Positions 1 to 64,000 of a DNA stretch of 64,000 nt are shown here, in pieces. The notes under the pieces are model-generated. The model searched no databases, was not told the origin of the DNA, and was given only the letters and a program-made list of their open reading frames with translations. The position numbers and the translations under genes were made by a program. The first letter of the stretch is position 1, and the number at the start of each line of letters is the position of its first letter. The DNA is taken from positions 241,662 through 305,661 of the forward strand of contig CP060230.1 of NCBI GenBank assembly GCA_023898605.1. Direction: 5' to 3'. Origin of the DNA: Candidatus Nomurabacteria bacterium (lineage in GTDB: Bacteria; Patescibacteriota; Minisyncoccia; Phycocordibacterales; UBA9973).

Positions 1-859
1 AGTCAAAGAACTAGAAGCACGAGGTATAGGTAGACCGTCTACATACGCATCTATTATGAAAACTCTAGAAGATAGAGGTTATGTAACAAAAGAAGGTAGA
101 ACGCTATTCCCTACAGATACTGGAGATGTCGTTTCTACATTTCTAGAAAACAACTTTACAGAATACATATCTGACACATTTACAGCAGAAATGGAAGACG
201 AATTAGACGAAATCGCAGACGGAAAAAGAGAGTACGAAAAAACCCTAGCAGACTTCTATGGTCCATTTACAAAAGAAATAAAAGAAAAAGACAAACTAGA
301 AAAAATCACAAACCTTGGTGACGCTCCAAAAGAGTTTCCTTGTCCAGAATGTAACGCTCCGATGATCATAAAACTCGGAAAAAATGGAAGATTCATGTCA
401 TGTTCCAGATTCCCTGACTGTGCCGGGGCCAGAACAATAGAAGGAAAAATAATGGAAGGACCAAAAGAGATAGGAGAACCTTGTCCGGAATGTGGAGAAA
501 AACATGGAGGAAAACTTGTAATAAGAGAAGGTAGATTCGGAATGTTTATTTCTTGTTCAAGATATCCAAAATGTAAATTCATAAAAGAAGACGAGGAAGA
601 AAAGAAAAAGAAAATGACAGGTGTAGAGTGTCCGGTTTGTAAAAAGGGTGAAATGATGGAACGACGCGGAAGATTTGGAGTATTTTATTCTTGTAGCAAT
701 TATCCAGATTGTAAAAACGCTATCAAGGCAAAGCCAACTGGAAACATATGTCCAATATGCAACTCGCTAATGATGCAAGGCACGAAAACGATTCCAGAAC
801 GTTGTAGTAATAACAAGTGTCCAAATCATCGTCCTGATAAATTAAACAAAGTTAATTAG
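1..859 (+). CDS. topA: DNA topoisomerase I, C-terminal part (5'-partial; gene begins upstream of window)
   Basis: Frame is open from position 2. Translation contains the GIGRPSTYASI TopA motif, followed by several Cys4 zinc-ribbon repeats (CPECNAPM...CSRFPDC, CPECGEKH...CSRYPKC, CPVCKKG...CSNYPDC, CPICNS). Confidence 0.85.
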   Translation, partial: VKELEARGIGRPSTYASIMKTLEDRGYVTKEGRTLFPTDTGDVVSTFLENNFTEYISDTFTAEMEDELDEIADGKREYEKTLADFYGPFTKEIKEKDKLEKITNLGDAPKEFPCPECNAPMIIKLGKNGRFMSCSRFPDCAGARTIEGKIMEGPKEIGEPCPECGEKHGGKLVIREGRFGMFISCSRYPKCKFIKEDEEEKKKKMTGVECPVCKKGEMMERRGRFGVFYSCSNYPDCKNAIKAKPTGNICPICNSLMMQGTKTIPERCSNNKCPNHRPDKLNKVN

Positions 860-903
860 TGCCGAAGTCCCGTATCAAATTGAATTATATTTAATATTCA
901 ATT

Positions 904-990
904 TTGGTACCGGGAGAAGGCACAAAGACTATTCCAGAAAGATGTAGCAACAAAGCATGCCCGATGCACAATCCTCACAAAATGAAAAAG
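904..990 (+). pseudogene. Diverged duplicate of the last ~25 codons of topA (GTKTIPERCSNKACPMHNPHK vs GTKTIPERCSNNKCPNHRPDK)
   Basis: About 70% nucleotide identity with 771-859. It lies directly 3' of the topA stop codon and ends in the terminator hairpin. Confidence 0.4.
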
Positions 991-1013
991 CCCGCAATGC
1001 GGCGGGCTTTTGG
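987..1013. terminator. Rho-independent terminator shared by convergent genes (gcccgc-aatgcg-gcgggc followed by a T-run)
   Basis: Perfect 6-bp GC stem plus U tract between topA (+) and the minus-strand ORF that ends at 1014. Confidence 0.6.
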
Positions 1014-1793
1014 TCAATCAATTTCGTACTCAACACCGAAAGTAAAACTTTCGCGATTGATTTTTCTTGAATATCTACCAAAAACAATATTTACGCATAG
1101 ATACTGTATATTATCGGTCGATACGTAAAGGTTGGTGCATGGCAAATCTCCAATGATGGTTATTATAACGACTTCCCCAATCCCGCGGATAGAAAGTGAT
1201 ATTTTGTCTATATCAGAAAGATCAGCAATCTTTTTCTCCATTGGTCTTTCTTTTATCTTAAACACATTGATAGCTTGCCTAACAATCCTTCCAGATGAAT
1301 CCAAGACTTCTACGTGTATATCTTCCTCAGGATGTAAAATTTTTAGAAACGATCGAAATCCTGGTCGATACAATAGATCTTTTGATTGATCATTTCCGTA
1401 AATCTTAATTATCTCTTTCAAAGATCTTTCATAGACAACAATGTGTCTATGAATATCGAGATTGTATGGCGGCCTGATTTCTTTTGACAAAAGATTCATT
1501 TCTATACCATCTCCATCTACAAAGGGTTCGTACACCAAAAAATCTGATTCTTTGACGAAGCCGTTTCTTGGAAATCCGTCTGGATTCTTGCCATAACACG
1601 GAAAGCAAACAAAACTTCCCCCTCTTTCTATACCATTCCCAAATTCAAAATAGGGGAAAAAAATATCAAAATTAGGAGCAGTACTCCAGTGCTCTATACA
1701 CCCCCCAACTTGTCTTACAAGAATCGAGGCCAAGCCATTTCTTATTTCCATGGTGCAATTTATTTTTCTTAAAATTACCACCAGACGTAACAA
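1014..1793 (-). CDS. hypothetical protein (possible true start at internal Met, MEIRNG, ~1752)
   Basis: Long ORF with no recognisable motif. Convergent with topA and sharing its terminator. Confidence 0.45.
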   Translation of the reverse strand: MLRLVVILRKINCTMEIRNGLASILVRQVGGCIEHWSTAPNFDIFFPYFEFGNGIERGGSFVCFPCYGKNPDGFPRNGFVKESDFLVYEPFVDGDGIEMNLLSKEIRPPYNLDIHRHIVVYERSLKEIIKIYGNDQSKDLLYRPGFRSFLKILHPEEDIHVEVLDSSGRIVRQAINVFKIKERPMEKKIADLSDIDKISLSIRGIGEVVIITIIGDLPCTNLYVSTDNIQYLCVNIVFGRYSRKINRESFTFGVEYEID

Positions 1794-1833
1794 AAATCAA
1801 CAAAAATCGTTTGTTTACTAAAAAACTCTTTTA

Positions 1834-3333
1834 GTGCATACTTTAGTTGTGAAAGAAAATTTCAATCCGCAGGTTGGTGATATATACAACCTGATGAAAG
1901 AAAAACCAAAAGGAGAAGAAAAAACCTTGATCAAAAAGGCTTTTGATTTCGCCGAAAGTGCTCACGAGGGACAGTTCAGGTCTTCTGGTGATCCTTATTT
2001 TGTACACGTTTTTGAAACTGCAAAAAACCTCGCACGATATGAAATGGACGCTACAACAATAGCAGCAGGACTACTCCACGACGTCATGGAAGATACAGAA
2101 ATATCGGCAAAAGAAATAGAAAAAGAGTTTGGAAAAGAAATTCTAGGACTACTAGAAGGCGTAACAAAACTTGGAAAAATAAAATACCGCGGAGAAGAAA
2201 GACACGTAGAGAGTTTAAGAAAGTTTTTCGTAGCTGTCGCCAAGGACTTCCGAGTTCTGGTTATAAAACTTGCAGACAGACTACACAATCTAAAAACACT
2301 AGAATATGTAAAACCAGAAAAACAACAACGCATAGCCCTAGAGTCACTGGAAGTCTATGCCCCGCTTGCCAACCGCTTTGGTATCGGAAAACTAAAAGGA
2401 GAGATAGAGGACGCAGCATTTCCTTTTGCATATCCAGAAGAATACAAAAAAACAGTAAAAATATTTGAAGAAAAATCTGCAACAAGCGAAAAGAGACTCA
2501 AAAAAATAGACCGTGATATCAAAAAGCTTCTTTCCGAAAACGATATCAAGTACCTCAAAATAGATTACAGAGTAAAACACAAATATTCTCTTTGGAAGAA
2601 AATAAAAAGATACAAGGGTGATGTAGAAAGAATTTACGACATCATGGCGCTCAGAGTCATTGTAGACAGCATAGAAGACTGTTATAGAGTCTTGGGCCTA
2701 GTTCATAGCAAGTGGACACCACTACCTGGAAGAATCAAGGATTATATTGCTCTCCCTAAACCAAACGGTTACCAGTCGCTACACACAACTATTTTTACAG
2801 GAGATGGAGAAATAGCCGAAATACAAATACGAACTCTAGAAATGCACGGTAGAGCAGAATACGGTATCGCATCACACTTCGCATACAAAGAAAGACAAAA
2901 TCTAAAAAAGAAGAGTCGGGAAAACAAATTCAATTGGGTCAAAGAAGTTGCAGAAAAAGACGAAGAAACAAAAAGTCACAAAGACTTCCTTTCTACAATC
3001 AAGATGGATGCTTTCAATGATAGAATATTCGTCTTTACTCCAAAAGGCTCTGTCATAGATCTGCCAGAAGGATCTTGTTCTATAGACTTTGCGTACGCTG
3101 TGCACTCAGACATAGGAGACAAAACTTCTAGCGCAAAAGTAAACGGAAAAATGATTTCTATATACGAACCTCTAAAATCTGGAGACATAGTAGAAATAAT
3201 CACAAACAAAAAATCTCACCCTACAAGTAAGTGGCTAGATCATGCAAAAACAACAATGGCAAAAAAGCACATAAACGCCTACCTCAAAGACAACTCTTTG
3301 CTACAAAAATTCCTAAGTTTTGGGAGAAAATAA
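1834..3333 (+). CDS. rel: bifunctional (p)ppGpp synthetase/hydrolase, short Rel/SpoT homolog (HD + RelA_SpoT + TGS; no ACT domain)
   Basis: HD motif (HEGQFRSSGDPYFVHV...LLHDVMEDT), synthetase region (YDIMALRVIV...YQSLHTTIF...IQIRTLEMH), TGS (RIFVFTPKGSVIDLPEGS). GTG start. Confidence 0.85.
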   Translation: MHTLVVKENFNPQVGDIYNLMKEKPKGEEKTLIKKAFDFAESAHEGQFRSSGDPYFVHVFETAKNLARYEMDATTIAAGLLHDVMEDTEISAKEIEKEFGKEILGLLEGVTKLGKIKYRGEERHVESLRKFFVAVAKDFRVLVIKLADRLHNLKTLEYVKPEKQQRIALESLEVYAPLANRFGIGKLKGEIEDAAFPFAYPEEYKKTVKIFEEKSATSEKRLKKIDRDIKKLLSENDIKYLKIDYRVKHKYSLWKKIKRYKGDVERIYDIMALRVIVDSIEDCYRVLGLVHSKWTPLPGRIKDYIALPKPNGYQSLHTTIFTGDGEIAEIQIRTLEMHGRAEYGIASHFAYKERQNLKKKSRENKFNWVKEVAEKDEETKSHKDFLSTIKMDAFNDRIFVFTPKGSVIDLPEGSCSIDFAYAVHSDIGDKTSSAKVNGKMISIYEPLKSGDIVEIITNKKSHPTSKWLDHAKTTMAKKHINAYLKDNSLLQKFLSFGRK

Positions 3334-3334
3334 A

Positions 3335-4390
3335 CTAAAGTGAAAAATTAGAAAGATCATAAAGATCTTGATCGTCTTCTTTTTTCTTTTCTTCTTCGGA
3401 TCGATCATCCATTTGCTCTATAGTTTCATCTTGTGTATTTTCGGAAACTTCTTCTTTTGGCTCATCTGTAACTTCCATCTTTTCTTCAAACTTTTTGAGC
3501 ATTTCATAAGGATCTTTTTTGTCTTTGGTCGAAAGCATTTCTAGAATCATAGACAAGTCTTCGTTGGTGAAGAAATCTATTTCTATCTTGCCACCATTGG
3601 CTCTTTTTTCTATATGAACTCTTGTGCCTAGAGCGTCTTGGAACTTTTGTTCCATTTCACCTATCTCCGGATCGATTATGTATTCTTTCTTTCTAACCTT
3701 GTCGTTGGCAACGCTTCTGGCAATTTTTTCAGCTTCTCTAACAGTTATCTTTTTGTAAATTATTTCTTTGAACAAAACAGTTTGCTCCTCTGGTCTATCA
3801 GAAAGCATAAGAAGGGGTCTTGTGTGACCTTCGGAGATCTTACCCTCAGAAAGCGCATCCAAGATTTCTTGTGGCATAGATAGAAGTCTGAGTGTATTGG
3901 AAACATAAACTCTACTTTTTCCAACCTTCTTCCCTATCTCTGCGTGAGTAAACTTGAACTCGTCTTGTAGTCGCAAAAACGCTCTCGCTCTATCTACTGG
4001 ATTTAGATCTTCTCTTTGTAAGTTCTCGATTATAGCCAGTTCGAGCTTCATCATACTGTCGTCTCCAACTCTTATGATTACTGGAACTTCTTGTAGTCCT
4101 GCTTTTTTAGAAGCTCTCAGTCTTCTTTCACCAGCAATTAGTTCATACTCTGTAACTAGTCCACCTTCTATCGTTTCCTTTTCTATTCTAGAAACAACAA
4201 GTGGCTGAAGCACACCGTATTGTCTTATAGAGTCTGCCAAATCTTCCAGAGCTTTTTCATCAAATTCTCTTCTTGGCTGATAAGGGTTAGGATAGATTTT
4301 GTTTACATCTATAAAAAATATTGAGTTCTCGTATTTTCCTTGCATAATTTTTTCTTGATAATACTGATTGTAGCAGAAAATGGCTCTCAA
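3335..4390 (-). CDS. parB: ParB/Spo0J-like partition protein with long acidic C-terminal tail
   Basis: ParB N-terminal domain (NPYQPR...GVLQPLVV...GERRLRA). True start may be the MQGKYEN Met (~4345). Confidence 0.8.
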   Translation of the reverse strand: MRAIFCYNQYYQEKIMQGKYENSIFFIDVNKIYPNPYQPRREFDEKALEDLADSIRQYGVLQPLVVSRIEKETIEGGLVTEYELIAGERRLRASKKAGLQEVPVIIRVGDDSMMKLELAIIENLQREDLNPVDRARAFLRLQDEFKFTHAEIGKKVGKSRVYVSNTLRLLSMPQEILDALSEGKISEGHTRPLLMLSDRPEEQTVLFKEIIYKKITVREAEKIARSVANDKVRKKEYIIDPEIGEMEQKFQDALGTRVHIEKRANGGKIEIDFFTNEDLSMILEMLSTKDKKDPYEMLKKFEEKMEVTDEPKEEVSENTQDETIEQMDDRSEEEKKKEDDQDLYDLSNFSL

Positions 4391-4439
4391 AAAAACTTTA
4401 ATTATTAACTAAATTGTGATATAAAAGTCATACCAAACG

Positions 4440-4510
4440 CCCGGGTGGCGGAACTTGCCCCGCCTGAAATAGGCGGGGTTAAGTAGACCGAAGAGACTCC
4501 CGCCCACCTT
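4440..4510 (+). pseudogene. tRNA-Leu-like 5' fragment (gcccgggtggcggaa) carrying a 21-nt hairpin insertion (ccccgcc-tgaaata-ggcgggg); not a foldable tRNA
   Basis: First 15 nt match the acceptor/D-arm start of the adjacent tRNA-Leu(CAA). The rest lacks anticodon and T arms. Confidence 0.4.
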
Positions 4511-4568
4511 GACTTTGTTGGTTATAAATATCAAATACATACAAGAAGTATTAAAATTAATTTGTGTT

Positions 4569-4650
4569 TGCCGCGGTGGCGGAATTGGTAGACGCGCACG
4601 ACTCAAAATCGTGTGAGGCAACTCATGAGGGTTCGATTCCCTCCCGCGGC
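4569..4650 (+). tRNA. tRNA-Leu(CAA)
   Basis: Acceptor gccgcgg/ccgcggc, D-arm GCGGAAUUGGUAGAC, anticodon loop cuCAAaa, long variable arm, T-arm gagggTTCGATTccctc. Confidence 0.85.
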
Positions 4651-4684
4651 ACAAATATAAAACAGTCAAGACAAAGTCGGGCAG

Positions 4685-4732
4685 GCAAAATCGTGTGAGG
4701 CAACTCATGAGGGTTCGATTCCCTCCCCGGGC
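4685..4732 (+). repeat. Direct duplicate of the 3' half of tRNA-Leu(CAA) (anticodon loop to acceptor end), with the acceptor changed to ccccgggc
   Basis: About 45 nt identical to 4607-4650, lying 35 nt downstream of the intact tRNA. Confidence 0.7.
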
Positions 4733-4738
4733 ACAAAA

Positions 4739-4762
4739 AAACAGCGCTTTTTAAGCGCTGCT
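4739..4762. terminator. Bidirectional terminator hairpin (cagcgc-tttttaa-gcgctg)
   Basis: Palindrome plus A/T tracts between the tRNA cluster (+) and the minus-strand ORF ending at 4751. Confidence 0.5.
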
Positions 4763-4990
4763 GTCATTTCCTTGTTTTTCACGATAACCATTCATCTCTT
4801 GTTCAAAGATGAGATCTATATCGGCCATACCAGAAACATTTGTCGCGAGTCTTTTCGCTAAACGAAAAGCAAGTTCTATTGCTTCAATTTCTTTTTCTCT
4901 GCCGGGTATCTGCGGAACACTGGCGACTCTGTGCTCTTTTATGGGATCAAGAAACGTATCAACTCGGAACTTATTGCCCTGATCAACCAT
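4751..4990 (-). CDS. hypothetical small protein (79 aa)
   Basis: ORF with clean flanks. No recognised motif. Confidence 0.4.
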   Translation of the reverse strand: MVDQGNKFRVDTFLDPIKEHRVASVPQIPGREKEIEAIELAFRLAKRLATNVSGMADIDLIFEQEMNGYREKQGNDSSA

Positions 4991-5075
4991 GTTTTTCGTT
5001 TTTTACGATACTACCTCAAAAATAGAATTTTAGCAAAACATAGAAAAAGATTTCTAGATATGCTTTACTACCCAT

Positions 5076-5909
5076 ATGAAAAAACCATTTGTTATATCAA
5101 TAGTTGGACCAACTTCTTCTGGAAAGACTGGTTTTTCTATAGAACTAGCAAAAAAACTAAAAAAGATAGGCATAAACTCCGAGATAGTTTCTGCTGACTC
5201 AAGACAAGTATACAAGGGTCTTGATTTACTTTCTGGTAAAGTCACAAAGAAAGAAATGTCTGGGGTCCCTCATCACATGCTAGATGTAGCAAATCCAAAA
5301 AAAACTTATTCTGTTTCGCTTTACAAAAAAGATGCTGAAAGAAAAATAAACGAAATTCTTTCAAGAGGAAACTTACCTATAATAGTAGGAGGAACAGGAT
5401 TTTATATAGACGCAATAACAAAAGGCGTGGTGCTACCTCAAGTAGCGCCAGACAAAAACTTGCGAGATAAGCTTTCTAATAAAACTGAAAAAGAGCTATT
5501 CTCTATGCTCAAAAAATTGGACAAAAACAGGGCAGAGACAATCGATTTCAAAAACAAAGTTAGACTAATAAGAGCCATAGAAATAGCAAACTCTATAGGC
5601 AAAGTTCCCAAGACAAAATCTAATCCGAGATACGAAGTAGAAACTATATATTTAGATTTAGAAGATGGTGTTTTGAAAGAAAAAATAAAACAAAGGATTA
5701 TTTCTAGAATAAAATCAGGAATGATAAAAGAAGCAGAAAACTTACACAAAAAAGGCCTTTCTTGGAAAAGGATGGAAGGGCTTGGTCTTGAGTGTAGGTT
5801 TGTTTCTCAATATCTACAAGGAAAAATATCAAAACAAGAAATGATAGAGTCCCTAGAAAAAGCTACTTGGCAATACGTCAAACGTCAAAGAACTTGGTTT
5901 AAGAGATAA
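5076..5909 (+). CDS. miaA: tRNA dimethylallyltransferase
   Basis: P-loop GPTSSGKT. SADSRQVYKGLDLLSGKVT motif typical of MiaA. Confidence 0.85.
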   Translation: MKKPFVISIVGPTSSGKTGFSIELAKKLKKIGINSEIVSADSRQVYKGLDLLSGKVTKKEMSGVPHHMLDVANPKKTYSVSLYKKDAERKINEILSRGNLPIIVGGTGFYIDAITKGVVLPQVAPDKNLRDKLSNKTEKELFSMLKKLDKNRAETIDFKNKVRLIRAIEIANSIGKVPKTKSNPRYEVETIYLDLEDGVLKEKIKQRIISRIKSGMIKEAENLHKKGLSWKRMEGLGLECRFVSQYLQGKISKQEMIESLEKATWQYVKRQRTWFKR

Positions 5910-5911
5910 AA

Positions 5912-6325
5912 TTATTTTGTGCAAAAATAAGATCCATATTCATGTATACACTCTTTAAATTTTTTCAAAGTGGAGTCTATTTCCTCCTTAGAATAATATG
6001 TATTTGAAACTTCATTAACTTTATCAATATATCTTTTATAACCATCACCTCTATTATAAGCATAATCAACGACTATAAAAACTGCAATCGCAGTAAGTGC
6101 TATAGCAATACCGGTCGTTAAATTAAGCATCTTATTACTATAGCCGTCCATTCTATTTTCAAAATTATTGTATCGCCTTTCAAGGTTATTATATTCATAT
6201 TCTAAGTTACTAAATTTTTCATTTAGTTCTTTGTTTGTATAATTAGCTTTCTTTATAACTACTTTATTAGACGATTGATTACTTAAATCATTTTTTATTT
6301 CTATTGTCATTTTATGATTTTTCAA
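5912..6325 (-). CDS. hypothetical coiled-coil protein with C-proximal transmembrane helix
   Basis: Asn/Glu-rich heptads and the TM segment GIAIALTAIAVFIVV. Confidence 0.45.
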   Translation of the reverse strand: MKNHKMTIEIKNDLSNQSSNKVVIKKANYTNKELNEKFSNLEYEYNNLERRYNNFENRMDGYSNKMLNLTTGIAIALTAIAVFIVVDYAYNRGDGYKRYIDKVNEVSNTYYSKEEIDSTLKKFKECIHEYGSYFCTK

Positions 6326-6692
6326 CTAAAGTAAGGTAGTTTTCTTCTTCCATTTGATAACCTCCAACTTTTATATTAATTTTATATTTTGTAAAATCTT
6401 CAAACTTAATATTATCAAAATAAGTTATTAGAATATTTCCGTCATCATTTTCAATAGAAATTTCAGATTTTGCTGTTCCAATAACTCTATTGTTTTTTGT
6501 GTTTTGTATCTCTATTTCTTCTATAAACTTTCCTTCTTTACTTGAGGTAATATGCGTTACAACAAAAAATGGTTTGTAGTTGATAGGAACTTCACTACTT
6601 GTTATTGTAGTAAAAATATTTATAAGACTATATTTTCCAGAATTGTCATGTATAAAGTTTTCACATACTTGTAAAGATTTTAATTTAAACAT
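6312..6692 (-). CDS. hypothetical protein
   Basis: ORF overlapping the downstream gene by 14 nt (operon-like). Confidence 0.4.
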   Translation of the reverse strand: MFKLKSLQVCENFIHDNSGKYSLINIFTTITSSEVPINYKPFFVVTHITSSKEGKFIEEIEIQNTKNNRVIGTAKSEISIENDDGNILITYFDNIKFEDFTKYKINIKVGGYQMEEENYLTLVEKS

Positions 6693-6736
6693 AAAAGTAA
6701 TATTATAAATTTTAATAAAGAAATAATTTATATTTC

Positions 6737-6809
6737 GGCGGGCGATGAAGGAATCGAACCCTCGCCAGCGGTTTTGGAGACCGCTGTTCTGCCACTAAAC
6801 TAATCGCCC
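6737..6809 (-). tRNA. tRNA-Trp(CCA)
   Basis: Reverse complement folds: acceptor gggcgau/aucgccc, anticodon loop cuCCAaa, T-arm gaggGTTCGATTcc. Confidence 0.85.
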
Positions 6810-6810
6810 T

Positions 6811-6910
6811 AAAACATTTTGTCTTACAAAATGTTCGGGCGACCTTTATTTATAAAGGTTTAGCCCGAACAATAAAGATACTATAGCAAAATAGCCCCGA
6901 TTGGGCTACT
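6811..6910 (-). promoter_or_regulatory. Three consecutive hairpins between rpmG and tRNA-Trp (aacattttg/caaaatgtt; nested gttcgggc...gcccgaac around acctttat/ataaaggt; tagccc/gggcta)
   Basis: Perfect inverted repeats read directly. Possible processing or termination signals in an rpmG-tRNA-Trp transcript. Confidence 0.3.
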
Positions 6911-6917
6911 TTTACTT

Positions 6918-7076
6918 TTATTTCTTTTGCTCTTTGTGAAGAGTGTTCTTATTACACCATTTACAGTACTTTTTCAGTTCAAGCTTATTTTGAAGTATTT
7001 TCTTGTTTTTGCTTGACCAGTAGTTTATTCTTTTGCAATCTCCGCAAGCAAGCTTAAATAATCTATCTTGTGACAT
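6918..7076 (-). CDS. rpmG: 50S ribosomal protein L33 (52 aa; absent from the ORF track because it is under 60 aa)
   Basis: Manual translation MSQDRLFKLACGDCKRINYWSSKNKKILQNKLELKKYCKWCNKNTLHKEQKK: Cys4 L33 fold (C..C...C..C) and conserved LELKKYC. Confidence 0.8.
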   Translation of the reverse strand: MSQDRLFKLACGDCKRINYWSSKNKKILQNKLELKKYCKWCNKNTLHKEQKK

Positions 7077-7116
7077 ATAGGGGCTATAATACCAGAATCT
7101 CGACCGATTGCAAGGG

Positions 7117-7656
7117 CTAATCCTTCCACTTTATATTCTTCTCTTCCCTAGCCTGGCAAACATTGTTCACAAACAAAACCCTTCCGGAACCCTCTTTGTA
7201 TAAGCCATATCTTACTGGATTTTTATCAGCATAGTTCTGGTGATAGTCTTCTGCTACATAAAAATATGCTTTTTTTAGTACCTCTGTTGCTATAGGCTTG
7301 TCGAAAAGTCTGCTTTCTTCTAACTCTTTTATAAGAGATTCTGCTATAAACTTTTCTTCGTCTCCATCATAGTATATAGCTGTTTTGTATGAGTCACCTC
7401 TATCAAAAAACTGTCCACCAGCATCTGTTGGGTCTATATGGTCTAGAAAAAACTGACATATTTTCTTGTAGGTCACTTTTTCTTCATCATATTCTACTCT
7501 TACAGCTTCTCTATACCCGTTGTGATTTTCATAAGTAGGTGAACCTTCTTTTTCTCCCGCATAACCAGGCATCACATCTATAACACCTTCTATTTTCCTG
7601 AGATCTGCCTCTGTACACCAAAAACATCCTCCTCCCAAAATTACTTCTTTCTTCAT
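7117..7656 (-). CDS. msrA: peptide methionine sulfoxide reductase A
   Basis: N-terminal GGGCFWC catalytic motif. Confidence 0.85.
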   Translation of the reverse strand: MKKEVILGGGCFWCTEADLRKIEGVIDVMPGYAGEKEGSPTYENHNGYREAVRVEYDEEKVTYKKICQFFLDHIDPTDAGGQFFDRGDSYKTAIYYDGDEEKFIAESLIKELEESRLFDKPIATEVLKKAYFYVAEDYHQNYADKNPVRYGLYKEGSGRVLFVNNVCQAREEKNIKWKD

Positions 7657-7807
7657 ATAAAGAGATTATATCAAGTATTTGATTTTTGGTGTAAAGTTGT
7701 TATACTGTCCCTACAAAATATGCGTCCCGCACCATAGGCGGGTAAAGGTGGCAGTCTGTCCTAGACAGATAAAAAGTATAAAAATACTAAAACACTTGCA
7801 TAAATAT

Positions 7808-7891
7808 GCGTCGGTGGCAGAGTGGTCAATTGCACTTGACTGTAAATCAAGCGCCCTTAGGGCTACGTAGGTTCAAATCCTACCCGGCGCA
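7808..7891 (+). tRNA. tRNA-Tyr(GUA)
   Basis: Acceptor gcgucgg/ccggcgc (one G-U), anticodon loop cuGUAaa, long variable arm, T-arm guaggTTCAAAUccuac. Confidence 0.85.
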
Positions 7892-8004
7892 CATTAAAAA
7901 AATTCCAAATTCTTTTGGGATTTTTTTAATGCACACCATAAAAGGAATATCCTACTGTGTCCGTCCGTAGTCTTCTACGGAGGAGGACCCGGCGCACAAA
8001 AACA

Positions 8005-8030
8005 AAAAATCCCCATGAGGGGATTTTTTG
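8005..8030. terminator. Bidirectional terminator (aaaaaatcccc-atga-ggggatttttt)
   Basis: Perfect hairpin flanked by A- and T-runs, between tRNA-Tyr (+) and clpB (-). Confidence 0.65.
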
Positions 8031-8031
8031 T

Positions 8032-10728
8032 TTATACTAGAACATCATCTTTTATTTTTTTCTTTGTTCTTTTTCCTCCAGTTTTTTTGTTTTCGATTAT
8101 TAGGTTTTCAGCCTTCTCATCTATCACAACTGTGTCGTTCTTTAGAAGTTCTCCTTTTATAATCATAGAAGCAACTGGTGAAAGAATTTTGTTTTGGATT
8201 ATTCTATTTAGTGGTCTTGCACCATAGTGCGGGTCATAACCCTCTTTTGCTAGATACTCTAGAGCACTGTTTGAGATCTCTACTTCTATACCTTTGTCTT
8301 TTAGTCTTTGGGTCATCTTCTCTAGTCTTATCTCTACGATTTCTCTTATCACTTCTTTTGACAAGATATCAAACACTATTGTTTCATCTACACGGTTTAG
8401 GAATTCTGGTCTAAAGAAGTCTTTTAGCGCACCATCTACTTTGTCTTTCATGTTTTTGTAATCCTGCTTTTCGGAATTGTTTGAGAATCCCATAGACTCC
8501 ATCTTGTCGATAAATTGTGATCCCAAGTTACTTGTCATGATTATGATTGTATTCTTGAAGTTTACAACTCTACCTTTTCCATCTGTTAGCCTTCCTTCAT
8601 CTAGTACCTGAAGAAGTATATTGAACACCTCTGGGTGCGCCTTCTCGATCTCATCAAACAAAACTACAGAGTATGGTCTATGTCTTACAGCTTCAGTAAA
8701 CTGTCCACTTTCATCATAACCAACATATCCAGGAGGCGAACCTACTAGTTTTGAAACACTGTGTCTTTCCATGTACTCTGACATATCTACTCTTATCAGT
8801 GCTTTTTCATCATTGAACATAAACTCTGCTAGAGTTTTAGTAAGCTCTGTTTTACCAACACCTGTTGGACCTAGGAAAATAAATGATCCTATTGGTTTGT
8901 TCGGGTCACTTATACCAGCACGAGAGCGTCTCACTACGTCTGCGATTTTCTCGATTGCCTCGTCTTGTCCAACAACACGTTTCTTCAGCTCGTCTTCCAT
9001 GCGAGAAAGCTTCTCTCTTTCTTCTTCTAGCATCTTCGACAGTGGTATCCCTGTCCAACGAGAAACAACTTCAGCTATATCTTCTTCGTTGATTTCTTCT
9101 TTCAAGATTCTTCTAGATTTCTGAAGTTTTTTTAGTCTGGTCATTTTCTGATCAAGTTCTTTTTCTAGAACTGGAATTTTTCCATATCTTATTTCTGCAG
9201 CTTTACCGAGATCGCTTCTAGCTTCAGCACTTTCTGCTTCTAGTCTTATAGACTCTAGTTCCTTCTTGATCTTTGATATAGCAGTAAGAAGTTCTTTTTC
9301 GTTCTTCCATCTGATCTCTATATCAGAAGTCTTTTCTTTCAGGTTTGCGATTTCTTTGTTGATTTCATCAATCCTTTCTTTTGTTTTTTTATTTGTTTCT
9401 CCACCAGATTTTTTCTTTGAATCTATTTCTTTCTTGAGGGCTTCTTTTTCTATCTCATATCTCATGATTTTTCTATGGGCGTCTTCTAGAACTTGGGGTT
9501 TATTCTCAAGAGCAATACGAAGTGACGAAGAAGCTTCGTCGATTAGATCGACTGCTTTGTCTGGTAGAAATCTGTTTGTTATATATCTTGTCGAAAAACT
9601 AACAGCCGCAACTATAGCGTCATCAGTTATACGAACTCCATGATAAAGCTCATACTTTTCTTTCAAACCTCTCAAGATTGCTACAGTGTCTTCTACACTT
9701 GGTTCATCTACAAACACAGGTTGAAAACGTCTAGCAAATGCTGGGTCTTTTTCTATGTGTTTTTGGTATTCTTTTAGAGTTGTTGCACCTATAGCTCTTA
9801 GTTCACCTCTAGCAAGAGCAGGTTTTAGCATGTTTGAAGCATCCATAGCTCCTTCTGCTGCACCAGCACCAACTATTGTGTGTATCTCGTCGATAAATAG
9901 GATTATAGTTCCATCTGCCTTTTCCATTTCTTTCATTACACCCTTTAGTCTTTCTTCGAACTCGCCCCTGTATTTTGTTCCAGCAAGAAGGGAACCGATG
10001 TCTAGAGAAACTATCTCTTTGTTTTTTAGAGATTCAGATACATCCCCTTTTGCTATCCTCTGGGCAAGACCTTCTACAGCAGCAGTTTTTCCTGTACCAG
10101 CTTCTCCGATAAGTATAGGATTGTTTTTTGTTCTACGAGAAAGAATCTGCATGATACGCATTATTTCTGTATCTCTTCCTATAACAGGATCTAGCTTGTC
10201 TTCACGAGCCATGTCTGTCAGGTTTCTTGTGTACTTTGAAAGAAGTCTAAATCTTTTTTCTTTTGGATTTGTATCTATCTTTCCGCTTCTTATATCTTCA
10301 AGTATTGTGAGAGCCTCGTCTTTTGATATTTTGAACTTCGCTAGAAAATCTCTTACATCATCTGAAGAATCTAGTATCGCGATAAAAAGGTGTTCTGTCG
10401 ATATAAACTCATCTTTCAAAAATCTTGCGACTTTTCCAGATTGATCGAGAACTTGTGCCAAGTCTGGTGTAACGTATATCTGAAAAGATGGAGAAAGAGT
10501 TTGTGATCTTTCTGGATCTTCTATTATGTCGATTACAGTTTCAGAAAGAAGTTCAACATCTACATTCATTTTTTCTAGTATAGAAATAACGATACTTTCT
10601 TCTTGCATCAAAAGAGCCGCCAACATGTGATATGTGTTTACATGGTTTTGACCACGCTCGACAGCTAGTTCATGAGAGCGCTTGATTGCTTCTTTTGCTT
10701 TTGTTGTGAAATTGTTGAATGGTTGCAT
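8032..10728 (-). CDS. clpB: ATP-dependent chaperone ClpB (Clp_N, two AAA+ modules, coiled-coil M domain)
   Basis: Two Walker A motifs (GEAGTGKTA, GPTGVGKTE), middle coiled coil, 898 aa. Confidence 0.9.
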   Translation of the reverse strand: MQPFNNFTTKAKEAIKRSHELAVERGQNHVNTYHMLAALLMQEESIVISILEKMNVDVELLSETVIDIIEDPERSQTLSPSFQIYVTPDLAQVLDQSGKVARFLKDEFISTEHLFIAILDSSDDVRDFLAKFKISKDEALTILEDIRSGKIDTNPKEKRFRLLSKYTRNLTDMAREDKLDPVIGRDTEIMRIMQILSRRTKNNPILIGEAGTGKTAAVEGLAQRIAKGDVSESLKNKEIVSLDIGSLLAGTKYRGEFEERLKGVMKEMEKADGTIILFIDEIHTIVGAGAAEGAMDASNMLKPALARGELRAIGATTLKEYQKHIEKDPAFARRFQPVFVDEPSVEDTVAILRGLKEKYELYHGVRITDDAIVAAVSFSTRYITNRFLPDKAVDLIDEASSSLRIALENKPQVLEDAHRKIMRYEIEKEALKKEIDSKKKSGGETNKKTKERIDEINKEIANLKEKTSDIEIRWKNEKELLTAISKIKKELESIRLEAESAEARSDLGKAAEIRYGKIPVLEKELDQKMTRLKKLQKSRRILKEEINEEDIAEVVSRWTGIPLSKMLEEEREKLSRMEDELKKRVVGQDEAIEKIADVVRRSRAGISDPNKPIGSFIFLGPTGVGKTELTKTLAEFMFNDEKALIRVDMSEYMERHSVSKLVGSPPGYVGYDESGQFTEAVRHRPYSVVLFDEIEKAHPEVFNILLQVLDEGRLTDGKGRVVNFKNTIIIMTSNLGSQFIDKMESMGFSNNSEKQDYKNMKDKVDGALKDFFRPEFLNRVDETIVFDILSKEVIREIVEIRLEKMTQRLKDKGIEVEISNSALEYLAKEGYDPHYGARPLNRIIQNKILSPVASMIIKGELLKNDTVVIDEKAENLIIENKKTGGKRTKKKIKDDVLV

Positions 10729-10772
10729 AATTCTTTTGTAACTACAACTATACCACTAATAAAGTGATTTGT

Positions 10773-11492
10773 CTATAGAGAGCTAGATCCGATGATTTTT
10801 AGAGATCCAGCGTCATCTCCTATAAATCCTACGATATTTGCCTCTAGATCGACAGCGATCGATCCTAGCCCAGAAACACTAGGTTTGCTAGACATTATGA
10901 TTTCTCTGGTGCCAGAATCTATTGTTTCTATACCAGAAACGTGTGTGCTTTCTAGAAGTAGATTTTCTGGGTTTATAAGCACGATTGTCTCCCCCGTTCT
11001 AGCATTGTCGTCTTTGGGTCCGACGTATTTGAAAGTATTGCCATCTTTTATCGAAGCGATTACTAGTCCGAAAACTTCACTTGTTTTCTCTAGTGGAGAA
11101 AAAGCATCTCCAAAGAAAACTCCGATTGCATCTCTGTCTAAACTATTTTTATAAACAAGATGTGTTTCGTCTATAGCAAAAGCATATCCAACTAGGGTTC
11201 CGTCTTTTGTTGAGATTGCGATTCTCTTATCTTTTGTTTCTTCGAAAACAGAAACCATCAGTTCACCTTCTCCGGGCTGAACAATAACTTGAGTTTTTGG
11301 TTTTGATTCTATATCTTCAGGAACCACTCTTTCTACTGTGTTTTGAACTATTTTATTTATTGTTTGCGTTGTCTGAAGTGGAGCTTCAGCCAAAAGAGAA
11401 GTTGTGATTATAGAAGTTGCGATAGCAGAAACAAAGCTGATCAAAATACAGAGAAGTATCAATTGTGTTTTTGTAAGATCCTCCATTGACAT
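10773..11492 (-). CDS. membrane-anchored trypsin-like (HtrA/S1C-like) domain protein, possibly catalytically degenerate
   Basis: N-terminal TM. The C-terminal region resembles the HtrA protease core, but the GNSGG serine motif is replaced by SGLGS. Confidence 0.4.
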   Translation of the reverse strand: MSMEDLTKTQLILLCILISFVSAIATSIITTSLLAEAPLQTTQTINKIVQNTVERVVPEDIESKPKTQVIVQPGEGELMVSVFEETKDKRIAISTKDGTLVGYAFAIDETHLVYKNSLDRDAIGVFFGDAFSPLEKTSEVFGLVIASIKDGNTFKYVGPKDDNARTGETIVLINPENLLLESTHVSGIETIDSGTREIIMSSKPSVSGLGSIAVDLEANIVGFIGDDAGSLKIIGSSSL

Positions 11493-11530
11493 AACAATAT
11501 TATATCAAAAAAATAAAAGTAAAAAAGGTT

Positions 11531-12769
11531 TTACGATATTTCGTACTTGTCCAAAATATCTAGAAAGTTTTCTACCAACACATCCACGTCTTTGTCAGTA
11601 TTTTCTCTTCCAAAAGATATGCGCACGAATCCGTCATCATGCTTTGGGTCTTTGCCTATAGCAGGAACTATTCTTGCAATCTCTTCTTCAGAAGATCTAC
11701 ACGCACTACCAGACGAAATACTTATTCCCCTCTCATCCATTTCTATAACCATAAGTTCGCTTTGTATCCCCTTTATAAAAATTCCAGAAATAGATGGCGA
11801 CCTAGAAAAGCCATCTTTTTTGCCTAGTATTTCTATTCTGTCAGAAGATTTTGTTTGTATTTCTTTCTCGAACCTGTCTCTTAGTTTAGAAATTTTTTCT
11901 ATATCACGAGTCATGTTTTTTCTTGTCTCATCTATTGCTACGGCAAAAGCGTGAACCAAGGATGGCGAAATAGTTCCAGGATACAAATCTTCTTCATCTT
12001 TGCCTCCCCAAACTATCGGGGTTATAGGTGTAGAATTTTTCACAAAAAGCATAGACGCGCCTGTTGGACCATAACACTTGGAGCTGTTTAGGATCATTCC
12101 ATCTACTCCCAAAGTTTTTGTATCCAGATCCATATAACAAGAAGCTTGGCACGCATCTACAAAAAACGCTGGGTAGTGAAAGTTTCTATCAAGTGTTTCA
12201 GAAAGTTTGCCACCTTCTTTTCTTTTCAAAGTTTCTTTTTTGAAGTTCCTGATTATTTTTGAAATTTCTTTTATATTCTGAACTGTTCCAATCTCGTTGC
12301 TTACATATGTAAAAGAAACCAATACAGTATTTTCTTTGAGAGTGTTTTTAAACTCTTCTTCGTTTATATAACCATACTCGTCACAAGACACTCTGGAAAC
12401 CTCTACTCCTTCTTTTTCAAAGGAATCGAAAATCCCACGAACAGAATCGTGTTCTATCATACTTACGATAACGTGTGGGTTTTGTATCCCACCCTTTTTT
12501 GCAGCAAGCACAACACCTCTTAGAAAAATATTTGATCCGAGTGTAGCAGAAGAAACAAAAAGTATTTCGTCAGAGTTTCCGCCTATGTTTTTGGCCATTA
12601 TGTCTTTGGCTTCTTTTATTATGTTTCTAGCCTCTATTCCGTTTTGATGAATAGAAGAAGAATTACCAAAATACCTTTCTTTCTGGACAAAGTCCTTCAA
12701 AGCCTCTTTTCTAATAGGTGTTCTAGAGGAATAGTCGAAATAAAGCCTGTTTTTTCTACTTTTGAACAT
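11531..12769 (-). CDS. cysteine desulfurase (class V aminotransferase; IscS/NifS-like)
   Basis: Start set at the MFKSRKN Met (12769) rather than the ORF-track start 13279. Motifs SSATLGSN, HK-like region and C-terminal GSACRS active-site Cys loop. Confidence 0.8.
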   Translation of the reverse strand: MFKSRKNRLYFDYSSRTPIRKEALKDFVQKERYFGNSSSIHQNGIEARNIIKEAKDIMAKNIGGNSDEILFVSSATLGSNIFLRGVVLAAKKGGIQNPHVIVSMIEHDSVRGIFDSFEKEGVEVSRVSCDEYGYINEEEFKNTLKENTVLVSFTYVSNEIGTVQNIKEISKIIRNFKKETLKRKEGGKLSETLDRNFHYPAFFVDACQASCYMDLDTKTLGVDGMILNSSKCYGPTGASMLFVKNSTPITPIVWGGKDEEDLYPGTISPSLVHAFAVAIDETRKNMTRDIEKISKLRDRFEKEIQTKSSDRIEILGKKDGFSRSPSISGIFIKGIQSELMVIEMDERGISISSGSACRSSEEEIARIVPAIGKDPKHDDGFVRISFGRENTDKDVDVLVENFLDILDKYEIS

Positions 12770-12824
12770 ACTCCGATTATATACCTTTTTTGCCTCAAAA
12801 GCATTTGGTATAATTTGGCTTATC

Positions 12825-13283
12825 ATGATGAACATAGAACTTTTTCTAGCGACACTTGGAACTCTGTTTGGGGCTTTTTCTATTTTTCTTATACTCAAAC
12901 AAAACAGAAAACTAAAGAAGTTTTTTGCTGGGAAAAATGCAGGTGATCTAGAATATGTTCTAGAAGATATAATCAAAGCACTAAAAACAGAAATACAAAA
13001 ACGAGAACACTCTGACACAAGGATAAAAGAACTCGAAGAAGAATCAGAAAAATCTTTGCGTGGACTTGGTATTGTTAGATACAACCCGTTTCCAGATGTT
13101 GGTGGCATGCAAAGCTTCTGCGTAGCTCTTCTAAACGAAAAAAGAGACGGTTTTGTCATCTCTTCTTTGTATGCAAGAGACAGAATGAGTCTTTTCTGTA
13201 AACCTATAAACAACCTATCTTCAGAGTTCGAACTTTCTACCGAAGAAAAGCAAGCCCTCGACAAAGCACTAAAAAACATATAA
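12825..13283 (+). CDS. DUF4446 family protein
   Basis: N-terminal TM plus YNPFPDVGGMQSFCVALLNEKRDGFVISSLYARD motif. TATAAT at 12810-12815 immediately upstream (leaderless-like). Confidence 0.6.
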   Translation: MMNIELFLATLGTLFGAFSIFLILKQNRKLKKFFAGKNAGDLEYVLEDIIKALKTEIQKREHSDTRIKELEEESEKSLRGLGIVRYNPFPDVGGMQSFCVALLNEKRDGFVISSLYARDRMSLFCKPINNLSSEFELSTEEKQALDKALKNI

Positions 13284-13358
13284 TATCTCTAAGTACAAGA
13301 AAACCAATGCGCCAAAAGCGTTTTTTGTCTTTTCTAACCCTAAATCCTTATTTTTACT

Positions 13359-14858
13359 ATGAAAAAAGCTGAAGAAAAAATAATAAAGAGGCCTCCGGTT
13401 GTGGTAGTTATGGGACACGTTGATCATGGAAAATCAACGCTTTTGGACTATATCAGAAGCTCAAACATAGTAGCGGGAGAAGCTGGTGGTATAACCCAGC
13501 ATCTTGGTGCATATGAAATAACTCACAAAACCTCTGAAGGAGATGAAAGAAAGATTACTTTTATCGACACACCAGGACACGAAGCTTTTTCTTCTATGAG
13601 GAGCAGAGGTGCAAATGTAGCCGATATAGGGATACTAATCATCGCAGCAGATGACGGTATAAAAAAACAAACTAAAGAAGCTTACGAGACTATCAAGACT
13701 GCTAACCTTCCATTTGTTGTAGCGATAAATAAAATAGACAAGCCAGATGCAAACGTAGACAGAATAAAAACAGAACTTATGGAAATGGGTGTTTTTCTAG
13801 AAGGATTTGGTGGAACAACACCATATGCAGAAATATCTGCAAAAACAGGTTCTGGAATAGACTCTCTCATGGATATGATAATCCTTACAGCAGATCTAGA
13901 AGACTGGAAGGGAGATCTCGGTAAAAAGGGCGAAGGAGTCGTCATAGAAACAAACCTAGATACCAAGAGGGGTATAACTGCTGTATTGGTTGTAAAAGAT
14001 GGAAAGATAGAAAAAGGTGACTATATAGTTGTAGGAGATGCTATAGCTCCTACAAGAATTTTTGAAGACACTAGCGGAAAGCAAATCAAAGAAGCTCGCT
14101 TCTCTACTCCAATAAAAATAACTGGTTTCGATAAAGAACCAGAAGCTGGAGAAATATTTGAAACATACGAAAACAAAAAAGACGCAGAAAAAGCCGCAAA
14201 AGAAAATGCAGAAAACCAAACCAAATCTGAAGGCTTTGAAGAAAAAGAAGGGCAATACGCTATCCCTATAGTTATAAAAACAGATGTTCGCGGAACATGC
14301 GAAGCTATAGAGAAAAAAATCAAAGAACTAGAGCAAGATACCGTTACTTATAAAATCGTTCATAGCGGAACAGGTTCTATAAACGAATCAGATATAAAAA
14401 GATTCCCTGCTGGAGAAGATGGCATAATCGTTGGCTTCAACTCAAAACTAGACAATGCTGCAAAAGAAGCACTCGAAGGAACAAAGATAGACGTTCAACT
14501 TTTCGATATAATCTACAAACTAACTGAATGGTTAGAGGAAGAAATGGAAAAAAGAAGACCAAGACAAGAAGTAGAGGAAATTGTCGGAAAAGTAAAAATC
14601 ATAAAAGTATTCAATCAGTCCAAAAACAAGCAAGTTGTTGGAGGAAAAGTCATAGAGGGCTATATAAAATCTAACTCAAAAATCAAAATAGATAGGAGAG
14701 AAAATATCTTGGGAATAGGAGAAATAGACAAACTAGAAGCGGCCAGAGCAAAAGTAGGCGAAGTCAAAGAAGGTACAGAGTGCGGTATGATGATCGACTC
14801 AAGAGTCGAGATTGCACCAGGAGACGTACTTGTAGTTACAGAAAGAAAAACTATATAA
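13359..14858 (+). CDS. infB: translation initiation factor IF-2 (short form lacking the N-terminal domains)
   Basis: G-domain motifs GHVDHGKST, DTPGH, NKID. Followed by rbfA. Confidence 0.9.
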   Translation: MKKAEEKIIKRPPVVVVMGHVDHGKSTLLDYIRSSNIVAGEAGGITQHLGAYEITHKTSEGDERKITFIDTPGHEAFSSMRSRGANVADIGILIIAADDGIKKQTKEAYETIKTANLPFVVAINKIDKPDANVDRIKTELMEMGVFLEGFGGTTPYAEISAKTGSGIDSLMDMIILTADLEDWKGDLGKKGEGVVIETNLDTKRGITAVLVVKDGKIEKGDYIVVGDAIAPTRIFEDTSGKQIKEARFSTPIKITGFDKEPEAGEIFETYENKKDAEKAAKENAENQTKSEGFEEKEGQYAIPIVIKTDVRGTCEAIEKKIKELEQDTVTYKIVHSGTGSINESDIKRFPAGEDGIIVGFNSKLDNAAKEALEGTKIDVQLFDIIYKLTEWLEEEMEKRRPRQEVEEIVGKVKIIKVFNQSKNKQVVGGKVIEGYIKSNSKIKIDRRENILGIGEIDKLEAARAKVGEVKEGTECGMMIDSRVEIAPGDVLVVTERKTI

Positions 14859-14862
14859 AACT

Positions 14863-15189
14863 ATGCAAGACAAAAAAGGCTACGAAGAAATAATAAGAGA
14901 GGTTGTTGCAAAATGGATCTCAAAAGAAGCGAGCAGTGCTTCGCTTATTACTGTGACTGGAGTATCTTATGAGAAAAAAGGAAACAAATGTTTCGTCCAT
15001 ATAACAGTAATGCCAGAAGAAAAAGAAAAAGCTGTTCTAGATTTTCTAAAAAGAAACGTTGTTGAACTCAGAAAGCATGTTGGTAGTGTTGTAAAAAATC
15101 ACAAAGTTCCTTTTATAGAAGTGCACTTAGACGCGGGTGAGAAAAATCGTTATCGAATAATAGAACTTCTAGAGCAAGACAAAGATTGA
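14863..15189 (+). CDS. rbfA: ribosome-binding factor A
   Basis: Size and position immediately after infB. KH-like RbfA pattern. Confidence 0.7.
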   Translation: MQDKKGYEEIIREVVAKWISKEASSASLITVTGVSYEKKGNKCFVHITVMPEEKEKAVLDFLKRNVVELRKHVGSVVKNHKVPFIEVHLDAGEKNRYRIIELLEQDKD

Positions 15190-15290
15190 GAATAAGGGTT
15201 TTATTTGCTATATTTTCTTTATTCTTCTTGTAAGATTTGGATAGAGTGGTGAAGATAAAAAAAGGATCTGCAACCCCACACAAACAAAGG

Positions 15291-15364
15291 AGGTGCAGGC
15301 CGGATTCGAACCGGCGCATAGCGGTTTTGCAGACCGCCGCGTTGACCATCTTCGCCACTGCACC
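15291..15364 (-). tRNA. tRNA-Cys(GCA)
   Basis: Reverse complement: acceptor ggugcag/cugcacc, anticodon loop cuGCAaa, T-arm ccgGTTCGAATCcgg. Confidence 0.85.
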
Positions 15365-15500
15365 ATAAAAACAATTAGGAGTTCACTATACCAAAATTGA
15401 AGTGATACTTCAAACCGTTTGTGAAGGGGCGAATCCAAGGACTCGCACCTCCCCACCTGCCCGAATAGACGACCTAGTTTAGGCGGGACTGCCCGGGTGA

Positions 15501-15534
15501 TGGAGTAGGTAGACATAGGGGACTTAAAATCCAT
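15501..15534 (+). repeat. Duplicated 5' half of tRNA-Leu(UAA) (acceptor replaced by gcccggg; D-arm and anticodon stem 5' side retained), directly abutting the intact gene
   Basis: gcccgggtgatggagtaggtagacataggggacttaaaatcca versus the gene gctgggatgatggaataggtagacataggggacttaaaatcccc. Confidence 0.7.
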
Positions 15535-15620
15535 GCTGGGATGATGGAATAGGTAGACATAGGGGACTTAAAATCCCCAGGCAATTAAATGCCGTGCGGG
15601 TTCGATTCCCGCTCCCAGCA
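15535..15620 (+). tRNA. tRNA-Leu(UAA)
   Basis: Acceptor gcuggga/ucccagc, anticodon loop cuUAAaa, long variable arm, T-arm gcgggTTCGATTcccgc. Confidence 0.85.
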
Positions 15621-15687
15621 CAAGATTTTTAGATTTGCGAGTTCCCTGTGTGCCGACATAAAACGCGTGCTTTTAAATTCTAACCTA

Positions 15688-16416
15688 ATGAAAATAATTA
15701 AAAACAAAAAGTGTTTGATATCAATAATAACCTTATTTATATTGGGGTCTATATTTTTTGCTATTGATCAATATAAGTCATACAAAAACACAAAAAGAAA
15801 CGTTGAGAAATCAGAAAGAGAATTTAATATAGAAAACAACAAGATAAATAATACTGACCCGGATGAGTCAAGTAACTCTATTGATACCAAAGAAAGTTCT
15901 GAACCCAAAAAATCAGTAGAAGACTTTGTGTTTGATACCAATTTTTTAGATGGAGACTGGAATATACAAGAAAATGATGGATCTCAGGAATACAAAGAAA
16001 TGACAAAAGTATATGAATCAAACTCTCATAATTACATAAACGACATAAAAGGAACTCTTTGGTTTACCCAAAAAGAAAACCTTGATTATCAAAAATCTAT
16101 TTCATATGAAAAAGAACTTTCCGAATATTATGATTTGTATTTAAAAGAATACGGCTGGGAAAAATACATATCAATCCCAGAGCAAAACTTGGAACTAGTG
16201 CCGTATTTATACGATTCGATAAATGTAACAGGTTATGGATATTTATCGATTGATAAAAATAACAATATAAGGATTTTGAATATTTCTATAGAGTCTTCTG
16301 GGATTATATCTCCTCAAGATAATTTCCCCCCAGAAATACTTCCCCCTTTCTACTTAGTAGTCAAAATCTTTATAAGCAACCCCTTGTCTATAAATGAAAT
16401 AATAAATGAAATCTAG
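15688..16416 (+). CDS. hypothetical membrane-anchored, Asn-rich secreted protein (start reset to MKIIKNKK; the ORF-track start overlaps the tRNA)
   Basis: N-terminal TM/signal anchor. Low-complexity ectodomain. Confidence 0.5.
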   Translation: MKIIKNKKCLISIITLFILGSIFFAIDQYKSYKNTKRNVEKSEREFNIENNKINNTDPDESSNSIDTKESSEPKKSVEDFVFDTNFLDGDWNIQENDGSQEYKEMTKVYESNSHNYINDIKGTLWFTQKENLDYQKSISYEKELSEYYDLYLKEYGWEKYISIPEQNLELVPYLYDSINVTGYGYLSIDKNNNIRILNISIESSGIISPQDNFPPEILPPFYLVVKIFISNPLSINEIINEI

Positions 16417-16446
16417 ATTGGGATAAAGAAACTTTATTTTATTAAT

Positions 16447-16474
16447 TTGACACCAAAAGTCTTTTTGCTATAAT
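16447..16474 (+). promoter_or_regulatory. Near-consensus sigma70-type promoter (TTGACA, 16-nt spacer, TATAAT)
   Basis: Read directly. A terminator at 16504-16536 follows only ~35 nt downstream. Confidence 0.4.
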
Positions 16475-16503
16475 TAAAGTACACAGTGGCTTAGGCCTCC
16501 GAG

Positions 16504-16536
16504 AAAGCCCCGCATTAGCGGGGCTTTCGATTTTCA
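16504..16536. terminator. Rho-independent terminator (agccccgc-atta-gcggggct plus T-run)
   Basis: Perfect 8-bp GC stem. The same stem sequence recurs at 45005-45033. Confidence 0.6.
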
Positions 16537-16559
16537 TAAAATTTCCTTAAATTTTAATC

Positions 16560-16915
16560 TCATTGGTTCAAATTCATCATTTGAGACCGTGCCTATTTTA
16601 CGAAGTAACCTCTTTGAGTCCAAAACTCTAGTTTGATCCAAAAGAGCAAAACCCTGAATATTATTATGGGTTATTTTAGATTGAAATTTTTCTAACTTTT
16701 TTTTTGGTAGATAAAGGTAGACAAATAAACGTATCTTGACTTAACTTTTTAAGAATTATTATTGGTCTTTCAAAATTATCACCTCTTCCGTCCTGTTCTC
16801 TTCCTATGTTTATACCAAAACACGCCCACCAAATTTCACGACGATGAAAAAGTTTTTTAGTGCCATTATTATTTATATTCTTTTTTTCCTTGATCCAAGA
16901 ATCAAAATTTTTCAT
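16560..16915 (-). pseudogene. mazF: MazF/PemK-family toxin gene interrupted by a frameshift in an A9/T9 homopolymer (16697-16705)
   Basis: N-terminal 79 aa (RREIWWACFGINIGREQDGRGDNFERPIIIL) is MazF-like. The C-terminal continuation (ITHNNIQGFALLDQTRVLDSKRLLRKIGTVSNDEFEP) is in another frame downstream of the poly-A tract. Confidence 0.6.
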
Positions 16916-17084
16916 TATTACTTATAATACCACTTTTATTTTATTTAGATATAAATTTAATATGATTTCGTAAATACATTTACATAACAAGTTGCTTGCA
17001 GTAATTCCCGCCCTGGGCACACAATAGATAACAAAAAGACCCATACGGGTCTTTTTGTTATGTGCTCGTACTGAGCTTATCGAA

Positions 17085-17104
17085 GTGCGCGGGAGAGGAC
17101 TTGG
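17085..17104 (-). repeat. Copy of the 3' end (T-arm 3' side plus acceptor 3' strand) of tRNA-Leu(UAG), ~160 nt downstream of the gene
   Basis: gtgcgcgggagaggacttgg is identical to 17262-17281. Confidence 0.6.
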
Positions 17105-17262
17105 TCAGGAGTTCCTTCGAAAAATCTCAGGACTCACGACCCTGGCTCGGTCACATCACTCACTTTGTTCGTGATGGCTTCGCAACCTCCGCCTTTCAAG
17201 TCCCCTCTCGTGGTAAAAAATAAATCACCCAATGCTTTCGCATTGGGTTCATTATTATTTTG

Positions 17263-17344
17263 TGCGCGGGAGAGGACTTGAACCTCCACGGATTGCTCCA
17301 CTAGTTCCTAAGACTAGCGCGTCTACCAATTTCGCCACCCGCGC
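17263..17344 (-). tRNA. tRNA-Leu(UAG)
   Basis: Reverse complement: acceptor gcgcggg/cccgcgc, anticodon loop cuUAGga, long variable arm, T-arm ggaggTTCAAGTccucu. Confidence 0.8.
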
Positions 17345-17522
17345 ATGTTTATTAAAAAATTTTAATTATTTTTGCATTTAATTTATACCACAAAACAAAT
17401 ATATTTGTGCGCCCATTCGTAGCTTTACCTTGTTCTTCGTAGCCTTGGCAAAGAAGAAGCGAAGGAGGGCCACCCGCGCATATAAAGTTTTCAAAACTTT
17501 ATTGGATTATACAAATCCAATG

Positions 17523-17596
17523 TCCGCCCACTTGGACTCGAACCAAGGACCAATCGCTTAAGAGGCGAGTGCTCTACCAGCTGAGCTATGGGCGGT
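17523..17596 (-). tRNA. tRNA-Lys(CUU)
   Basis: Reverse complement: acceptor ccgccca/ugggcgg, D-arm AGCUCAGCUGGUAGAGC, anticodon loop cuCUUaa (C-U mismatch at the top of the stem), T-arm cuuggTTCGAGTccaag. Confidence 0.75.
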
Positions 17597-17607
17597 AATT
17601 TCAAAAC

Positions 17608-17755
17608 CCATAGCGAAGCCAAAAGCTGCCTGTCCACCGTAGCCCGTCAGGGCGAAGGTGGAAGCTATGGGCGGATTTGTATCGTTCCATAGCGAAGCCA
17701 AAAGCTGCCTGTCCACCGTAGCCCGTCAGGGCGAAGGTGGAAGCTATGGGCGGAT
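17608..17755. repeat. Two tandem copies (period 79 nt) of a 68-nt hairpin unit whose end equals the first 12 nt of tRNA-Lys (ccgcccatagct)
   Basis: Units 17608-17675 and 17687-17755 are essentially identical. Each holds a nested hairpin (ccacc-gtagcccgtcagggcgaa-ggtgg) between ccatagc...gctatgg arms. Confidence 0.75.
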
Positions 17756-17893
17756 AGGTCCATATACTCGAAAAGTATCTGACGATAATAACCTTTTTTA
17801 TAAAAAAATTCAAGAGTATTAATATATAAAAATATAAAATACTTGACCTTTTATTATTTTATGTTAAAATACAAAAGAATAATAAAAGAAAAA

Positions 17894-18133
17894 ATGAAAA
17901 GACTGACCTTTGTATTACTGGTAAGTATTTTAATCTGTTCTTGTGGATCAACCATAACAGCTGTTGGAAACGGTGGTTTACCCAAGAACAAAAAGCGAGC
18001 TGCGCGAAAACAAATCAAATGCCCTCGTGTAGAGATGATCGACGCCATGAAATGGCGGACGGCGAGATACCTGCCGAAGCAGGATTTCGATCTCTTCGCA
18101 GAGGTGCCTTACGATTACGAATGGTATTACTAA
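17894..18133 (+). CDS. hypothetical lipoprotein
   Basis: Signal peptide with lipobox-like LICSCG. Terminator at 18154-18183. Confidence 0.5.
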   Translation: MKRLTFVLLVSILICSCGSTITAVGNGGLPKNKKRAARKQIKCPRVEMIDAMKWRTARYLPKQDFDLFAEVPYDYEWYY

Positions 18134-18248
18134 CCAGAACAACAAACCTAATAAAAGCCCTTGAAATCAGGGGCTTTTTTCTTTTCCCCCACCCTTGACT
18201 AATGACCATATTTCGTGTATAATATATAACGAAACAATTGAAAATTAA

Positions 18249-19709
18249 ATGAAACAGGAAATTGATTTTATAGGGATTTTTGCTTCCATTGAGGAGTACT
18301 TCCCTGTATTCATTCTAGTCCTTGCTGTTGCACTAATTATCGTTTTTCTGGTCAGAAAAAACTTCTTGAAAAGAAGTCCTGGTAACAGAAACCGGCAGCA
18401 AAGAAAAAAACTAAACTGGAAGAAAATTTTCTCCAGTATTTCAAAACCATTCCGGTATCTTTTACAAAAAGCCACGAGTGCAAAAAACACGGTCGGCAAA
18501 AAGCTCAAAAACTTTCGAATGAAGGTTAGAGAGTATTTCAAAAAGATACAGGAAAAAAAGAAAAAAAGGAGAAAAGAAATGAAAGAAAGATTTTCACAAG
18601 CTTACCAAAACCGTATGAGGTTTTGGTGGCAACTGGGAACATTGGCCTTTCTTTTGGCCATGGTTTTTCTGACTTACCTCTTCAATGCAAAAGAGGTCAT
18701 GTCCTACTTTGATCTTGGTCAATACCAGGATTGGTTTTTCACCGCCCTTTGTGCAATTGAAGTTGCAGTTCTTGCTGTATCTTTCAAACACGTAGGGGCT
18801 GAAGAAATCGGGGCGATATATTTCTTTGGAAAAGCTCTTGTTGAGCTTGATCGTGGCTACGGACTTGTTTTAGTAGTCCCGACATTCCAGTTATTAAAAG
18901 ACCCCGGAGGAATAATCCAACTTCAACTCCCTGGAGAGCCGGAAAATGTCTTCAAAGGAAGTGATGATGAACCATTACCTTCCGGTCTTGCTCCAAATGG
19001 AAAAGAGTGGGTTAGACCGATCAGAATCACAACAGCATCTCCTAAAACATCCGAAGGAGCAGATGACTCATACAAAAATGAAGATTTGCACCAACAGATG
19101 ACCATGCTTGCAAATGGTATTGTAAAATTCCGAATCAAAACCGGAAAATACCTATTCTTTAAGCAAAACATGGGCTCCATCGAAAAAGTCTCAAGACTTA
19201 TCAGAGATGATGCCGAGGCTGTTTGGTCAATCGAATTTGCAAAAATGACACCGGCCATGATTCTGAAAAAAAGAAAAGAAATCGATCAGAAACTCAAAAC
19301 CAAACTGGAGGAAACATTTTCCGTTCAGCCTGGTGAAGAGGACGATACTGACTCAGGGGTAGATATCCTTGAGTGTGTACTGCTCGAGCCAACGTTTCCA
19401 AAAAGAGTCTCCGAAGCACTTGCTAACAAAACACAAGCGACCATTGATAAACAAACAACGGTCACAAAGTCTGAAGGAGAAAGAGACGCCAGGAAAAACC
19501 AAGCAAAAGGTGACGCCGAATACGAAAGAAAAGTTGGTGAAGCCAAGAATGAGGTTTTAGAAAAGCAACTGGACATCGAAACCGGTGGAGACAAAACCAA
19601 AGCGGCAGAAGTAACTAAGGCAAAAGCTATCAGAGATTCTGATATCACAACCTTTGCCCCAGGTGGCGATGGTGGTGCAAGCATTTTAGTTGATAACCGT
19701 GGTAAATAA
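18249..19709 (+). CDS. SPFH/Band 7 domain membrane protein (flotillin/HflC-like) with charged coiled-coil tail
   Basis: N-terminal TM helices, then an SPFH-like core and an EA/K-rich C-terminus (EGERDARKNQAKGDAEYERKVGEAK). Confidence 0.6.
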   Translation: MKQEIDFIGIFASIEEYFPVFILVLAVALIIVFLVRKNFLKRSPGNRNRQQRKKLNWKKIFSSISKPFRYLLQKATSAKNTVGKKLKNFRMKVREYFKKIQEKKKKRRKEMKERFSQAYQNRMRFWWQLGTLAFLLAMVFLTYLFNAKEVMSYFDLGQYQDWFFTALCAIEVAVLAVSFKHVGAEEIGAIYFFGKALVELDRGYGLVLVVPTFQLLKDPGGIIQLQLPGEPENVFKGSDDEPLPSGLAPNGKEWVRPIRITTASPKTSEGADDSYKNEDLHQQMTMLANGIVKFRIKTGKYLFFKQNMGSIEKVSRLIRDDAEAVWSIEFAKMTPAMILKKRKEIDQKLKTKLEETFSVQPGEEDDTDSGVDILECVLLEPTFPKRVSEALANKTQATIDKQTTVTKSEGERDARKNQAKGDAEYERKVGEAKNEVLEKQLDIETGGDKTKAAEVTKAKAIRDSDITTFAPGGDGGASILVDNRGK

Positions 19710-19719
19710 GGAGGACTAA

Positions 19720-20247
19720 ATGGAAAATGTAATCAAGTTCATTCTGTTTTTCGTGGTTTTCTGGGTTGTCTACAGACGGCTCGTCAAAAAACCAATCTTC
19801 CCCTGGAAGATTGGTTCTGGATCGAGGTATTCAAGACCGAAGTTCAAGATTCCTGACATAACTGGAGGTATTATCATAGTGTTTGTCATCTTCTTTATCC
19901 TGTATGCTTTTATAAGCAGAGGACTCTCCACTATTGATAACGCAGTGAGCGTGAAAAGATCGGCCATAACTGAAATCAAGAAGCCAAAACCACCTTCTGT
20001 GGTGCCAGTAACGCTTAGTCCGAACACAAACCCGGTAGAAATCGAAATCGATGGAAATGGGTGGGAGTGTGATGGACATGGAAAGAGTTACGAAGTCTCA
20101 ACAGACGGTAGTGATTGGGTATCCCTACCAAAAGAAAGGTACCACGACTTCCCGAGAAAGGTTGAAAAAGTAAGGCTAATGCTGCCCGAAGGTGCAACAG
20201 AAACCATAACGGTTGATGTTACTATCTATGACGGGCCAAAGCCCTGA
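19720..20247 (+). CDS. small membrane protein downstream of the SPFH gene (NfeD-like partner?)
   Basis: Two TM helices then a beta-rich C-terminus. One of the few genes with a clear AAGGAGG SD. Confidence 0.45.
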   Translation: MENVIKFILFFVVFWVVYRRLVKKPIFPWKIGSGSRYSRPKFKIPDITGGIIIVFVIFFILYAFISRGLSTIDNAVSVKRSAITEIKKPKPPSVVPVTLSPNTNPVEIEIDGNGWECDGHGKSYEVSTDGSDWVSLPKERYHDFPRKVEKVRLMLPEGATETITVDVTIYDGPKP

Positions 20248-20337
20248 AAAAACCACAAAGGCGGTGCAAATGCACCGCCTTTTTTAATACTTGACTTCTT
20301 AGATAAAGTATGATATTATATAAAGAAATCGAAAGCT

Positions 20338-20715
20338 ATGAAAAATCTGATCTTTTTATTCACAATCTCTATTTTGGTGATTGTAGGAACGGGTTGTAAT
20401 GATTGCAATACCTGTAATCTTCCTCCCAAAAACGGGGATGGACAATATGGTGATCCAACCATTGGAATGGACCAAGTCCTCTACGGAAGACTATTTGCAG
20501 ATCCAGTGAGTCAAAGTTCCATATCGTTCACAGACCAATACAACAGGGTCTCAGTAGCGGAACACAACTCATACAATACATACCAAGATCTTCTGACCAG
20601 TTGCTACTACAACGGTTGGGAGAACGTGTCTATAACTGCAAGTCTGGTTGTACAAAGAGATCTGGACGGATTTGTAACAGACTACTATTACACTCTATCC
20701 GGAATATCACCGTAA
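20338..20715 (+). CDS. hypothetical lipoprotein
   Basis: Signal peptide ending in the VGTGC lipobox. Terminator at 20737-20771. Confidence 0.5.
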   Translation: MKNLIFLFTISILVIVGTGCNDCNTCNLPPKNGDGQYGDPTIGMDQVLYGRLFADPVSQSSISFTDQYNRVSVAEHNSYNTYQDLLTSCYYNGWENVSITASLVVQRDLDGFVTDYYYTLSGISP

Positions 20716-20819
20716 GATTGTGAATGCAAAATTTTGAAAGCCGAGCTCACAATTATTGAGTTCGGCTTTTTACATTGACATATACTATACTATATGATAT
20801 AATATAGAAAAACAACAAG

Positions 20820-21182
20820 ATGAAAAAAGTTCTTTTAGCAATCATTGCCCTTTTGTCATCAACAGTGATATTTGCCCAAAAAGCAGATTCTCTGTATCTT
20901 GGCGAAACAATCATCGGCTTTATAGATGCTGAAATCCTCACAAATAATAATATGAAAATTCCAATTTTCGTTGGGATAAGTGATGGAAGTATCAAAACAG
21001 TGCTCGCTCAAACGAGCATTGAGGGCCGAGATAAAATAAAAGAAAGAAGTAAAAATCTCGGATACGGAGAATATCTGGAGATCAGAGCTACGTGGAGTCA
21101 CGGATATCATTCATGGCTAACGGAAACCTGGATACCAGGAAAATATACGATATCAGTCGTAAAGCTCAAAAAAATTACTTGA
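20820..21182 (+). CDS. hypothetical secreted protein
   Basis: Cleavable signal peptide MKKVLLAIIALLSSTVIFAQ. Terminator at 21184-21214. Confidence 0.5.
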   Translation: MKKVLLAIIALLSSTVIFAQKADSLYLGETIIGFIDAEILTNNNMKIPIFVGISDGSIKTVLAQTSIEGRDKIKERSKNLGYGEYLEIRATWSHGYHSWLTETWIPGKYTISVVKLKKIT

Positions 21183-21221
21183 AAAAAGGCCGGAATAATC
21201 CGGCCTTTTCTTTTTTATTTC

Positions 21222-21521
21222 TTAGGGAATCTGAACGTCACTTCCAACTGTATTAGCTATTATACGAAGTATGGTGAATACAGAAACCATAATAAACATT
21301 CCTATTATTCCCCAAAGCATATGATTCTTACCGTTTTTTCTGGCTTGATCTGTCTTGATCGCTATAAACTCTATAACTCCATACAGGAAAACTATAAGAG
21401 CAACAGCAAACATAAGTATGATAAGCGGGTTTATGATATACGCGTTTATCTTGCCCACTATCTCTTTGACAACTGCGGGTGGTTCACCTGCAGCATATGC
21501 TTTTGGGATAAAATTAATCAT
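21222..21521 (-). CDS. T4SS-pilin-like (TrbC/VirB2-type) small membrane protein, paralog 1 of 5
   Basis: Two hydrophobic helices around a short basic loop (LYGVIEFIAIKTDQARKNGKNHMLWGIIGMFIM...ANTVG). Tandem with four similar genes. Confidence 0.55.
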   Translation of the reverse strand: MINFIPKAYAAGEPPAVVKEIVGKINAYIINPLIILMFAVALIVFLYGVIEFIAIKTDQARKNGKNHMLWGIIGMFIMVSVFTILRIIANTVGSDVQIP

Positions 21522-21531
21522 TCTTTAGAGA

Positions 21532-21891
21532 TTAAAGAGTTGGAATTTCTACTCCTGGGATATCACCTTCTATAATTGTTCCTCCTTGATCTATCTCAAA
21601 AGTATTTGAGATAACTCTTATAAGACCAAACACTGCAAGAATTACAAACAATCCGATGATACCAGAAATCATAACGTTTCTTCCCTTTTCTTTTGTACCG
21701 TCGTCTTTTGCGATAACGAACTGGATAACTCCCCAGATAAACACGATTATCGCTATTGTGATAAGAAACGGAATTATAGCACCAACAATTTCAGCTATAG
21801 TGTTAAATATATCTCCAGCGTCTGTTCCACCTGTTTGAGCAAAAGCCAAAAACGGTGTCAAAGCTATAGAGATTGGTAATATTTTTTTCAT
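21532..21891 (-). CDS. T4SS-pilin-like small membrane protein, paralog 2
   Basis: Signal peptide. FIWGVIQFVIAKDDGTKEKGRNVMISGIIGLFVILAVFGLIRVISNTF. Confidence 0.55.
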   Translation of the reverse strand: MKKILPISIALTPFLAFAQTGGTDAGDIFNTIAEIVGAIIPFLITIAIIVFIWGVIQFVIAKDDGTKEKGRNVMISGIIGLFVILAVFGLIRVISNTFEIDQGGTIIEGDIPGVEIPTL

Positions 21892-21976
21892 AATAATTTA
21901 TAAATTAAGAATTCTTATAAATAAACGAGTCTTATGAAAACTCTTGTTTACAAAGTGTATTATACCACAGTATGGG

Positions 21977-22447
21977 CTAGTATGTACCAGGGTCAGCTAC
22001 AGGGAGTTGTGGAATAGCGTTTTGCTGACCAAATGTGTTTGAGAGCACTGCTACAAGCCCCCACACAGAAAGCATGACGAAGAGTGCAAATATTCCCCAT
22101 AGTATATACTGAGCGCCCTCTTTTCTTTTTGAAGCGTTATCAGCATTTCTCATATACATAACAACTCCCCAGATAAACAATACTAGTGCAATAGCAAAAG
22201 CTAGAGGTACAAGAGCTTGAGTTATAAAACATATAACCCATATAACCAAACTTTTTAGATCTGTTAGTTCACTAGGACAAAAAGCGCTAGAAGAAGATTC
22301 TGAACCACTGGCTTCGAAAACAATATCTCCGGAGTCGCCAGATATGAAGATATCTGGACCAGGACCAGCAGCTAGAGCAAACGTCCCTACAAAAATTATG
22401 CTTAGCACCGCTATCGATATTAAGTTTTTATATATATTTCTTTTCAT
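21977..22447 (-). CDS. T4SS-pilin-like small membrane protein, paralog 3
   Basis: FIWGVVMYMRNADNASKRKEGAQYILWGIFALFVMLSVWGLVAVLSNTF. Confidence 0.55.
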   Translation of the reverse strand: MKRNIYKNLISIAVLSIIFVGTFALAAGPGPDIFISGDSGDIVFEASGSESSSSAFCPSELTDLKSLVIWVICFITQALVPLAFAIALVLFIWGVVMYMRNADNASKRKEGAQYILWGIFALFVMLSVWGLVAVLSNTFGQQNAIPQLPVADPGTY

Positions 22448-22450
22448 ATT

Positions 22451-22888
22451 TTAACAAGTTACACCGGGTTTTAGACAATCTATAGTTCCTCCCAGAACCT
22501 CAGCAAGTGTCCATGCGCCGAGTATTATAGCCGCACCGATAAGAGTCCACATAAGCGCTTTCTTCGCCTTTTCAAGCTCAGCAGGCTTTCCTCTGGCTAC
22601 CACAAACATAAATCCTGTGTAGATAACCATGAGTGTTATTATCGGAACCATTATAAATATAACAATATCCAGTATCTTGGATATAAGTACGGGTATAGAG
22701 TTTATCTCGTCTGAAAGTGGGTTGTTGAGTTGGAAATCTAGAGTTGCTGACTCTCCTGCACCAGAGGATCCTCCGTCTGGTCCACCACCAGACCCTCCAT
22801 CTTGTGCAAAAGAAACTCCAGACAAAATCAAAAACCATGTCATTGATATTAGAACTATTTTTTTCAAAGATTTTTTGTTCACATTCAT
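22451..22888 (-). CDS. T4SS-pilin-like small membrane protein, paralog 4 (Gly/Ser-rich N-terminal region)
   Basis: Same TM-loop-TM architecture (GFMFVVARGKPAELEKAKKALMWTLIGAAIILGAW). Confidence 0.5.
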   Translation of the reverse strand: MNVNKKSLKKIVLISMTWFLILSGVSFAQDGGSGGGPDGGSSGAGESATLDFQLNNPLSDEINSIPVLISKILDIVIFIMVPIITLMVIYTGFMFVVARGKPAELEKAKKALMWTLIGAAIILGAWTLAEVLGGTIDCLKPGVTC

Positions 22889-22897
22889 ATTATAGTA

Positions 22898-23320
22898 TTA
22901 CCCTTCTAGATAAATCAATTCTGGATCAACACCTAGCATAGTCATGAGCGTATATATAGCTAGCCAAGCAGCAAGAGCTATAACAAGTCCCCACAATACA
23001 TTCCAGAAAATCTTCTTGGCCTTCGAGACATTTCCAGGGTTTGACCCTGCTGTAAGGTATAGAAATCCGGCATACATAAACGCCAGCGCAGCAAGAGGCA
23101 TAGCAATAGTAAATAGAAGAAAATCTATAACATTCTCCATTGTTCCTATAACAAATTCAAAGTTGCACGGATATTCTGGATTGCCATCAGCTCCATAACC
23201 ACCGCAATGGACCAAGCCAACAGGCTCTGTTGTGTATGTTGTTTCTGCGTGAGCAAAACTACCAAAGAAAACGGTAGATATAACTGCCAACATTATAGAA
23301 AATAAAATTACTTTTTTCAT
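22898..23320 (-). CDS. T4SS-pilin-like small membrane protein, paralog 5
   Basis: Signal peptide. AGFLYLTAGSNPGNVSKAKKIFWNVLWGLVIALAAW. Confidence 0.5.
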   Translation of the reverse strand: MKKVILFSIMLAVISTVFFGSFAHAETTYTTEPVGLVHCGGYGADGNPEYPCNFEFVIGTMENVIDFLLFTIAMPLAALAFMYAGFLYLTAGSNPGNVSKAKKIFWNVLWGLVIALAAWLAIYTLMTMLGVDPELIYLEG

Positions 23321-23329
23321 ACTTATATT

Positions 23330-24643
23330 TTATCTCAAAAGATTATCCAGGGCATCATTTGCTCTCTTGAGTGCACCTTCTGGTGAATAAAATCCTGTTG
23401 TTACGTCTTTGATCATGTTTTGGAATATTCCACTTGTAGATGTCGGATTTGGATCATACCAACTTCTCGCCAAAAGCGCTGATTGATAGAAAGAGTTTAT
23501 ATACGGATCTGCTGGAAGCGATGAAAGTAGATCTCTTCTAACTGGTATTGTTTTCAAAAAACTAGACAAAAGTGCAACCGAGTCAGAAGAAGACAGGTCT
23601 TGTGCTATGTAGAAAGCAGCGGTTCTTTGTGCTGTGTTTCTTGTTGTTGTGATTCCATATACACGCCCAAAAGTAAGATCATTAGAAGAAGACTCTAGTT
23701 GTGGTATACGAGTTACATCAAAGTTTAGGTTTGGGTTCTTGGCTCTTATGTCATAAACTTCGCTCGCGTATCCTATATACATAGCCAAGTTCCCTGCTAT
23801 AAAATAATCTTTTGAATCAGGAAGAGATTTGCTCCAAGAAAAGTAATCGCTAGAAGGGTTAGAGAAGTCTGTATAGAACCTTATGATACTCGCTCCAGGA
23901 GATTCTCCGCCAGAAGTTGTAGCAGAAAGAGTACTGTAGTAACTACCGTCTGAATCACGAGTTACTATCTTGTTTCCTGTTTGTATAAAGAACATAGAAA
24001 GTATGTCCTTGGCATGAGTCACGTTGTCGTATTCTCCTAGAGATATAGCGCTTTTAGAAAGTATGCCTTGAGAAGTTTTTTCTGAAAGAGTTGGTACGAT
24101 CTTGTAAAGATCTCCCCAAGTAGCCGGCGGAGAAACAATACCCGCAGAATTGAACATGTCTCTATTCCAATAAAGAACCAACGGGTCGATAGTAAGCGGG
24201 AATGCCATAACACCGTCATTTCCTAGAAATAGTTCTGCGCCTTCTACAAACGTATTTCTATAAGTTCTAAGTGGGTATGTATCAAAAGATGTTGTAAACG
24301 ATTTGTTCAAATCTCGGAGAAGTGTATCGCTTGTAACCATAAACATATCTGGACCATTTCCCGAAGCAAGTGCCTCAGATAGATCTGCTCCAAATGTTGC
24401 GTAGTTTTTCTCTACATAAGAGATTGTCAGATTCTCGTACTTGGATTGTATAGGAGATATAACTTCCCTCATTGTAGAGCTTGGGAAAAATCCCCATATA
24501 ACAACTTTTCCAGAAAGTGTATCGGCTTGGTTTTTACTACCCAAGTTTATAGCACCAGAAAAAATCATCACAGCGATTATGATTATAAAACCAAACGCTA
24601 CAAGTAAAATTATTTGAAATGGTGATATTTTATTTGCTCCCAT
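23330..24643 (-). CDS. membrane-anchored extracellular solute-binding protein (ABC-transporter SBP family 1-like)
   Basis: N-terminal TM anchor and SBP-like fold. Immediately downstream (same strand) of the pilin-like array. Confidence 0.5.
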   Translation of the reverse strand: MGANKISPFQIILLVAFGFIIIIAVMIFSGAINLGSKNQADTLSGKVVIWGFFPSSTMREVISPIQSKYENLTISYVEKNYATFGADLSEALASGNGPDMFMVTSDTLLRDLNKSFTTSFDTYPLRTYRNTFVEGAELFLGNDGVMAFPLTIDPLVLYWNRDMFNSAGIVSPPATWGDLYKIVPTLSEKTSQGILSKSAISLGEYDNVTHAKDILSMFFIQTGNKIVTRDSDGSYYSTLSATTSGGESPGASIIRFYTDFSNPSSDYFSWSKSLPDSKDYFIAGNLAMYIGYASEVYDIRAKNPNLNFDVTRIPQLESSSNDLTFGRVYGITTTRNTAQRTAAFYIAQDLSSSDSVALLSSFLKTIPVRRDLLSSLPADPYINSFYQSALLARSWYDPNPTSTSGIFQNMIKDVTTGFYSPEGALKRANDALDNLLR

Positions 24644-24645
24644 AA

Positions 24646-25179
24646 TTATTGGCTTTTCAATATTATCCCATAGTGATGAGCACCTGCGTCAAACTCCTTT
24701 TCCACATTCATGCCAAATTTCATAAATAAATCTTTTGCATCTGTCTTTGTGAAAAGGTGATCCTTGTGTGGACCGATACCACCCCAAGAGTCTGTCCAAT
24801 CTATAACAACTATTCTTCCGCCCTTTTTTAGTGTTCTAGTAGCTTCTTTTATTGCACCAAACTTATCTTCTACAAGAAACAATGTGTTTGCAAAAAAAAC
24901 AAAATCTAGAAATCCATCGTTTATTTTTGTACCGTTTTTCTTCTCGATATCACCCCAGATAACTGTAGTGTTTTCGTATACACCTTCTTTGACTTCTTTC
25001 TCTAGCCTGTCACAAATACTTTTCTGCACATCGACAGCAAAAACTCTACCAGTAGTACCAACTATTGGTCCAAGAACTTTTGTAAAACCACCTGTCCCAC
25101 ATCCAAAGTCACCCACTTTGTGACCCTCGTGAACTTTTATTTCTTTCAACGCTTTTTTAGGATCTAGGAAATCTTGCAT
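24646..25179 (-). CDS. class I SAM-dependent methyltransferase
   Basis: DFGCGTG SAM-binding motif. Confidence 0.7.
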   Translation of the reverse strand: MQDFLDPKKALKEIKVHEGHKVGDFGCGTGGFTKVLGPIVGTTGRVFAVDVQKSICDRLEKEVKEGVYENTTVIWGDIEKKNGTKINDGFLDFVFFANTLFLVEDKFGAIKEATRTLKKGGRIVVIDWTDSWGGIGPHKDHLFTKTDAKDLFMKFGMNVEKEFDAGAHHYGIILKSQ

Positions 25180-25184
25180 AGTCT

Positions 25185-27665
25185 TTATATTGTAGTGACA
25201 GAAGCGATAGCGTCTCCTGCTCTTAGTTTCATAATAGAAACTCCTTGAGTTTGTCTACCTAGGCTAGGTACTGATTCTAGTTTTACTCTGATCACTTGAC
25301 CCTTTTTGCTCATAGCGATCATTTCTTCTTCATCTCTTACAACTCTACCTACAATTATCGGACCTGTTTTTTCTGTAACTTTTGCAGTTTTTACTCCTCC
25401 ACCTCCACGCTTTTGTGCTTTGTATTCTGTGATCTTTGTTTTCTTTCCAAGACCGTTTTTACTCATAACTAGAAGCTCTGCATCTTTTTCGTTCTTTTCA
25501 ACTACCACCGCACCGACAATCTCGTCTCCTTTCTTTAGACTCATGCCTTTTACTCCACCAGCTGCTCTACCCATTTCACGCAAATCTGTAGAACGGAATC
25601 TGATAGACATACCCTCGTGTGATACAAGTACGACGTCTTTGTCCTTGTCGACAGCTCTAACTGCAACTAGTTCATCGTCTTTTGCGAGTTTGATAGATAT
25701 GATTCCGCTTCTTCTTACATCTTTGAAACTTTCTGCGCTAACCTTTTTACCGACTCCATTTTTTGTAATCATAACGAGTTCTGTTATGGCATCCTTCTTT
25801 CCTTTTTCTATTGGAAGAATAGAAGTGACTCTTTCTTCTCCATCGAGTGACAAGAAGTTCATTATAGATTTACCTTTTGTTGCACGCTTTCCTTCTGGCA
25901 AATCATACATCTTGATCTGGTAAGCCTTACCTCTGTTGGTGAAGAATAGTAGATCACTGTGCGTACTTGCCTGAACAAGCATAGTTACGAAATCTTCCTC
26001 TTTTGTTTCGAGATCTATAACTCCAACGCCACCTCTTTTCTGTGAGCGGTATTCACTAGGATCAGTTCTTTTTACATAACCACCTTGTGTAAATACCAAA
26101 ACAGAATCTTTTTCTGGGATAAGATCTTCATCACTTATAGATTTGACTCCACCTTTTACAAGTTTTGTTCTTCTTTCGTCACCGTACTTTTCTTTTATTT
26201 CTACAAGTTCGTCTTCGATAGTTTTCAGAATCTTTTTTGGACTAGCCAAAAGCGCTTCGAGTTCTGCAATAAGTTTTTGTTTTTCTTTTAGTTCTTCTTC
26301 GACTTGCTTTCTTTCTAGACCTGCAAGCTTCTGAAGTCTCATATCTAAAATCGCGTCTGTTTGCAAATCTGAGAATTTGAATTCTTTCATCAACTTTACT
26401 TTTGCTTCAGATGCGTCTTTTGATCCTCGTATGATACTTATTATCTTGTCGATATGATCAAGAGCCTTCTTTAGTCCGAGAAGTATATGTTCTCTATCTT
26501 TTGCTTTCCTTAGATCAAACTCTGTTCTTCTTCTTACAACTTCTTTTCTGTGCTCTATGAAATTTTCAAGAAGTCCCTTTAGAGATAGAAGTTCTGGAGT
26601 ACCTTTGACAAGAGCAAGCATATTGAAGTTGAAGTTTTGTTCTAGCTGAGTGTGCTTGTATAGATAATTCAAAACTTTCTGTGGGTGTGCGCCGCTCTTG
26701 AGGTCTATCACCACCTTTATATCTTTTGTAGACAGGTCACGTATGTCTTTGATACCTTCTATCTTCTTTTGCTGAACCAAATCAGCAATAGAGGTTATAA
26801 GGTTTGATTTCTTAACCTGAAAAGGTATAGAAGTTATAACGATTTGGAATTGTCCGGTTTTTACTTCTACAACTTCTGCCACACCACGAGTCACAATACC
26901 GCCTCTTCCTGTTCTGTATGCCTGCTCTATCTCTTTCTTGCCATAGATTATTCCACCAACTGGAAAATCTGGACCCTGTATAAACTCACATAGATCCTCT
27001 ACGTTTGCATCTTTGTTATTTATGAGGTGAACTGTTGCATCTATAACTTCACTTAGATTGTGTGGTGGTATAGCAGTTGCCATACCCACAGCAATACCCA
27101 TAGTTCCGTTTAGAAGAAGTGCTGGAACAGCCGCTGGTAAAACAGCCGGTTCTTTTCTAGATGCGTCATAGTTTGGTCTCCAGTCTACGGTATCTTTATC
27201 GAGATCTTTGAGCATCAAAGTAGCGATCTTTGTCATTCTTGCTTCTGTATAACGCATAGCAGCTGCTCCGTCTCCGTCGATAGAACCGAAGTTACCTTGT
27301 CCAAGAACAAGCGGATATCTATAAGAAAAATCTTGTGCCATGTTCACCATCGAATCATAAACAGCAGTATCTCCATGAGGGTGATACTTTCCGAGAACGT
27401 CTCCAACTACTGCTGCAGACTTCTTGGGTTTAGATGTAGGAGAAAGACTCATCTCGTTCATAGCATATAGAATTCTTCTATGAACGGGCTTCAAACCATC
27501 TCTTACGTCTGGAAGAGCACGAGAAGTTATAACGCTCATAGCATAAGAAATATAAGACTCCTGCATCTCTTCTACTATAGACTTTGGCACTACTGAAGAA
27601 GCGAGAACTAGTCCCCCTTCATCTTTCTTGTTATCGTCGTTTTTCTCTACTTTTTTCTTTGGCAT
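25185..27665 (-). CDS. gyrA: DNA gyrase subunit A
   Basis: Active-site region [28 protein letters not shown]. GyrA box and C-terminal beta-pinwheel repeats. Confidence 0.9.
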
Positions 27666-27690
27666 ATATACTTACTCTTATTATATCAAA

Positions 27691-28077
27691 TTATTGTCCT
27701 CCTTCTGTATTGAGAGATCTCTGCTCTACAAAATCGTACTGACTAACTGTTCCTGTTTGTGTTGTGTCAGAAGCACTATCTATAGAGTTTGAACCTAGTG
27801 CGTCATAAACACTTTGCGAATCATCTTGCCCAGAAAGTGGTGTGCTCTTCAATATGTTTCCAACAACAGAACTTATCATCTTGAGTGGACCACTGCCTTC
27901 CTTTTCTGTTTTTGCAGTATAAGTCGATTCTTGCTTTTCTTTTGCATAAGTTCCAAAAGAAAGATCCAAAACCCAGCCCATAAACAGTAGTACGAAACAA
28001 ACTCCCATAACTATATAAGTTATACGCTGTTTTACGTGATCAGGTTTTGATCTAAGTTTTTGAACAAGCGATTTCAT
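27691..28077 (-). CDS. hypothetical membrane protein
   Basis: Single N-proximal TM helix. Confidence 0.4.
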   Translation of the reverse strand: MKSLVQKLRSKPDHVKQRITYIVMGVCFVLLFMGWVLDLSFGTYAKEKQESTYTAKTEKEGSGPLKMISSVVGNILKSTPLSGQDDSQSVYDALGSNSIDSASDTTQTGTVSQYDFVEQRSLNTEGGQ

Positions 28078-28081
28078 TTCT

Positions 28082-28705
28082 CTAAGACTTCTTTATAACT
28101 ATAATATCTCCCTTGCTTGCGTAGACATCCTTTTTCTTGATAGTTAGTTTGTCTACTGTCTCTTTTGGAGCTCCGATTTTTTTGACGAACTTTTCCAAAT
28201 CTTCTGGAGAATAATCTACCGGTACAACAATCGGTGGTTCTACTTGAAAATATATTTTTTCTGCTTCGTCTACACCATAACCATCTCCTCCAGAAAGTGG
28301 CAAGAATAATATATCGACTCCACCTAGAACTTCTCTAACTTTTGAAGTAAAAGATTCTTTGTCTATTGGTCCTAAAACTCCTAGATTTATATCTTCTACA
28401 ACAAATCTAAAGCAAGTATTCTTGTATCTTTTCTTGTCTATGTTAGTTATCGTGTGGGCTCCAACTATTTCTGTGCCGCCTATCTCGTATTCTCCAGCCG
28501 ATCTTATAACAAAAGGTTCTTTGTCCCCGTATACAGCTTCTTCTATACCATTGTAGTCTGGGTGTGGAGTTGTGCTTATAACTATATCTGAACCAAATTT
28601 TGAGCCAGAATTCTTGTCTCCTTTCTTGGAAACAGGGTCAACACAAATGACCAAATCACCATACTGAACCTTGAGGTTTTGCTTCCCAAAATAGCTTATT
28701 ATCAT
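28082..28705 (-). CDS. MBL-fold metal-dependent hydrolase (UPF0173-like)
   Basis: Length and pattern (DLVICVDP...HPDY...) resemble the small beta-lactamase-fold hydrolases. Confidence 0.45.
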   Translation of the reverse strand: MIISYFGKQNLKVQYGDLVICVDPVSKKGDKNSGSKFGSDIVISTTPHPDYNGIEEAVYGDKEPFVIRSAGEYEIGGTEIVGAHTITNIDKKRYKNTCFRFVVEDINLGVLGPIDKESFTSKVREVLGGVDILFLPLSGGDGYGVDEAEKIYFQVEPPIVVPVDYSPEDLEKFVKKIGAPKETVDKLTIKKKDVYASKGDIIVIKKS

Positions 28706-28891
28706 AAGGATAATATTACCATTTTTGGCCCAAAATACCTACTTGCAAGGCCACACATCTTGTGGTAATGTTGGGACATTATTAGTGTGTTACAAAAGCC
28801 ATACGGATAACCGTTTCTGAGCGACCAAAAACAAAAAATTAGCTCAAAACACCCGTAAGGAAGTAGCCGCAATAGCGGTATTTTTAATTTC

Positions 28892-29965
28892 ATGACAACA
28901 ATCGCAGAAGAAAAGACAATTTTTGTAGAAAAAGAAGCTCCATTTCCAGATGTAGATATGCTTGTTGAAGGACCAGTTATAGCTATAGAGAAAAATGCTC
29001 TTTATATAGATCTTGCTCCATTTGGAACAGGAGTTATATATGGTAGAGAGTTCAACAACGCAAAAGAGCTTATCAAGAAAGCAAACATTGGCGACAGTAT
29101 AAAAGTAAAAGTTATAGAGAAAGAAAACGAAGATGGTTACATCGAAGTTTCTCTAAAGGAAGCGAAACAAGCTCTAGTATGGAGCGAGGCAGAAAAAGCC
29201 ATAAAGAACAAAACAAAGTTCGATCTAGCTGTTACCGAAGCAAACAAAGGTGGACTTATAATCGACTGGCAAGGTATGCAAGGTTTCCTACCTGCTTCAC
29301 AACTTACTCCAGAAAATTATCCTAGAGTAGAAGATTCAGACAAAGACAAGATCTTCAAAGAATTGAAGAAGCTTGTGGGTCAGAAACTTTCTGTAAGCAT
29401 CATCTCTATCTCTCCAAAAGAAGGAAAACTTATATTCTCTGAAAAAGAAGATGGTGATGAAAAAAGAGAAGGTATGGTTTCAAAATACTCTGTTGGAGAC
29501 GAAGTAGAAACTACAGTTGCTGGAATCGTAGATTTCGGAGTATTCCTAAAACTAGAAGATAACCTAGAAGGTCTAGTACACATTTCTGAGATCGACTGGG
29601 GTCTAGTAGAAGATCCTCACCAGCTTTACAAGATTGGTGATAGCGTAAAAGCAAAAATAATCGAAATCAAAGATGGCAAAGTTTCTCTTTCTATCAAACA
29701 ACTAAAAGAAAACCCTTGGAAAGAATTTGAAGATAAGATCAAGAAAGGAGACATAATAAAGGGAGTTGTTATCAAGTTCAACAAACACGGTGCTCTTGTT
29801 TCTATAAAACCTGGAGTTGCAGGACTAGTCCACAACTCTATGTTTGGTAGCGAAGAAGCGCTAAGAGAAAAATTGGAACTTGGAAAAACATATCCATTCC
29901 AAATAACTCTGTTCGAACCAAAAGAACAAAAGATGACTCTTGCTTTCGTAGAAGACGCAAAGTAA
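28892..29965 (+). CDS. rpsA: 30S ribosomal protein S1 (four S1 domains)
   Basis: Repeated S1-domain pattern (G..V.G.V......G.FV). A hairpin plus U-tract sits immediately upstream of the start. Confidence 0.8.
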   Translation: MTTIAEEKTIFVEKEAPFPDVDMLVEGPVIAIEKNALYIDLAPFGTGVIYGREFNNAKELIKKANIGDSIKVKVIEKENEDGYIEVSLKEAKQALVWSEAEKAIKNKTKFDLAVTEANKGGLIIDWQGMQGFLPASQLTPENYPRVEDSDKDKIFKELKKLVGQKLSVSIISISPKEGKLIFSEKEDGDEKREGMVSKYSVGDEVETTVAGIVDFGVFLKLEDNLEGLVHISEIDWGLVEDPHQLYKIGDSVKAKIIEIKDGKVSLSIKQLKENPWKEFEDKIKKGDIIKGVVIKFNKHGALVSIKPGVAGLVHNSMFGSEEALREKLELGKTYPFQITLFEPKEQKMTLAFVEDAK

Positions 29966-29975
29966 TCACAAAAAT

Positions 29976-30010
29976 AAAAACCAGAGATTCAAATCTCTGG
30001 TTTTTATTTT
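29976..30010. terminator. Bidirectional terminator (aaaaaccagagattcaaatctctggtttttatttt)
   Basis: Perfect 9-bp stem between rpsA (+) and pth (-). Confidence 0.65.
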
Positions 30011-30597
30011 GCTGAGTTTAGTTCTGTAGTGGCGATCTCGGGACCTCGCTTTATAAACGTTTCTATTCCAGAAGAAATACGGTCAGTTATTTCTCCAGTT
30101 ACCTTCTTTCTACCGCCTAGAGAAAAATCTCCCAAAACGTGTCTCACTACTCTTTCTTTTCCAACAGGTTTTCTCATTTTGCCAAAGATATTTTTTGGAG
30201 AAATCCCAACTCTTATACGATAAAACTTCTGAGTTTTTATTTCGTCTTCGATAGACTTTATACCGTTGTGTCCACCACTACCTCGATCGAAAGAAAACTT
30301 AATCTCTCCAAAAGGTATGTCTAGATCGTCGTACACAACAATAAGCTTGTCGTTTTGTGGATCAAAATTTTTCGACAATGCTCTTCCAGAAGTATTCATA
30401 AACTCGTCATATATCAAAAAAGTTACATCACTGCCAGAAAAACTACCGCGGGATTCTTCGGCTTTTGTGTATTTGTTTTTTTTCCAAGAAGGAAAGTTCC
30501 ATTTTTGTCTGAGTGACTCTACAATCATGCGTCCAACATTGTGACGATTGTTTTTGTATTTCTCTCCGGTGTTACCAAGTCCAAAAATAAATATCAT
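30004..30597 (-). CDS. pth: peptidyl-tRNA hydrolase
   Basis: N-terminal GLGNTGEKYKNNRHNVG Pth signature. Confidence 0.85.
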   Translation of the reverse strand: MIFIFGLGNTGEKYKNNRHNVGRMIVESLRQKWNFPSWKKNKYTKAEESRGSFSGSDVTFLIYDEFMNTSGRALSKNFDPQNDKLIVVYDDLDIPFGEIKFSFDRGSGGHNGIKSIEDEIKTQKFYRIRVGISPKNIFGKMRKPVGKERVVRHVLGDFSLGGRKKVTGEITDRISSGIETFIKRGPEIATTELNSAK

Positions 30598-30677
30598 ACA
30601 AACAATTATATCAAAAGAGAAAATATATTCCAGATTGTGTCAATGGTCCGTGCGTGTTATTATATTACTTATAAATT

Positions 30678-31280
30678 ATGGATGAATACCAAAGAGAAGA
30701 TTTAACACCTAAAAAAAGAAAGAATCCTATTGCTTCTTTCTTTGAACTTTTTAGATATACACTTATTGCACTCGCAATAGTTTTCGTTGTGAGAACATAC
30801 ATCGCTCAACCGTTTATAGTAGATGGATCTTCTATGTACCCTACCTTCGAAGACAAGCAGTACCTTATCGTAGACGAGATAAGTTATAGATTTGAAGATC
30901 CACAAAGGGGTGATGTCATAATCTTCCGCTACCCAAAGAACCCTTCTGCTTTCTACATAAAAAGAGTTATAGGTCTTCCAGGAGAAACTGTAACAATTAT
31001 AAGTGGAAAAGTTATGATAAAGAATTCTGAATATCCAGATGGATTCTATATCGAAGAACCATACATAAACGAAATGGATCTAAACGACAACCTAACTCGT
31101 ATCTTGGAAGAAGATGAATATTTTGTTATGGGAGACAATAGAAACTTTAGTAGCGATTCAAGACATTGGGGCAATGTACCAAGAGAAAACATAGTTGGAA
31201 CACCATTATTTAGATTGTTCCCTGTCGACAGCATTTCGATAAAACCAGGAGATTATGAAGTATTAACATTAGAAAACTAA
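30678..31280 (+). CDS. lepB: signal peptidase I
   Basis: GSSMYPTF catalytic-Ser box and GDNRNFSSDSRHWG box E. Confidence 0.85.
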   Translation: MDEYQREDLTPKKRKNPIASFFELFRYTLIALAIVFVVRTYIAQPFIVDGSSMYPTFEDKQYLIVDEISYRFEDPQRGDVIIFRYPKNPSAFYIKRVIGLPGETVTIISGKVMIKNSEYPDGFYIEEPYINEMDLNDNLTRILEEDEYFVMGDNRNFSSDSRHWGNVPRENIVGTPLFRLFPVDSISIKPGDYEVLTLEN

Positions 31281-31281
31281 T

Positions 31282-32583
31282 ATGAGTCCAAAACAAAAAA
31301 CAGTCAAAGAAGCAAAATCACCAAAAGGAATGAGAGATTTGATCGGTGATGAATATTATAAGTTCCAAGGATTTTTTGAGAAAGCACAAGAAGTTGCAAT
31401 ATACTACGGCTTTTCTCCTATCGAAACTCCGATACTAGAAAACGAAGAAATATTTACAACAACAATAGGAGAAGGAACAGATATCATCGACAAAGAAATG
31501 TACACACTAAAAACAAAAGGTGGAACAAAGCTTGCGATGAGACCAGAAAAAACCGCTGGTGTCGTGCGTTCATATATAGAGAACGGCATGGGTGCAAAAC
31601 CGCAACCAGTTATGGTGTACCAATACGGGCCAAGCTTCAGACACGACAACCCACAAGCAGGAAGATGGAGACAGTTTTACCAATTTGATCTAGATGCAAT
31701 AGGAAGTGACAAAAGTATAATAGACGCTCTTATAATAAAAACTGTTTATACAATAATCAAAGAAGCTGGTGGAGAAGATATAAACATAGACATAAACTCA
31801 ATCGGTGACAAAGAATGTAGAAACCAATACGTAAAAGAGTTGACCTCTTATTATAGAAAGCATGTAAACGCTCTTCCTGCAGTAGACAGAGAAAGACTAA
31901 AGACAAATCCGCTCAGAATACTAGACTCAAAAGATCCAAAAACTATGGAGATAAACCAAAACGCTCCAGACGCAGTTTCTCACCTATGTAGCGCTTGTAA
32001 AAAACACTTCAAAGAAGTTCTAGAATATCTAGAAGAACTTGGTATTCCTTATAGAATAAACAAAAACCTAGTTAGAGGTTTGTCATACTACACAAGAACA
32101 GTTTTCGAAGTAACAGTTTCAGAAGAAAACGAACAAGGTGAAGTAACAGAGATCTCTATTGCTGGTGGTGGAAGATATGATTACCTTGCAAAAAATCTAG
32201 GTTCAAAAAAAGATGTTCCTGCTGTCGGTGCAGCAATAGGAGTAGATAGAGTTATAGCTCAACCTTGGTCCAAAGATCTTTCTCCTAGAAATGTTAAAAA
32301 ACCAAAAGTTTCATTTATCCAAATCGGAAACGATGCAAAACTAAAAGCACTAGTTGTGATAGAAATGCTAAGACAAGCAAAAGTTCCTGTTTATCAATCT
32401 ATCTCCAAAGATAGCTTGTCTACACAACTTGGTATAACAGAAAAAATGGGCATACCGTATGCTCTTATCCTCGGACAAAAAGAGGCGTTAGATGGAACAG
32501 TTATCGTAAGAAACATGGAAAACAGATCACAAGAAATAGTAAAACTAGATGATCTACCTTCACACATAAAAGCTCTAAAATAA
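31282..32583 (+). CDS. hisS: histidine--tRNA ligase
   Basis: Class II motifs (MRPEKTAGVVRSY...YQYGPSFRHDNPQAGRWRQFYQFDLDAIG) and C-terminal anticodon-binding domain. Confidence 0.85.
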   Translation: MSPKQKTVKEAKSPKGMRDLIGDEYYKFQGFFEKAQEVAIYYGFSPIETPILENEEIFTTTIGEGTDIIDKEMYTLKTKGGTKLAMRPEKTAGVVRSYIENGMGAKPQPVMVYQYGPSFRHDNPQAGRWRQFYQFDLDAIGSDKSIIDALIIKTVYTIIKEAGGEDINIDINSIGDKECRNQYVKELTSYYRKHVNALPAVDRERLKTNPLRILDSKDPKTMEINQNAPDAVSHLCSACKKHFKEVLEYLEELGIPYRINKNLVRGLSYYTRTVFEVTVSEENEQGEVTEISIAGGGRYDYLAKNLGSKKDVPAVGAAIGVDRVIAQPWSKDLSPRNVKKPKVSFIQIGNDAKLKALVVIEMLRQAKVPVYQSISKDSLSTQLGITEKMGIPYALILGQKEALDGTVIVRNMENRSQEIVKLDDLPSHIKALK

Positions 32584-32590
32584 TACTCTT

Positions 32591-33109
32591 ATGACAAAGA
32601 TAGTCCAAGAGCCACATAAAGTACTGAGAGAAAAAGCAGAAGAGGTCAAAAAAGATGAGTTCGGGAAAAAACCGCTTTTGAATCTTGTAGCAAAGATGAA
32701 AGACTCTCTGGCAGAAGAGTTTGATGGCGTCGGACTAGCAGCACCACAGATAGGCGTTTCAAAAAGGATTTTTATTGTTCCTGGATTTGCAGTCAAAGAA
32801 GACTCTGATCTAGTTTGTATCAACCCAAAAATAACAAAAAAATCCAAAGATAAAAAATGGATGGACGAGGGTTGCCTCTCTGTCAGATGGAAATATGGAA
32901 AAGTAGAAAGATACACCAAGGTAACTCTCGAAGCATATGACGAATACGGAAACAAATTCCAACGTGGTGCGAGTGGACTACTAGCCCATATATTCCAACA
33001 CGAAACAGACCACCTAAACGGAGTGTTGTTTGTAGACAAAGCAAAGGACGTAGAAGAAATGGATGAAAAACAAATAGAAGAATACAAAAAACTTCATGGA
33101 GTTAACTAA
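32591..33109 (+). CDS. def: peptide deformylase
   Basis: GVGLAAPQIG, EGCLSV and HETDHLNG motifs. Confidence 0.9.
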   Translation: MTKIVQEPHKVLREKAEEVKKDEFGKKPLLNLVAKMKDSLAEEFDGVGLAAPQIGVSKRIFIVPGFAVKEDSDLVCINPKITKKSKDKKWMDEGCLSVRWKYGKVERYTKVTLEAYDEYGNKFQRGASGLLAHIFQHETDHLNGVLFVDKAKDVEEMDEKQIEEYKKLHGVN

Positions 33110-33947
33110 AAAAATAATTTTCTGGGGTACACCAGAAATAGCAAAAAACACACTACAAAAACTAGTCGAGGAAGGATTCGACGTAGCACTTGTTATAACA
33201 GGATTAGACAAACCAGTTGGTAGAAAACAAATCATGACAGAATCTCCAGTCAAAACATATGCCCTATCCAAAAACATAAAAGTCTTGCAACCCGAAAAAA
33301 TAAATGACGCATTTCTGGAAGAGGTCCGTTCTATAGGAGAGTTTGACCTATCTATTGTCGTAGCTTACGGAAAAATAATCCCGCAATCTGCGATAGATCT
33401 ACCAAAACTCGGGACTATCAATGTTCACTATTCCCTGCTTCCACGCTGGAGAGGCGCCTCACCCGTCGAGGCTAGTATATTGGGAGGAGACGAAACGACT
33501 GGCGTCACAATACAAAAGATGGCTCTCAAGATGGACACCGGTGACATCATAAAAAAAGAAGAAGTAACTATAGGACAAAAAGAAAACAAAGTAGATCTAA
33601 AGAAAAGACTCGAAGAAATCGGTGCAGAAAAACTTGTCGAAATACTTCCTGACATATTTTCAGAAAAAATAACTCTAGAAAAACAAGATGAGGAACTCGC
33701 AACATATTGCAAAAAGATAAACAAAGAAGACGGAGATATAACACAAGAAACTAACGACGAAATAAAGTGGCGAAAATACAGAGCATTTATAGACTGGCCT
33801 AGAACATATTTCTTTGCCGAAAAAGGTGAAAGAAAAATCCGCGTTATTGTTACAAACGCGGACTTTGTAGACGGGAAATTTGTTATCAAAAATGTTTTAC
33901 CCGAAGGCAAGAAAGAAACTACTTGGGAAAACTTTTCTAAAAACTAG
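33096..33947 (+). CDS. fmt: methionyl-tRNA formyltransferase
   Basis: Overlaps the def stop codon (def-fmt operon). Formyltransferase motif INVHYSLLPRWRGASP. Confidence 0.85.
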   Translation: MELTKKIIFWGTPEIAKNTLQKLVEEGFDVALVITGLDKPVGRKQIMTESPVKTYALSKNIKVLQPEKINDAFLEEVRSIGEFDLSIVVAYGKIIPQSAIDLPKLGTINVHYSLLPRWRGASPVEASILGGDETTGVTIQKMALKMDTGDIIKKEEVTIGQKENKVDLKKRLEEIGAEKLVEILPDIFSEKITLEKQDEELATYCKKINKEDGDITQETNDEIKWRKYRAFIDWPRTYFFAEKGERKIRVIVTNADFVDGKFVIKNVLPEGKKETTWENFSKN

Positions 33948-34330
33948 TCTTCGTATTTGCTTGTCATCGGATTTCTCCTTGTAAGACCTTTCATCATTTT
34001 CTTTACACTTCTTGCTCCTCTTCGGAAAAGATTCTTGTCTCTTTCTTTTGATCTTTTTATTTCTCTTGTTAGGCTTGCTTCAGCTTCATCGATTGCAGAA
34101 TAAAGGTCTGGCTTTTCTGAAAAAGCGTAGAAACTTTTTCCAAAAACAAATGTTCTAAACTCTGCTCTAAAAACATCACCATCTTTGTGGTTATTCTTGG
34201 CAAGTTCTACAGCGACATCGATACTTTCTCCAGCGCTATATTTCTCTAGGCTGGATAGTTTTTTGTTTGTGTGATCTACAAGGTGTTCGACTAGTTCTAG
34301 ATTTGTAGCTTTGATGTTTGTATTTACCAT
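33944..34330 (-). CDS. hpf: ribosome hibernation promoting factor (RaiA/HPF family)
   Basis: Pattern MVNTNIKATNLELVEHLVDHTNKKLSSLEKY typical of HPF. Confidence 0.7.
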   Translation of the reverse strand: MVNTNIKATNLELVEHLVDHTNKKLSSLEKYSAGESIDVAVELAKNNHKDGDVFRAEFRTFVFGKSFYAFSEKPDLYSAIDEAEASLTREIKRSKERDKNLFRRGARSVKKMMKGLTRRNPMTSKYED

Positions 34331-34364
34331 AGAGAAAATATTTAGTTAGTTTTATATGACTCTA

Positions 34365-34601
34365 TTATAGCACACCTTGAATACCGTGAATTAACAGGGT
34401 TTTGCTCGTATCTTTGTGCCCTTTTACAATAATCACGTTCTTCTCCTCTACTCCATAATACTCCGAGAGTAGCTCTACAAGCCTCCTGTTGGCCCTGCCG
34501 CCCTCTCTTTTCTCCTTTATGGACACAACTAGCCTGCCGGTCTTTGTGACCTCTATAGACTCATTTTTGGAGCTAGAAATAACCTTTACTTTGACTTCCA
34601 T
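34365..34601 (-). CDS. DUF167 (YggU-like) family protein
   Basis: Pattern VKVISSSKNESIEV...GRANRRLVELLSEYYGV. Confidence 0.55.
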   Translation of the reverse strand: MEVKVKVISSSKNESIEVTKTGRLVVSIKEKREGGRANRRLVELLSEYYGVEEKNVIIVKGHKDTSKTLLIHGIQGVL

Positions 34602-34808
34602 AGAGATATTTTAGCATATTGCAAAATCTCATTTTTTTGGTACTATCTCTATACATCTATGAGAAAACACTTACCGATTGAAAGTGCATAGATTCATATT
34701 CCGCGGTACCCGCCAGAATGACTTCATGTCGGGCTGGGCTCAGCTTGCTGAGCGTACCGCGAGATAAAACATATTCCGCGGTAGCTCAGCGGTAGAGCAA
34801 CCGGCTGT

Positions 34809-35426
34809 GAAATACACTTACAAATCTTATATAATCAAAACATGGTTAAAAAAGATTTGAGGAAATATTCCGACCGTCGTGAGTACCTTATAAAGAAAGT
34901 GTCAGAAAGAAGAAAGCTTCTTTTAGACAAAACGATAGAATACAAAGGTGGCAAATGTATTGTTTGTAAACACAACAAATGCAAGCGCGCACTAGTTTTT
35001 CATCACTTGAACCCAAAAGAAAAATCTTTTGGTATTTCTTCAAAAGGTATAACGAGATCGTGGTCTAGTTTACAAAAAGAATTAGACAAATGCGTTCTCT
35101 TGTGTGCAAATTGTCACGCAGAAGTACATGACGGTATAACGCAGCTTCCTATCGAAAGATAGGTTGAAAACGAGGTGAATTCGGGGAAGCCCTTCGTGGG
35201 TAATCCCGAGCCAATCCTTCGCCTAAGGCTTCGGATTGCAAAGCAGGCCCTAAATTATTAGGAAGCATGCCTTGCCGTAGCTTTGTCGAAGGCAGGTGTA
35301 GAGACTATCCTTTATGGAGTAGCCCCAATCAAAAAAATATTTTGATCGGGTCGAAGCGCCTCGCACCCTAGTCATATTGACGGGTGATGATATAGTCCAT
35401 CCCTATTAGAAATTTTAGGATAAGTG
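34809..35426 (+). mobile_element. Group I intron (~618 nt) with an HNH homing-endonuclease ORF in its 5' part and the catalytic core in its 3' part
   Basis: 5' exon ends in U and the intron ends in G (omega-G). Conserved P7 elements: R-like gtagAGACTAtcc (35317-35329) and S-like gatgATATAGTCCatcc (35387-35403) forming GACUA/UAGUC. GC-rich paired segments in an AT-rich genome. Confidence 0.8.
34842..35162 (+). CDS. HNH homing endonuclease (intron-encoded)
   Basis: Motif CIVCKHNKCKRALVFHHLNPKEK...LLCANCHAEVHDG (Cys pairs, HH, N, terminal H). Confidence 0.8.
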   Translation: MVKKDLRKYSDRREYLIKKVSERRKLLLDKTIEYKGGKCIVCKHNKCKRALVFHHLNPKEKSFGISSKGITRSWSSLQKELDKCVLLCANCHAEVHDGITQLPIER

Positions 35427-35465
35427 TAACCGGTGGGTCGCAGGTTCGATCCCTGCCCGCGGAGC

Positions 35466-35527
35466 CCTTCCTCCCTTTGGTCGTCAGGGTCTTTGACCAT
35501 GACAAATATACTGAAGGAAGGCACTGA
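35466..35527 (+). repeat. 62-bp direct repeat, copy 1, beginning 2 nt after the tRNA-Asn 3' end
   Basis: ccttcctccctttggtcgtcagggtctttgaccatgacaaatatactgaaggaaggcactga, 61/62 identical to 36878-36939. Internal inverted repeats ccttcc/ggaagg and tggtc/gacca. Confidence 0.85.
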
Positions 35528-35577
35528 TGATACTGAGAGAGAATACATCGAAGTAGAAGAAGTGCTATGATGTAAAT

Positions 35578-35817
35578 ATGTATCATGTTTATATACTTGA
35601 ATGTAAAGATGGTTCTTTTTATGTCGGATCAACAAATAACCTAGAAAAAAGAATAAAAGAACATAATACTTCTAAAAATGGCGCCCACTATACAAAAATA
35701 CGCAGGCCAGTTATCTTAAAATATTCAGAAACATTTGAAACATTAAAAGAGGCTCGTAAAAGAGAGTCGGAAATAAAGGGCTGGAGAAGAGAAAAGAAAA
35801 TAAACTTATTTAAATAA
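35578..35817 (+). CDS. GIY-YIG nuclease domain protein (79 aa)
   Basis: YILECKDGSFYVGSTNNLEKRIKEHN matches GIY-YIG motifs (GIY..YVG, R, E, N). Confidence 0.75.
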   Translation: MYHVYILECKDGSFYVGSTNNLEKRIKEHNTSKNGAHYTKIRRPVILKYSETFETLKEARKRESEIKGWRREKKINLFK

Positions 35818-36020
35818 AAAATTGCTCTTTTTTCGCATGTTTCAGAACTTTCAAAGATTTCTTTTACTCTGCGAGCGACAGAAAGTACTGTAGCTACAGT
35901 GATTTGATACTCATAATCAGCATTTGTATGCTCTGATAATTCAATTTCCAAAAGTTGTATTTTGTCGTGATACTCTTGATGCTTTTTATTATAGATATCC
36001 TTAGTAATACACAAGTTCAT
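35688..36020 (-). CDS. hypothetical small protein; its 3' part is antisense to the GIY-YIG gene, so its extent is doubtful
   Basis: N-terminal ~65 codons (35825-36020) lie in otherwise unassigned sequence. The rest overlaps 35688-35817 on the opposite strand. Confidence 0.25.
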   Translation of the reverse strand: MNLCITKDIYNKKHQEYHDKIQLLEIELSEHTNADYEYQITVATVLSVARRVKEIFESSETCEKRAIFYLNKFIFFSLLQPFISDSLLRASFNVSNVSEYFKITGLRIFV

Positions 36021-36086
36021 CTTCGTGAGAAAAGTCTATCTTATTCATTACTTTAGTTTACATACCTATTATGATATAATCAACGT

Positions 36087-36257
36087 ATGGCTAAGAAAAC
36101 TCCACAATCACAAAAGGTTACTTTTACAGCAAAGAAGGTCGTCAAAGAGCCGACTGTGGTTTCTTTCAATACAAAACAAGGTCGAGTAAGTTTTACTGCT
36201 CGGGTAAATGTTGAGAAGCCAGTGCAAGTCAGCTTCAAGGCAAAGAATAAAAAATGA
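36087..36257 (+). CDS. small repeat-containing protein (56 aa), putative antitoxin-like partner of the PIN protein
   Basis: Manual translation MAKKTPQSQKVTFTAKKVVKEPTVVSFNTKQGRVSFTARVNVEKPVQVSFKAKNKK. Its TGA stop overlaps the ATG of the next gene (ATGA). TATAAT 8 nt upstream. Confidence 0.45.
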   Translation: MAKKTPQSQKVTFTAKKVVKEPTVVSFNTKQGRVSFTARVNVEKPVQVSFKAKNKK

Positions 36258-36808
36258 AACTCTACCTAGATACAAACGTTATTCGAGATTACCTCGAAAA
36301 TAGAAATACAAACTCTATACAGCTATTGGAGCTTGCCAGACATAAGGGGTGGGAGTGTGTTACGTCTGCCTTTACGATGATGGAAGTTGCGGACCTTGAA
36401 CAAGATAGTATCTTCTTTCAAAAAACGGTCATACGTAAAAAATGGGATGCTGATAAGTTCTTGCGAGAACGCAGACAAAAAGAACTTACAGATAGCGATT
36501 ATCAAGACCTTGAAGAATATCTGGACGTAGTACCTGTACGTCTACCTTTTTTGACTTTCTTCAACTTGAGCGAAGACGGTTGGCAAATAGCACAATATAT
36601 TGCTTCGCACTCTGTTTTATCGGCAGTTGATACCATACACCTAGCAACGGCATACTCTGCGAAAAGCGACATTGTAGTTACAAACGATAGTGGCTTCATA
36701 AAGCACGGAAATAAGATACTGGAAAAGAGTAAGCGAGCAGGACAGATAGCAATCTGTTTGCCAGAGAAGGTTGAAGAAACGGCACAAAAACTAGGCATGA
36801 CTACCTAG
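36254..36808 (+). CDS. PIN-domain protein (VapC-like nuclease fold, 184 aa)
   Basis: LYLDTNVI...D..HLA.A..........VTND acidic-residue pattern of PIN domains. Confidence 0.6.
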   Translation: MKLYLDTNVIRDYLENRNTNSIQLLELARHKGWECVTSAFTMMEVADLEQDSIFFQKTVIRKKWDADKFLRERRQKELTDSDYQDLEEYLDVVPVRLPFLTFFNLSEDGWQIAQYIASHSVLSAVDTIHLATAYSAKSDIVVTNDSGFIKHGNKILEKSKRAGQIAICLPEKVEETAQKLGMTT

Positions 36809-36877
36809 GGGTATGCCAACAAACTTGAGGCCCTGTAACATTTTGCCATTCTATAGTTCGGAATGCGTCCAGCGAGT

Positions 36878-36939
36878 CCTTCCTCCCTTTGGTCGTCAGG
36901 ATCTTTGACCATGACAAATATACTGAAGGAAGGCACTGA
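36878..36939 (+). repeat. 62-bp direct repeat, copy 2
   Basis: See copy 1. Together they delimit a ~1.35-kb cassette carrying the GIY-YIG and small-protein/PIN genes. Confidence 0.85.
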
Positions 36940-37139
36940 CATGTCTTTTGTCTCTTTTGCAAAAATTTAAATGGTACCTCGGAGCCCTTAATTTGACTTT
37001 TATACTATTTTATGTTATCATATAGGTATAGTGGTTCTTTAAGGTATTTGGTTATTTATTGCTGGTTTTGTTGAGTTTTCCCTGCTCCTTACGGGATTAG
37101 AGAGAACTCAATAATTTCTAAAAATTAAATAATCTAGAT

Positions 37140-37412
37140 ATGGGGGGAAAAAATTTTAATAAAAACCATCCTGAAAGATTGGATGATGAAGTTTTTATCA
37201 CAAACGCTACTGATAAGTTTGATTTTGAAGAACACAGATCAAGCTACGATGCTGTTGGCTGGAAAACCAAACGCAGAGGTGATGTATCCTACGACATAGA
37301 TGGTAAACCATTGGGACAAAGATGGCCTGGGTCATTCCCTGTTTTTGCGAAGATTGCTGAAATCGAAAAATCTGAAAACGGGAAAGAAATTCTGAAAAGA
37401 CTTCTTCCTTGA
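37140..37412 (+). CDS. hypothetical protein (90 aa)
   Basis: ORF followed by a terminator at 37435-37466. Confidence 0.45.
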   Translation: MGGKNFNKNHPERLDDEVFITNATDKFDFEEHRSSYDAVGWKTKRRGDVSYDIDGKPLGQRWPGSFPVFAKIAEIEKSENGKEILKRLLP

Positions 37413-37467
37413 CGAAACAATCCCGCCAGTACGGAAACCCGTCGCTGAGCGGGTTTTCTTTTTATTT

Positions 37468-37612
37468 AGTTTGAAGTGCCACTATCGGAAACACCTCAAA
37501 AATCTTAAAAACTTCCAATTCCCTTTTAATAGCATCCCAATTCAGAGTGGTGCCTGTCCGCCTCTGGCGGGAACCTGCCTTTGCCGGCATGCAGGCTTGT
37601 CTACTAGATGGA
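37468..37612 (+). repeat. Structured repeat family, copy A (~145 nt), ending in a GC-rich Y-shaped module at 37552-37595
   Basis: Aligns along its length with copies at 38149, 38936 and 39756. The Y module is gcctg-[ccgcc tct ggcgg]-aa-[cctgcc tttgcc ggcagg]-caggc. Confidence 0.8.
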
Positions 37613-37683
37613 GCTAGCTATTGACACTCAACAGAATATATTATAATGTAATACCAATTACGGTTATTTCACATTGTATTTGA

Positions 37684-38097
37684 TTGGTTTTCAGAGAAGA
37701 TTTTGTCTTTTGTGATAACCAATTAAATATAGAAGATATGAAAAGTTTAATTGATAAAATTAAAGGAACATTTATTTCGGCTCAAGAATTATTTGATACA
37801 TTCAAAGCTTTACAGCTTATGTCATCAGAAGATTTAATTGCCTTTTGGCAAACCATACAATTTACAATAGAGACCGAGGAAGCAAAATTAACATCCGATG
37901 ATAAAAAGAAAATCGGATACATTGAAAAAGTAATTGTGGAAAATATGGTAAATCTTTCCAAAGACGAACCTTCTCTTAAAGAAAAGTTTTATCAGATGGT
38001 TCTTGTAAGGGACAAGAAAAGAGACCCAATAGGAATGAGTAAATTGTTTGGAGCTAATTCAGACTACGAAAGTTCCTTAAGTGAAAAATTAAAATAA
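37684..38097 (+). CDS. hypothetical protein (possibly starting at MKSLIDK, 37738)
   Basis: ORF bounded by repeat A upstream and terminator plus repeat B downstream. Confidence 0.45.
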   Translation: MVFREDFVFCDNQLNIEDMKSLIDKIKGTFISAQELFDTFKALQLMSSEDLIAFWQTIQFTIETEEAKLTSDDKKKIGYIEKVIVENMVNLSKDEPSLKEKFYQMVLVRDKKRDPIGMSKLFGANSDYESSLSEKLK

Positions 38098-38148
38098 ATC
38101 CACTTTGTGGTAGAAACTTCTACCGCTTGGTGGATTTTTCTTTTTATT

Positions 38149-38255
38149 AGTTCTGAAGTGCCACCATCGGAAACATCTCAAAAATCTTAGAAAACTCTAA
38201 CTCTTTTTAATAGCAACCCGATTCAGGGTTCTGAACTCGTCCACTAGAGGAAGCC
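38149..38255 (+). repeat. Structured repeat family, copy B (5' two-thirds only; the GC-rich Y module is replaced by ggttctgaactcgtccactagagg)
   Basis: Over 80% identity to copy A across the first ~85 nt. Confidence 0.7.
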
Positions 38256-38354
38256 ATTAAAATCACTTTGTAAAACGAGGTGATTTTTTGATACCCAAAT
38301 AGGGTTCAGAACTTTTATAATAAAAAGAACACTTCTTGCGAAATGTTCTTATTA

Positions 38355-38900
38355 CTAATTTTTCAAATCACTACTAAGGTTGCTAGCAAAACGCCTTATG
38401 GCAGGTATTACATCGTGTCCAGTTAGATGTCGTAGTAGGTATAAAAAGTTTTGCGTATCTTTGTTGTTATCACAAAAACTTTCCAAACCATTTACAAGAG
38501 CATCTACTTTACGCGAAGTATCCCAAGCAGATAAGTTTACTTCTTTTATATCAACCGTAAGTGAAGGCATTAAAGTTTCAATACTCGCTATGTCTTCATA
38601 CTTTCTAATGAGCCTCTCAACACTGTTAAGATTTTCATCAGTGGCGGGCATTTTCAAAGATTGTAGATACATCCAACAAGTAATTTGCCAAAAAAGTTCT
38701 TTAATAAAGTTCTCAGAGTATTCGTACTCTTCGGGTGCTTCAACCGAACTTTTATAGAAAAGGTTTTCTTGTTTTCGTAATGCAAACAACCATTTTACAA
38801 ACTGTTCTGTAGATGTAACTACTGAAGTGTCTGTACCAAGTAGTAATTTTCGTATTTTTTCTCTCATAGAACAATGATTTATTAAAACATAATATATCAT
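38355..38900 (-). CDS. hypothetical protein (possible start at MREKIRK, 38867)
   Basis: ORF between repeat copies B and C. Confidence 0.45.
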   Translation of the reverse strand: MIYYVLINHCSMREKIRKLLLGTDTSVVTSTEQFVKWLFALRKQENLFYKSSVEAPEEYEYSENFIKELFWQITCWMYLQSLKMPATDENLNSVERLIRKYEDIASIETLMPSLTVDIKEVNLSAWDTSRKVDALVNGLESFCDNNKDTQNFLYLLRHLTGHDVIPAIRRFASNLSSDLKN

Positions 38901-38935
38901 AAATTATGTATTTGTAAATAGGTATATAAGTTGCG

Positions 38936-39083
38936 AGTTCTGAAGTGTTACCACCGGAACCACCTCAAAAATCTTAAAAATTCCAATTCCCTTTTAATTG
39001 CAGTCCAATTCAGAGTGGCGCCTGTCCGCCTCTGGCGGGAACCTGCCTTTGCCGGCAGGCAGGCTTGTACAACAGAGGGAGCC
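38936..39083 (+). repeat. Structured repeat family, copy C (full length; Y module at 39020-39064)
   Basis: Near-identical to copy A, including the Y module and the downstream gtacaacagagggag tail. Confidence 0.8.
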
Positions 39084-39218
39084 AAAAAAATATTCTATTT
39101 CTGCTATAATGTACTTACACAAGAATCCTTGCACAATTGTATAAGTAGGTGTATAATATGTCTATCACTATGAAAGAGACCCTTGTGTGGATTCGTCCAC
39201 ATTGGGGGCTTTTTCTTT

Positions 39219-39698
39219 TCAGGCTCTGGTAGAAAATTTATGGTACAAATCGTTTAGAAAAGTGATTTCTATATTCTTGTTTCGTATTAAAATAGAACAT
39301 TTATTTTCATCTGGAGACAAAACTCCGATGATAGCATTATTGTCTTTAAGAAATTCTACAAGACATCCAAAATCTCCGTCTCCTGTAATTAAAATACATT
39401 TATCAAAAGATTTAGTGTAGAAATCAGAGACCGTTTTCAGTACTAATTCTGCATCACAATTCCCTTTGATTTTCTCTCCTACTGACACCGTTTGTTTAAA
39501 GACCAAAATATAACCACAGCTTTGTAAATGTTCATAGAATTTAACTCTTTCTGGTACCAAGCCGATGAAAAGATAAACATTGCTAGCATTATATTTCTGT
39601 CTAAGCCATCCCCTCAATTTCTTGTAATCAAGATTAAAACCAAGTTCTTTAGCAGAGCGGTATAAATTATTACCATCTATATAAATATTGGTTTTCAT
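39219..39698 (-). CDS. NYN-domain (LabA/Zc3h12a-like PIN-fold) putative RNase
   Basis: IYIDGNNLYRSAKELG...GNCDAELVL...LITGDGDFGCLVEFL: NYN acidic-residue pattern. Confidence 0.6.
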   Translation of the reverse strand: MKTNIYIDGNNLYRSAKELGFNLDYKKLRGWLRQKYNASNVYLFIGLVPERVKFYEHLQSCGYILVFKQTVSVGEKIKGNCDAELVLKTVSDFYTKSFDKCILITGDGDFGCLVEFLKDNNAIIGVLSPDENKCSILIRNKNIEITFLNDLYHKFSTRA

Positions 39699-39755
39699 AA
39701 TTTATATAATACCACTTATATATTATTTTCTAAAACCACTTTCGAATATACTCTC

Positions 39756-39817
39756 GCGCCTGTCCGCCTCTGGCGGGAACCTGCCTTTGTCGGCAGGCAG
39801 GCTTGTCCAGTGGAAAG
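39756..39817 (+). repeat. Structured repeat family, copy D (Y module plus tail only)
   Basis: gcgcctgtccgcctctggcgggaacctgcctttgtcggcaggcaggcttgtccagtgg. Confidence 0.75.
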
Positions 39818-39980
39818 ATTTTAAAAATTAAAAATAGACAAAAAATATGCTATTATAAAAATAAGGTTGGACTTATGTACCGTAAAATAAAGCCAATAGT
39901 ACCAAGGTATCTACTGGACCCCTCAACCCGTCGCGCCGCAAGGCTACTAACGACGGGTTTTCTTCTGCTATAATACCCTC

Positions 39981-40187
39981 ATGCAAAAAATAGCCACAAA
40001 AATATTTATTTATTCATCTATCACTTTTGGTATAGTTGGCATAACTCTAGTTGCCATAGGTGGTATGGATGGTGAATCTACAGCATTTAGCGAGGTCCTG
40101 ATACGACTACTACAAGCCACTATATTTATCATCCTTCCCTCTTTTGCCCTCAGTCTCGCTGGCAAATACCTAAACGGGAAGATATAA
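39981..40187 (+). CDS. small two-helix membrane protein (68 aa)
   Basis: Two hydrophobic segments. Confidence 0.4.
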   Translation: MQKIATKIFIYSSITFGIVGITLVAIGGMDGESTAFSEVLIRLLQATIFIILPSFALSLAGKYLNGKI

Positions 40188-40282
40188 CGAGCGACAAATA
40201 GCGTTTTTATCTGTGTAGCAAAATAGATATAAATGTACTATACTAATTTAACGAAAAAAGATTAATATAATTCAAAAACAAT

Positions 40283-40408
40283 ATGGGAAAAAGACCAAAC
40301 TCACTTAGACCACACAAGAAGTCAAAAGGATCTCCAAAAACAAAAAAACGACTTGAAATAAAGAAAGAGATGCTTGCTTCTAGAAAAAAGAAAAGCGCGA
40401 AAAAATAA
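40283..40408 (+). CDS. small highly basic protein (41 aa), not in the ORF track
   Basis: Manual translation MGKRPNSLRPHKKSKGSPKTKKRLEIKKEMLASRKKKSAKK. TATAAT at 40266-40271 and a perfect terminator at 40412-40437. Confidence 0.4.
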   Translation: MGKRPNSLRPHKKSKGSPKTKKRLEIKKEMLASRKKKSAKK

Positions 40409-40477
40409 ACAAAAACCCCGCCACGGCGGGGTTTTTTCATGATATTATTAGATCAATTAGAATAATCACAAAAATTT

Positions 40478-40702
40478 ATGCAAAACAAACAAGCAGGTTT
40501 TATAAAAGTTTTTATATTTGCAATACTTGGTTTCTTACTGGTGGCACTACTAGTCAAAGACAAAGATGGCAATAATCTCATCAAGCAAGTGACAACGGGT
40601 GGCTTCTCTGCCAACAAAGACAAGGTGGACGAAAGCGTCCAAGGATACAAAGACCTCCAAGCACAAAGAGATCAACAGTTTCAAGACCTATTGGAAGAAT
40701 AA
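40478..40702 (+). CDS. small membrane protein (74 aa)
   Basis: N-terminal TM helix. Confidence 0.4.
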   Translation: MQNKQAGFIKVFIFAILGFLLVALLVKDKDGNNLIKQVTTGGFSANKDKVDESVQGYKDLQAQRDQQFQDLLEE

Positions 40703-40703
40703 A

Positions 40704-40982
40704 ATGAATATAGAAAAAAACGACATCGATATACTAAAGCATGTAGAATCTCTGACAGAAAAGATAAACGATTCTATGGAAAAACAAGGCAAGAAGGTTT
40801 TCGAAAGATATCCCGTGACCTTTGGGATACTCATACTCTCTGGAGTGATAATGGTTAGCGAGGGAGTAAAGATCATACTCGGAAACCTAGGTCTTTTCGA
40901 CAATAGCCCCTATGTTGTACTAGGTGTTGGCATACTTATACTTGTGATAACTGGAAGCTTGTATAGAAAGTTAAATAAATAA
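40704..40982 (+). CDS. small membrane protein (92 aa; start moved to MNIEKND, directly after the upstream stop)
   Basis: Two TM helices. Terminator at 40981-41008. Confidence 0.45.
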   Translation: MNIEKNDIDILKHVESLTEKINDSMEKQGKKVFERYPVTFGILILSGVIMVSEGVKIILGNLGLFDNSPYVVLGVGILILVITGSLYRKLNK

Positions 40983-41006
40983 AACAGCCCCCTAGTTGGG
41001 GGCTTT

Positions 41007-41687
41007 TTATTCGATACTTGCAGGTCCATATATACAAAAATTTCTTCCGGTATAAACTGCCCACATTCTGTCTCCATAACAATAATGCCACCATTCTCCC
41101 GGATACCAAACGAAACCTTGTGATTCCATTCTTTTGCGAAGAATTTTTCTATTTTTTCTTTGGTTTTTTGTAAGCAAACTAAAAAACAAAAAACTTTTTG
41201 GAAACATAGGGAACCTCGTCCTTTCTTCTTTTGTAGAATCTAAAGATGGATAAGGCGAACCCATGTCCAATAAATTTCCATTTTTGTCCGCTAAAGTTAC
41301 GTCTATAGCCCCACCACAGTTATGATTAGCAAGTAGATTTGGTCTTGCTATAACCATAGAAGTTTTTCTTTCTATCTCTTCGTTGCTCAATTTTGGAAAA
41401 AGTTTTTTTATATTATTGAAAGCAACTAACCAAGACTTTTGTTGATCTCCGACAGACCTATATCCCTCTATAACAACAAGCGAAAGATTATCTGGTAAAG
41501 ATTCGGAAACCTTGTATAGCTTATCTGCGATGGATTTTCTGACAAAAAACTTCTGTTCATATGATTTTTTGATAATACCCAGCTTCAGCTTTGGATTTTC
41601 TTCAAGAAGAACAAGTGTCTCACCATTTTCATATATTTTGACGCTGCTCCAAGCATCTCTAGATAAAACTTTTCTTATTTGTTTCAT
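41007..41687 (-). CDS. D-alanyl-D-alanine dipeptidase (VanX/DdpX family)
   Basis: VIEGYRS...HNCGGAIDVTL...GEWWHY zinc-dipeptidase motifs. Start moved to MKQIRKV. Confidence 0.7.
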   Translation of the reverse strand: MKQIRKVLSRDAWSSVKIYENGETLVLLEENPKLKLGIIKKSYEQKFFVRKSIADKLYKVSESLPDNLSLVVIEGYRSVGDQQKSWLVAFNNIKKLFPKLSNEEIERKTSMVIARPNLLANHNCGGAIDVTLADKNGNLLDMGSPYPSLDSTKEERTRFPMFPKSFLFFSLLTKNQRKNRKILRKRMESQGFVWYPGEWWHYCYGDRMWAVYTGRNFCIYGPASIE

Positions 41688-41791
41688 GATTTTTGTATTT
41701 TTGTTTATGTTACCAAAAAATATTATTAAATAATAGAATTTGACATTTGTCTTTTTGTGTAGTAATTTAAAATAAATTAAACAATCAAATA

Positions 41792-42127
41792 ATGTCAACG
41801 ACCAAGGAAGAAGCTCGTCTTAAAAAAGAACATGCTCGACTAAACAAACAGTATGAAAAATTCATTTTTAAACTTCGCTGGGATTTTTTTTCAAAACGAG
41901 AAAATAAAATACCTACGAGTGACAAGGTGGTAGAGATAATGACCCAGCAAGAGAGAGAGGACCTGAGAAGGTTGCAATCTGTTGCAATAAATAGATGGAA
42001 CGAGTACGTAACTCCAATAGCAGAAAAGTGGTGGAGAGACCGCGGCTGGGGAGTTATATGGCCAGATGATGACTCAAAGCCTATGCAAGCCTATAAACTT
42101 GATCCAGAAAAAGAAACAGCCCCCTAG
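41792..42127 (+). CDS. hypothetical protein
   Basis: ORF. Its terminator at 42114-42143 is identical in sequence to the one at 40981-41008. Confidence 0.4.
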   Translation: MSTTKEEARLKKEHARLNKQYEKFIFKLRWDFFSKRENKIPTSDKVVEIMTQQEREDLRRLQSVAINRWNEYVTPIAEKWWRDRGWGVIWPDDDSKPMQAYKLDPEKETAP

Positions 42128-42360
42128 TTGGGGGCTTTTTTTATGCATTCTTTTTTCTCACAGGAATAAATATTCCGAGAAACAACCAGCCGAGAATGAT
42201 GACAGCCGAACCAACAAGGGAGCAAGCTGTCAGAAAATCAAATATCTTTTGTGAATCCATGGTACTAGCTTTTTTCGCATATTAACCAAATATCTCTATA
42301 ATGTCAAAAATAAGTATTTTTCTGTTATAATCTAGTCACTTATAAACCAAGAAAAATATT

Positions 42361-42870
42361 ATGGAAATAACAGTAAAAGAACTAAAAGAAAAGATGTCTG
42401 ATCCAAACTGGAGAGAGGACAGTATACTAGTAGACGTCAGAGCTCCAGGTGAACACAAGGCAGAGAGAATCGCATCGAGTATCAATATCCCACTCGAAAA
42501 ACTAAAAGACTTCAAAGACGAGCTTTCAAAATACAAAAACGTATATCTACACTGCGAAACAGGCGGTAGAAGCACCGAGGCGTGTAGCAAACTCAAAGAA
42601 ATGAACTTGGAAAATTTCATAAACGTAGAAGGTGGAATAACCGAGTGGAAAGAAGAACACCTACCTATCCTGAAAAGTGGTGGAATGAATATACATAGAC
42701 AAGTTATGCTTACAGCTGGGATACTTGTTCTGGTTGGAGTTCTACTTTCTTTATATAGAACTGGTTTTATAGCGATAAGTATATTTGTAAGTATCGGGCT
42801 TATATTTGGAGGAGTGACAAACATATGCTTTATGGCAAGATTCTTGAGAAAAATGCCTTGGAATAGATAA
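42361..42870 (+). CDS. rhodanese-domain sulfurtransferase fused to a C-terminal membrane domain (DUF2892-like)
   Basis: Rhodanese active-site loop YLHCETGGRS, then two TM helices. Confidence 0.7.
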   Translation: MEITVKELKEKMSDPNWREDSILVDVRAPGEHKAERIASSINIPLEKLKDFKDELSKYKNVYLHCETGGRSTEACSKLKEMNLENFINVEGGITEWKEEHLPILKSGGMNIHRQVMLTAGILVLVGVLLSLYRTGFIAISIFVSIGLIFGGVTNICFMARFLRKMPWNR

Positions 42871-42903
42871 ATAAAAAAACCCGGTGTTCTGCCGGGTTTT
42901 TAG

Positions 42904-43194
42904 TTACATACCGCTGCCTTCATGGACGCTTTCCAAAGAATTGTTCCACACCCGTTCAAGAACATCGACTTTTCTGTCCCCTTCTTGAAAAGTGATTGAA
43001 CTTGCAACCTCTTTGAAGTGGCGTATCTTTGTCACCGCCTCGATCTGTTTTGCGGAAGACTTTGGACTATCCAGTATGCCTTGCATAAACTCCGGAAATT
43101 TTCCATGATCAAAGACAAACCTCAAAACATCTATGTAAGGAAGTTTTTCTTCTACGTCTAGATCCAGAGATTCGTAAGTTTTTCTAAAGTTCAT
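42904..43194 (-). CDS. hypothetical protein
   Basis: ORF only. Confidence 0.35.
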   Translation of the reverse strand: MNFRKTYESLDLDVEEKLPYIDVLRFVFDHGKFPEFMQGILDSPKSSAKQIEAVTKIRHFKEVASSITFQEGDRKVDVLERVWNNSLESVHEGSGM

Positions 43195-43286
43195 TTTTCA
43201 GGTTTTTTCTTATAGTACTTTTTATATTGACTCTAGTCAAACAAACAAAAAAGAGCGCTCATATGATACGCTCTTTTTTGGAAAAA

Positions 43287-43382
43287 TTATCTTTTCTTTG
43301 ACGCCTTTTTTGTTGCCTTTTTAGTTGCTTTTTTAGCTGCCTTCTTTGGAGCCTTTTTTGCAACTTTCTTCTTTGCTGCCAT
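43287..43382 (-). CDS. Lys/Ala-rich basic mini-protein (31 aa; histone H1-like), paralog of 55518-55658
   Basis: Manual translation MAAKKKVAKKAPKKAAKKATKKATKKASKKR, with a terminator just downstream (43240-43272). The ORF-track entry 43259-43465 is in another frame. Confidence 0.5.
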   Translation of the reverse strand: MAAKKKVAKKAPKKAAKKATKKATKKASKKR

Positions 43383-43589
43383 AAAAATATAGAATGAATT
43401 TTATATAAAAATTCGACCCGTGAAGGTCCTATATGGCTCTCATCGATTCCACTAGGTGTCATCACTCACTGAGAATTGTAGCAAGCCTATTAACTCTAGC
43501 AATATGTTTTTGAAACAAGAGGCTGTGGATTAAATCAAAATAAATTAATGATTGACAAAAGACTCGTATTGATTTAATCTCTTTGGAAA

Positions 43590-44610
43590 CCAAAACCCCT
43601 CCAGCTACCCCTCAAGCAGAACACATTGCTGTTCTTTATAGTACACACTAGGAATTCTAAAATCAATCACTTCTCTCGGTCGGTCATTGATGAAGGAAAG
43701 AATACTTTCAATTTCTTCATCAGTTACGGTACTAACGTCTCTCTTCTTGGGTACAAAACATCTAATCCATCTATTGGTATTCTCTACCAGCCCCTTCTCC
43801 CATGAATGATAGGGATGTGTGAAGTATATGTTAGTATTTAATTGCTCTTCAATCACTTTCCAGTGATTGAAAGCGATGTCATTGTCAGTGGTTATAGTTT
43901 TAAGAGATTGACCATTGAACATTTCAGAAAGCGCGTGATTGATAGTCACGTGTTTTCTGTTTGGGAGCCTCTTTATGAGAGTATGTTTAGTTAAGCGATC
44001 AGTCGCCACAAGAAGTGACCAGGTGCTTTTTTTAGAAACAATAAAATCTACCTCCCAGTGACCAACACCAACTAATACGGGCCTATTTTTAATATATTTT
44101 CTATTATCTTTAGGGTTATCATATTTATACCTCTTCCTTCCACTCTTTTTCTTGTTCCATGACCAAAACAGGTACCTTTCTAGACATCTAGAGTCAATAA
44201 ACTTATATATTGCTTTATCTGAACATGTTATTTCATGTTCTTTATCTAAATACCCACTTATTTGTTTAGGTGACCATTTTTCAATAAGTTTCTTCTCCAC
44301 AAACCCAACTAAGAATCTATCCATAGAGACTTTCAAGCACTGCCTCTTTGATCTCCATCTTTTAATATATGATCTATGTTGGGCTTTATCTGCTATATAT
44401 TCTCCATTTACTCTATTTCTGTTGACTTCACTACTTATAGTACTTGGGCTTCTACCTAATAGCATAGCTATATCTCTAATCTTTATGCTTCTACTCAATG
44501 ATTTTTCAATCACAAATCTTTCCTCAAAAGAAAGATGTTTATATTGTTTTTTCTTTTTCATATGACAATAAACTTAACTTATAAATTGTTCTGCTTCAAA
44601 GTTCGTTGGG
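43590..44610 (-). mobile_element. IS30-family insertion sequence (~1 kb), boundaries approximate
   Basis: DDE transposase ORF. Imperfect terminal inverted repeats sharing aagcagaaca near 43611-43622 and 44590-44601 (reverse complement). Confidence 0.6.
43605..44561 (-). CDS. IS30-family transposase (N-terminal HTH, DDE catalytic domain)
   Basis: HWEVDFI, TDNDIAF, PYHSWEKGLVENTN motifs typical of IS30 transposases. Confidence 0.85.
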   Translation of the reverse strand: MKKKKQYKHLSFEERFVIEKSLSRSIKIRDIAMLLGRSPSTISSEVNRNRVNGEYIADKAQHRSYIKRWRSKRQCLKVSMDRFLVGFVEKKLIEKWSPKQISGYLDKEHEITCSDKAIYKFIDSRCLERYLFWSWNKKKSGRKRYKYDNPKDNRKYIKNRPVLVGVGHWEVDFIVSKKSTWSLLVATDRLTKHTLIKRLPNRKHVTINHALSEMFNGQSLKTITTDNDIAFNHWKVIEEQLNTNIYFTHPYHSWEKGLVENTNRWIRCFVPKKRDVSTVTDEEIESILSFINDRPREVIDFRIPSVYYKEQQCVLLEG

Positions 44611-44626
44611 GGACCGTTATTTTATT

Positions 44627-45001
44627 ATGACAACAACAGCACTGCAAACAGGAGTATTCCAGAAGATTGAAATTAGTGAAATAATTCAATCACTACAGGG
44701 AGGATTTGAGGCTCAAAGAGACCGCGACCTGCCCTCAGCTATCCGATTCGGATTCAGAGAAACTCACTCTCTTTGGCCTAAAAGTAGCCCCGGTGTAAAC
44801 ATCGGCTATGGCAAAGATGGCAGCAGAGAAAAAATTCACGTTGAAAGGCCAAGCGGTTTTATGACCCTTGAGTTCCGAAACGGAAAACTGGTGACATCCG
44901 ATGGCCAGCAAGGCCATGTAAGGTATTTGGGTTCCTACAACAGAGAATCCCAAGCTGCAGAAGAATTACTTTTCCAAGTAAGAGAAGTGGCTAACACCTA
45001 A
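44627..45001 (+). CDS. hypothetical protein (start at MTTTALQ)
   Basis: ORF. Terminator at 45005-45033. Confidence 0.4.
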   Translation: MTTTALQTGVFQKIEISEIIQSLQGGFEAQRDRDLPSAIRFGFRETHSLWPKSSPGVNIGYGKDGSREKIHVERPSGFMTLEFRNGKLVTSDGQQGHVRYLGSYNRESQAAEELLFQVREVANT

Positions 45002-45031
45002 ACCAAAGCCCCGCATACCGCGGGGCTTTTT

Positions 45032-45574
45032 TTATCCATGATGCATCAGTTTATGAAAGTCTATATGTTTATCGAATCGCAAGAATCCTACAAATACTGA
45101 CGCAAGTAAAAGTGCGTTATTTATTATCGCTGGTATAGATCCTACTATTATAGAGTATATAAGCCATAGAGTTACTCCGCCCAAAGAAAACTCTCTTATC
45201 AAGTTTGATTTATCGTTCCACCTAGCATAAGTTCCAACGACTGTTCCGCAAAGTGGCAATAAACTAAACCATCCTTCCCATGCAAAAAACAAAGTTAATG
45301 CTACAAGTAGAATCATAAAGAAAAACATCCATATCTTGTGATTGGCCCAACTTTCTTTTGTCTTTTCATAAAAAACCGCGTTTCTAGCTGCAATAACCGC
45401 ACTTATCGTCGCTCCAGAAAAAGCTCCTATCAAGAAAAAGTGCACTGCAAAAAATATAGCCCCTATCCCCTGTCGAAAAAGTATTTTTGACCGATCATTG
45501 GCCTGAAAAGAAAAAAGCTGGAACAAAAGTCCGAAGAATCCTAGGCCTTGGATAAGAAGCTGATTGTCTAACAT
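45032..45574 (-). CDS. YgjV-like inner-membrane protein
   Basis: Multiple TM helices. Size and pattern resemble the YgjV family. Confidence 0.45.
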   Translation of the reverse strand: MLDNQLLIQGLGFFGLLFQLFSFQANDRSKILFRQGIGAIFFAVHFFLIGAFSGATISAVIAARNAVFYEKTKESWANHKIWMFFFMILLVALTLFFAWEGWFSLLPLCGTVVGTYARWNDKSNLIREFSLGGVTLWLIYSIIVGSIPAIINNALLLASVFVGFLRFDKHIDFHKLMHHG

Positions 45575-45686
45575 AGGCTTATAATACCACGCTTTTATGC
45601 GATTATGAAAAATCTGTGCTTCTGTTATAATAGTTGTGTCCGAAACCTTATCGGTCTTAGTAGTTCAATTAAAATCAAAGTAAATT

Positions 45687-46340
45687 ATGAAAAAGTTTTT
45701 AGCTTTTGTTGTCTTGGCTCTTGCTATAGTAGTAATCATAGTAATCTCAGACAAGAAAGACGATGTAGATACAGATGAAAATCTATCTACACAAATGCCT
45801 GCTTCACTTGTTGAAGAGGAAAATGCTGTTATCCTAGCTGATCAAAAGCCAGGTATGGCTGCAACAGTTAGCTATGCAAAGCTAGCACAACCAGGTTTCA
45901 TCATCATATACAAAACTGATACTGAAACAAATACAAAAAAAGTAGTTGGTACAAGTGCCCTACTTCCAGCTGGAGAAAACTTCAATGTTGAAGTTACTCT
46001 AACAGAAGAAACAACTTCTGGAGACTCTATCTCAGCAGAACTTACAGCTGACGACGGAGACGGAGAATACAGCGAGGAAACTGATACTCCTGTTCTAGAT
46101 GGCGAAGAAGCTGTCTCAAGCGATGGAGAAATCAGCGAAGACGCACCAGCTATAGAAGAGATAGTAGTATCTGATCTTGTAGAAGAAGAAGGATACACTC
46201 TTGTAGAAGAAACAGTAGTCGAAGAAGAGGTCATGACAGATGACGAATCTTCTGACGAAGAAGTTATGACAGAGGGAGAAACAGAAGAAGGAGAAGTCAT
46301 GACAGATGAAACTACAGACGAAGAATCAACAAATCAATAA
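45687..46340 (+). CDS. secreted, highly acidic, repeat-containing protein
   Basis: Signal anchor, then a D/E/T-rich low-complexity region with EEVMTD-like repeats. Terminator at 46364-46392. Confidence 0.45.
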   Translation: MKKFLAFVVLALAIVVIIVISDKKDDVDTDENLSTQMPASLVEEENAVILADQKPGMAATVSYAKLAQPGFIIIYKTDTETNTKKVVGTSALLPAGENFNVEVTLTEETTSGDSISAELTADDGDGEYSEETDTPVLDGEEAVSSDGEISEDAPAIEEIVVSDLVEEEGYTLVEETVVEEEVMTDDESSDEEVMTEGETEEGEVMTDETTDEESTNQ

Positions 46341-46402
46341 TTTGTTTTTCTAAATCAAAATACAAAAAACCCCGATAATCGGGGTTTTTTGTTGTTAGAA
46401 GA

Positions 46403-46723
46403 TTAGAATCTTCTATCTTGAGAATGACAGTCTCTACATTTTAGAGAATCAACTCTTGCTGGGTCTGGCTGGAACGGAAGTTCTGTTATAGCCTTACCAC
46501 AAGATGCACATGACCAGTCACCACTGAACATTTGTCTAGGACCTCTGTCTCTAGAACCTGAACCTCTTCTGTCTCCTCCCTTATTCTTTGAGAAACAATC
46601 TCTACATTTTAGAGAATCAACTCTCTCAGGATCTGGTTGGAATGGAAGCTGTGTTATAGCTCCACCGCAAGAAGAACATGACCAGTTACCACTGAACATT
46701 TGTCTGTCGCCTTGATTTTGCAT
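46403..46723 (-). CDS. tandem-duplicated zinc-ribbon protein with an Arg/Gly-rich linker
   Basis: Two copies of RQMFSG-WSC-SCG-AIT-LPFQPDP-RVDSLKCRDC joined by KNKGGDRRGSGSRDRGP. Confidence 0.55.
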   Translation of the reverse strand: MQNQGDRQMFSGNWSCSSCGGAITQLPFQPDPERVDSLKCRDCFSKNKGGDRRGSGSRDRGPRQMFSGDWSCASCGKAITELPFQPDPARVDSLKCRDCHSQDRRF

Positions 46724-46854
46724 AGCAAATTTATCTTTACAATTCTACTAATTGAGCCAAAACGTTATAGTTAATTGTATCGACAAAACTTTTACTATAC
46801 CTAAGACTCCTATATATAAGAATACACTAAAAACAAGTTCTTGTCAAAGAAAAC

Positions 46855-47256
46855 CTAACCGATAAAAACTTGGTGTAAATAAAACGTACATACAGAAACA
46901 GCCCCAGAAAGGAAGATCCCCCAAACTATATCTATGGGGACTATACCGATAGGCCAGCCCTTGATAAGAGAATAGTTTGTAAACTCATATGTCATATAGG
47001 AGAAAAACCCAAACATAGCGCCCAAGAAAAGAGCTTTTTGTGCGGAACCAGAAACTATAGCGGGTTGTATGGCAAAAATAACTAGTCCCAAAATAAATAG
47101 TAAATAAAACGCGATGGCAAAACCCCACCTTGGAGACTCAAGAAGCATGTGTCCCAAAAACTTCTGATATATAGGCTTTGCTATAACTCCAAGCCACAGA
47201 AGGTCTATGATAAAAAACACCGGCAGTGCTATAAAATATGTTGCTATGTAATTCAT
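46855..47256 (-). CDS. DUF2177-like small membrane protein
   Basis: Four hydrophobic helices with a DLLWLGVIAKPIY start. Confidence 0.45.
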   Translation of the reverse strand: MNYIATYFIALPVFFIIDLLWLGVIAKPIYQKFLGHMLLESPRWGFAIAFYLLFILGLVIFAIQPAIVSGSAQKALFLGAMFGFFSYMTYEFTNYSLIKGWPIGIVPIDIVWGIFLSGAVSVCTFYLHQVFIG

Positions 47257-47491
47257 ATATTTATATTATAAAAGTATATGAGTATAACTACAATAATTTT
47301 TATAGTACTCTTGGTCGATGCAATTTCTGCAAATATAGTTTTCTATTTTGGAAGAAATTGGTACATAAGACATTTCAGGATATTTTCTAGATTCTTCCCT
47401 CCAGAAAAAGGTTGGTCTATGTGGTATCTTGTGCTTGTTTTGTATATCGGATACTTGTCTATATAAATAAGGAAATAAAAAAGTAGCTCGA

Positions 47492-48457
47492 CTAAAGCGA
47501 GCTGCGTTGTGTTTGATTCTTTTGGACTATTTCGATTTCGGCAAAGGCCTTTTTCAAAGCTTCTTCCGAAATAACAGACGAACCTATCATGGTGGTTACA
47601 TGTAGGTGTGCTGGCACTCCTCCACTATTTCCAGAAAGAGCTATCGGTTGGCCACTTTTTACTGTGTCTCCTACTGCCACCAAGCTTTTTGATGTGTGAA
47701 GATATTTCGTACAAATACCAAGACCGTGATCTAGTATAAGCGAATTCCCTCCACCGTCTTCTAGATCGGTGTAGCTTCTTACTACCCCATCGTACTCGGC
47801 AAAAACACGAGTTCCATAAGCCGCCCTCATGTCTACACCACTATGCCTATACCAAACCAGAGTATCTCCTCTCCCGTCACACCTAGAAATATACTTTCTG
47901 TACCTTCCAAGTGGACAAGTAACATAGATACTTTTGAGTGGCGGTGAATAAGCAAAGTCAGTAAATAGAGCATCTCCAGACAGGCTTCTTATCGAGTCTT
48001 TGTAATTTCTGGCGTAGTAGATTTTTGCAGAGTCTGCGATCCGAACCCCCATGTTTCTAACCTCTTGGTTTCCACCGGGTTTTACATAAACCGGAAGCAT
48101 ATACCATTCACCATAAATTGTAGCCTTGATAAACATCTTTCCTGTGTCGGTTTCTATGTCGATAGGAACCAAGAAAAGCATAGTGTCACCAATCAAGAAA
48201 CATGGAGAAGTTTCTCCGTTTATAACGACAGACTCAGTTAGTGGCGCCGCCTTTACGACGAGCACATCTCCTTGAGCCACAGTGTCTAGTTTTTCAAAAA
48301 AAACTTTCTTTACTGGAGCTGGGTTGGAGGTAAAAGCAGAATCTGTCTTTTGGTTATCCATTTTCTTGAAACCCCAAAAAGAATAAATTTCAAGATAACC
48401 AAAGACTAAAAACAAACAAATCCAAACGAATCTGTAAAATTTGTATCTTTTTTTCAT
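47492..48457 (-). CDS. M23 family metallopeptidase (LytM-like) with N-terminal membrane anchor
   Basis: HSGVDMRAAYGT...GGGNSLILDHGLGICTKYLH...SGNSGGVPAHLH. Confidence 0.75.
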   Translation of the reverse strand: MKKRYKFYRFVWICLFLVFGYLEIYSFWGFKKMDNQKTDSAFTSNPAPVKKVFFEKLDTVAQGDVLVVKAAPLTESVVINGETSPCFLIGDTMLFLVPIDIETDTGKMFIKATIYGEWYMLPVYVKPGGNQEVRNMGVRIADSAKIYYARNYKDSIRSLSGDALFTDFAYSPPLKSIYVTCPLGRYRKYISRCDGRGDTLVWYRHSGVDMRAAYGTRVFAEYDGVVRSYTDLEDGGGNSLILDHGLGICTKYLHTSKSLVAVGDTVKSGQPIALSGNSGGVPAHLHVTTMIGSSVISEEALKKAFAEIEIVQKNQTQRSSL

Positions 48458-48622
48458 AGATCAATGGTTTCTTTTTATTTTACCCAAGGTTGAAGTAATA
48501 GTCCAAAAAATATATAATAAGACCACATGATAGAAATTAGAAAAGACATAGCTTTTCTAGCAATGATTTCGTCCTTTGTTTTGGGCGCTATTTTGGGATT
48601 TTTTGTCATATAAATTTACTAT

Positions 48623-49678
48623 ATGGATAATATACACATATCAAAAAAGGTATTTTTTCTAACACTGGCCGGGTTTCTAATACTTGGGGTAATTTTTGGT
48701 ATATGTATAAAAAACGCAAAACCAAGCAAAAACAAACAAAACAAAAATAATGTTTTCGACAAAATAACAAACCAGACAACAAACCAAAACGAAGATCAAA
48801 ACTCTGAAGATACACAAAACGACACTAACGATACAAACCAAAACAATGACAACAACAATACAGGAAACTCTGGACCAACAAAAACAAATGGTCAGTACGC
48901 CTCACAAACAATAACTTATGGAAGTACTGGTTCTAGCTCACTCAAGTTTGATTTGAATATCCCAAAAGGTTCTAGTAATCCTCCAGTTATAGTTTGGATA
49001 CATGGCGGAGCGTTTGGACCAGGTGGACTAAATGCAGCCGATGGATACATAGATGACTTTGCAAAAGAGGGTTACGCCATAGCAGAAGTTGCATATAGAA
49101 GCGTTCTAGATGGACTTTTCCCTTCTCAGATACAAGACGTAAAAGGTGCAGTGAGATATCTACGTGCCAATGCTTCATCTCTAGGGATAGACGGGGGTAA
49201 CATATTTGCACTAGGAACTTCTTCTGGTGGTATGACAGTTTCACTTCTCGGAACATCTTGTGGTGTAGCCGAACTCGAAGGAACAACTGGAGGAAACACA
49301 GGCTACTCTTCTTGTGTAGACGGTGTAGTAAACCTATTTGGATCTCTAACGGTGAGCCAGATAACAGACATAAGCGATAGCGTTCTACCAAACCTATACG
49401 GGCTATTTGGATGTGCAGTTGGATCTAGTTGTCCTGACATGGTCAAGACATCTTCTGCTTACTACCTAGATGCTGGCGACCCACCATTTCTTATAATCCA
49501 CGGTGATGCTGACCAAACTGTACCAATAGAACAAAGCCAAGAACTATATAGCCTCATGACTGCCGCTGGAATAGACGTAACTTTTATCACAGCTCCTGGT
49601 GCTGGTCACGACAAAGATACAATCATAACAAATTACTTCGACGAAATAATAAGTTTCCTAAACAATAATTACAACTAA
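48623..49678 (+). CDS. membrane-anchored alpha/beta-hydrolase (esterase/lipase-like) with N/Q-rich linker
   Basis: IVWIHGGAFGPGG oxyanion-hole motif and GTSSGG nucleophile elbow. Confidence 0.65.
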   Translation: MDNIHISKKVFFLTLAGFLILGVIFGICIKNAKPSKNKQNKNNVFDKITNQTTNQNEDQNSEDTQNDTNDTNQNNDNNNTGNSGPTKTNGQYASQTITYGSTGSSSLKFDLNIPKGSSNPPVIVWIHGGAFGPGGLNAADGYIDDFAKEGYAIAEVAYRSVLDGLFPSQIQDVKGAVRYLRANASSLGIDGGNIFALGTSSGGMTVSLLGTSCGVAELEGTTGGNTGYSSCVDGVVNLFGSLTVSQITDISDSVLPNLYGLFGCAVGSSCPDMVKTSSAYYLDAGDPPFLIIHGDADQTVPIEQSQELYSLMTAAGIDVTFITAPGAGHDKDTIITNYFDEIISFLNNNYN

Positions 49679-49679
49679 T

Positions 49680-50456
49680 ATGAACTTTTTTGATAGCGTT
49701 GTTTTGGGTGTAGTAGAAGGCTTTACAGAGTTTCTACCTGTTTCGTCTACTGCCCACCTACTTTTTGCAGAAAAACTTCTAAATATAGGAAGTAGTGAGT
49801 TTGCAAAAACTTTTGCCATAGCAGTACAGTCTGGAGCTATACTTGCTGTTGTTTTTGTTTACTACAAAAGATTCTTCAAACAAAAAGATTTGTTTCTAAA
49901 GCTAGTTGTTGGTTTTATCCCGACAATGATTGGAGGACTCCTGCTTTACAAAATAATAAAGAACGTATTTTTCGAAAGCATGCTTCTTATACTTTCGGCA
50001 CTTTTTGTTGGAGGAATAGTAATGATCCTAGTTGAACATTTCAAAAAAGAAAAACCTGACCAAGAACTAGTTTCAGTCGAAAACATAACTTACAAAAACG
50101 CTATTCTTCTCGGACTATACCAAGTTCTCGCTATGATTCCTGGGGTTTCTAGAAGTGGCGCGACAATAATAGGAGGAAGGCTTTCTGGAATACCAAAAAA
50201 GCAGATAGTGGAATTCTCATTTCTACTTGCCATACCAACAATACTTGGAGCAACTTTTGTAGAACTTCTAAAAGACGGAGTCTCTATCTCTAGCCAAGAA
50301 ATCTGGCTTCTAATCGTAGGGATAGTAGTTTCTTTTGTAACAGCAATTTTAGGTATACGATTTTTCTTAAACTTCATACAAAAAAACTCTTTCAAAATAT
50401 TTGGAGTATATAGAATACTTGTAGCAATAGTTTTGTACTTTGTTTTTATAAAATAA
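49680..50456 (+). CDS. uppP: undecaprenyl-diphosphatase
   Basis: GFTEFLPVSSTAHL and SRSGATI motifs. Confidence 0.85.
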   Translation: MNFFDSVVLGVVEGFTEFLPVSSTAHLLFAEKLLNIGSSEFAKTFAIAVQSGAILAVVFVYYKRFFKQKDLFLKLVVGFIPTMIGGLLLYKIIKNVFFESMLLILSALFVGGIVMILVEHFKKEKPDQELVSVENITYKNAILLGLYQVLAMIPGVSRSGATIIGGRLSGIPKKQIVEFSFLLAIPTILGATFVELLKDGVSISSQEIWLLIVGIVVSFVTAILGIRFFLNFIQKNSFKIFGVYRILVAIVLYFVFIK

Positions 50457-50499
50457 AAAAAGCGGACGCATGCGTCCGCTTTTTGTTTGTCTTTGCACC

Positions 50500-51018
50500 C
50501 TACTTACCGATTTTATTTCCCTTGAGGACTTTTACATCCTCTTGGTCAACTCTTTTGTAAAGGAGGTGCGAACTCTTGCCGGAAATGATCCGGAAATTCT
50601 TTCCTCCATAGGTCAGCTCTCCGCTCGGATTATCGTTGATCTCATTTTCAAGAAGCTTGAATGTATCAGACTTCTCGTCATAAATAAACGGAATAGTCCG
50701 ATCATCGTTGGGGTCAAAACTCACCTCGATAACGAGGTCAGCAGATTTTGCAATGCCGGGAGTTTTTTCCTTAATGACAATCTTTTCAGTAGTATTTACC
50801 ACCTTGCCAGATTCATCTATTTCGGCGGTCGGATCAACTTTGTCCTTCGCAGATGATCTTTCGATCACTATCTCCGAAGAAACATAAAGTTGAAGTGAAT
50901 TCGGATACTCTTCTTCCGAGATACCCTCGTTCTCCAGCTTATTTTTCATAAGCTTTTCAGGTGCGGTACATCCGGCGAATGTCGCCAGAATAACCATAAA
51001 ATATAAGACTTTTTTCAT
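50500..51018 (-). CDS. hypothetical lipoprotein
   Basis: Signal peptide with lipobox TFAGC. Confidence 0.5.
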   Translation of the reverse strand: MKKVLYFMVILATFAGCTAPEKLMKNKLENEGISEEEYPNSLQLYVSSEIVIERSSAKDKVDPTAEIDESGKVVNTTEKIVIKEKTPGIAKSADLVIEVSFDPNDDRTIPFIYDEKSDTFKLLENEINDNPSGELTYGGKNFRIISGKSSHLLYKRVDQEDVKVLKGNKIGK

Positions 51019-51116
51019 CGTGCTGCTTCTTTGATTTGGCTTGATTATATACTATTTGAGAGATATGTCAAGTAGTGTTTGACAGATTGTTTTATAAGTA
51101 ATATAATGCAAAAAAA

Positions 51117-51578
51117 TTGATAAAGATGACCAAACAGAGACCTTATTGGCAAGAAATGAGCCAATCTTTCCTGAAGAGGTACTACGAAAAAATAGAGGCC
51201 CTCGCCAAGGCCTTATCGAAGCAAAGTAAGAAAGAGAGACAATTGGAGAAATATTACAAATCTGCCTTCGAAAAGATTTACAAGGAGTTCAAAATCAAAA
51301 AAATTTTTCATATCGAAAAATATGAATTCCTCGAAAAACTCAGGAAATACGAAGAAGATGTTGTTAAAAAAGCAGTTGAAGAAACTTTGCACGTAGAACT
51401 TCTTCCAGGAGATCATCCGGATGGTGTACAGCTCAATCTACAAGGAGAAATAGAAATGCCATTTTCACAAATATCTTTCAATGAAGATAAAGAATTTAAA
51501 AATTGGCAAAAATCTGCTCCCTGGAGACAAGAATGGTTAAACGGAGAAATCGGAGGATGCTACGGATTTTATCACTGA
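51117..51578 (+). CDS. hypothetical protein
   Basis: ORF only. Confidence 0.4.
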   Translation: MIKMTKQRPYWQEMSQSFLKRYYEKIEALAKALSKQSKKERQLEKYYKSAFEKIYKEFKIKKIFHIEKYEFLEKLRKYEEDVVKKAVEETLHVELLPGDHPDGVQLNLQGEIEMPFSQISFNEDKEFKNWQKSAPWRQEWLNGEIGGCYGFYH

Positions 51579-51661
51579 AACAAATCGGACCTATAATGGG
51601 TCCGATTTTTTTACCTCTATATACAAAAGAAAAAACACGCTTATAAGCGTGGTTTTTCTTT

Positions 51662-52339
51662 TTAAGCTTCGAAAGAAATTATTCCCTTCTCAGCAGTTTC
51701 GACTTGTGTATTTTCGATAACATCCATGATTGCCATAACTTGGTACGCGTATTTCGGTACGATAGTTGGCGGGTTGTAAGCTTTCAGAATTCCTTCTGTG
51801 TCTTTACCACTATAGTGGTAAGCAGTGTTAGGATTGTTTCCACCTAGGTTTTTAGCCACGATGGCGATAGCTTCTTCCGGAGAAGAAAAGTTTATCTTAC
51901 ATGATCCCCAACCCATGAAGCTGTGTGTCGCTTTCTTACATGCATGTTTTCCTCCAGTAGATTCACGAACTGATATGGCAGCAAGTAGTCGCCAATCGAG
52001 ACCGTTCTTTTCTGCTTCTGTCACAAAGACAAGTCCGTATCCAGCTAGGGGCATCGAACGCTCACTAAAGTATGCGTCGATCTTCGCAGCCTTGATCAGA
52101 GTTTCTGTATCACTCTTTTCAAAGTCGGAATTAGTGTTAATTGTTGCTTCTTCTATGATAGAAGAAACGGGGGTATAGTCAGTCATTATTGTCCCGAGAC
52201 CTCCACCTGTAGAAACTACTGATAGAAACGGAAGCATAATGAGTGATCTAAGGTATATATGTTTTGTAATTTGCATAACTAGCAGTGTTTGCTCTGCAAA
52301 ACTCCATGGTAGTAAGGGTCCAAGGACCCACGTATCCAA
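51662..52339 (-). CDS. hypothetical secreted protein, possible glucosaminidase/muramidase-like domain
   Basis: Signal-like N-terminus. AISVRESTGGKHACKKATHSFMGWGS weakly resembles FlgJ/glucosaminidase cores. Confidence 0.3.
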   Translation of the reverse strand: MDTWVLGPLLPWSFAEQTLLVMQITKHIYLRSLIMLPFLSVVSTGGGLGTIMTDYTPVSSIIEEATINTNSDFEKSDTETLIKAAKIDAYFSERSMPLAGYGLVFVTEAEKNGLDWRLLAAISVRESTGGKHACKKATHSFMGWGSCKINFSSPEEAIAIVAKNLGGNNPNTAYHYSGKDTEGILKAYNPPTIVPKYAYQVMAIMDVIENTQVETAEKGIISFEA

Positions 52340-52481
52340 TAAAAAAACCCGTTGTTACGGGAAGGATACTTCCCTAATAGTAGCATATTCAGTCAAAAAA
52401 GTCAATAACTAGACAATAAATACTATTCTGTGTCAATAGTAAAAAGCCTTACAAAATAAGGCTTTTTTACGAAATTAACAC

Positions 52482-54953
52482 TTAATTTGCCCCGTGGCAT
52501 TTCTTGTACTTTTTGCCACTTCCACACGGACATGGGTCATTTCTACCGACTTTACTAAAATCGATGTTTGGGTCAGTAGGCTGAGGTATATTTTCTGGTT
52601 CTTTTTGCGTATTTTGACCCTGATTTACTATATTTCTAGTATCTATCTTGGAAATAAGGTCCAGAACATACTCTTTGAGCGATGCTTCCATCTGATTGTA
52701 TAATCTCAAACCTTCCCTTTTGTACTCAACAATAGGCTCTCTTTGCCCATAAGCTCTTAGATTCACAGAAGATCGAAGGTAATCCATGGTTTCTAGGTGT
52801 TCAGTCCACAAAACATCTGTCGCATACAAAATAATCCTTCTAGCCAAATCTAGGAATTTTTCTTCACCTATTTCTTGCCTTTTTTCAGTTATAACCTTTT
52901 CAGCATCGTTTCCAAGCTCCGAAGTTAGGTTTTTCAAGAACTCTTCTACGCCATTTTCGTCAGAAAGAAGCATTTCTCTTCTTCTTTTGTATACAGATGT
53001 TCTTTGGTGATTAAGAACGTTGTCATACTCTAGAACGTGCTTTCTTGCATCATAGTTTAGACCCTCTATTTTTGTTTGGGCAGTTTTTAAAGCTCGTGTA
53101 ATAAAGCTGTTCTGTATAGGCTCATCTTCCGGAACCCCAAATCTTCCCATCATGCTTTTGACTCTATCCGAACCAAATATCCTCATAAGGTCATCGTCTA
53201 GTGATACAAAAAACTGTGTTTCTCCCGGATCACCCTGTCTACCAGATCTACCTCGAAGCTGATCGTCGATACGCCTAGCTTCGTGTCTTTCTGTACCTAG
53301 AACATATAATCCTCCTAAAGATTTTATTTCTTCATATTCTTCGTGGCTAGAAAGCGCACCACCAAGTCTGATGTCGATACCACGACCCGCCATGTTTGTA
53401 GCTATAGTAACCGCGCCTTTTTTACCAGCGTCGGCAATTATTTCACCTTCTTTTTCGTGATTTTTTGCGTTTAGGATTGTATGCCTTACTCCTTCACCTT
53501 TCAAGAAGTCAGAAAGAAGTTCGCTTCTCTCGATAGATATCGTACCGATCAAAACTGGTTGGCCAGCCTTGTTTACTTCCTTGACTCTTCTTGCGATTGC
53601 TTTCCATTTACCTATCTCGTTTTGGAATATAAGATCATTGTTGTCTTTTCTCTGGATGGGTTTGTTTGTAGGGATAGAAATAACATCCATTCCATATACT
53701 TCGAAAAACTCTTCTTTTGAAGTCTTGGCGGTACCCGTCATACCAGAAAGCTTGTCGTACATCCTGAAGTAGTTTTGGTAAGTAATAGAAGCAGCAGTCT
53801 TGGACTCTTTCTTTATAGAAACACCTTCTTTGGCCTCTATGGCTTGGTGGATACCCTCTGAGTATCTTCTACCTGGCTGAAGTCTTCCTGTAAACTGATC
53901 AACTATTACAACTTCTCCGTTTCTAACTACATATTCTTTGTCTTTGTGGAACAAAGATTTTGCTCTAACCGCAATTTCAAGATGATGAACATACTTGATA
54001 CCTTTTTCTGAATATATGTCTTTTATATTGAGAGCCTTCTCTGCTTTTTCGATACCAGCGTCTGTCATATGTATGGCTCTTTGTTTTTCGTCTACAGTAT
54101 AGTCTTCTCCCTCTATCATAGAAGAAGAAATTCTTGCAAAAATCTCATATAGATTTTCAGAATCAAGGCTTGGCATAGACATAATAAGTGGAGTTCTGGA
54201 TTCGTCTATAAGTATAGAGTCCACTTCGTCTATAAGAGCAAAGTTGTGCCCTCTCTGTACAAGTATTTCTTTATCCTGAGCTACGTTGTCTCTCAGGTAA
54301 TCGAAGCCGAACTCGCTGTTTGTTCCGTATGTTATATCACAGTTGTAAGCTTCTTTTTTTGTAGCTGGTCTTAGGAAATCATAAGAGACCTTGAAAGAAC
54401 CTGTTTCGTCTCTTTCTTCATCTTTTACTTCCTCTTCTTCTTTTGAAGAAAAGTGGTTTGGGTCATATATATATGATGTGTTTTGTGAATTCAAAACACC
54501 GACAGAAAGTCCGAGGAAGTTATATACTTGTCCCATCCAACTTGCATCACGACTAGAAAGATAATCGTTGACGGTTACTACGTGTACACCTTTTCCCGTT
54601 AGTGCGTTGAGAAAAACTGGCAATGTCGCAACGAGAGTTTTTCCTTCTCCTGTTCTCATTTCTGCAATACCACTTTTGTGAAGAACTATTCCTCCAATTA
54701 ATTGAACGTCGTAGTGTCTCATGTTCAAAGTACGTTTTGAAGCTTCTCTAACAAGTGCAAAAGCTGGAGCTAGTATATCGTCCGTTTTTTCTCCATCAGA
54801 AATTCTTTGCTTTAGATTATTAGTCTCTTTTTTTAGATCTTCATCACTAAACTTTTCGTACTTACTTTCCAGACTATTTATTTCTGAAACAATCTTTCCG
54901 TATTTCTTGATTTTAGAATCTTCACTTTCTTTGAAAATCTTCCCCATCTTCAT
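52482..54953 (-). CDS. secA: preprotein translocase ATPase SecA
   Basis: DEAD motor motifs ([22 protein letters not shown]) and C-terminal zinc finger [14 protein letters not shown]. Start set at MKMGKIFKE. Confidence 0.9.
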
Positions 54954-55026
54954 AAGTAAGCATTTTAGCACAAAAAGGGCTTTTTTGATACCCAAAAATA
55001 TATTGAAAAATAAGGACTTTTAGGGG

Positions 55027-55055
55027 TTGACATATGGAGTCTAATCTGCTAAAAT
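55027..55055 (+). promoter_or_regulatory. Consensus-like promoter (TTGACA, 17-nt spacer, TAAAAT) driving a ~75-nt transcript that ends at a terminator
   Basis: Read directly. Divergent from secA. Defines a candidate small RNA of ~55062-55136. Confidence 0.4.
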
Positions 55056-55104
55056 AGGGCCGTGAGTGACAAACTCTAATAGTTATTAAAAACAATACCC
55101 TGGC

Positions 55105-55136
55105 AAAACCCCTCGAAAGAGGGGTTTTGTCTTTGT
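55105..55136 (+). terminator. Rho-independent terminator (aaaacccctc-gaaa-gaggggtttt)
   Basis: Perfect 6-bp GC stem, GAAA tetraloop, U-run. Confidence 0.6.
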
Positions 55137-55185
55137 ATAGAAAAAAACTACAGAAATTGCTATAATTGGTTTGTGCGATAATGCT

Positions 55186-55315
55186 TGCCTTTTGTAGGCC
55201 GGCGGCGCACTCACATAGGGTATTGTGTTGGAGTTCTGCCCCGCTGGCCTACAGCAGGCACGCAAAAAACACAAAATAAAAACAGTTAGATTTTTTTCTA
55301 GCTGTTTTTATTTTT
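55186..55315 (+). ncRNA. Candidate structured small RNA (GC-rich long helix tgtaggcc...ggcctaca containing AGCAG; ends with a terminator at 55281-55315); possibly SRP RNA-like, unresolved
   Basis: High GC (ggccggcggcgcac) in an AT-rich intergenic region. GCTATAAT -10 at 55170-55177. Antisense ORF 55086-55274 looks spurious. Confidence 0.25.
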
Positions 55316-55517
55316 AATAAAAATTATTTTTTTATAATAAAAAAAGTTTTTTGAAAAAAATAAAAATAAAAAATAAAAAGTTTTCCACATAAAAAATAAA
55401 AAAAATATTGTTTATACTTTTCTTTCGTAAGATAATTAATACAGAGGTGATGTAATATTTTATGTTTCATTACATGAGGTCGTGCATCACACATTATTAG
55501 TAACTAGTTACATTAAC

Positions 55518-55658
55518 ATGGCAGCAAAGAAGAAAGTGGCAAGAAAAGCTTCTAAGAAGAGAGCAGCTCCAAAGAAGAGAACTGCAAAAAAAGCTTCTAA
55601 GAAGAGAGCAGCTCCAAAGAAGAGAGCAGCTAAAAAAACTTCTAAAAGAAGAAAGTAA
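55518..55658 (+). CDS. Lys/Ala-rich basic mini-protein (46 aa; histone H1-like), paralog of 43287-43382
   Basis: Manual translation MAAKKKVARKASKKRAAPKKRTAKKASKKRAAPKKRAAKKTSKRRK. Two hairpin terminators follow (55690-55715, 55716-55747). Confidence 0.5.
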   Translation: MAAKKKVARKASKKRAAPKKRTAKKASKKRAAPKKRAAKKTSKRRK

Positions 55659-55756
55659 AGACCACAAAAAAACGAAAGCCTTCTCCTATCAAGAGGGTTT
55701 TTGTTTTGGCAAAAGAAAAACCTCTGCCATAAGCAGAGGTTTTTCATATTGATTGC

Positions 55757-56310
55757 CCATATCTATAAGCCGAATTCTGTATCCAAACCAAAACGGTTTA
55801 GGACGGCAACTATTTATCTAGCCCTTCAATTGCTATCAGGGTCAAGCGACTCAGAGTGTACACATGTGTACACAATACGGTCTTGCACAGTGGTAAGGAT
55901 TTTGCCGTTTCACTAAACTGATTTACAAAAAGTAGATCAGCCGTGCGGCCATAAAAATGGCTTAGCACCCATGTTACCATGGTATTCACCCCAAGAAGAT
56001 TACTCTTCTCAGGCTGTCTTTTGTTTTTCAACAAATAGACGTCACTGCTCGCACCTCTACCAATACCTTTCTCTAAAAGAGCCAAGGCACTGATGACGGG
56101 GGTTACCTTCACACTTTCATGTGAATTCTATTTATATAAATAGAACGCTACCATCTTCCTTTGGAATCGGGAAAGGTGCACACCTTATATATACCCCTTC
56201 TTTATAGCAGCAAAGAAGAAAGAGGCATGCACCTTTCCCAACCCAAAGGCTGTGTTCGGACTTTCCTCATCCACACAAAGGTGGACGCAGCTGCCCGATA
56301 CAGGCAAGAA
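55757..56310 (-). ncRNA. rnpB: RNase P RNA (bacterial type), approximate ends; unusually long (~550 nt)
   Basis: Minus strand carries the P4 signatures GAGGAAAGUCCGAACACAG (56257-56268 region) and ACAGAAUUCGGCUUAUAG (55764-55781), with a GGAAAGGUGCA...UGCACCUUUCC long helix. Confidence 0.7.
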
Positions 56311-56370
56311 GATATTATCACAAAATAGACTATTTGACAAATAGAAAATATGTCTTATAAACAAAGACTT

Positions 56371-56988
56371 TTAGGAAATTACAAAAAAACCAAGTCCTAC
56401 AGCCACAAGGTTCAAAATGGCATGAGACACGCTAACCAAAAAAAGATTGGGTATATATGTGTATATAACTGAAAAATAAAGTCCGGAAATAAAAGCCAGT
56501 GGAAGCATAAATAGTGGCAGTGGGTAGATAATATGAAGCACGGTAAAAAGAGCAGAGTTTATAAGTACTATGGTCATCCTCTCATGAAATACAGACGATA
56601 GCATCTTCATCATAAATCCTCTGTACAAAAACTCTTGGAAAAAAGAAATCGGTATAAATGACAAAAGTAAATACGGATTGATAGAAAAAGAAGGCACACT
56701 TCCCTTGTTAACTAAAAAACTATAGTAAACCAATCCCAGAAAACCAATTGCCGTAAAAGATGCATAATAAAAAAGTCCGCTACCGAACTTGTTTAAGTGG
56801 ATTCCCATATCTTCTAGTTTCCACTTCTCTCTTTTGATTATAAGAAACACGGAAAGGACAACTAAAACAAGTAGTGGTAAACGTTGAGTATGACTTATGA
56901 CTCCATAATAAATCAAAAGAACAGGGAGTAGAAAAATAAGCAATGTTTCGGTCGCAAACTTTTGATCGTTGTCTATATAGAGTTTCAT
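56371..56988 (-). CDS. CPBP-family intramembrane metalloprotease (CAAX protease/Abi)
   Basis: EFLYRGFMMKML and FTVLHIIYPLPL motifs in a polytopic protein. Confidence 0.7.
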   Translation of the reverse strand: MKLYIDNDQKFATETLLIFLLPVLLIYYGVISHTQRLPLLVLVVLSVFLIIKREKWKLEDMGIHLNKFGSGLFYYASFTAIGFLGLVYYSFLVNKGSVPSFSINPYLLLSFIPISFFQEFLYRGFMMKMLSSVFHERMTIVLINSALFTVLHIIYPLPLFMLPLAFISGLYFSVIYTYIPNLFLVSVSHAILNLVAVGLGFFVIS

Positions 56989-57061
56989 AAGTTAAATTAT
57001 AGCATGATAAAAATATCTAAAGACCCAAACAAAAAACCGGCCGATTGGCCGGTTTTTATTT

Positions 57062-58786
57062 TTATCCTTCGCAACTTACACAAACACTATCCCCTGCTAC
57101 GTACATTACTTTTGGTTTCTTTGAATCCATTTCTTGGAGTTTCTTTCTTCCGAACTGTTGTGCAGCATTCATACTGTGTTGGTAATAAAGAGTCTTTACT
57201 CCCTTCTCCCATGCATATAGATATAGTGAGTTTAGTTCTTTTACTGGCATGTTTGGATCTATCATTATATTTAGTGATTGAGCTTGGTCTATGTATTTTT
57301 GTCTTGTAGCTGCCTGATCTACGATAACTTTTTGGTCTATTTCACTAAATGTTCTAAATACTGTTTTCTCGTGATCTGAAAGAAAATCTAGGTGTTGAAC
57401 TGAACCATCGTTATCTCTTATGCTATCCCAGATTTCTTTTGTATTCTTTCCTTTCTTTTCTAGAAGTTTTTCTAGAATAGGATTTCTTATAGTTACCTTC
57501 ATCTTGTCTACGTCTTTTACAAAAGTATTGGACATAAGTGGCTCTATACTTTGAGAAACTTGTCCCAATATAAACGCAGAAGAAGTAGTAGGTGCAATAG
57601 CCATAAGTGTTGTGTTTCTTCTACCGTATCCTTTCAAAACTTCTGGTTCTCCATATTCTTTTGCAAGGTCTTCTGAAGCTTTGTAAGATCTTTCTTTTAT
57701 AAACTTGAATATTTCTTCGTTTAACTTAGCTGCTTCTTCACTTTCAAAAGGAATATTGTTCTCTTGTAAAAATGTGTGCCATCCAAGAACTCCTAGTCCT
57801 AGTGCTCTGTGTTCTTTTGCAAACTTGTGAGCACGCTTCATGAAATAAAATGCAGATTCTTTGTGTGAGTCTCCGCTATCTCTATAATCTTCTAGTCTGT
57901 TTATAAAATCAGTAAGAACAGAATCAAGAAAAGTAACTAGAGTCTCTACTGCATCTGTATCTTTCCATTCGTTGTAATGTCTGAGGTTCATAGAAGAAAG
58001 GCAACAAACGAAAGAAACTTCGTCGTTAGAAGGAAGACATATTTCAGAACAAAGATTGCTTCCATGTATTGTCATTTTTTTGTCTTTGTATACATCTACA
58101 GTGTTGTTGTTTACATTGTCACTAAATAGTATGTATGGGTAACCTATTTCTGTTCTTCTTTGTATTATTTTTGCCCAAACTTTTCTCTTATCTTCGTCTC
58201 CATCTACCATTTCTTTTAGCCACTTGTCGCCTACAGTAACAGCGTATGTAGATTCTTGTATAGGGTGACCTTCCTTTCCTATATTTAGATACTCTTCAAT
58301 ATCGGGGTGTTCTACTGGTAGGTATGGCGCAACGTGTCCACGTCTAACAGAACCTTGACTAACTATATTGATAAGGTTATCGAAAAGCTCCATAAAATGA
58401 ACAGAACCGGAAGAATGACCATTGCCTGATATTTCTGTACCACGAGGACGAAGACCACCAAAGAATACAGATGTACCACCACCATATTTTGTCATCATTC
58501 CCACCTCGGCATGTGTATATAGAATCCTAGACATGTCATCTTCTGTATAACTTCCGAAGCAACTTATCGGCAATCCTCTAGAAAGTCCGTAGTTTGCCCA
58601 TATCGGTGTGGCCAAAGAGTAGAAACCTCGAGACATATAATCATAAAACTTATCTGCAAACCCTGGTTTGCCGAGATACTTTTCTGCAGTCTCTGCTATA
58701 GCACGAATACGGTCTTCGGCTTCCATGCCTTTTGAGACGTATCCTTTTGATAAAAATTTTCTACTGTTTTCGTTTAGCCAATACAT
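57062..58786 (-). CDS. nrdA: ribonucleotide reductase catalytic (alpha) subunit lacking an N-terminal ATP-cone
   Basis: HGSNLCSEICLPS active-site motif. C-terminal Cys pair (CVSCEG). 574 aa. Confidence 0.75.
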   Translation of the reverse strand: MYWLNENSRKFLSKGYVSKGMEAEDRIRAIAETAEKYLGKPGFADKFYDYMSRGFYSLATPIWANYGLSRGLPISCFGSYTEDDMSRILYTHAEVGMMTKYGGGTSVFFGGLRPRGTEISGNGHSSGSVHFMELFDNLINIVSQGSVRRGHVAPYLPVEHPDIEEYLNIGKEGHPIQESTYAVTVGDKWLKEMVDGDEDKRKVWAKIIQRRTEIGYPYILFSDNVNNNTVDVYKDKKMTIHGSNLCSEICLPSNDEVSFVCCLSSMNLRHYNEWKDTDAVETLVTFLDSVLTDFINRLEDYRDSGDSHKESAFYFMKRAHKFAKEHRALGLGVLGWHTFLQENNIPFESEEAAKLNEEIFKFIKERSYKASEDLAKEYGEPEVLKGYGRRNTTLMAIAPTTSSAFILGQVSQSIEPLMSNTFVKDVDKMKVTIRNPILEKLLEKKGKNTKEIWDSIRDNDGSVQHLDFLSDHEKTVFRTFSEIDQKVIVDQAATRQKYIDQAQSLNIMIDPNMPVKELNSLYLYAWEKGVKTLYYQHSMNAAQQFGRKKLQEMDSKKPKVMYVAGDSVCVSCEG

Positions 58787-58825
58787 ATTATTTTGGTGGT
58801 TAAATTAGTTCTAATAATTGATGAT

Positions 58826-60100
58826 TTAAAATAAATCATCACTGGTAATACTTTTACTCTTTTTATTATAATTGATTGATTTCTTATTGAAAAAGTCCCC
58901 GTGTTTTGTCGCTATAACCTCATCGTAGAACCAGTCAGAATCCTTTAGGAGATTTTCGTCTGTTTCAAAGATTTTCTTTATTCCTATACTATCTAGAGAC
59001 TTGTTGAATCTATCTTTTATGAACTCTATAACAACTGCTTTTGGCAGAAAATCTAGTTCTCCTTTTTCAAATATCCACTCGACTACCTGCTTCTCTGACT
59101 CAAAGGCGTCATTACACATATCGATAACTGCGTCTTCAAATTCTTTGTCGAACCATTCTGGATGTTCTTTCTTGATTATGTTTATAAGATCGATTCCAAA
59201 AAGTCCGTGGATCTGCTCTTCTTTTGAAGTTGCCTCAACAGCGTTGGAGATTCCCTTGAAAAGATTTCTATATTTGTTAAACGACATTATCACCAAGAAC
59301 TGTGAGAAAAGTGATACGTGTTCTATAAATAGAGAGAACAAAAGTATAGACTGGCTGTATTCTTGATTATCTTCACTTCTAGAATTTGCAAGTGATCTTT
59401 CTAGATATTGAACTCTTTTTGTAAGAGCTGGTATATCATTTATTTTTTTGAAAACTTCGTTTAGTCCGAGAATTTCTAGAAGGTGTGCATAAGCGTCTGT
59501 ATGTCTAACTTCACTTTCTGCAAAAGTAGAGCCAACAGCACCAACTTCTGGCTTTGGTATCTTTTTGTATATGTCACCCCAAAAAGTTTTTACTGCAACT
59601 TCGATTTGTGCAATCGCAATCATTGCGTTTCTTATAACATTTCTTTCTTGTTCGTTGACATTGACTTTGAAATCTTGAACGTCACCAACAAAATTGAATT
59701 CTGTGTGTATCCAATATGAGTGTCTTATTGCACTAACGTATTCATAAAGTTCTGGATACTCGTAAGGTTTGAGTGAAAGTCTTTTTTTGAACAAATCTCT
59801 CTTTCTTTCTTTATTTCTTTGTTCTCTATATAGTATGTATGCTTTAGCAACTTCAAAATCACCCTTCTTTGCAATCTCTTGCTCTACAATATTTTGTATA
59901 GATTCAACATCTGGAACATGATCTTTGTCAGAAAACTGATCTTCTACACGCAAAAGGACATGATCAACCAAATAAGTAAGATTGATATCTTCAATAGGAG
60001 TATCAGTAGCTTGGTAAGCCTTCGATATAGCTGCTTCTATTCTCTTTCTATCAAAATCAACTATAGATCCATTTCTTTTTTGGACAAGCTGTATTGTCAT
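58826..60100 (-). CDS. nrdB: ribonucleotide reductase radical-generating (beta) subunit with an N-terminal ATP-cone
   Basis: N-terminal ATP-cone (VQKRNGSIVDFDRKRIEAAISKA), then ferritin-like di-iron motifs (FAESEVRHTDAYAHLLE, EEQIHGLFG). Confidence 0.75.
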   Translation of the reverse strand: MTIQLVQKRNGSIVDFDRKRIEAAISKAYQATDTPIEDINLTYLVDHVLLRVEDQFSDKDHVPDVESIQNIVEQEIAKKGDFEVAKAYILYREQRNKERKRDLFKKRLSLKPYEYPELYEYVSAIRHSYWIHTEFNFVGDVQDFKVNVNEQERNVIRNAMIAIAQIEVAVKTFWGDIYKKIPKPEVGAVGSTFAESEVRHTDAYAHLLEILGLNEVFKKINDIPALTKRVQYLERSLANSRSEDNQEYSQSILLFSLFIEHVSLFSQFLVIMSFNKYRNLFKGISNAVEATSKEEQIHGLFGIDLINIIKKEHPEWFDKEFEDAVIDMCNDAFESEKQVVEWIFEKGELDFLPKAVVIEFIKDRFNKSLDSIGIKKIFETDENLLKDSDWFYDEVIATKHGDFFNKKSINYNKKSKSITSDDLF

Positions 60101-60289
60101 AGGGGTATATATTGATGCTTAAACTATTAATGAGTGTGTAAATACATTGTACCCCACTTGGCGAAGTGCTCGCTACTGTTGAAAACCTCTAAAAAAATAT
60201 TTTTTCTAGTATGTAAAGAATATTTTTTGTCAATAAAAAATTTAGTCCTAAAAAATATACCTTATTTCAGATTCCACAAAAAAGTATTT

Positions 60290-60724
60290 CTAAAAAACCT
60301 CTAGCTTATCAGAAATAGAGCATTTGTTCAGCTCAAAGAAGCCCGAATTTGCCTCCAAAACATACTTTATCGGAACCCCAGAATAGAAAACTTTTGGAAA
60401 AGTTTCTGGAGAAACCTCTCTTTCTACTCCGACGATTTCCATGTCTTCATTTATCCAAATTATGTCTATCGGAAATAGCATGTCTTTCATCCAAAACCCT
60501 GCAATCTGTGGTCTCTCAAACATAAAAAGCATACCTTCGGACTCTCCCATGTATTCTCTGCCTGACAAACCTTGTTTTCTTTCAAGAGTACTGTCAGAAA
60601 TATCGACATAAAGGTTTCTACCACAAATATTTATCTTCGTATCGCTCCTAGAATCAACTTTGTAAATCAAAAAACCTAAACAAAAAAGAAGAGCGAAAGA
60701 AATAAATATATTTTTGTATTTCAT
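60290..60724 (-). CDS. DUF192 domain protein with signal anchor
   Basis: GMLFMFERPQIAGFWMKDMLFPIDIIW pattern of DUF192. Confidence 0.6.
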   Translation of the reverse strand: MKYKNIFISFALLFCLGFLIYKVDSRSDTKINICGRNLYVDISDSTLERKQGLSGREYMGESEGMLFMFERPQIAGFWMKDMLFPIDIIWINEDMEIVGVEREVSPETFPKVFYSGVPIKYVLEANSGFFELNKCSISDKLEVF

Positions 60725-60904
60725 GTGTGTCTATTATAACGAAAAAACTCTTCCAAAAATAGAAGAGTTTTTTCGTAGTACAGATATTCTTTCTTTTGTT
60801 CCACTCTGAAGGTCTTTCCCTATCTTGCCAAAATGTTTTTAGGTCACTCTCATTTATAGACCACTTTATAAAATAAAGTATCGACAACTGGTAAATTTTA
60901 CTTT

Positions 60905-62465
<1,561 letters not shown>

Positions 62466-62692
62466 AGAGTGGAACAAAAGAAAAAATATCTTATGTCCTG
62501 TGTTATATATTGATCTTGCACAAATAAATTCTGTACGATTTTCTGTTTTTACTGAACTAGTTTTTAGAATTATTTGTCATTAAGGCCGATAAGCTCCTTA
62601 AAACAAAACACCTCTCCTAAAACAAAGGTGCAGGAACGATTATAGTCTCTCGGGGCTTATATGTCAAGCGATATAGAAAATAAAAAAAAGCC

Positions 62693-62986
62693 TTATGGTG
62701 TAAGGCTTTTCTGAAGATCTTTACGAAGCTTTTTTCTGAAGTATCTCATATATGTTTTTGGTAGGTTTCCGGTGCCAAAAAATAAAACGAAAAACTCAAG
62801 ATTTTTGTCTTCGATCACCTCAACAATTAAGGGGTGATCTACACCGTACCAGTTTCTAAAAAGATCTATTATTCTGTTTTGTCGTTCTAGGCTATATTTG
62901 CCATTTGCGCGACAAGCAAAAACGAGACCTGGCTTCAAAACTTCTATTATGTCTTCTTTTTTTATTTCTACCGTACTTGTAGACAT
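62693..62986 (-). CDS. stand-alone KH-like domain protein resembling the C-terminal domain of GTPase Der/EngA (start at MSTSTVEI)
   Basis: ...EFFVLFFGTGNLPKTYMRYFRKKLRKDL resembles Der C-terminal ...LPDSYKRYLMNYFRKSL. Terminator hairpin 62684-62711 overlaps the stop codon. Confidence 0.35.
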   Translation of the reverse strand: MSTSTVEIKKEDIIEVLKPGLVFACRANGKYSLERQNRIIDLFRNWYGVDHPLIVEVIEDKNLEFFVLFFGTGNLPKTYMRYFRKKLRKDLQKSLTP

Positions 62987-63087
62987 ATCATTCAAGTATC
63001 TTTTGTTCAAAGTAAATACTATATGAAATAAAAATAAAATAAAGACCCATTGCCGAAAAAATACTTGTATGCTATTATCGTAGCCGT

Positions 63088-63315
63088 ATGACAAATCTCG
63101 CGGCAGTACTGCCGTACATACAGATAATTATCGCCACTCTTATGGTGATTTCCATACTCATGCAAAGATCAGCATCTGGTCTTGGTGCTTTGGGTGGTGG
63201 AGACGATGGAGTCTTCTTCAGGAAGAAGAGGGGTTTTGAAAAATTCCTTTTTAACTTCACAATAGTGTTAGCAATCCTCTTTGCATTGTCTGCTCTATTG
63301 TCTATACTATATTAG
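63088..63315 (+). CDS. secG: preprotein translocase subunit SecG
   Basis: Two TM helices around the Gly-rich SASGLGALGGGDDGVFF loop. Confidence 0.7.
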   Translation: MTNLAAVLPYIQIIIATLMVISILMQRSASGLGALGGGDDGVFFRKKRGFEKFLFNFTIVLAILFALSALLSILY

Positions 63316-63363
63316 ACGAAACATTCTGACTTTCTCGTAATTGTCTTCTTAATATTTTTATTT

Positions 63364-64000
63364 ATGCAAATAAAAAAATTATTCGGTGTAAATTGGCCGA
63401 CTAGAGATGAAATAAGACTCTTGGAAAAAAACTTGAGCGTAAAGGACAATTTGTTCCTTGTTTTTTTCTCTGTGCTTTTCATAATCGGTTTTGGAGGAAT
63501 AGCTTCTAGAGTAAACAATAACTTCTTGGTTTCTATACCACTTCACGGTGGATCACATAGCGAAGGAGTTTTGGGAAGCCCTAGAACAATAAACCCCGTG
63601 TTCGCCTCTTCTGATGCAGATAGAGATATGACACAACTTATATATACCGGACTAATGAGATTTGACGACGAGGGTAATGTACAAAAAGACCTTGCTGAAG
63701 ATTACAGCATAAGCGAAGACGGTCTTGTGTACACTTTTACACTCAAAAAAGGTCTAAAATTCCACGATGGAAAAGACTTAACAACTGAAGATGTTCTGTT
63801 CACAATAAAAACAGTTCAAAACCCTCTGGCAAAAAGTCCAAAGAGAATAAACTGGGAAGGTGTAAGTATAGAAGTAATAGATGAAAGAACTATTTCTTTC
63901 GTTCTAGAAAAACCATATGGTGCATTTATAGAAAACACTACTATAGGAATAATACCGAAACACATCTGGGAAGATATCGCTGTAGAAGATATGTCTTTGT
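63364..64000 (+). CDS. ABC-transporter substrate-binding protein, family 5 (peptide/nickel type), 3'-partial
   Basis: Manual translation MQIKKLFGVNWPTRDEIRLLEKNLSVKDNLFLVFFSVLFIIGFGG... then GLMRFDDEGNVQKDLAEDYSISEDGLVYTFTLKKGLKFHDGKDLTTEDVLFT. Runs off the window. Confidence 0.6.
   Translation, partial: MQIKKLFGVNWPTRDEIRLLEKNLSVKDNLFLVFFSVLFIIGFGGIASRVNNNFLVSIPLHGGSHSEGVLGSPRTINPVFASSDADRDMTQLIYTGLMRFDDEGNVQKDLAEDYSISEDGLVYTFTLKKGLKFHDGKDLTTEDVLFTIKTVQNPLAKSPKRINWEGVSIEVIDERTISFVLEKPYGAFIENTTIGIIPKHIWEDIAVEDMSL

Follow-up and report, generated by a model that had tools for sequence, protein, structure and literature searches.

A strain-variable 1.35-kb cassette between 66-bp direct repeats at the 3' end of a tRNA-Asn gene in a Candidatus Nomurabacteria bacterium

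The window analyzed in this study is a stretch of 64,000 nt (positions 241,662 to 305,661 of contig CP060230.1) from the ~619-kb genome of a Candidatus Nomurabacteria bacterium. It contains a tRNA-Asn(GTT) gene that is called neither by ARAGORN nor by the Rfam tRNA model, because a 618-nt intron with an HNH endonuclease open reading frame (ORF) splits the tRNA. The 5' exon, read from the sequence (34775..34808, plus strand), ends with ...CTGT in the anticodon loop, and the 3' exon (35427..35464, plus strand) ends with the discriminator G at 35464. The intervening sequence in the anticodon loop (34809..35426, plus strand) is a group I intron; it scores 62.1 bits (E=1e-14) with Rfam RF00028, against a gathering score of 50, and its junctions are CTGT/ and ...GTG/TAA (here and below, a slash marks the break point). 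The intron is missing from 99%-identical strains, and the intron-less alleles L008 and L013 join CTGT/TAACCGG and are both called tRNA-Asn(GTT) by ARAGORN. The HNH ORF (34842-35162), which has a weak Pfam HNH match, has relatives (58-65% identical, tblastn) beside a gene or gene fragment of the recombinase described below in seven other CPR loci. ARAGORN finds no tRNA within 2.5 kb in these seven loci, as expected if an intron splits the tRNA there as well.

Immediately behind the tRNA, two direct repeats (R1, 35462-35527, and R2, 36874-36939; both on the plus strand) bracket a cassette of 1.35 kb. The repeats are 66 nt each and 64/66 identical, their starts are 1412 bp apart, and R2 has two substitutions relative to R1 (T for C and A for G). 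R1 starts at the tRNA-Asn 3' end. The original prediction, made from the letters of the sequence, described these repeats as 62 nt long with 61 identical positions, as containing inverted repeats, and as beginning 2 nt past the tRNA discriminator. This description is correct for the core (35466-35527 and 36878-36939), and the pairs CCTTCC/GGAAGG and GGTC/GACC are present inside it. The repeat, hereafter R, is a structured inverted repeat with a minus-strand folding z of -3.8, and both substitutions between R1 and R2 preserve pairing on that strand. When up to three mismatches are allowed, R1 and R2 are the sole copies in the window, and none is expected from 100 shuffles. The 62-bp repeat had also been proposed for searches in other genomes; no copy was found in ~200 related CPR loci, the GTDB species representatives, JGI metagenomes or IMG/VR. 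A 20-nt exact match to R in one CPR locus (L096) has dissimilar flanks and was treated as chance. A common intergenic or terminator motif was rejected, as R occurs in the window at these two positions only and in none of the collections scanned, is not followed by a U-tract and is not among the terminator-like sites. An integron-like attC was rejected as well: no GTTRRRY or RYYYAAC cores were seen by inspection, no intI was found, and there are only two near-identical copies instead of the array of differing attC sites expected of integron cassettes.

The cassette has a GC content of 0.366, compared with 0.373 for the window, and is a mosaic of three parts, namely a GIY-YIG gene with its leader, a doubly truncated recombinase gene remnant, and a two-gene module. 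The first gene (35578..35817, plus strand) encodes the GIY-YIG nuclease that had been predicted (Pfam PF01541, E=1e-19). The protein is of the UPF0213 type; its catalytic domain spans residues 1-76 of 79, without an appended DNA-binding domain, and its closest solved relatives, PDB 1ywl and 1zg2, are likewise UPF0213 proteins consisting of the domain only. More than 3355 homologs were found, of which the best 120 are 74-85% identical. In all four contexts examined, the order is tRNA, hairpin leader and GIY-YIG gene, with the gene 80-138 nt past the tRNA, and the tRNAs ahead of the family members differ (Asn, Gln-CUG and Gln-UUG). R1 aligns with the tRNA-to-GIY-YIG leaders of three other genomes. 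In this hand-anchored alignment of four sequences, the outer stem is 85% paired, compared with 45-55% when the sequences are slid, and five pairs are changed on both sides. The alignment and the covarying outer stem support, for these four sequences, the view that R is a homolog of the leader hairpin of the GIY-YIG gene. R1, the putative first hairpin of this tRNA-trailer leader, would then be in the usual position between the tRNA and the GIY-YIG gene, and R2 would be an extra copy. There is no GIY-YIG gene behind R2; R in such a setting, both at R2 and at the empty sites described below, is non-canonical. No promoter-like site was found between tRNA-Asn and the GIY-YIG gene, and we infer that the gene is co-transcribed with the tRNA. 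To our knowledge, no function is known for the UPF0213 family, and our literature searches found no paper on a GIY-YIG gene directly behind a tRNA with a conserved hairpin leader.

On the opposite strand, a possible antisense small ORF had been proposed at 35688-36020. The sequence is real, but the ORF was a misreading; ~62 codons of it are the remnant of a large serine recombinase gene (35818..36008, minus strand), which corresponds to approximately codons 405-468 of ~505 (ITKDIY...EKRA) and is truncated at both ends. The statement that there is no integrase holds for an intact enzyme only. The remnant has 51 protein homologs (E from 1e-27 to 1e-9), and at the DNA level its homology to ~100 loci extends from 35807/35818 to 36008/36012, with 92% identity in the best case (L062). 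An HMM of the family C-terminus aligns on the remnant only as far as EKRA(IF). Full-length relatives carry the Resolvase, Recombinase and Zn_ribbon_recom domains, whereas the 5' part of the gene with the N-terminal Resolvase, Recombinase and zinc-ribbon domains is absent from the whole 64-kb window. At a recurrent junction (36009..36014, minus strand; ttGtGt/ATTACTAAGGA), recombinase homology ends and unrelated DNA starts. The same break nucleotide is found in 43 independent C-terminal fragments of the recombinase, with G kept at -2 (95%) and -4 (86%). We also considered whether R could once have encoded the recombinase C-terminus and have diverged since. Its reading frame stays open into the tRNA and there coincides with that of the canonical recombinase end, ...WLRGQGSNL; the family C-terminus HMM scores negative and blastn matches the tRNA part only, and this candidate was rejected.

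The remaining cassette genes encode a Lys-rich 56-aa protein with four V(S/T)F repeats (36087..36257, plus strand) and a PIN-domain protein of 184 aa (36254..36808, plus strand; Pfam PIN E=4e-9, above the cut-off). As predicted, the stop of the former overlaps the start of the latter, the overlap being ATGA. The 56-aa partner is kept upstream of PIN homologs in the contexts examined (54-70% identical, as a called gene or by tblastn), and the acidic tetrad D6, E44, D126 and D145 of the PIN domain is invariant in 18 homologs. The 56-aa protein has no match in Pfam, PHROGs, PADLOC or NCBIfam. When toxin-antitoxin profiles were consulted, as the original prediction suggested, TIGR00305 gave 18.6 bits against a cut-off of 29, and there was no PADLOC match; the pair matches neither a known DNA-binding antitoxin family nor a curated model. 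In four of five contexts, PIN homologs lie beside type III or type IIG restriction-modification systems. The two genes form a conserved module, which elsewhere occurs in restriction-modification surroundings. The acidic tetrad and the translationally coupled small partner conserved upstream resemble those of toxin-antitoxin systems, and the pair probably has such a role. Homologs of the module in other genomes are found without R and without the GIY-YIG gene. Homology of the module to another locus (L018) stops at 36814, and none of the fetched loci has a homolog of the 65-nt spacer between the PIN stop codon and R2 (36809..36873, plus strand). The sequence GTTCGGAATGCGTCCAGCGAG, immediately to the left of R2, was examined as a pseudo-tRNA 3' end; only ~13/29 positions are similar and there is no Rfam match, and the resemblance was judged not significant.

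To the right of R2, the sequence CGGAGCCCTT (36980..36989, plus strand) repeats the 3' end of tRNA-Asn together with 4 more nt. It has only two copies in the window, against 0.05 expected, and directly precedes a conserved promoter (TTGACT-17-TATCAT) and 5' leader (36993..37139, plus strand) of a gene for a 90-aa protein (37140-37412). This right flank is common to the alleles with and without the cassette; it is 77-80% identical in four other loci, upstream of unrelated genes, and in one of these (L093) it directly follows tRNA-Asn. CGGAGCCCTT may be an old att core. As attR of the serine-integrase family it did not hold, since the preceding bases are unlike the family tail, which the scars at 37451-39085 do resemble, and it is kept here as a possible core only. 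Further downstream, a repeat array (37451..39820, plus strand) consists of units of ~100-150 nt, the clearest of which are at 37451-37614, 38125-38256 and 38935-39085. The units are reverse copies of the native tail of the recombinase gene, with ORF cassettes between them. They are 79-88% identical to sequences 291-424 nt past the ITKD site in three CPR loci (L093, L096 and L097), and the copies at 37451-37614 and 38935-39085 end in GAGCYA, as attR-type scars.

A comparison of tRNA-Asn loci between relatives, which had been proposed for finding empty sites, was positive. In L004/L014, L006/L016, L015 and L017, a single copy of R is present and exactly 1412 bp are missing. These empty alleles come from at least four assemblies of ~99%-identical strains and are 99.5-99.9% identical to the window upstream. 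The single R copy of the empty sites carries the R1-type bases. The filled allele is also found in the independent Logan contigs L001, L002 and L003. A second repeat-mediated indel distinguishes the same strains, the downstream array having one copy in L004 and three in the window. SNPs near the locus place the filled strain together with one of the empty strains and apart from another. This local grouping would slightly favor insertion or recurrent deletion, although the strains are mosaics formed by recombination.

The original prediction regarded the repeats as att-like scars of site-specific integration. Flanking direct repeats with a single copy at the empty site (L004, L006, L015 and L017) are indeed found. 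However, a cognate recombinase that would cross over within the repeat is represented by the remnant only, and reuse of the site by related elements or at other loci was not seen in the window, ~200 CPR loci, GTDB, JGI or IMG/VR. Furthermore, the recombinase family abuts tRNA-Asn tail-to-tail in ~80 CPR loci, and its junctions map to the GAGCCA end of the tRNA and to a fixed site, GNGR/ATTACT, inside its own ORF; neither is in R. R1 and R2 are not the att scars of this integrase, nor of any other that could be identified. The cassette contains a remnant of a recombinase family that abuts tRNA-Asn, and the locus is therefore a decayed integrative island. Of the earlier proposal of a decayed integrative element or a cassette mobilized in trans, the part that stands is that the locus is the site of decayed integrative elements, with a recombinase remnant and attR-type scars; the part that falls is the reading of the repeats as the scars.

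The explanation that we lean towards, with some reserve, is that an accretion array of decayed elements lies downstream of tRNA-Asn, that the cassette is bounded by two GIY-YIG leader hairpins, and that the strain difference is due to homology-driven recombination between the repeats. The array would derive from a CPR family of elements that use a large serine recombinase to enter the 3' end of tRNA-Asn, and the cassette would fill the slot nearest the tRNA. Homology-driven recombination between R1 and R2 would delete one repeat-to-repeat unit, and the deleted segment could re-insert as a 1412-bp circle; a recombinase that is encoded by the cassette or specific for the repeat would not be needed. 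Repeat-to-repeat recombination is the likeliest mechanism of the presence/absence difference, whether this was an insertion or a deletion. The cassette is not itself a working mobile element, and it sits amid decayed integrating elements.

A more speculative possibility, to which we give about one chance in four in our own estimation, is that the cassette lies in a slot of an undescribed docking system that operates throughout CPR. The recombinase would enter the CCA end of tRNA-Asn by means of an attP that mimics the tRNA and lies in the tail of its own gene, and would have a second, palindromic site inside the ORF (GAGT/ATTACTAAGGA, at approximately codon 405). Together with tRNA-Asn, the final 300 nt of the gene might persist in the chromosome and form a conserved landing pad, where the 5' part and restriction-modification cargo come and go and the gene is split or re-formed by excision and integration, and the GIY-YIG unit in the tRNA trailer might add a further selfish layer, in competition for the same tRNA end. 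To locate where intact elements end on their far side, the B-flank was searched by BLAST and motifs were sought upstream of int; neither search yielded a consistent second site within 5-9 kb. IMG/VR viral contigs contained no member of the recombinase family, and our literature searches returned nothing relevant on CPR serine integrases.

It is improbable, in our judgment, that the cassette is a 1412-bp circle with one R, which a recombinase encoded elsewhere inserts into, and excises from, an attB with R next to tRNA-Asn. The nucleotide-precise boundaries and the one R copy at the empty site would be expected of such an element; the inverted-repeat structure of R, in which the R1/R2 substitutions keep the pairing, and the local SNPs that put the filled strain within the diversity of the empty strains are also compatible with it. 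However, no other R copy or R-flanked cassette was seen in the collections scanned, R is accounted for as the leader hairpin, the only recombinase trace is from a family whose junctions map elsewhere, and serine recombinases do not leave 66 bp of identity. Homing by the GIY-YIG nuclease, which would cut tRNA trailers without its gene and have the gene and its neighbors copied from the filled allele during repair, seems equally improbable. The family is extremely abundant in CPR and lies directly behind different tRNAs in all of the four contexts; between L119 and L120 the gene is at the point where the downstream content changes, tandem copies occur, and there are weak profile matches to homing or intron endonucleases. 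Against this, the protein has the 79-aa UPF0213 catalytic domain without a DNA-binding module, an architecture unlike that of known free-standing homing endonucleases, as which it had been proposed. The identity among the best 120 homologs, which extends over many lineages, is more suggestive of a gene conserved for a role in the cell than of a selfish gene in decay, the context is fixed in the one multi-sample case examined (P0091), and 66-bp direct repeats are neither needed nor created by homing. Misplacement of the cassette between two repeat copies during assembly can practically be dismissed: both ends of L002 fall within the repeats and overlap by 30 nt, a typical sign of a graph loop, but L001 continues across R2 into the right flank, and L002 and L003 extend to R2 from R1 or from inside the cassette with 100% identity. 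These contigs come from three runs, and the empty allele comes from different studies.

Whether it was inserted or deleted, the cassette matches the class termed insertion with long target duplication (Nobusato/Kobayashi; Furuta et al. 2010, PMC2853133). Members of this class are gene units between long (>30 bp) near-identical direct repeats. A close relative has just one copy of the repeat at its empty site, and the repeat does not recur elsewhere in the genome; the insert lacks a functional mobility gene and carries a selfish or defense-type module, and some cases abut tRNA genes (PMC2853133). Here, likewise, the repeats are long and nearly identical and single-copy in close relatives. The search for further copies of R covered the 64-kb window of the ~619-kb genome, where R is unique; the insert has no intact mobility gene but holds the recombinase remnant and the GIY-YIG nuclease. 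Unlike that class, the cargo is a PIN toxin-antitoxin-like pair, a GIY-YIG gene and a recombinase remnant instead of a restriction-modification system, and the duplicated "target" is a functional-looking leader hairpin.

Tyrosine integrases are the usual enzymes of tRNA-targeting islands. The locus resembles tRNA-linked genomic islands with tandem accretion in that the integrase gene is next to the tRNA 3' end, that 99%-identical strains diverge at the tRNA end, and that serial attR-type scars and gene remnants follow downstream. It differs from the usual islands in that its integrase is a large serine recombinase with an ORF that enters the tRNA in antisense orientation; the array here, at ~4.4 kb, is very compact, and this strain has kept no intact integrase. 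Integrase genes of the archaeal SSV1 type, which encode tyrosine recombinases, have attP inside the int ORF. As in that type, the att site of the CPR family overlaps the integrase coding sequence and mimics the 3' part of the tRNA, and integration therefore alters the gene end; fragments with fixed break points persist. In contrast to SSV1, the family is bacterial, its enzyme is a serine recombinase, and there are two fixed points, the CCA end and the internal site at approximately codon 405. The GIY-YIG protein is similar to stand-alone UPF0213/YhbQ-like proteins (~80-100 aa, catalytic domain only), except for its layout directly behind a tRNA with a conserved hairpin leader, which is absent from the literature searched; with Seg/I-TevI-like free-standing homing endonucleases it shares the GIY-YIG domain and lacks their DNA-binding domain for site specificity. 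The 56-aa/PIN pair is similar to VapBC in the small upstream gene overlapping by ATGA, the four invariant acidic residues, and the shift of the module between defense-island contexts. Unlike VapBC, the partner has no recognizable antitoxin DNA-binding fold or family, and the PIN protein is long (184 aa).

The cassette is a clean case, resolved to the nucleotide, of tiny CPR genomes gaining or losing defense-type genes, with gene turnover that would proceed by recombination between short duplicated segments at a hotspot beside a tRNA, without a resident mobility enzyme. The wider pattern is a serine-integrase family that targets tRNA-Asn across Patescibacteria, whose gene overlaps its own att site and which has restriction-modification systems as cargo, together with a nucleotide-precise break point inside the recombinase gene at more than 40 independent loci. 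This integrase-internal junction is a more unusual by-product of the analysis than the cassette, which belongs to a known class. The fixed layout of tRNA, hairpin leader and UPF0213 GIY-YIG gene may in turn offer a way to approach what this very abundant, uncharacterized family does or how it is expressed.

R1 (35462-35527) and R2 (36874-36939) are direct repeats of 66 nt that bracket the cassette beside tRNA-Asn; they are identical at 64 of 66 positions and lie 1412 bp apart. The 62-nt core described in the original prediction was recovered as claimed (61/62 identical, with the internal inverted repeats present in the sequence), and, when up to three mismatches are allowed, it has only two copies in the 64-kb window, whereas shuffles predict zero. 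The wider search for the 62-bp repeat that was proposed there gave no further copy of R, the sequence shared by the two repeats, in the other loci and collections searched. Searching public assemblies for proteins identical to those of the flanking genes, we obtained contigs that belong to the same species (a Candidatus Nomurabacteria MAG). Upstream of the cassette, contigs L004/L014, L006/L016, L015 and L017, which stem from two further series of samples (ERZ273093xx, WANG18), are 99.5-99.9% identical to the window. In these empty contigs, the intron-containing tRNA-Asn is followed by a single copy of R and then directly by the right flank (CATGTCTTTTG...), and exactly 1412 bp are missing; the empty-site comparison suggested in the original prediction is thus positive. 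The filled allele was found at 100% identity in Logan contigs of three runs; contig L001 is continuous across R2 and on into the right-hand flank. Strains thus genuinely differ by the cassette, with the R copies as its limits, and the difference is not an assembly artefact. A second indel lies 700 bp further in the same strain comparison, where another repeat is present three times in the window versus once in L004; this strain lacks 37615-38935, a stretch holding two ORF cassettes (137 aa and 181 aa).

The tRNA that the original prediction placed next to the first repeat is real, with a T-arm, an acceptor strand and a discriminator that end at 35464. Its 5' half (34775-34808) is separated from the 3' half by a group I intron of 618 nt (34809-35426; Rfam RF00028, 62 bits), which is located in the anticodon loop and contains an HNH ORF; neither ARAGORN nor the Rfam tRNA model called a tRNA at this split site. 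The intron is variable among 99%-identical strains: in L008 and L013 it is absent and the gene is uninterrupted, ARAGORN reporting tRNA-Asn(GTT) in both. The same HNH ORF adjoins the gene, or a fragment, of a recombinase described below in seven other CPR (Patescibacteria) loci; ARAGORN reported no tRNA within 2.5 kb at these loci, which we infer to carry an intron-split tRNA-Asn. Ten nucleotides ahead of the real tRNA-Asn, 34697-34766 can fold into a Y shape of very high stability (-34.8 kcal/mol, z = -4.8), of which the closing stem is a copy of the tRNA-Asn acceptor 5' strand (ATTCCGCGGTA...GTACCGCGAG). In L120 and L205, tRNA-Gln is likewise preceded by a similar duplicate of the tRNA 5' end.

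The predicted GIY-YIG nuclease gene of the cassette was borne out by Pfam (GIY-YIG domain, E=1e-19). The protein consists of the domain only (79 aa, UPF0213 type; PDB 1ywl, 1zg2) and belongs to a very large family, with over 3355 homologs and 74-85% identity among the top 120. In all three independent close homologs examined, the gene lies just after a tRNA on the same strand: 80 nt after tRNA-Gln-CUG in L120, 121 nt after tRNA-Gln-UUG in L109 and about 138 nt after tRNA-Gln-CUG in L205, compared with 114 nt after tRNA-Asn in the window. The leaders between tRNA and gene in these three loci align with R. All open directly at the tRNA end with a pyrimidine tract (C[C/T][C/T]TTC...), followed in order by TCAG(G/A)G, an inner hairpin that varies, an AU-rich stretch, purines that pair with the opening tract, and C(A/T)C(T/C)GA. 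When the four sequences were aligned by hand-anchoring at the tRNA end and CAC, the outer stem was 85% paired, versus 45-55% with the partner strand slid, and five of its ten pairs were altered on both sides; with four sequences only, this covariation is suggestive. No promoter-like site was found between tRNA-Asn and the GIY-YIG gene of the window. From this leader position and alignment, R1 is the normal first hairpin of the tRNA-trailer leader of the GIY-YIG gene. R2 is an extra copy of the hairpin with nothing canonical behind it. Locus L119 (2586-3246) carries tandem GIY-YIG genes, one behind a tRNA-like fragment and one behind tRNA-Gln; it shares its upstream genes with L120 and differs in downstream gene content.

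The PIN-domain gene (Pfam PIN, E=4e-9) and its overlap with the 56-aa ORF, at an ATGA at the PIN start, were also as predicted. The PIN family is small, the acidic tetrad being invariant in its 18 members, and a small Lys-rich gene precedes the homologs in the contexts examined (by gene call or tblastn). In four of five contexts the pair lies beside type III or MmeI-type R-M genes, and in L028 it occupies the same DUF167-HPF-fmt-def neighbourhood as in the window. None of the curated toxin-antitoxin and defence models reached threshold with the pair. In a Moranbacteria genome (L020, 3492-4436), such a module lies between 37-nt hairpin repeats that are 81% identical.

The original prediction had noted a possible antisense small ORF and no integrase. 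The ORF is real (35688-36020, minus strand); by homology, it is a remnant of a serine recombinase. Its 51 homologs have E-values between 1e-27 and 1e-9, and the stretch ITKDIY...EKRA can be aligned to the C-terminal tail of proteins of about 505 aa, a family whose full-length members have Resolvase, Recombinase and zinc-ribbon domains and are thus large serine recombinases. About 62 codons are left (36008 down to about 35818), the closest DNA match being L062 (92%). No other part of the gene was present in the 64-kb window, so that an intact integrase is indeed lacking there, although this tail persists. A scan with this tail through JGI metagenomes and GTDB species representatives identified 159 CPR loci, in which 94 genes were full-length and 49 were C-terminal fragments of about 100 aa. 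In most of these loci (60 with full-length genes, 19 with fragments), the ORF ends ...AAC TGG CTC and continues without a break into a tRNA in reverse complement, which is tRNA-Asn in 58 of 65 ARAGORN calls and Gln, His or Ala in the others. In the remaining loci, the ORF runs on into a native tail, WLxxV(D/E)(D/E)(V/F)RT..., the DNA of which (GTTCGAAC) mimics the tRNA T-loop. We infer that the native tail is an attP overlapping the 3' end of the recombinase gene, with crossover at the GAGCCA end of the tRNA. The 99%-identical strains of the present species split exactly after GCGGAGCC, beyond which L008 enters the canonical recombinase 3' end (reverse complement RSPFNLVLELATTPNWLR), the window and L004 enter R, and L013 enters something else. 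Both full-length elements that were examined (L055 and L132) carry R-M genes immediately upstream of the recombinase gene.

All 43 fragments in which the break-point could be scored, from loci among L030-L108 and L125-L204, break at one nucleotide, GNGR/ATTACTAAGGA. From ATTACTAAGGA onward they match the full-length consensus at an identity of about 1.0; the match is lost at the next base upstream, a T in 98% of full-length genes versus 9% of fragments; the fragments keep G at -2 (95%) and -4 (86%). The junction lies in a local palindrome, AGTA-T-TACT, and the upstream flanks of the fragments are unrelated. The remnant in the window has the same junction, ttGtGt/ATTACTAAGGAT, at 36008/36009. 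Such a shared break-point with unrelated flanks suggests a second recombination site within the recombinase ORF.

A second repeat family of the window (37451-37548, 38125-38256 and 38935-39016) is made up of native-tail regions copied in reverse; these repeats of about 100-150 nt, within 37451-39820, share 79-88% identity with other loci. The copies that extend to 37614 and 39085 terminate in ...GAGCYA, with unrelated DNA beyond, and are thus attR-type scars. With these scars and native-tail copies, 35466-39820 is an accretion array of decayed elements. DUF167 and HPF also adjoin tRNA-Asn in L090 (5996-10581), a locus syntenic with the window; there, 4.3 kb of cargo is enclosed by direct repeats, namely two recombinase fragments of 300 nt (86% identical), of which the distal has the native tail and the proximal is fused to the tRNA. 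At 36993-37139 of the window, a conserved promoter and structured 5' leader (stem GTTGAGTT...AACTCAAT; no Rfam match) is 77-80% identical in L082, L093, L097 and L103, ahead of unrelated genes. Elsewhere in the window, partial tRNA-Leu copies at 4686-4737 and 15490-15532, one a 3' half (96% identity) and one a 5' half (91%), each adjoin the intact gene and may be further integration scars. Two perfect 69-nt copies with starts 79 nt apart (17608-17755) lie directly beside tRNA-Lys, and three tandem 45-nt units (55525-55659) code for a repeat rich in Lys and Ala; at a distance of 12 kb, another ORF starts with a related copy in inverted orientation (43336-43391).

The most economical account of the polymorphism is recombination between R1 and R2, since R is unique, is native at R1, and no enzyme is in sight. 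Such recombination would delete the segment, and a 1412-bp circle could be re-inserted by the same R-to-R recombination. R1 and the empty-site copy both have C35465 and G35489, where R2 has T and A; thus, any crossover would fall within the final 38 nt of R. The strains are mosaics, and SNPs near the locus group the filled strain with one empty strain against another empty strain. The pattern fits the published class of insertion with long target duplication, some cases of which abut tRNAs, with direct repeats of more than 30 bp, a single copy in a relative, a repeat unique in the genome and no mobility genes (PMC2853133); uniqueness of R here refers to the 64-kb window, and the cassette has no intact mobility gene but holds the recombinase remnant and the GIY-YIG nuclease gene. 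Less probably, a trans-acting recombinase that uses R might move the cassette, or nuclease-driven homing might act at tRNA trailers. The R copies are not att scars of the recombinase family, as neither family junction, the CCA end or the intra-ORF point, falls in R. The reverse translation of R does not resemble the recombinase either. The original prediction was therefore right about the observation and about a decayed integrative element at the locus, as the remnant, the attR-type scars and the array show, but its reading of the repeats as att-like scars was not supported.

The cassette is a repeat-bounded indel within a tRNA-linked island, which is a kind already known. The layout of tRNA, leader and GIY-YIG gene and the fixed internal junction of the serine-recombinase gene were the less expected findings, and each merits its own follow-up.

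Follow-up and report, generated by a model that had tools for sequence, protein, structure and literature searches.

The DNA analysed is a 64-kb window from the genome of an uncultured Parcubacteria-type bacterium, with 8-kb pieces taken for other loci. Three near-identical strain contigs (L001, L002 and L003) were compared with it, and the flanks are 99.8% identical to L001/L002 across 9.2 kb. The island follows directly on the 3' side of a tRNA-Asn(GTT) gene (34775-35466, + strand), its left anchor, and variable DNA begins at 35528. The tRNA gene is split by a group I intron (34809-35426; Rfam RF00028, 62.1 bits, E 2.6e-14 at 35094-35419), with the 5' exon (34775-34808) and the 3' exon (35427-35466) read from the sequence. 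Within the intron is an HNH ORF (34842-35162) with a weak Pfam match (16.7 bits, under the cut-off); the locus L076 shares this intron and exon junction. The last 5 nt of the tRNA and 61 nt of downstream flank form a 66-nt direct repeat on the + strand, with one copy at 35462-35527 and a second, 97% identical, at 36874-36939. Enclosed between them is a strain-variable block (35528-36873, +) encoding a GIY-YIG protein (35578-35817; Pfam E 1.1e-19), a 56-aa ORF (36087-36257) and a PIN protein (36254-36808; E 4.3e-9). Strain L001 has one copy of the 66-nt repeat and lacks 35528-36873, and the GIY-YIG/PIN block is missing from L001 and L002. Read by hand, the end of this block (AGTTCGGAATGCGTCCAGCGAGTCC at 36855-36879) resembles the repeat core described below.

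Repeat units and the genes between them

All four copies of the original prediction were found where it had placed them, all on the + strand regardless of the strand of the neighbouring genes; downstream of the copy c2, for example, the next gene is on the opposite strand. A unit starts with AGTTCTGAAG and finishes with GGAGCC. Copies c1 (37468-37615) and c3 (38936-39083) consist of a 5' module (37468-37549 and 38936-39017), a GC-rich module (37552-37596 and 39020-39064) and a tail (37597-37615 and 39065-39083), and c4 (39756-39819) has only the GC module (39758-39802) and the tail (39803-39819). The 5' module, about 85 nt, is an extra part in the lineage of the window and begins with a second core-like inverted repeat (GTTTG..CGGAAAC in c1), a hairpin whose arms are kept and whose spacer is different in every copy. 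Copy c2 (38149-38316) had been labelled as a 5' fragment ending at 38255. It does lack the GC module, but it retains the tail (TCGTCCACTAGAGGAAGCC) and, after its 5' module (38149-38225), an uninterrupted core at 38226-38255 (GGGTTCTGAAC-TCGTCC-ACTAGAGGAAGCC), followed by a terminator hairpin (38262-38289) and a box, ACCCAAATAGGGTTCAGAAC, at 38293-38312. Copy c2 is thus the uninterrupted form of the unit. The nhmmer core profile matched c2 at 38227-38258 (E 0.0025), and this match, in the island, was its only one in the window. The region 38257-38316 is 85% identical to L090 (E 3.6e-12), and L096 keeps a whole c2-type unit at 70% identity, with a 5'-module profile match at 1025-1110 (E 5.8e-19). 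In the collections searched, the full unit of this type occurs in one species and in L096.

No further copy of the unit was detected in the 64-kb window outside 37.4-39.9 kb; its confinement to one island is a local result, because coverage comprises 64 kb here and 8-kb pieces elsewhere. The copies are mutually 80-89% identical, with 5' modules differing by 11-20%, whereas the strains are 98-99.8% identical, and a simple segmental duplication of the 3' region of one gene, which the original prediction had named as its refutation, was not seen. A protein-like reading of the core on the reverse strand (LLRTWDDVRMS...) was rejected, as the frames span only 21-75 codons and c2 is frame-shifted.

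The genes of the array are miscellaneous or orphan. A 90-aa orphan gene, itself a cassette gene (37140-37412, +), has its own terminator at 37433-37458, and public contigs break about 100 nt past this gene, within the repeat. Two further orphan genes (37738-38097, +, and 38355-38867, -) had been given as 137 and 181 aa; 119 and 170 aa are likelier, which are the products called in public assemblies. Both are missing from L001, L002 and L003. The 90-aa and 119-aa proteins have no family match in Pfam, PHROGs or PADLOC, and PADLOC and PHROGs searches with the cassette proteins returned only the NYN protein (PADLOC 9.5e-13) and one weak Peptidase_S51 match. On its right the array is bordered by a conserved 68-aa membrane-protein gene (MQKIATK...; 39981-40187, +), and in L072 and L077 a core stands directly before this gene. 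Overall, cassettes measure 0.3-2.5 kb and hold 1-5 genes each, on both strands, with their own promoters and terminators. Further out, 4 kb away, is an IS30-family transposase gene (43605-44561), recognised by sequence motifs, an HTH_38 match and flanking inverted repeats. A link between this element and the units was rejected, as by eye its inverted repeats share at most GTTCTG with the unit ends.

The NYN/LabA-like gene (39219-39698, -; 159 aa; Pfam NYN 1.1e-16) is itself a repeat-flanked unit of the array. It has 163 relatives in metagenomes, with 77-90% identity among the matches listed, and the same gene families occur on either side of NYN in different loci. Convergent with NYN is a conserved promoter with a predicted RNA of about 55 nt (39129-39219, +; TTGCAC 39129-39134, TATAAT 39152-39157, RNA about 39164-39219), which ends in the shared terminator. 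The promoter and RNA are kept in about 60 loci, with compensatory changes in 9 of the 18 predicted pairs of the RNA. The NYN module follows tRNA-Asn directly in L080 and L102, at a distance of 103-142 nt, and in L077 and L084 other genes lie in between. Locus L070 carries two tandem units composed of flank, small RNA, NYN and core, and L073, 99.3-99.6% identical, carries one; at the core upstream of NYN the two sequences diverge just past GGTGGAGCC.

The GC-rich module and the core family

The 45-nt GC-rich module was matched three times in the window at up to one mismatch (in c1, c3 and c4), with 0 matches expected from 100 shuffles. A covariance model run with filters off likewise recovered these three modules in the 64 kb and no additional copy. 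The module is GC-rich as predicted, but at 67-71% GC in a window of 36-37%, not about 75% in 35%. The predicted Y-shaped fold is both the MFE and the centroid structure for c3 and c4. However, either strand of the module folds equally well, whether taken as RNA or DNA (z -2.1 to -3.0), and the module is a nested palindrome rather than a strand-specific structure. Four aligned copies are 99% identical; a covariation check on the hairpins found only two substitutions, one of which breaks a pair and the other of which lies in a loop. The copy L1t from strain L001 lacks half of the module and does not fold.

Three lineages have GC-rich inserts that interrupt the core, each at a different position. 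Hairpin 1 of the module is 20/20 identical in L074, where it is inverted relative to the core and stands between AACAT and CGTC; the NYN genes of the two organisms are about 80% identical. Hairpins 1 and 2 also occur separately elsewhere. On these alignments the GC module appears to be a composite of GC-rich palindromes inserted into the core in most copies here. We infer that it is a secondary insertion, with no evident function of its own; its near-invariance beside 5' modules that have diverged by 11-20% hints at a constraint beyond what a boundary unit would explain. Other Y-shaped GC modules adjoin the 5' ends of tRNA-Lys and tRNA-Asn genes.

The 3' part of the repeat represents a lineage-specific form of an imperfect inverted-repeat core of about 30 nt (CATTCGAACATCGTCCCARGTTCGGAGCA). 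A core profile was searched at E <= 1 against 80 fetched NYN metagenome loci and 47 control loci, and it matched 28 of the former and none of the latter, with five copies in L144, four in L084 and three in L077. Apart from one weak match, the orientation relative to NYN is uniform. In its generic form the unit comprises this core, ending GGAGC(C/A), a terminator hairpin and a GTTCGAAC box, and the terminator and box that typically follow the core are the same as those after genuine tRNA-Asn genes; the shared terminator with its GTTCGAACC box aligns between L077, L076 and L080 and L078, L090, L084 and L070, at cores and at real tRNA-Asn genes. The spacing of the palindromic box is constant within each lineage, with GTTC-N-GAAC in the window, L096 and L092 and GTTCGAAC elsewhere. 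Within the inverted repeat of the core, 77% of cells are paired; for the one helix formally tested, TTCGAAC/GTTCGGA, the covariation score is 0.201 versus 0.140 in shuffles (reached by 5 of 500). Helices found by hand (5' module with tail; GTTCN with N'GGAGC) can form in alternative registers and were left out of the analysis. By sequence, the resemblance of the core to a decayed tRNA-Asn 3' end is only marginal (shuffle p 0.004-0.32). A 'pseudo-tRNA end' therefore rests on position and is retained as a positional analogy only.

No close relative of the organism was present in the collections searched. By the neighbouring Fmt gene the nearest genomes are 51-52% identical, and the nearest Fmt protein among 5.8 billion is 55% identical, so that a cross-species DNA comparison of the full unit is impossible. 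An exact scan for a 22-mer of the GC module gave 0 matches in each of the genome, metagenome and viral contigs, and no diverged full copy of the module was found in the three collections searched. The viral contigs matched neither a degenerate core pattern nor the NYN protein, and thus give no lead to a phage attP. A literature search on CPR integrons, CPR genomic islands and NYN in Patescibacteria found nothing relevant.

Strain differences and the origin of the array

Occupied and empty sites are present among close relatives. Strains L001/L002 lack the content between c1 and c3 (119-aa gene, c2 and 170-aa gene) and are left with one hybrid repeat, L1h, which switches from c1-like to c3-like sequence inside the 5' module. 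The Logan contig L012/L013 (1488 nt) has the GC modules of c1 and c3 as its exact limits. In addition, L001/L002 have three extra genes (68 aa, 107 aa and Peptidase_S51) between NYN and the position of c4, bounded by one truncated and one full repeat copy. Copy c4 corresponds to L1t in its left part and to L1s in its right part, with the junction in the first 30 nt of the GC module, and is the recombinant of the two copies that flank the extra genes in L001. This strain comparison shows units delimiting blocks that are present or absent among near-identical strains. Because the breakpoints lie inside the repeats and at different positions, they carry the signature of homologous recombination, and the contigs compared show cassettes lost or merged by such recombination between units. 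Both polymorphisms of this species are explicable as deletions from a fuller ancestor, and no gain was observed.

The predicted resemblance to integron cassettes holds in so far as strains differ by repeat-bounded gene blocks and related units bound arrays elsewhere, whereas the identities proposed alongside it (attC sites, a MITE family, a structured ncRNA) fail. With somewhat better than even confidence, we propose that the repeats are att-like boundary units of an integrase-less accessory-gene cassette array, turned over by recombination between units. The array would have been built up between the tRNA-Asn(GTT) gene and the conserved 68-aa membrane-protein gene, its units copying the layout at the 3' end of genuine tRNA-Asn genes. 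Cassettes might arrive by recombination at the same units, in a homology-dependent exchange of unit-flanked DNA, or alternatively through an unlinked recombinase that recognises the core. No recombinase (Phage_integrase, recombinase or rve) was found in the scanned window ORFs or in about 15 array loci.

A clearly weaker candidate is that the units are true site-specific recombination sites, analogues of attC or phage att, served by a recombinase encoded elsewhere in the genome. The enzyme would bind the inverted arms of the core, spaced about 9-6-9 (TTCGAACAT / CGTCCC / AGGTTCGGA), and circular cassettes would be excised and inserted both at resident cores and where the tRNA-Asn gene ends. 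Across organisms no part of the unit is better conserved than the core, whose imperfect inverted repeat shows some compensatory change, and all cores point one way; the half-site spacing of the boxes is constant within a lineage, and the 5' core-like hairpin keeps its arms as its spacer varies from copy to copy. Between L070 and L073 exactly one core-to-core unit is duplicated, and the flank differs just after GGAGCC, the equivalent of the tRNA 3' end. The cassettes are also integrase-less and functionally miscellaneous, as in integrons. However, the arrays examined have no recombinase gene in them or nearby, the two polymorphisms break at different places in the repeats rather than at one fixed crossover point, the core is disrupted by the GC module in most copies here, and the duplicated segments, 66 to about 150 nt, are longer than typical identity cores. 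As for attC itself, such sites end in two mutually pairing 7-nt cores, R'' (RYYYAAC) and R' (GTTRRRY), and they fold as single strands into an imperfect hairpin of 57-141 nt with extrahelical bases; an integron platform adds an adjacent intI tyrosine recombinase, attI and Pc. The units here have neither R''/R' cores nor a single long imperfect hairpin, and no intI is adjacent to them. The core arms TTCGAAC/GTTCGGA share only AAC/GTT with the R''/R' consensus, and in RNA and DNA folds whole units form a number of local hairpins, with no stem joining the two ends (z 0.03 to -1.45). A broader and doubtful extension is that CPR bacteria own a previously undescribed integron-like gene-capture system, in which the core would be the cassette site and the tRNA-Asn 3' end the primary attachment, an unlinked enzyme would move promoter-bearing cassettes and GC palindromes would lock them, with the extremely conserved NYN and its convergent small RNA possibly platform and not cargo.

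Spread of the unit by transposition, as a non-autonomous MITE- or REP-like element, or in a weaker form the spread of the GC palindromes as tiny core-targeting inserts, is improbable. The IS30-family transposase is close by, between lineages the GC palindromes vary in orientation and occupy three positions in the core, the 20/20 identity joins organisms whose NYN genes are only about 80% identical, and Y-shaped modules recur beside tRNA-Lys and tRNA-Asn 5' ends. Against transposition of the whole unit, neither a repeat scan nor reading of the unit ends by hand revealed terminal inverted repeats, target-site duplications were not seen either, and the copies keep one orientation within a single 2.4-kb stretch, with none elsewhere in the 64 kb; the IS30 ends share too little with the unit, as noted above. 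The GC module, seen through L074, behaves as REP elements and GC clusters do in occupying homologous sites in either orientation, but its three copies in the window all lie inside units, and no RAYT- or HUH-type gene was seen in the window or the array loci scanned.

A repeated structured ncRNA, made up of the Y module or of the whole unit of about 150 nt and acting in cis or trans on neighbouring genes, is still less credible. The three-way junction is stable as MFE and centroid (z -2.1 to -2.9), the module is almost invariant beside its diverging 5' modules, and the fold of c3 pairs the 5' module (UUCCCUUU) with the tail (AGAGGGAG), with a few differences that look compensatory by hand. These hand-found helices pair in several registers, whole-unit folding is no better than in shuffles, and the opposite strand and the DNA form of the module fold equally, with its two substitutions breaking a pair and altering a loop. 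No consensus promoter or terminator frames the unit, which stands just past the terminator of the upstream gene; c2 has no module and L1t only an unfolded half, and L074 has hairpin 1 in the reverse orientation with respect to the core. Nothing in Rfam 15 reached the gathering score, the best match by E-value being anti-hemB (18.3 bits, E 1.1). Annotators are warned that the GC-rich 'Y' is probably a palindromic insert and not an RNA gene.

That the repeats are a portable promoter-proximal module, with operator boxes for one transcription factor before each accessory gene, is very improbable: in many units the GTTCGAAC box does stand 5-15 nt upstream of the next promoter's -35, and by eye a TTGACA/TATAAT pair or TGnTATAAT follows c1 and c3 and, more weakly, c4 (the only one of these promoters listed by a promoter scan), but units keep their orientation on whichever strand the next gene lies, as before the opposite-strand gene after c2, a terminator stands between core and promoter, and units mark presence/absence borders.

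The genomes of CPR bacteria are tiny, and gene gain and loss in them are little understood. With the repeats read as boundary units, this locus offers a compact hotspot at strain resolution, in which accessory genes would turn over between dedicated non-coding units, and in many of its uncultured relatives such units reappear around a single conserved gene. The combination of core, terminator and GTTCGAAC box beside tRNA-Asn or NYN may serve as a searchable signature for a flexible gene pool, and could also let an unknown recombination system be told from plain homology-driven exchange.

Comparison with known systems

Clusters of attC sites without an integrase are known as CALINs, and integron cassette arrays including CALINs were reportedly surveyed by Cury et al. 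in 2016. Similar to these, the present array holds small miscellaneous genes, many of them orphans, between same-orientation repeats with an imperfect inverted repeat; close strains differ in cassette content, and no recombinase lies inside the cassettes. Unlike integrons, it has no R''/R' consensus, no bulged hairpin of 57-141 nt and no intI/attI/Pc platform, and its cassettes have their own promoters and terminators, run on both strands and sit in a tRNA-anchored array. IMEX at dif and pdif modules are likewise integrase-less, using short sites whose inverted arms enclose a 6-nt spacer, and depend on Xer. Inverted arms with a 6-nt spacer, integrase-less modules and tandem accumulation at one chromosomal site are found here too. 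However, there is no sequence similarity to known dif sites, and a dif or terminus identity was rejected, as no GC-skew inflection occurs at the locus; pdif sites alternate in orientation, and the units here do not. Minimal mobile elements of Neisseria, like other homology-flanked cassettes of naturally transformable bacteria, are exchanged without dedicated enzymes. They share with this array different cassettes between the same conserved flanks across strains and homologous recombination, but their flanks are conserved genes, whereas here there are dedicated non-coding units, many per array. For the GC module, the nearest parallels are GC clusters or double-hairpin elements of AT-rich mitochondrial genomes and the bacterial REP/BIME palindromes, all short, GC-rich, nested, modular and found in either orientation in an AT-rich genome. 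Unlike them, its copies in the window lie only in boundary units, and no target duplication or linked transposase was seen.

Tandem genomic islands form at tRNA/tmRNA genes, as at ssrA in Dehalococcoides (PMC3146451), and cis-mobilizable elements (CIMEs), which have no integration genes, form by accretion (PMC5704250). As in the ssrA islands (PMC3146451), the array lies directly downstream of a small-RNA gene with strain-specific content, same-orientation direct repeats occupy the position of the 3' end of that gene, and a conserved element-derived motif just upstream of the repeat aligns poorly to the gene itself. As in CIMEs (PMC5704250), there are units without integration genes. Here, however, no unit in any locus examined carries an integrase, the core-tRNA similarity is marginal and the breakpoints fit homologous rather than site-specific exchange; the cassettes are just 0.3-2.5 kb with 1-5 genes, and the repeated unit, about 110-150 nt, brings its own terminator and second box.

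Repeats as borders of strain-variable gene blocks

Direct-repeat search and alignment confirmed a repeat family of about 150 nt with four copies on the same strand, c1 (37468-37615), c2 (38149-38255), c3 (38936-39083) and c4 (39756-39819). The 45-nt GC-rich module occurs three times at ≤1 mismatch, compared with 0 expected, and a covariance model built from it and run with filters off detected no copy beyond these three in the 64 kb. The copy c2, originally described as 5'-only, indeed lacks the GC module but retains the tail; therefore, c2 represents the unit without the interruption.

Contigs of the same species were obtained from public assemblies by exact look-up of the NYN and 90-aa proteins. 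The species is present in samples SRR14234111-115, SRR6747804, ERZ27309384/389 and WANG18-1 (SAMN08389260/275/276). Comparison of L001/L007 and L002/L008 against the window revealed an identity of 99.8% across 9.2 kb. These contigs lack the c1-to-c3 stretch (119-aa gene, c2 and 170-aa gene), leaving a single hybrid repeat, L1h, and carry three additional genes (68 aa, 107 aa and Peptidase_S51) between NYN and the site occupied by c4 in the window. The additional genes are bounded by a truncated copy of the GC module, L1t, and a full repeat, L1s, which overlaps the stop codon of Peptidase_S51. Window 35528-36873 (GIY-YIG, 56-aa ORF and PIN) is also missing from them, and one copy remains of a 66-nt repeat that consists of the last 5 nt of tRNA-Asn and 61 nt of flank, the second copy in the window being preceded by AGTTCGGAATGCGTCCAGC. 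The ends or branches of short-read contigs fall inside the repeats, and one Logan contig is delimited exactly by the GC modules of c1 and c3. Therefore, the units mark the edges of gene blocks that some strains have and others lack.

Exchange between units has taken place inside the repeats. The switch from c1-like to c3-like sequence in L1h occurs inside the 5' module, and c4 is composed of the left part of L1t and the right part of L1s, with the joint at most 30 nt into the GC module. Because the junctions differ in position, they bear the mark of homologous recombination between repeats rather than of exchange at one fixed crossover point. We lean towards an integrase-less cassette array, in which the conserved units serve as portable sites of homology or recombination. 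The main rival, in which a dedicated site-specific recombinase encoded at an unlinked place would act on the core, is unlikely; the junctions of L1h and c4 lie at different repeat positions, which argues against crossover at a fixed site. None of about 15 array loci yielded a recombinase, nor was a tyrosine or serine recombinase seen among the window ORFs scanned. The sole transposase-like gene of these ORFs belongs to an IS30-family insertion sequence 4 kb away (43598-44612), recognised by its 318-aa transposase (43605-44561, minus strand; HTH_38 match, DDE-type motif by eye) and by imperfect 26-nt inverted repeats at its ends (43598-43623 and 44587-44612).

Right of about 40180, L002/L008 carries wholly different genes (NUDIX, AspRS and others), indicating that the variable region continues rightward of the repeat array. 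The region 39830-39975, which lies downstream of c4 and is 93% conserved in strain L001, contains a promoter-like site and a stretch of about 90 nt. The terminator closing this stretch (ACCCGTCG..CGACGGGTTTTCTT) is similar to that of the 90-aa gene (AACCCGTCGCTGAGCGGGTTTTC), and the stretch could represent either a small RNA or what is left of a gene 3' end. A D-Ala-D-Ala dipeptidase-like gene and a 111-aa gene lie between two terminator hairpins of 94% identity (40977-41008 and 42109-42140; AAACAGCCCCCTAGTTGGGGGCTTTTT). A 111-nt direct repeat of 86% identity within a small zinc-ribbon ORF (46427-46537/46595-46705 in 46403-46723) and three 45-nt tandem units in a lysine-rich stretch (55525-55659) look like coding repeats.

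The core unit and its GC-rich hairpins

The comparison with relatives covered 80 NYN loci in 8-kb pieces and 64 kb of the source genome. L096 has a c2-type unit (70% identity) consisting of 5' module and core without the GC module; it sits beside NYN where the unit of the window does and points the same way. The 3' part of c2 (GGGTTCTGAAC-TCGTCC-ACTAGAGGAAGCC) is a lineage variant of a core of about 30 nt with the consensus CATTCGAACATCGTCCCARGTTCGGAGCA. The core profile matches 28 of the 80 NYN loci at E ≤ 1 and none of 47 control loci, c2 being its only match in the window. Five copies were found in L144, four in L084, three in L077 and two in several others. Cores are found on both sides of NYN and are separated by one to five genes of either strand, and their orientation relative to NYN is uniform except for one weak match.

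The core forms an imperfect inverted repeat of the pattern TTCGAAC-N10-GTTCGGA. Over 28 distinct copies, 77% of the cells of its helix pair and the covariation score is 0.201 versus 0.140 in shuffles, a value reached by 5 of 500. This is compatible with a protein-binding or a hairpin-forming site, neither being proved. The 85-nt 5' module opens with a second core-like inverted repeat, GTTCTG-N12-CGGAAC, with constant arms and a spacer different in each copy.

Downstream of each core there are typically about 8 nt, then a terminator hairpin (..GGTTATTTTT) and then a box, for example ACCTTAGTAGAAGTTCGAACCTAA; in the window's lineage, L096 and L092 the boxes are all GTTC-N-GAAC in place of GTTCGAAC. 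The same terminator and box are found downstream of genuine tRNA-Asn genes in L077, L076 and L080, and the flank after the core in L070 and L073 is the very flank after tRNA-Asn in L080. Therefore, the unit is a paralogue of the tRNA-Asn 3' end plus flank, in which the core occupies the place of the tRNA end. This is a statement of position only, because the resemblance of the core to tRNA-Asn 3' ends by sequence is marginal (p 0.004-0.32).

In c1, c3 and L1s, TCTGAAC of c2 is replaced by the 45-nt module and a few flanking bases. Hairpin 1 alone (GCCTGT-CCGCC-TCT-GGCGG, 20/20 identical) is inserted in the opposite orientation between AACAT and CGTC of a core of L074, and a second core of this locus bears, at the identical point, a variant with 1-2 substitutions. 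Cores of L077 and L097 contain another GC-rich hairpin between GTTCG and GAGCA, and a hairpin-2-like CCTGCC-TTCGCA-GGCAGG adjoins the box in L097. Since the hairpins are found separately in these loci, the Y-shaped module is a lineage-specific composite of GC palindromes, probably inserted into the core.

The Y fold predicted for the module is both the minimum-free-energy and the centroid structure in c3 and c4. As a nested palindrome, the module folds equally well from either strand, as RNA or DNA (z -2.1 to -3.0). Reading the repeats as a structured ncRNA ranks lower than a recombinase, and RNA function gained no support: of the two substitutions in the module one lies in a loop and the other breaks a pair, and L1t has lost half of the module and no longer folds. 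The module is nevertheless nearly invariant, hinting at a constraint for which the array model does not account. The readings of the repeats as a MITE or REP-type element or as a regulatory module likewise rank below the recombinase.

Upstream of tRNA-Lys (17522-17595), two perfect 69-nt copies (17608-17755, minus strand), each beginning with the first 11 nt of the tRNA (CCGCCCATAGC), enclose a GC-rich Y-shaped palindrome (CCACC..GGTGG-ACAGGCAGC) resembling hairpin 1. A similar GC module with a duplicated tRNA-Asn 5' end is located upstream of tRNA-Asn (34697-34770). These palindromes possibly belong to the same class as those in the Y module.

The tRNA-Asn anchor and the NYN gene

The variable DNA begins immediately after a tRNA-Asn(GTT) gene (34775-35466) that was missed by ARAGORN and the Rfam tRNA model. 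A group I intron (Rfam match at 35094-35419, 62 bits) splits it into exons 34775-34808 and 35427-35466, with the flanks read from the sequence. The intron is 618 nt long, lies within the anticodon loop and contains an HNH-like ORF (34842-35162); L076 has the same intron-interrupted arrangement. Partial tRNA-Leu duplications adjoin intact genes at 4604-4655/4686-4737 and 15490-15532/15534-15576 (3' half 96% identical, 5' half 91%), the kind of scar that integration or recombination at tRNA genes leaves.

The NYN protein (LabA-like, 159 aa; gene 39219-39698, minus strand) has 163 relatives in metagenomes, with 77-90% identity among the matches listed. NYN at this identity occurs in many uncultured Parcubacteria-type genomes, whereas for the housekeeping Fmt no match exceeds 55% identity. 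No close relatives of the organism were found in the collections searched, the nearest Fmt (51-55% identical) being in Nomurabacteria/Parcubacteria-type genomes, and a 22-mer of the GC module had no exact match in three public collections. DNA homology among NYN loci spans the whole ORF and reaches about 35 nt beyond it upstream and 70-95 nt downstream.

A convergent mini-gene always accompanies NYN (39129-39698 in the window; loci L066-L145). Its promoter, TTGACT/TTGCAT-N17-TATAAT, precedes an RNA of about 55 nt, absent from Rfam, that consists of ATCACTATGAAAGAGACCC, a hairpin and a T-run, with the terminator shared with NYN. The inner stem covaries strongly, with compensatory changes in 9 of 18 pairs, and the ATG is not kept in every locus. 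The two look like a nuclease and antisense-RNA pair of toxin-antitoxin type. In several organisms, small free-standing GIY-YIG genes recur within 1-3.5 kb of the NYN/tRNA-Asn locus (L066, L079, L088/89/91 and window 35578-35817), accompanied by HNH and PIN genes in L079; such genes may contribute double-strand breaks driving cassette exchange.

Proposed array growth and comparison with known systems

Nearly every locus has its own set of genes around NYN, and the same families recur, on one side of it in some loci and on the other side in others. The cassette genes are miscellaneous (GNAT, Fic, NUDIX, TspO, S51, nucleotidyltransferase, PIN, GIY-YIG and many orphans); those of the window are orphans except PIN, GIY-YIG and NYN. 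Comparing L070 with L073 (99.3-99.6% identical), the whole unit of flank, small RNA, NYN and core is tandemly duplicated in L070, and after the core upstream of NYN the flanks diverge from just past GGTGGAGCC. We propose that the integrase-less array was built up step by step, through insertion into the flank of tRNA-Asn or into units already present.

A description of such a locus was not found in the literature searched. In the way it works, the locus comes closest to tRNA/tmRNA-linked tandem islands and to integron/CALIN arrays, but the integrase and attC architecture that define these systems are absent from the loci examined. A CPR-specific integron-like capture system seems unlikely. In the tandem ssrA islands of Dehalococcoides, a conserved element-derived motif is situated just upstream of the gene 3'-end repeat (PMC3146451), the same situation as the core in place of the tRNA-Asn end here. 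Integrase-less units kept in such arrays are named cis-mobilizable elements (PMC5704250).

Follow-up and report, generated by a model that had tools for sequence, protein, structure and literature searches.

Two paralogous Lys/Ala-rich mini-protein genes with GGUCG-containing leaders in a Parcubacteria-type CPR bacterium

The window analysed in this study, a stretch of 64,000 nucleotides, originates from a Parcubacteria-type CPR bacterium that lacks an anti-Shine-Dalgarno (anti-SD) sequence and was seen in activated sludge, with run SRR6747804 as an example (PMC12126587). It harbours two short Lys/Ala-rich open reading frames, termed ORF1 and ORF2, whose coordinates, strands, lengths and common MAAKKKVA start were found to be exactly as given in the original prediction. 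The features of their two transcription units, together with the secA gene, which lies outside the ORF2 unit and served as a syntenic anchor, are as follows:

43287..43382, minus strand: coding sequence of ORF1, 31 amino acids, MAAKKKVAKKAPKKAAKKATKKATKKASKKR
43475..43502, minus strand: predicted sigma-70 promoter of ORF1, TTGCTA-16-TGnTACAAT (promoter scan, 9/12 matches and an extended -10 TG)
43383..43469, minus strand: 5' leader of ORF1, beginning with GUGAGUGAUGA
43245..43279, minus strand: intrinsic terminator of ORF1, AAAAAAGAGCG...CGCUCUUUUUU (minimum-free-energy fold)
55518..55658, plus strand: coding sequence of ORF2, 46 amino acids, MAAKKKVARKASKKRAAPKKRTAKKASKKRAAPKKRAAKKTSKRRK
55408..55436, plus strand: promoter of ORF2, TTGTTT-17-GATAAT (read from the sequence)
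55443..55517, plus strand: 5' leader of ORF2, comprising the P1 stem, an inner hairpin, GGUCG and a spacer
about 55668..55707 and 55715..55745, plus strand: two terminator hairpins of ORF2 (fold and scan)
52482..54995, minus strand: secA

The ORF1 product contains 15 Lys and 1 Arg residues (net charge +16, pI about 11.7) and the ORF2 product 18 Lys and 7 Arg residues (net charge +25, pI about 12). The non-polar residues of the window peptides are limited to Ala and one Val. Both genes are composed of in-frame repeats, with a period of 12 nt (4 codons) in ORF1 and of 45 nt (15 codons, 2.8 tandem copies) in ORF2, and their first 11 codons are nearly identical, the exceptions being a silent GTT/GTG difference and a K/R replacement. 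When the window was searched with the 32-nt back-translated pattern of MAAKKKVA[KR]KA, allowing up to 2 mismatches, two sites were retrieved (ORF1 and ORF2), as opposed to 0 in 100 shuffles. A six-frame scan of the 64 kb for Lys/Arg-rich low-complexity sequences identified ORF1 and ORF2 as the only K-rich small ORFs of this kind; the sole other site (26254..26328, minus strand) is Arg/Cys-rich and differs in composition from the Lys/Ala-rich ORFs. The claim that neither gene is overlapped by another ORF had to be corrected, since a 68-aa ORF in a different frame (43259..43465, minus strand) covers ORF1, and Phe/Leu/Cys-rich ORFs of 79 and 56 aa lie antisense to ORF2. These overlapping frames are compositional shadows of the K-rich frame.

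The predicted promoter of ORF1 places the transcription start near position 43468 and thus yields a leader of about 85 nt. Its GGUCG motif (43418..43414) is located 36 nt before the AUG, in the same position as in other members of the family described below, and a GACCU/GGGUC hairpin followed by a U-run is found at 43428..43415. The stem enclosing the motif is ambiguous in this leader and fits the general model poorly, involving either a weak AUAUAGGA/UUUUAUAU pairing or GAGUGA/UCAUUC. The sequence that opens the ORF1 leader, GUGAGUGAUG, also occurs in a GC-rich stretch of about 120 nt downstream of tRNA-Leu(tag) (17083..17215, minus strand), which ends in an exact copy of the 3' end of this tRNA (caagtcctctcccgcgca) and may represent an interrupted or degenerate tRNA. 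Both ORFs are followed by a strong terminator, as originally proposed: ORF1 by a hairpin with a T-run, which the terminator scanner passed over because of a loop larger than 8 nt, and ORF2 by two hairpins. The 96-aa gene downstream of ORF1 has a predicted promoter of its own. The ORF1 locus is unrelated to secA and adjoins a rhodanese gene. An IS30-family insertion of about 1015 bp (43598..44612, minus strand; transposase ORF 43605..44561; 3-bp target duplication) is situated 215 nt upstream of the ORF1 ATG; strains L002-L004, which are identical apart from the element, lack it, and the insertion point coincides with contig breaks in several assemblies. A further region of note lies at 35430..36939 (plus strand), where a tRNA/tmRNA-like 3' end (GGGTCGCAGGTTCGATCCCTGCCCGCGGAGCC), uncalled by ARAGORN or Rfam, is followed by two 66-nt direct repeats (35462..35527 and 36874..36939, 97% identical) that flank a GIY-YIG-like gene and a 184-aa gene. 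The arrangement resembles that of a small integrated element flanked by repeats of the att type.

The leader of ORF2 starts with an outer stem, P1, in which 55447..55454 (GUGAUGUA) pairs with 55483..55490 (UGCAUCAC). Inside P1, an AU-rich hairpin precedes GGUCG (55478..55482, 40 nt before the AUG), and the stretch between P1 and the AUG is an AU-rich spacer without a Shine-Dalgarno (SD) sequence. ORF2 converges on the gene for RNase P RNA, which is probably also served by the second of the two ORF2 terminators. This gene (55761..56302, minus strand) is divergent, with a full-length match to RF00011 at E=8e-14 and 55 bits compared to a gathering threshold of 97; it comprises 542 nt with four insertions of 63-82 nt and was overlooked by a default Rfam scan and by ordinary annotation. 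Two small promoter-to-terminator units were additionally observed between secA and ORF2 (55027..55312, plus strand). The first consists of a TTGACA-17-TAAAAT promoter (55027..55055) and a terminator hairpin (55102..55131), the second of a promoter (55138..55166), a GC-rich hairpin of about 85 nt (about 55180..55262) and a terminator (about 55275..55312). The second unit, with a fold z-score of -10.5 and without an Rfam match, could encode an sRNA of about 135 nt.

The position of GGUCG was compared across Paceibacteria-type loci with similar mini-genes. GGTCG or GTCG was detected 31-85 nt before the ATG in 38 of 40 loci, against a background of 0.03-0.06 per 120 nt, and in 22 of these 38 loci a TTGnnn-N16-18-GATAAT promoter was identified upstream of it. 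The motif constitutes the 3' end of a loop or junction in most loci, with a closing stem that starts a few nt past the predicted transcription start, and an inner AU-rich hairpin is often inserted. The stem arms vary between genomes yet pair, G·U included, as exemplified by GUGAUGAU/AUCAUCAC, GUGUGAUU/AAUCACAC, UUUGCAAUAAA/UUUAUUGCAAA and GCAUCGA/UCGAUGC as well as the P1 arms of ORF2; at least 8 distinct complementary arm sequences were found among the leaders. To evaluate the stem, pairings anchored at the motif were scored against two null models, and a condensed alignment was built. Stems of at least 8 bp were obtained for 45% of the leaders and for 9% of dinucleotide shuffles (p=7e-11), and the GGUCG-anchored stem outperformed stems at other anchors of the same leaders (p=1.3e-5), the latter by a modest margin because AU-rich leaders form hairpins readily. 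The condensed alignment displays changes on both sides at all 7 pairs, while its 100% pairing is circular by construction. Alignment of the full-length leaders with MAFFT followed by RNAalifold predicted 0 pairs, because the inner hairpins, AU-rich and variable, throw the stem arms out of register.

A strict descriptor, which demanded a -10 box, a stem of 7 bp or longer and GGTCG at the end of the loop, gave 32 matches in 685 kb of CPR DNA, 17 of which lie directly upstream of mini-ORFs. The remainder are mostly weak matches within genes, with one strong extra match in the window, where a UGUUCGGG/CCCGAACA stem closing a GGUCG-ended loop (6833..6877, minus strand) precedes tRNA-Trp downstream of the bL33 gene (6918..7076). 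This element is preceded by a TGcTATAGT box and followed by UUUUGU, and it may act as a leader element or attenuator. No match to either the ORF1 or the ORF2 leader was returned by a covariance-model scan against Rfam 15 (cmscan in E-value mode), the motif is not present in SD-bearing copies of the family outside the CPR, and a literature search on GGUCG leaders yielded nothing relevant. Two other explanations of the motif were rejected. A function as -35 element is at odds with its variable spacing to the ATG and with the lack of a consistent -10 box downstream; a function as alternative partner of the 16S rRNA is at odds with the same variable spacing and with the occurrence of CGACC in 16S only internally (position 843). 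Judged by these comparisons, the conservation of GGUCG appears solid and the presence of an enclosing stem probable.

Both ORFs are gene calls in publicly available metagenome assemblies, with 11 contigs for ORF1 and 1 for ORF2, so that the description of the genes as unannotated holds for the 60-aa cutoff applied in the original prediction but not beyond it. The contigs concerned are 100% identical to the window and hence uninformative on selection. Selection was assessed in three independent same-length orthologue pairs, using only codons outside the search pattern. Substitutions at the first, second and third codon positions numbered 2, 5 and 31, respectively (binomial p=1.3e-9), and the comparison of L055 with L064 gave 15 synonymous changes and 1 non-synonymous change. 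AAG accounts for 58% of the Lys codons in ORF1 and ORF2 taken together, compared to 28% in the long ORFs of the window (p=6e-4), and the longest A-run in either gene does not exceed 7 nt. Selection against the sliding of ribosomes on poly(A) would be expected to produce an AAG preference and short A-runs. Copies of the gene from SD-using phyla carry a perfect AAGGAGGUGA 6-8 nt before the start codon, and in about 90 loci the K-rich tract begins exactly at the ATG and ends at the stop codon. These patterns indicate that ORF1 and ORF2 are real protein-coding genes and that purifying selection acts on the amino-acid sequence of the mini-proteins.

An SD site was identified in 1 of the 48 long ORFs of the window and at neither ORF1 nor ORF2. 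The 3' end of the 16S rRNA (60915..60960, minus strand) reads GGAAUCAUUC in place of GGAUCACCUCCUUA, so that the anti-SD is lost. In many genes of the window, a TATAAT box lies no more than about 10 nt from the ATG, a spacing that points to widespread leaderless or short-leader mRNAs. The absence of an SD site at ORF1 and ORF2 is thus explained by the loss of the SD system in the host and provides no argument against their translation. Loss of the anti-SD is documented in a subgroup of the Parcubacteria (PMC9297842). Trypsin was computed to cleave both peptides into fragments of at most 4 aa, leaving standard proteomics blind to their products.

A search of 185,579 GTDB species-representative genomes with a degenerate DNA pattern of the N-terminus retrieved 77 loci, the majority of which are stand-alone K/A/V-rich ORFs of 15-70 aa that are concentrated in the Patescibacteria. 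A typical family ORF continues as (A/V)KK repeats and ends in a K-run. Orthologues range from 13 to 92 aa in length and drift freely in sequence; to some extent, the N-terminus looks conserved between phyla because the search pattern selected for it. Tandem mini-gene pairs, each gene with its own SD, were observed in one genome each of Methylomirabilota (L010, 4062..4240) and Acidobacteria (L066, 3941..4164), indicating that multi-copy arrangements arise independently outside the CPR. No match to the N-terminal pattern was obtained among 2.9 million viral contigs, none of 10 family peptides was present in a collection of 15 billion proteins by exact look-up, and a word-indexed protein search with ORF2 remained empty because of the low complexity of the query. 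The original proposal is supported in that the two ORFs are genuine paralogous genes for Lys/Ala-rich mini-proteins, each a transcription unit of its own, and in that they have further family members, tandem pairs in other genomes among them. The multi-copy family proposed for this genome is conjectural, the 64 kb covered here containing two copies. By composition, ORF1 and ORF2 can be placed within a widespread class of stand-alone mini-proteins that is especially common in the Patescibacteria.

Comparison of the neighbouring ORFs (all versus all) revealed 16 CPR loci in which the mini-gene immediately precedes secA on the same strand. The usual order is murB, mini-gene, secA and then a gene that encodes about 197 aa. 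Other groups have conserved neighbourhoods of their own (Moraniibacteria and Kiritimatiellales/Verrucomicrobia, e.g. yicC, mini-gene, gmk). As a control for ascertainment, 80 metagenomic secA loci were fetched with the SecA sequence of the window as the sole query. Twelve of the loci reach a SecA identity of 56% or more and have upstream DNA available; in 9 of these 12, a K/R/A-rich mini-ORF (13-92 aa) precedes secA and stops 83-170 nt short of it. The rest of the sample (601 kb) contains only three dubious K-rich ORFs. The mini-ORFs of the nearest SecA relatives vary in their start, with MATRKRK (MATRKRKAAKKPAKRK...), MKKKARK (MKKKARKTTKK...) and MPAAKKK (MPAAKKKVARK...) as examples. A terminator separates mini-ORF and secA in every relative (stem of 7-12 bp, mostly 12 bp, G+C-containing), which makes the mini-gene monocistronic, and several relatives have an extended -10 box between this terminator and secA. 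In the window, secA and its downstream gene are kept, there is no murB nearby, and the ORF2 unit is inverted such that it diverges from secA, with the two start codons about 520 nt apart. By gene order, ORF2 is the positional orthologue of the mini-gene found upstream of secA. Among the secA loci, L105 (3444..4001) comprises a mini-gene, a terminator, an hpf-like gene (judged by its N-terminal sequence only) and secA, and L126 (3275..3655) has an hpf-like gene (identified by eye) upstream of secA and no mini-gene. The mini-gene and a putative ribosome hibernation factor thus occur in the same surroundings.

The sequences were compared with models of known protein families. Neither ORF1 nor ORF2 matched any Pfam entry in hmmscan at E<=10, and the HC2 (PF07382) and Hc1 (PF07432) models also did not match relatives of 71-110 aa. 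The globular winged-helix domain of the Pfam Linker_histone family is not present in ORF1 or ORF2, which are pure low-complexity sequences of 31 and 46 aa. The NCBIfam model of AlgP/Burkholderia-type H1-like proteins (NF038053) gave 10.5 bits for ORF2 (E=0.54, cutoff 80) and no match for ORF1. Models of ribosomal proteins (bTHX, bS22, bL37 and similar; NCBIfam and Pfam, E<=10) gave no match either, and a sequence search of the PDB gave no meaningful one. The designation as H1/Hc1/AlgP-like is therefore retained as a description of composition and dropped as a statement of family membership, since even relatives of 70-110 aa match no Pfam or NCBIfam model. In other phyla, the MAAKKKVAKKA start and the adjoining A/K module form the N-terminal tail of proteins with an HU (PF00216, 1e-15), SWIB (6.5e-24) or DksA/TraR (4e-11 and 2e-10) domain. 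These fusions suggest that the module is usually associated with DNA and with components of the transcription apparatus, and they would favour a role of the mini-proteins in DNA or chromatin. Nucleoid compaction, as originally proposed, would be a plausible function. A regex search for HU within the 64-kb window, too small a sample to be informative, found none.

The reading we prefer, to which we assign a probability of roughly 0.55, is that ORF1 and ORF2 are independently transcribed paralogous genes for disordered polycationic peptides that bind polyanions non-specifically, with DNA as the likeliest target. In each unit, a predicted promoter and a structured leader of about 75-85 nt, which contains GGUCG but no SD, precede a short ORF, and a strong intrinsic terminator follows it. 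Expression or mRNA stability is probably under the control of the leader, perhaps with the peptide itself exerting feedback. With 31 and 46 residues of this composition, the peptides are almost certainly intrinsically disordered and would act in trans as non-specific polyanion binders. Binding to DNA would neutralise its charge and compact it in the manner of the C-terminal tail of H1, Hc2 or the Lys-rich tails of HU; binding to RNA is also possible. A function that is set by bulk charge rather than exact sequence would explain the drift in length through in-frame gain and loss of repeats, and the maintenance of composition despite variable length and sequence fits a charge-driven, non-specific binder. 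Against a role in the nucleoid, some members of the family, at 13-22 aa, are small compared to classical nucleoid-associated proteins, and a target in RNA or the ribosome is equally compatible with much of the data, including the A/K extension of uS19 discussed below and the mini-gene before hpf-secA in L105.

Structured and conserved 5' leaders are typical of autoregulated ribosomal-protein genes, and the mini-genes possess a leader of this type. The peptides could accordingly be basic fillers or chaperones associated with the ribosome or RNA, comparable to bTHX, bS22, bL37 or eL41, with the GGUCG leader as an rRNA-mimicking site of autogenous feedback. We regard this as possible, though clearly less probable than polyanion binding centred on DNA. 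It is consistent with the position of the mini-gene, which takes the place before secA that hpf occupies in L126 and precedes hpf and secA in L105, with the GGUCG hairpin before tRNA-Trp, just past the bL33 gene, and with the reduced ribosomes of Parcubacteria, whose uS19 bears an A/K-rich extension (PMC9297842). It is opposed by the missing match to any NCBIfam or Pfam ribosomal-protein model, by lengths of 13-92 aa and a free sequence drift, which would not be expected of proteins accommodated in a fixed rRNA pocket, and by the fusion partners of the module, which bind DNA or RNA polymerase and include no ribosomal protein.

A tentative and somewhat less favoured variant would treat the oligolysine peptides as genetically programmed polycations, i.e. 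as surrogates for protamines or polyamines, with the leader as a so far undescribed riboregulatory element, a stem close to the transcription start with an invariant GGUCG, that would sense free peptide or the cation status and set peptide synthesis accordingly. According to this scheme, a Parcubacteria-type CPR bacterium that has lost SD initiation and has a minimal metabolism would employ the peptides to neutralise the charge of both DNA and RNA.

The conserved position just before secA, the order of short ORF, terminator and gene, which recalls classical attenuators, and the existence of versions with only 13-16 aa would suit a cis-acting leader peptide, in which stalling on poly-lysine or attenuation controls the downstream gene (secA in the relatives). 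This is very doubtful. ORF2 is divergent from secA in the window and faces the convergent RNase P RNA gene, ORF1 resides at an unlinked locus, secA has its own extended -10 box past the terminator in several relatives, and other phyla keep the mini-gene elsewhere, as in the yicC-gmk arrangement. Moreover, purifying selection acts on the amino-acid sequence, the AAG enrichment avoids long A-runs, and no alternative antiterminator pairing is evident. The combination of a co-directional target, a terminator/antiterminator pair and a target without an independent promoter, which defines an attenuator, was not found, and the presence of a terminator after every copy argues against a secA leader peptide.

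Still less credible is an export of the peptides as antimicrobials or for the interaction with host cells. They are highly cationic and adjoin secA, and CPR bacteria are often episymbionts; yet they have neither a signal peptide nor a hydrophobic face, their restriction to Ala and a single Val as non-polar residues deprives them of the amphipathicity of membrane-active peptides, the same module forms tails of the cytoplasmic proteins HU and DksA, and no phage-borne copies were found among the viral contigs scanned with the N-terminal pattern. That the ORFs are not genes at all, arising by chance in purine-rich low-complexity DNA or as the fortuitously open A/G-rich body of a non-coding RNA, is similarly improbable: AT-rich, T-poor repeats are open in several frames (such as the 68-aa frame over ORF1), no protein family matches and the peptides are missing from the large protein cluster collection, but the third-position substitution bias, the SD at the correct distance in SD-using phyla, the confinement of the K-rich tract between ATG and stop codon, the in-frame repeat periods and the lack of the pattern in shuffled sequences all speak against it.

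Our preferred reading of the mini-proteins as polyanion binders has several implications. CPR-type organisms have very few recognisable nucleoid proteins, and the peptides, if they are abundant counter-ions of the nucleoid or of RNA, would represent a missing component of chromatin or ribosome biology. They escape the usual tools through gene-size cutoffs, low-complexity filters, the lack of a Pfam or NCBIfam model and tryptic fragments of at most 4 aa. In bacteria that do without an SD mechanism, the GGUCG leader may represent a new cis-regulatory RNA, and if the polycation-sensing variant is true, leader and peptide would constitute a new small-protein/RNA feedback module across a large part of the bacterial tree.

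Among known systems, the SecM-type ORFs resemble the mini-genes in that a short ORF lies directly upstream of secA in many relatives. They differ in that the mini-gene has no signal sequence or arrest motif, an intrinsic terminator divides it from secA, and ORF2 is on the opposite strand in the window. Protamines and the small proteins bTHX, bS22, bL37 and eL41 are similar in size (20-50 aa), in their content of more than 50% basic residues and in their function as counter-ions of nucleic acids; protamines, however, are Arg-rich and eukaryotic, and the sequences of the small ribosomal proteins are fixed, free of repeats and covered by NCBIfam models, none of which was matched here. Closer in composition are Hc2 (HctB) and the C-terminal domain of H1, which share Lys/Ala-rich low-complexity repeats (AKK, PKK, VAKK), an extreme pI and a presumed electrostatic binding to DNA. 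To our knowledge, neither a GGUCG-type leader nor a synteny with secA has been known for Hc2 or H1. Hc2 varies in length between strains through in-frame gain or loss of short repeats (PMC2848022). The repeats of the mini-genes are likewise in frame (12 and 45 nt) and their lengths variable (13-92 aa), a likeness that is compositional and does not imply homology. Hc2 comprises 165-237 aa, in contrast to the stand-alone peptides of 31-46 aa in the window, which also have no globular or N-terminal domain.

Further parallels are provided by proteins with basic tails. Deinococcus and mycobacterial HU proteins carry Lys-rich tails. Tails of this type in AlgP and PhaF of Pseudomonas bind DNA, polyphosphate or RNA (PMC9239181, PMC12818456). 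Unlike the tails of HU/Hlp, AlgP and PhaF, the module in the window has no attached folded domain that would confer specificity. Streptomyces DdbA combines an H1-like with a DksA-like part (PMC3643593), an architecture that is echoed by the fusion of the K/A module to DksA/TraR in other phyla, whereas in the window the module makes up the whole protein. The new findings comprise how widespread the mini-protein class is, the signs of purifying selection on it, its synteny with secA and the conservation of GGUCG in its leader. The known bacterial Lys/Ala-rich "H1-like" proteins are larger or consist of tails on folded domains; the module described here stands alone with 13-92 aa, and its position and leader RNA are conserved across many CPR lineages.
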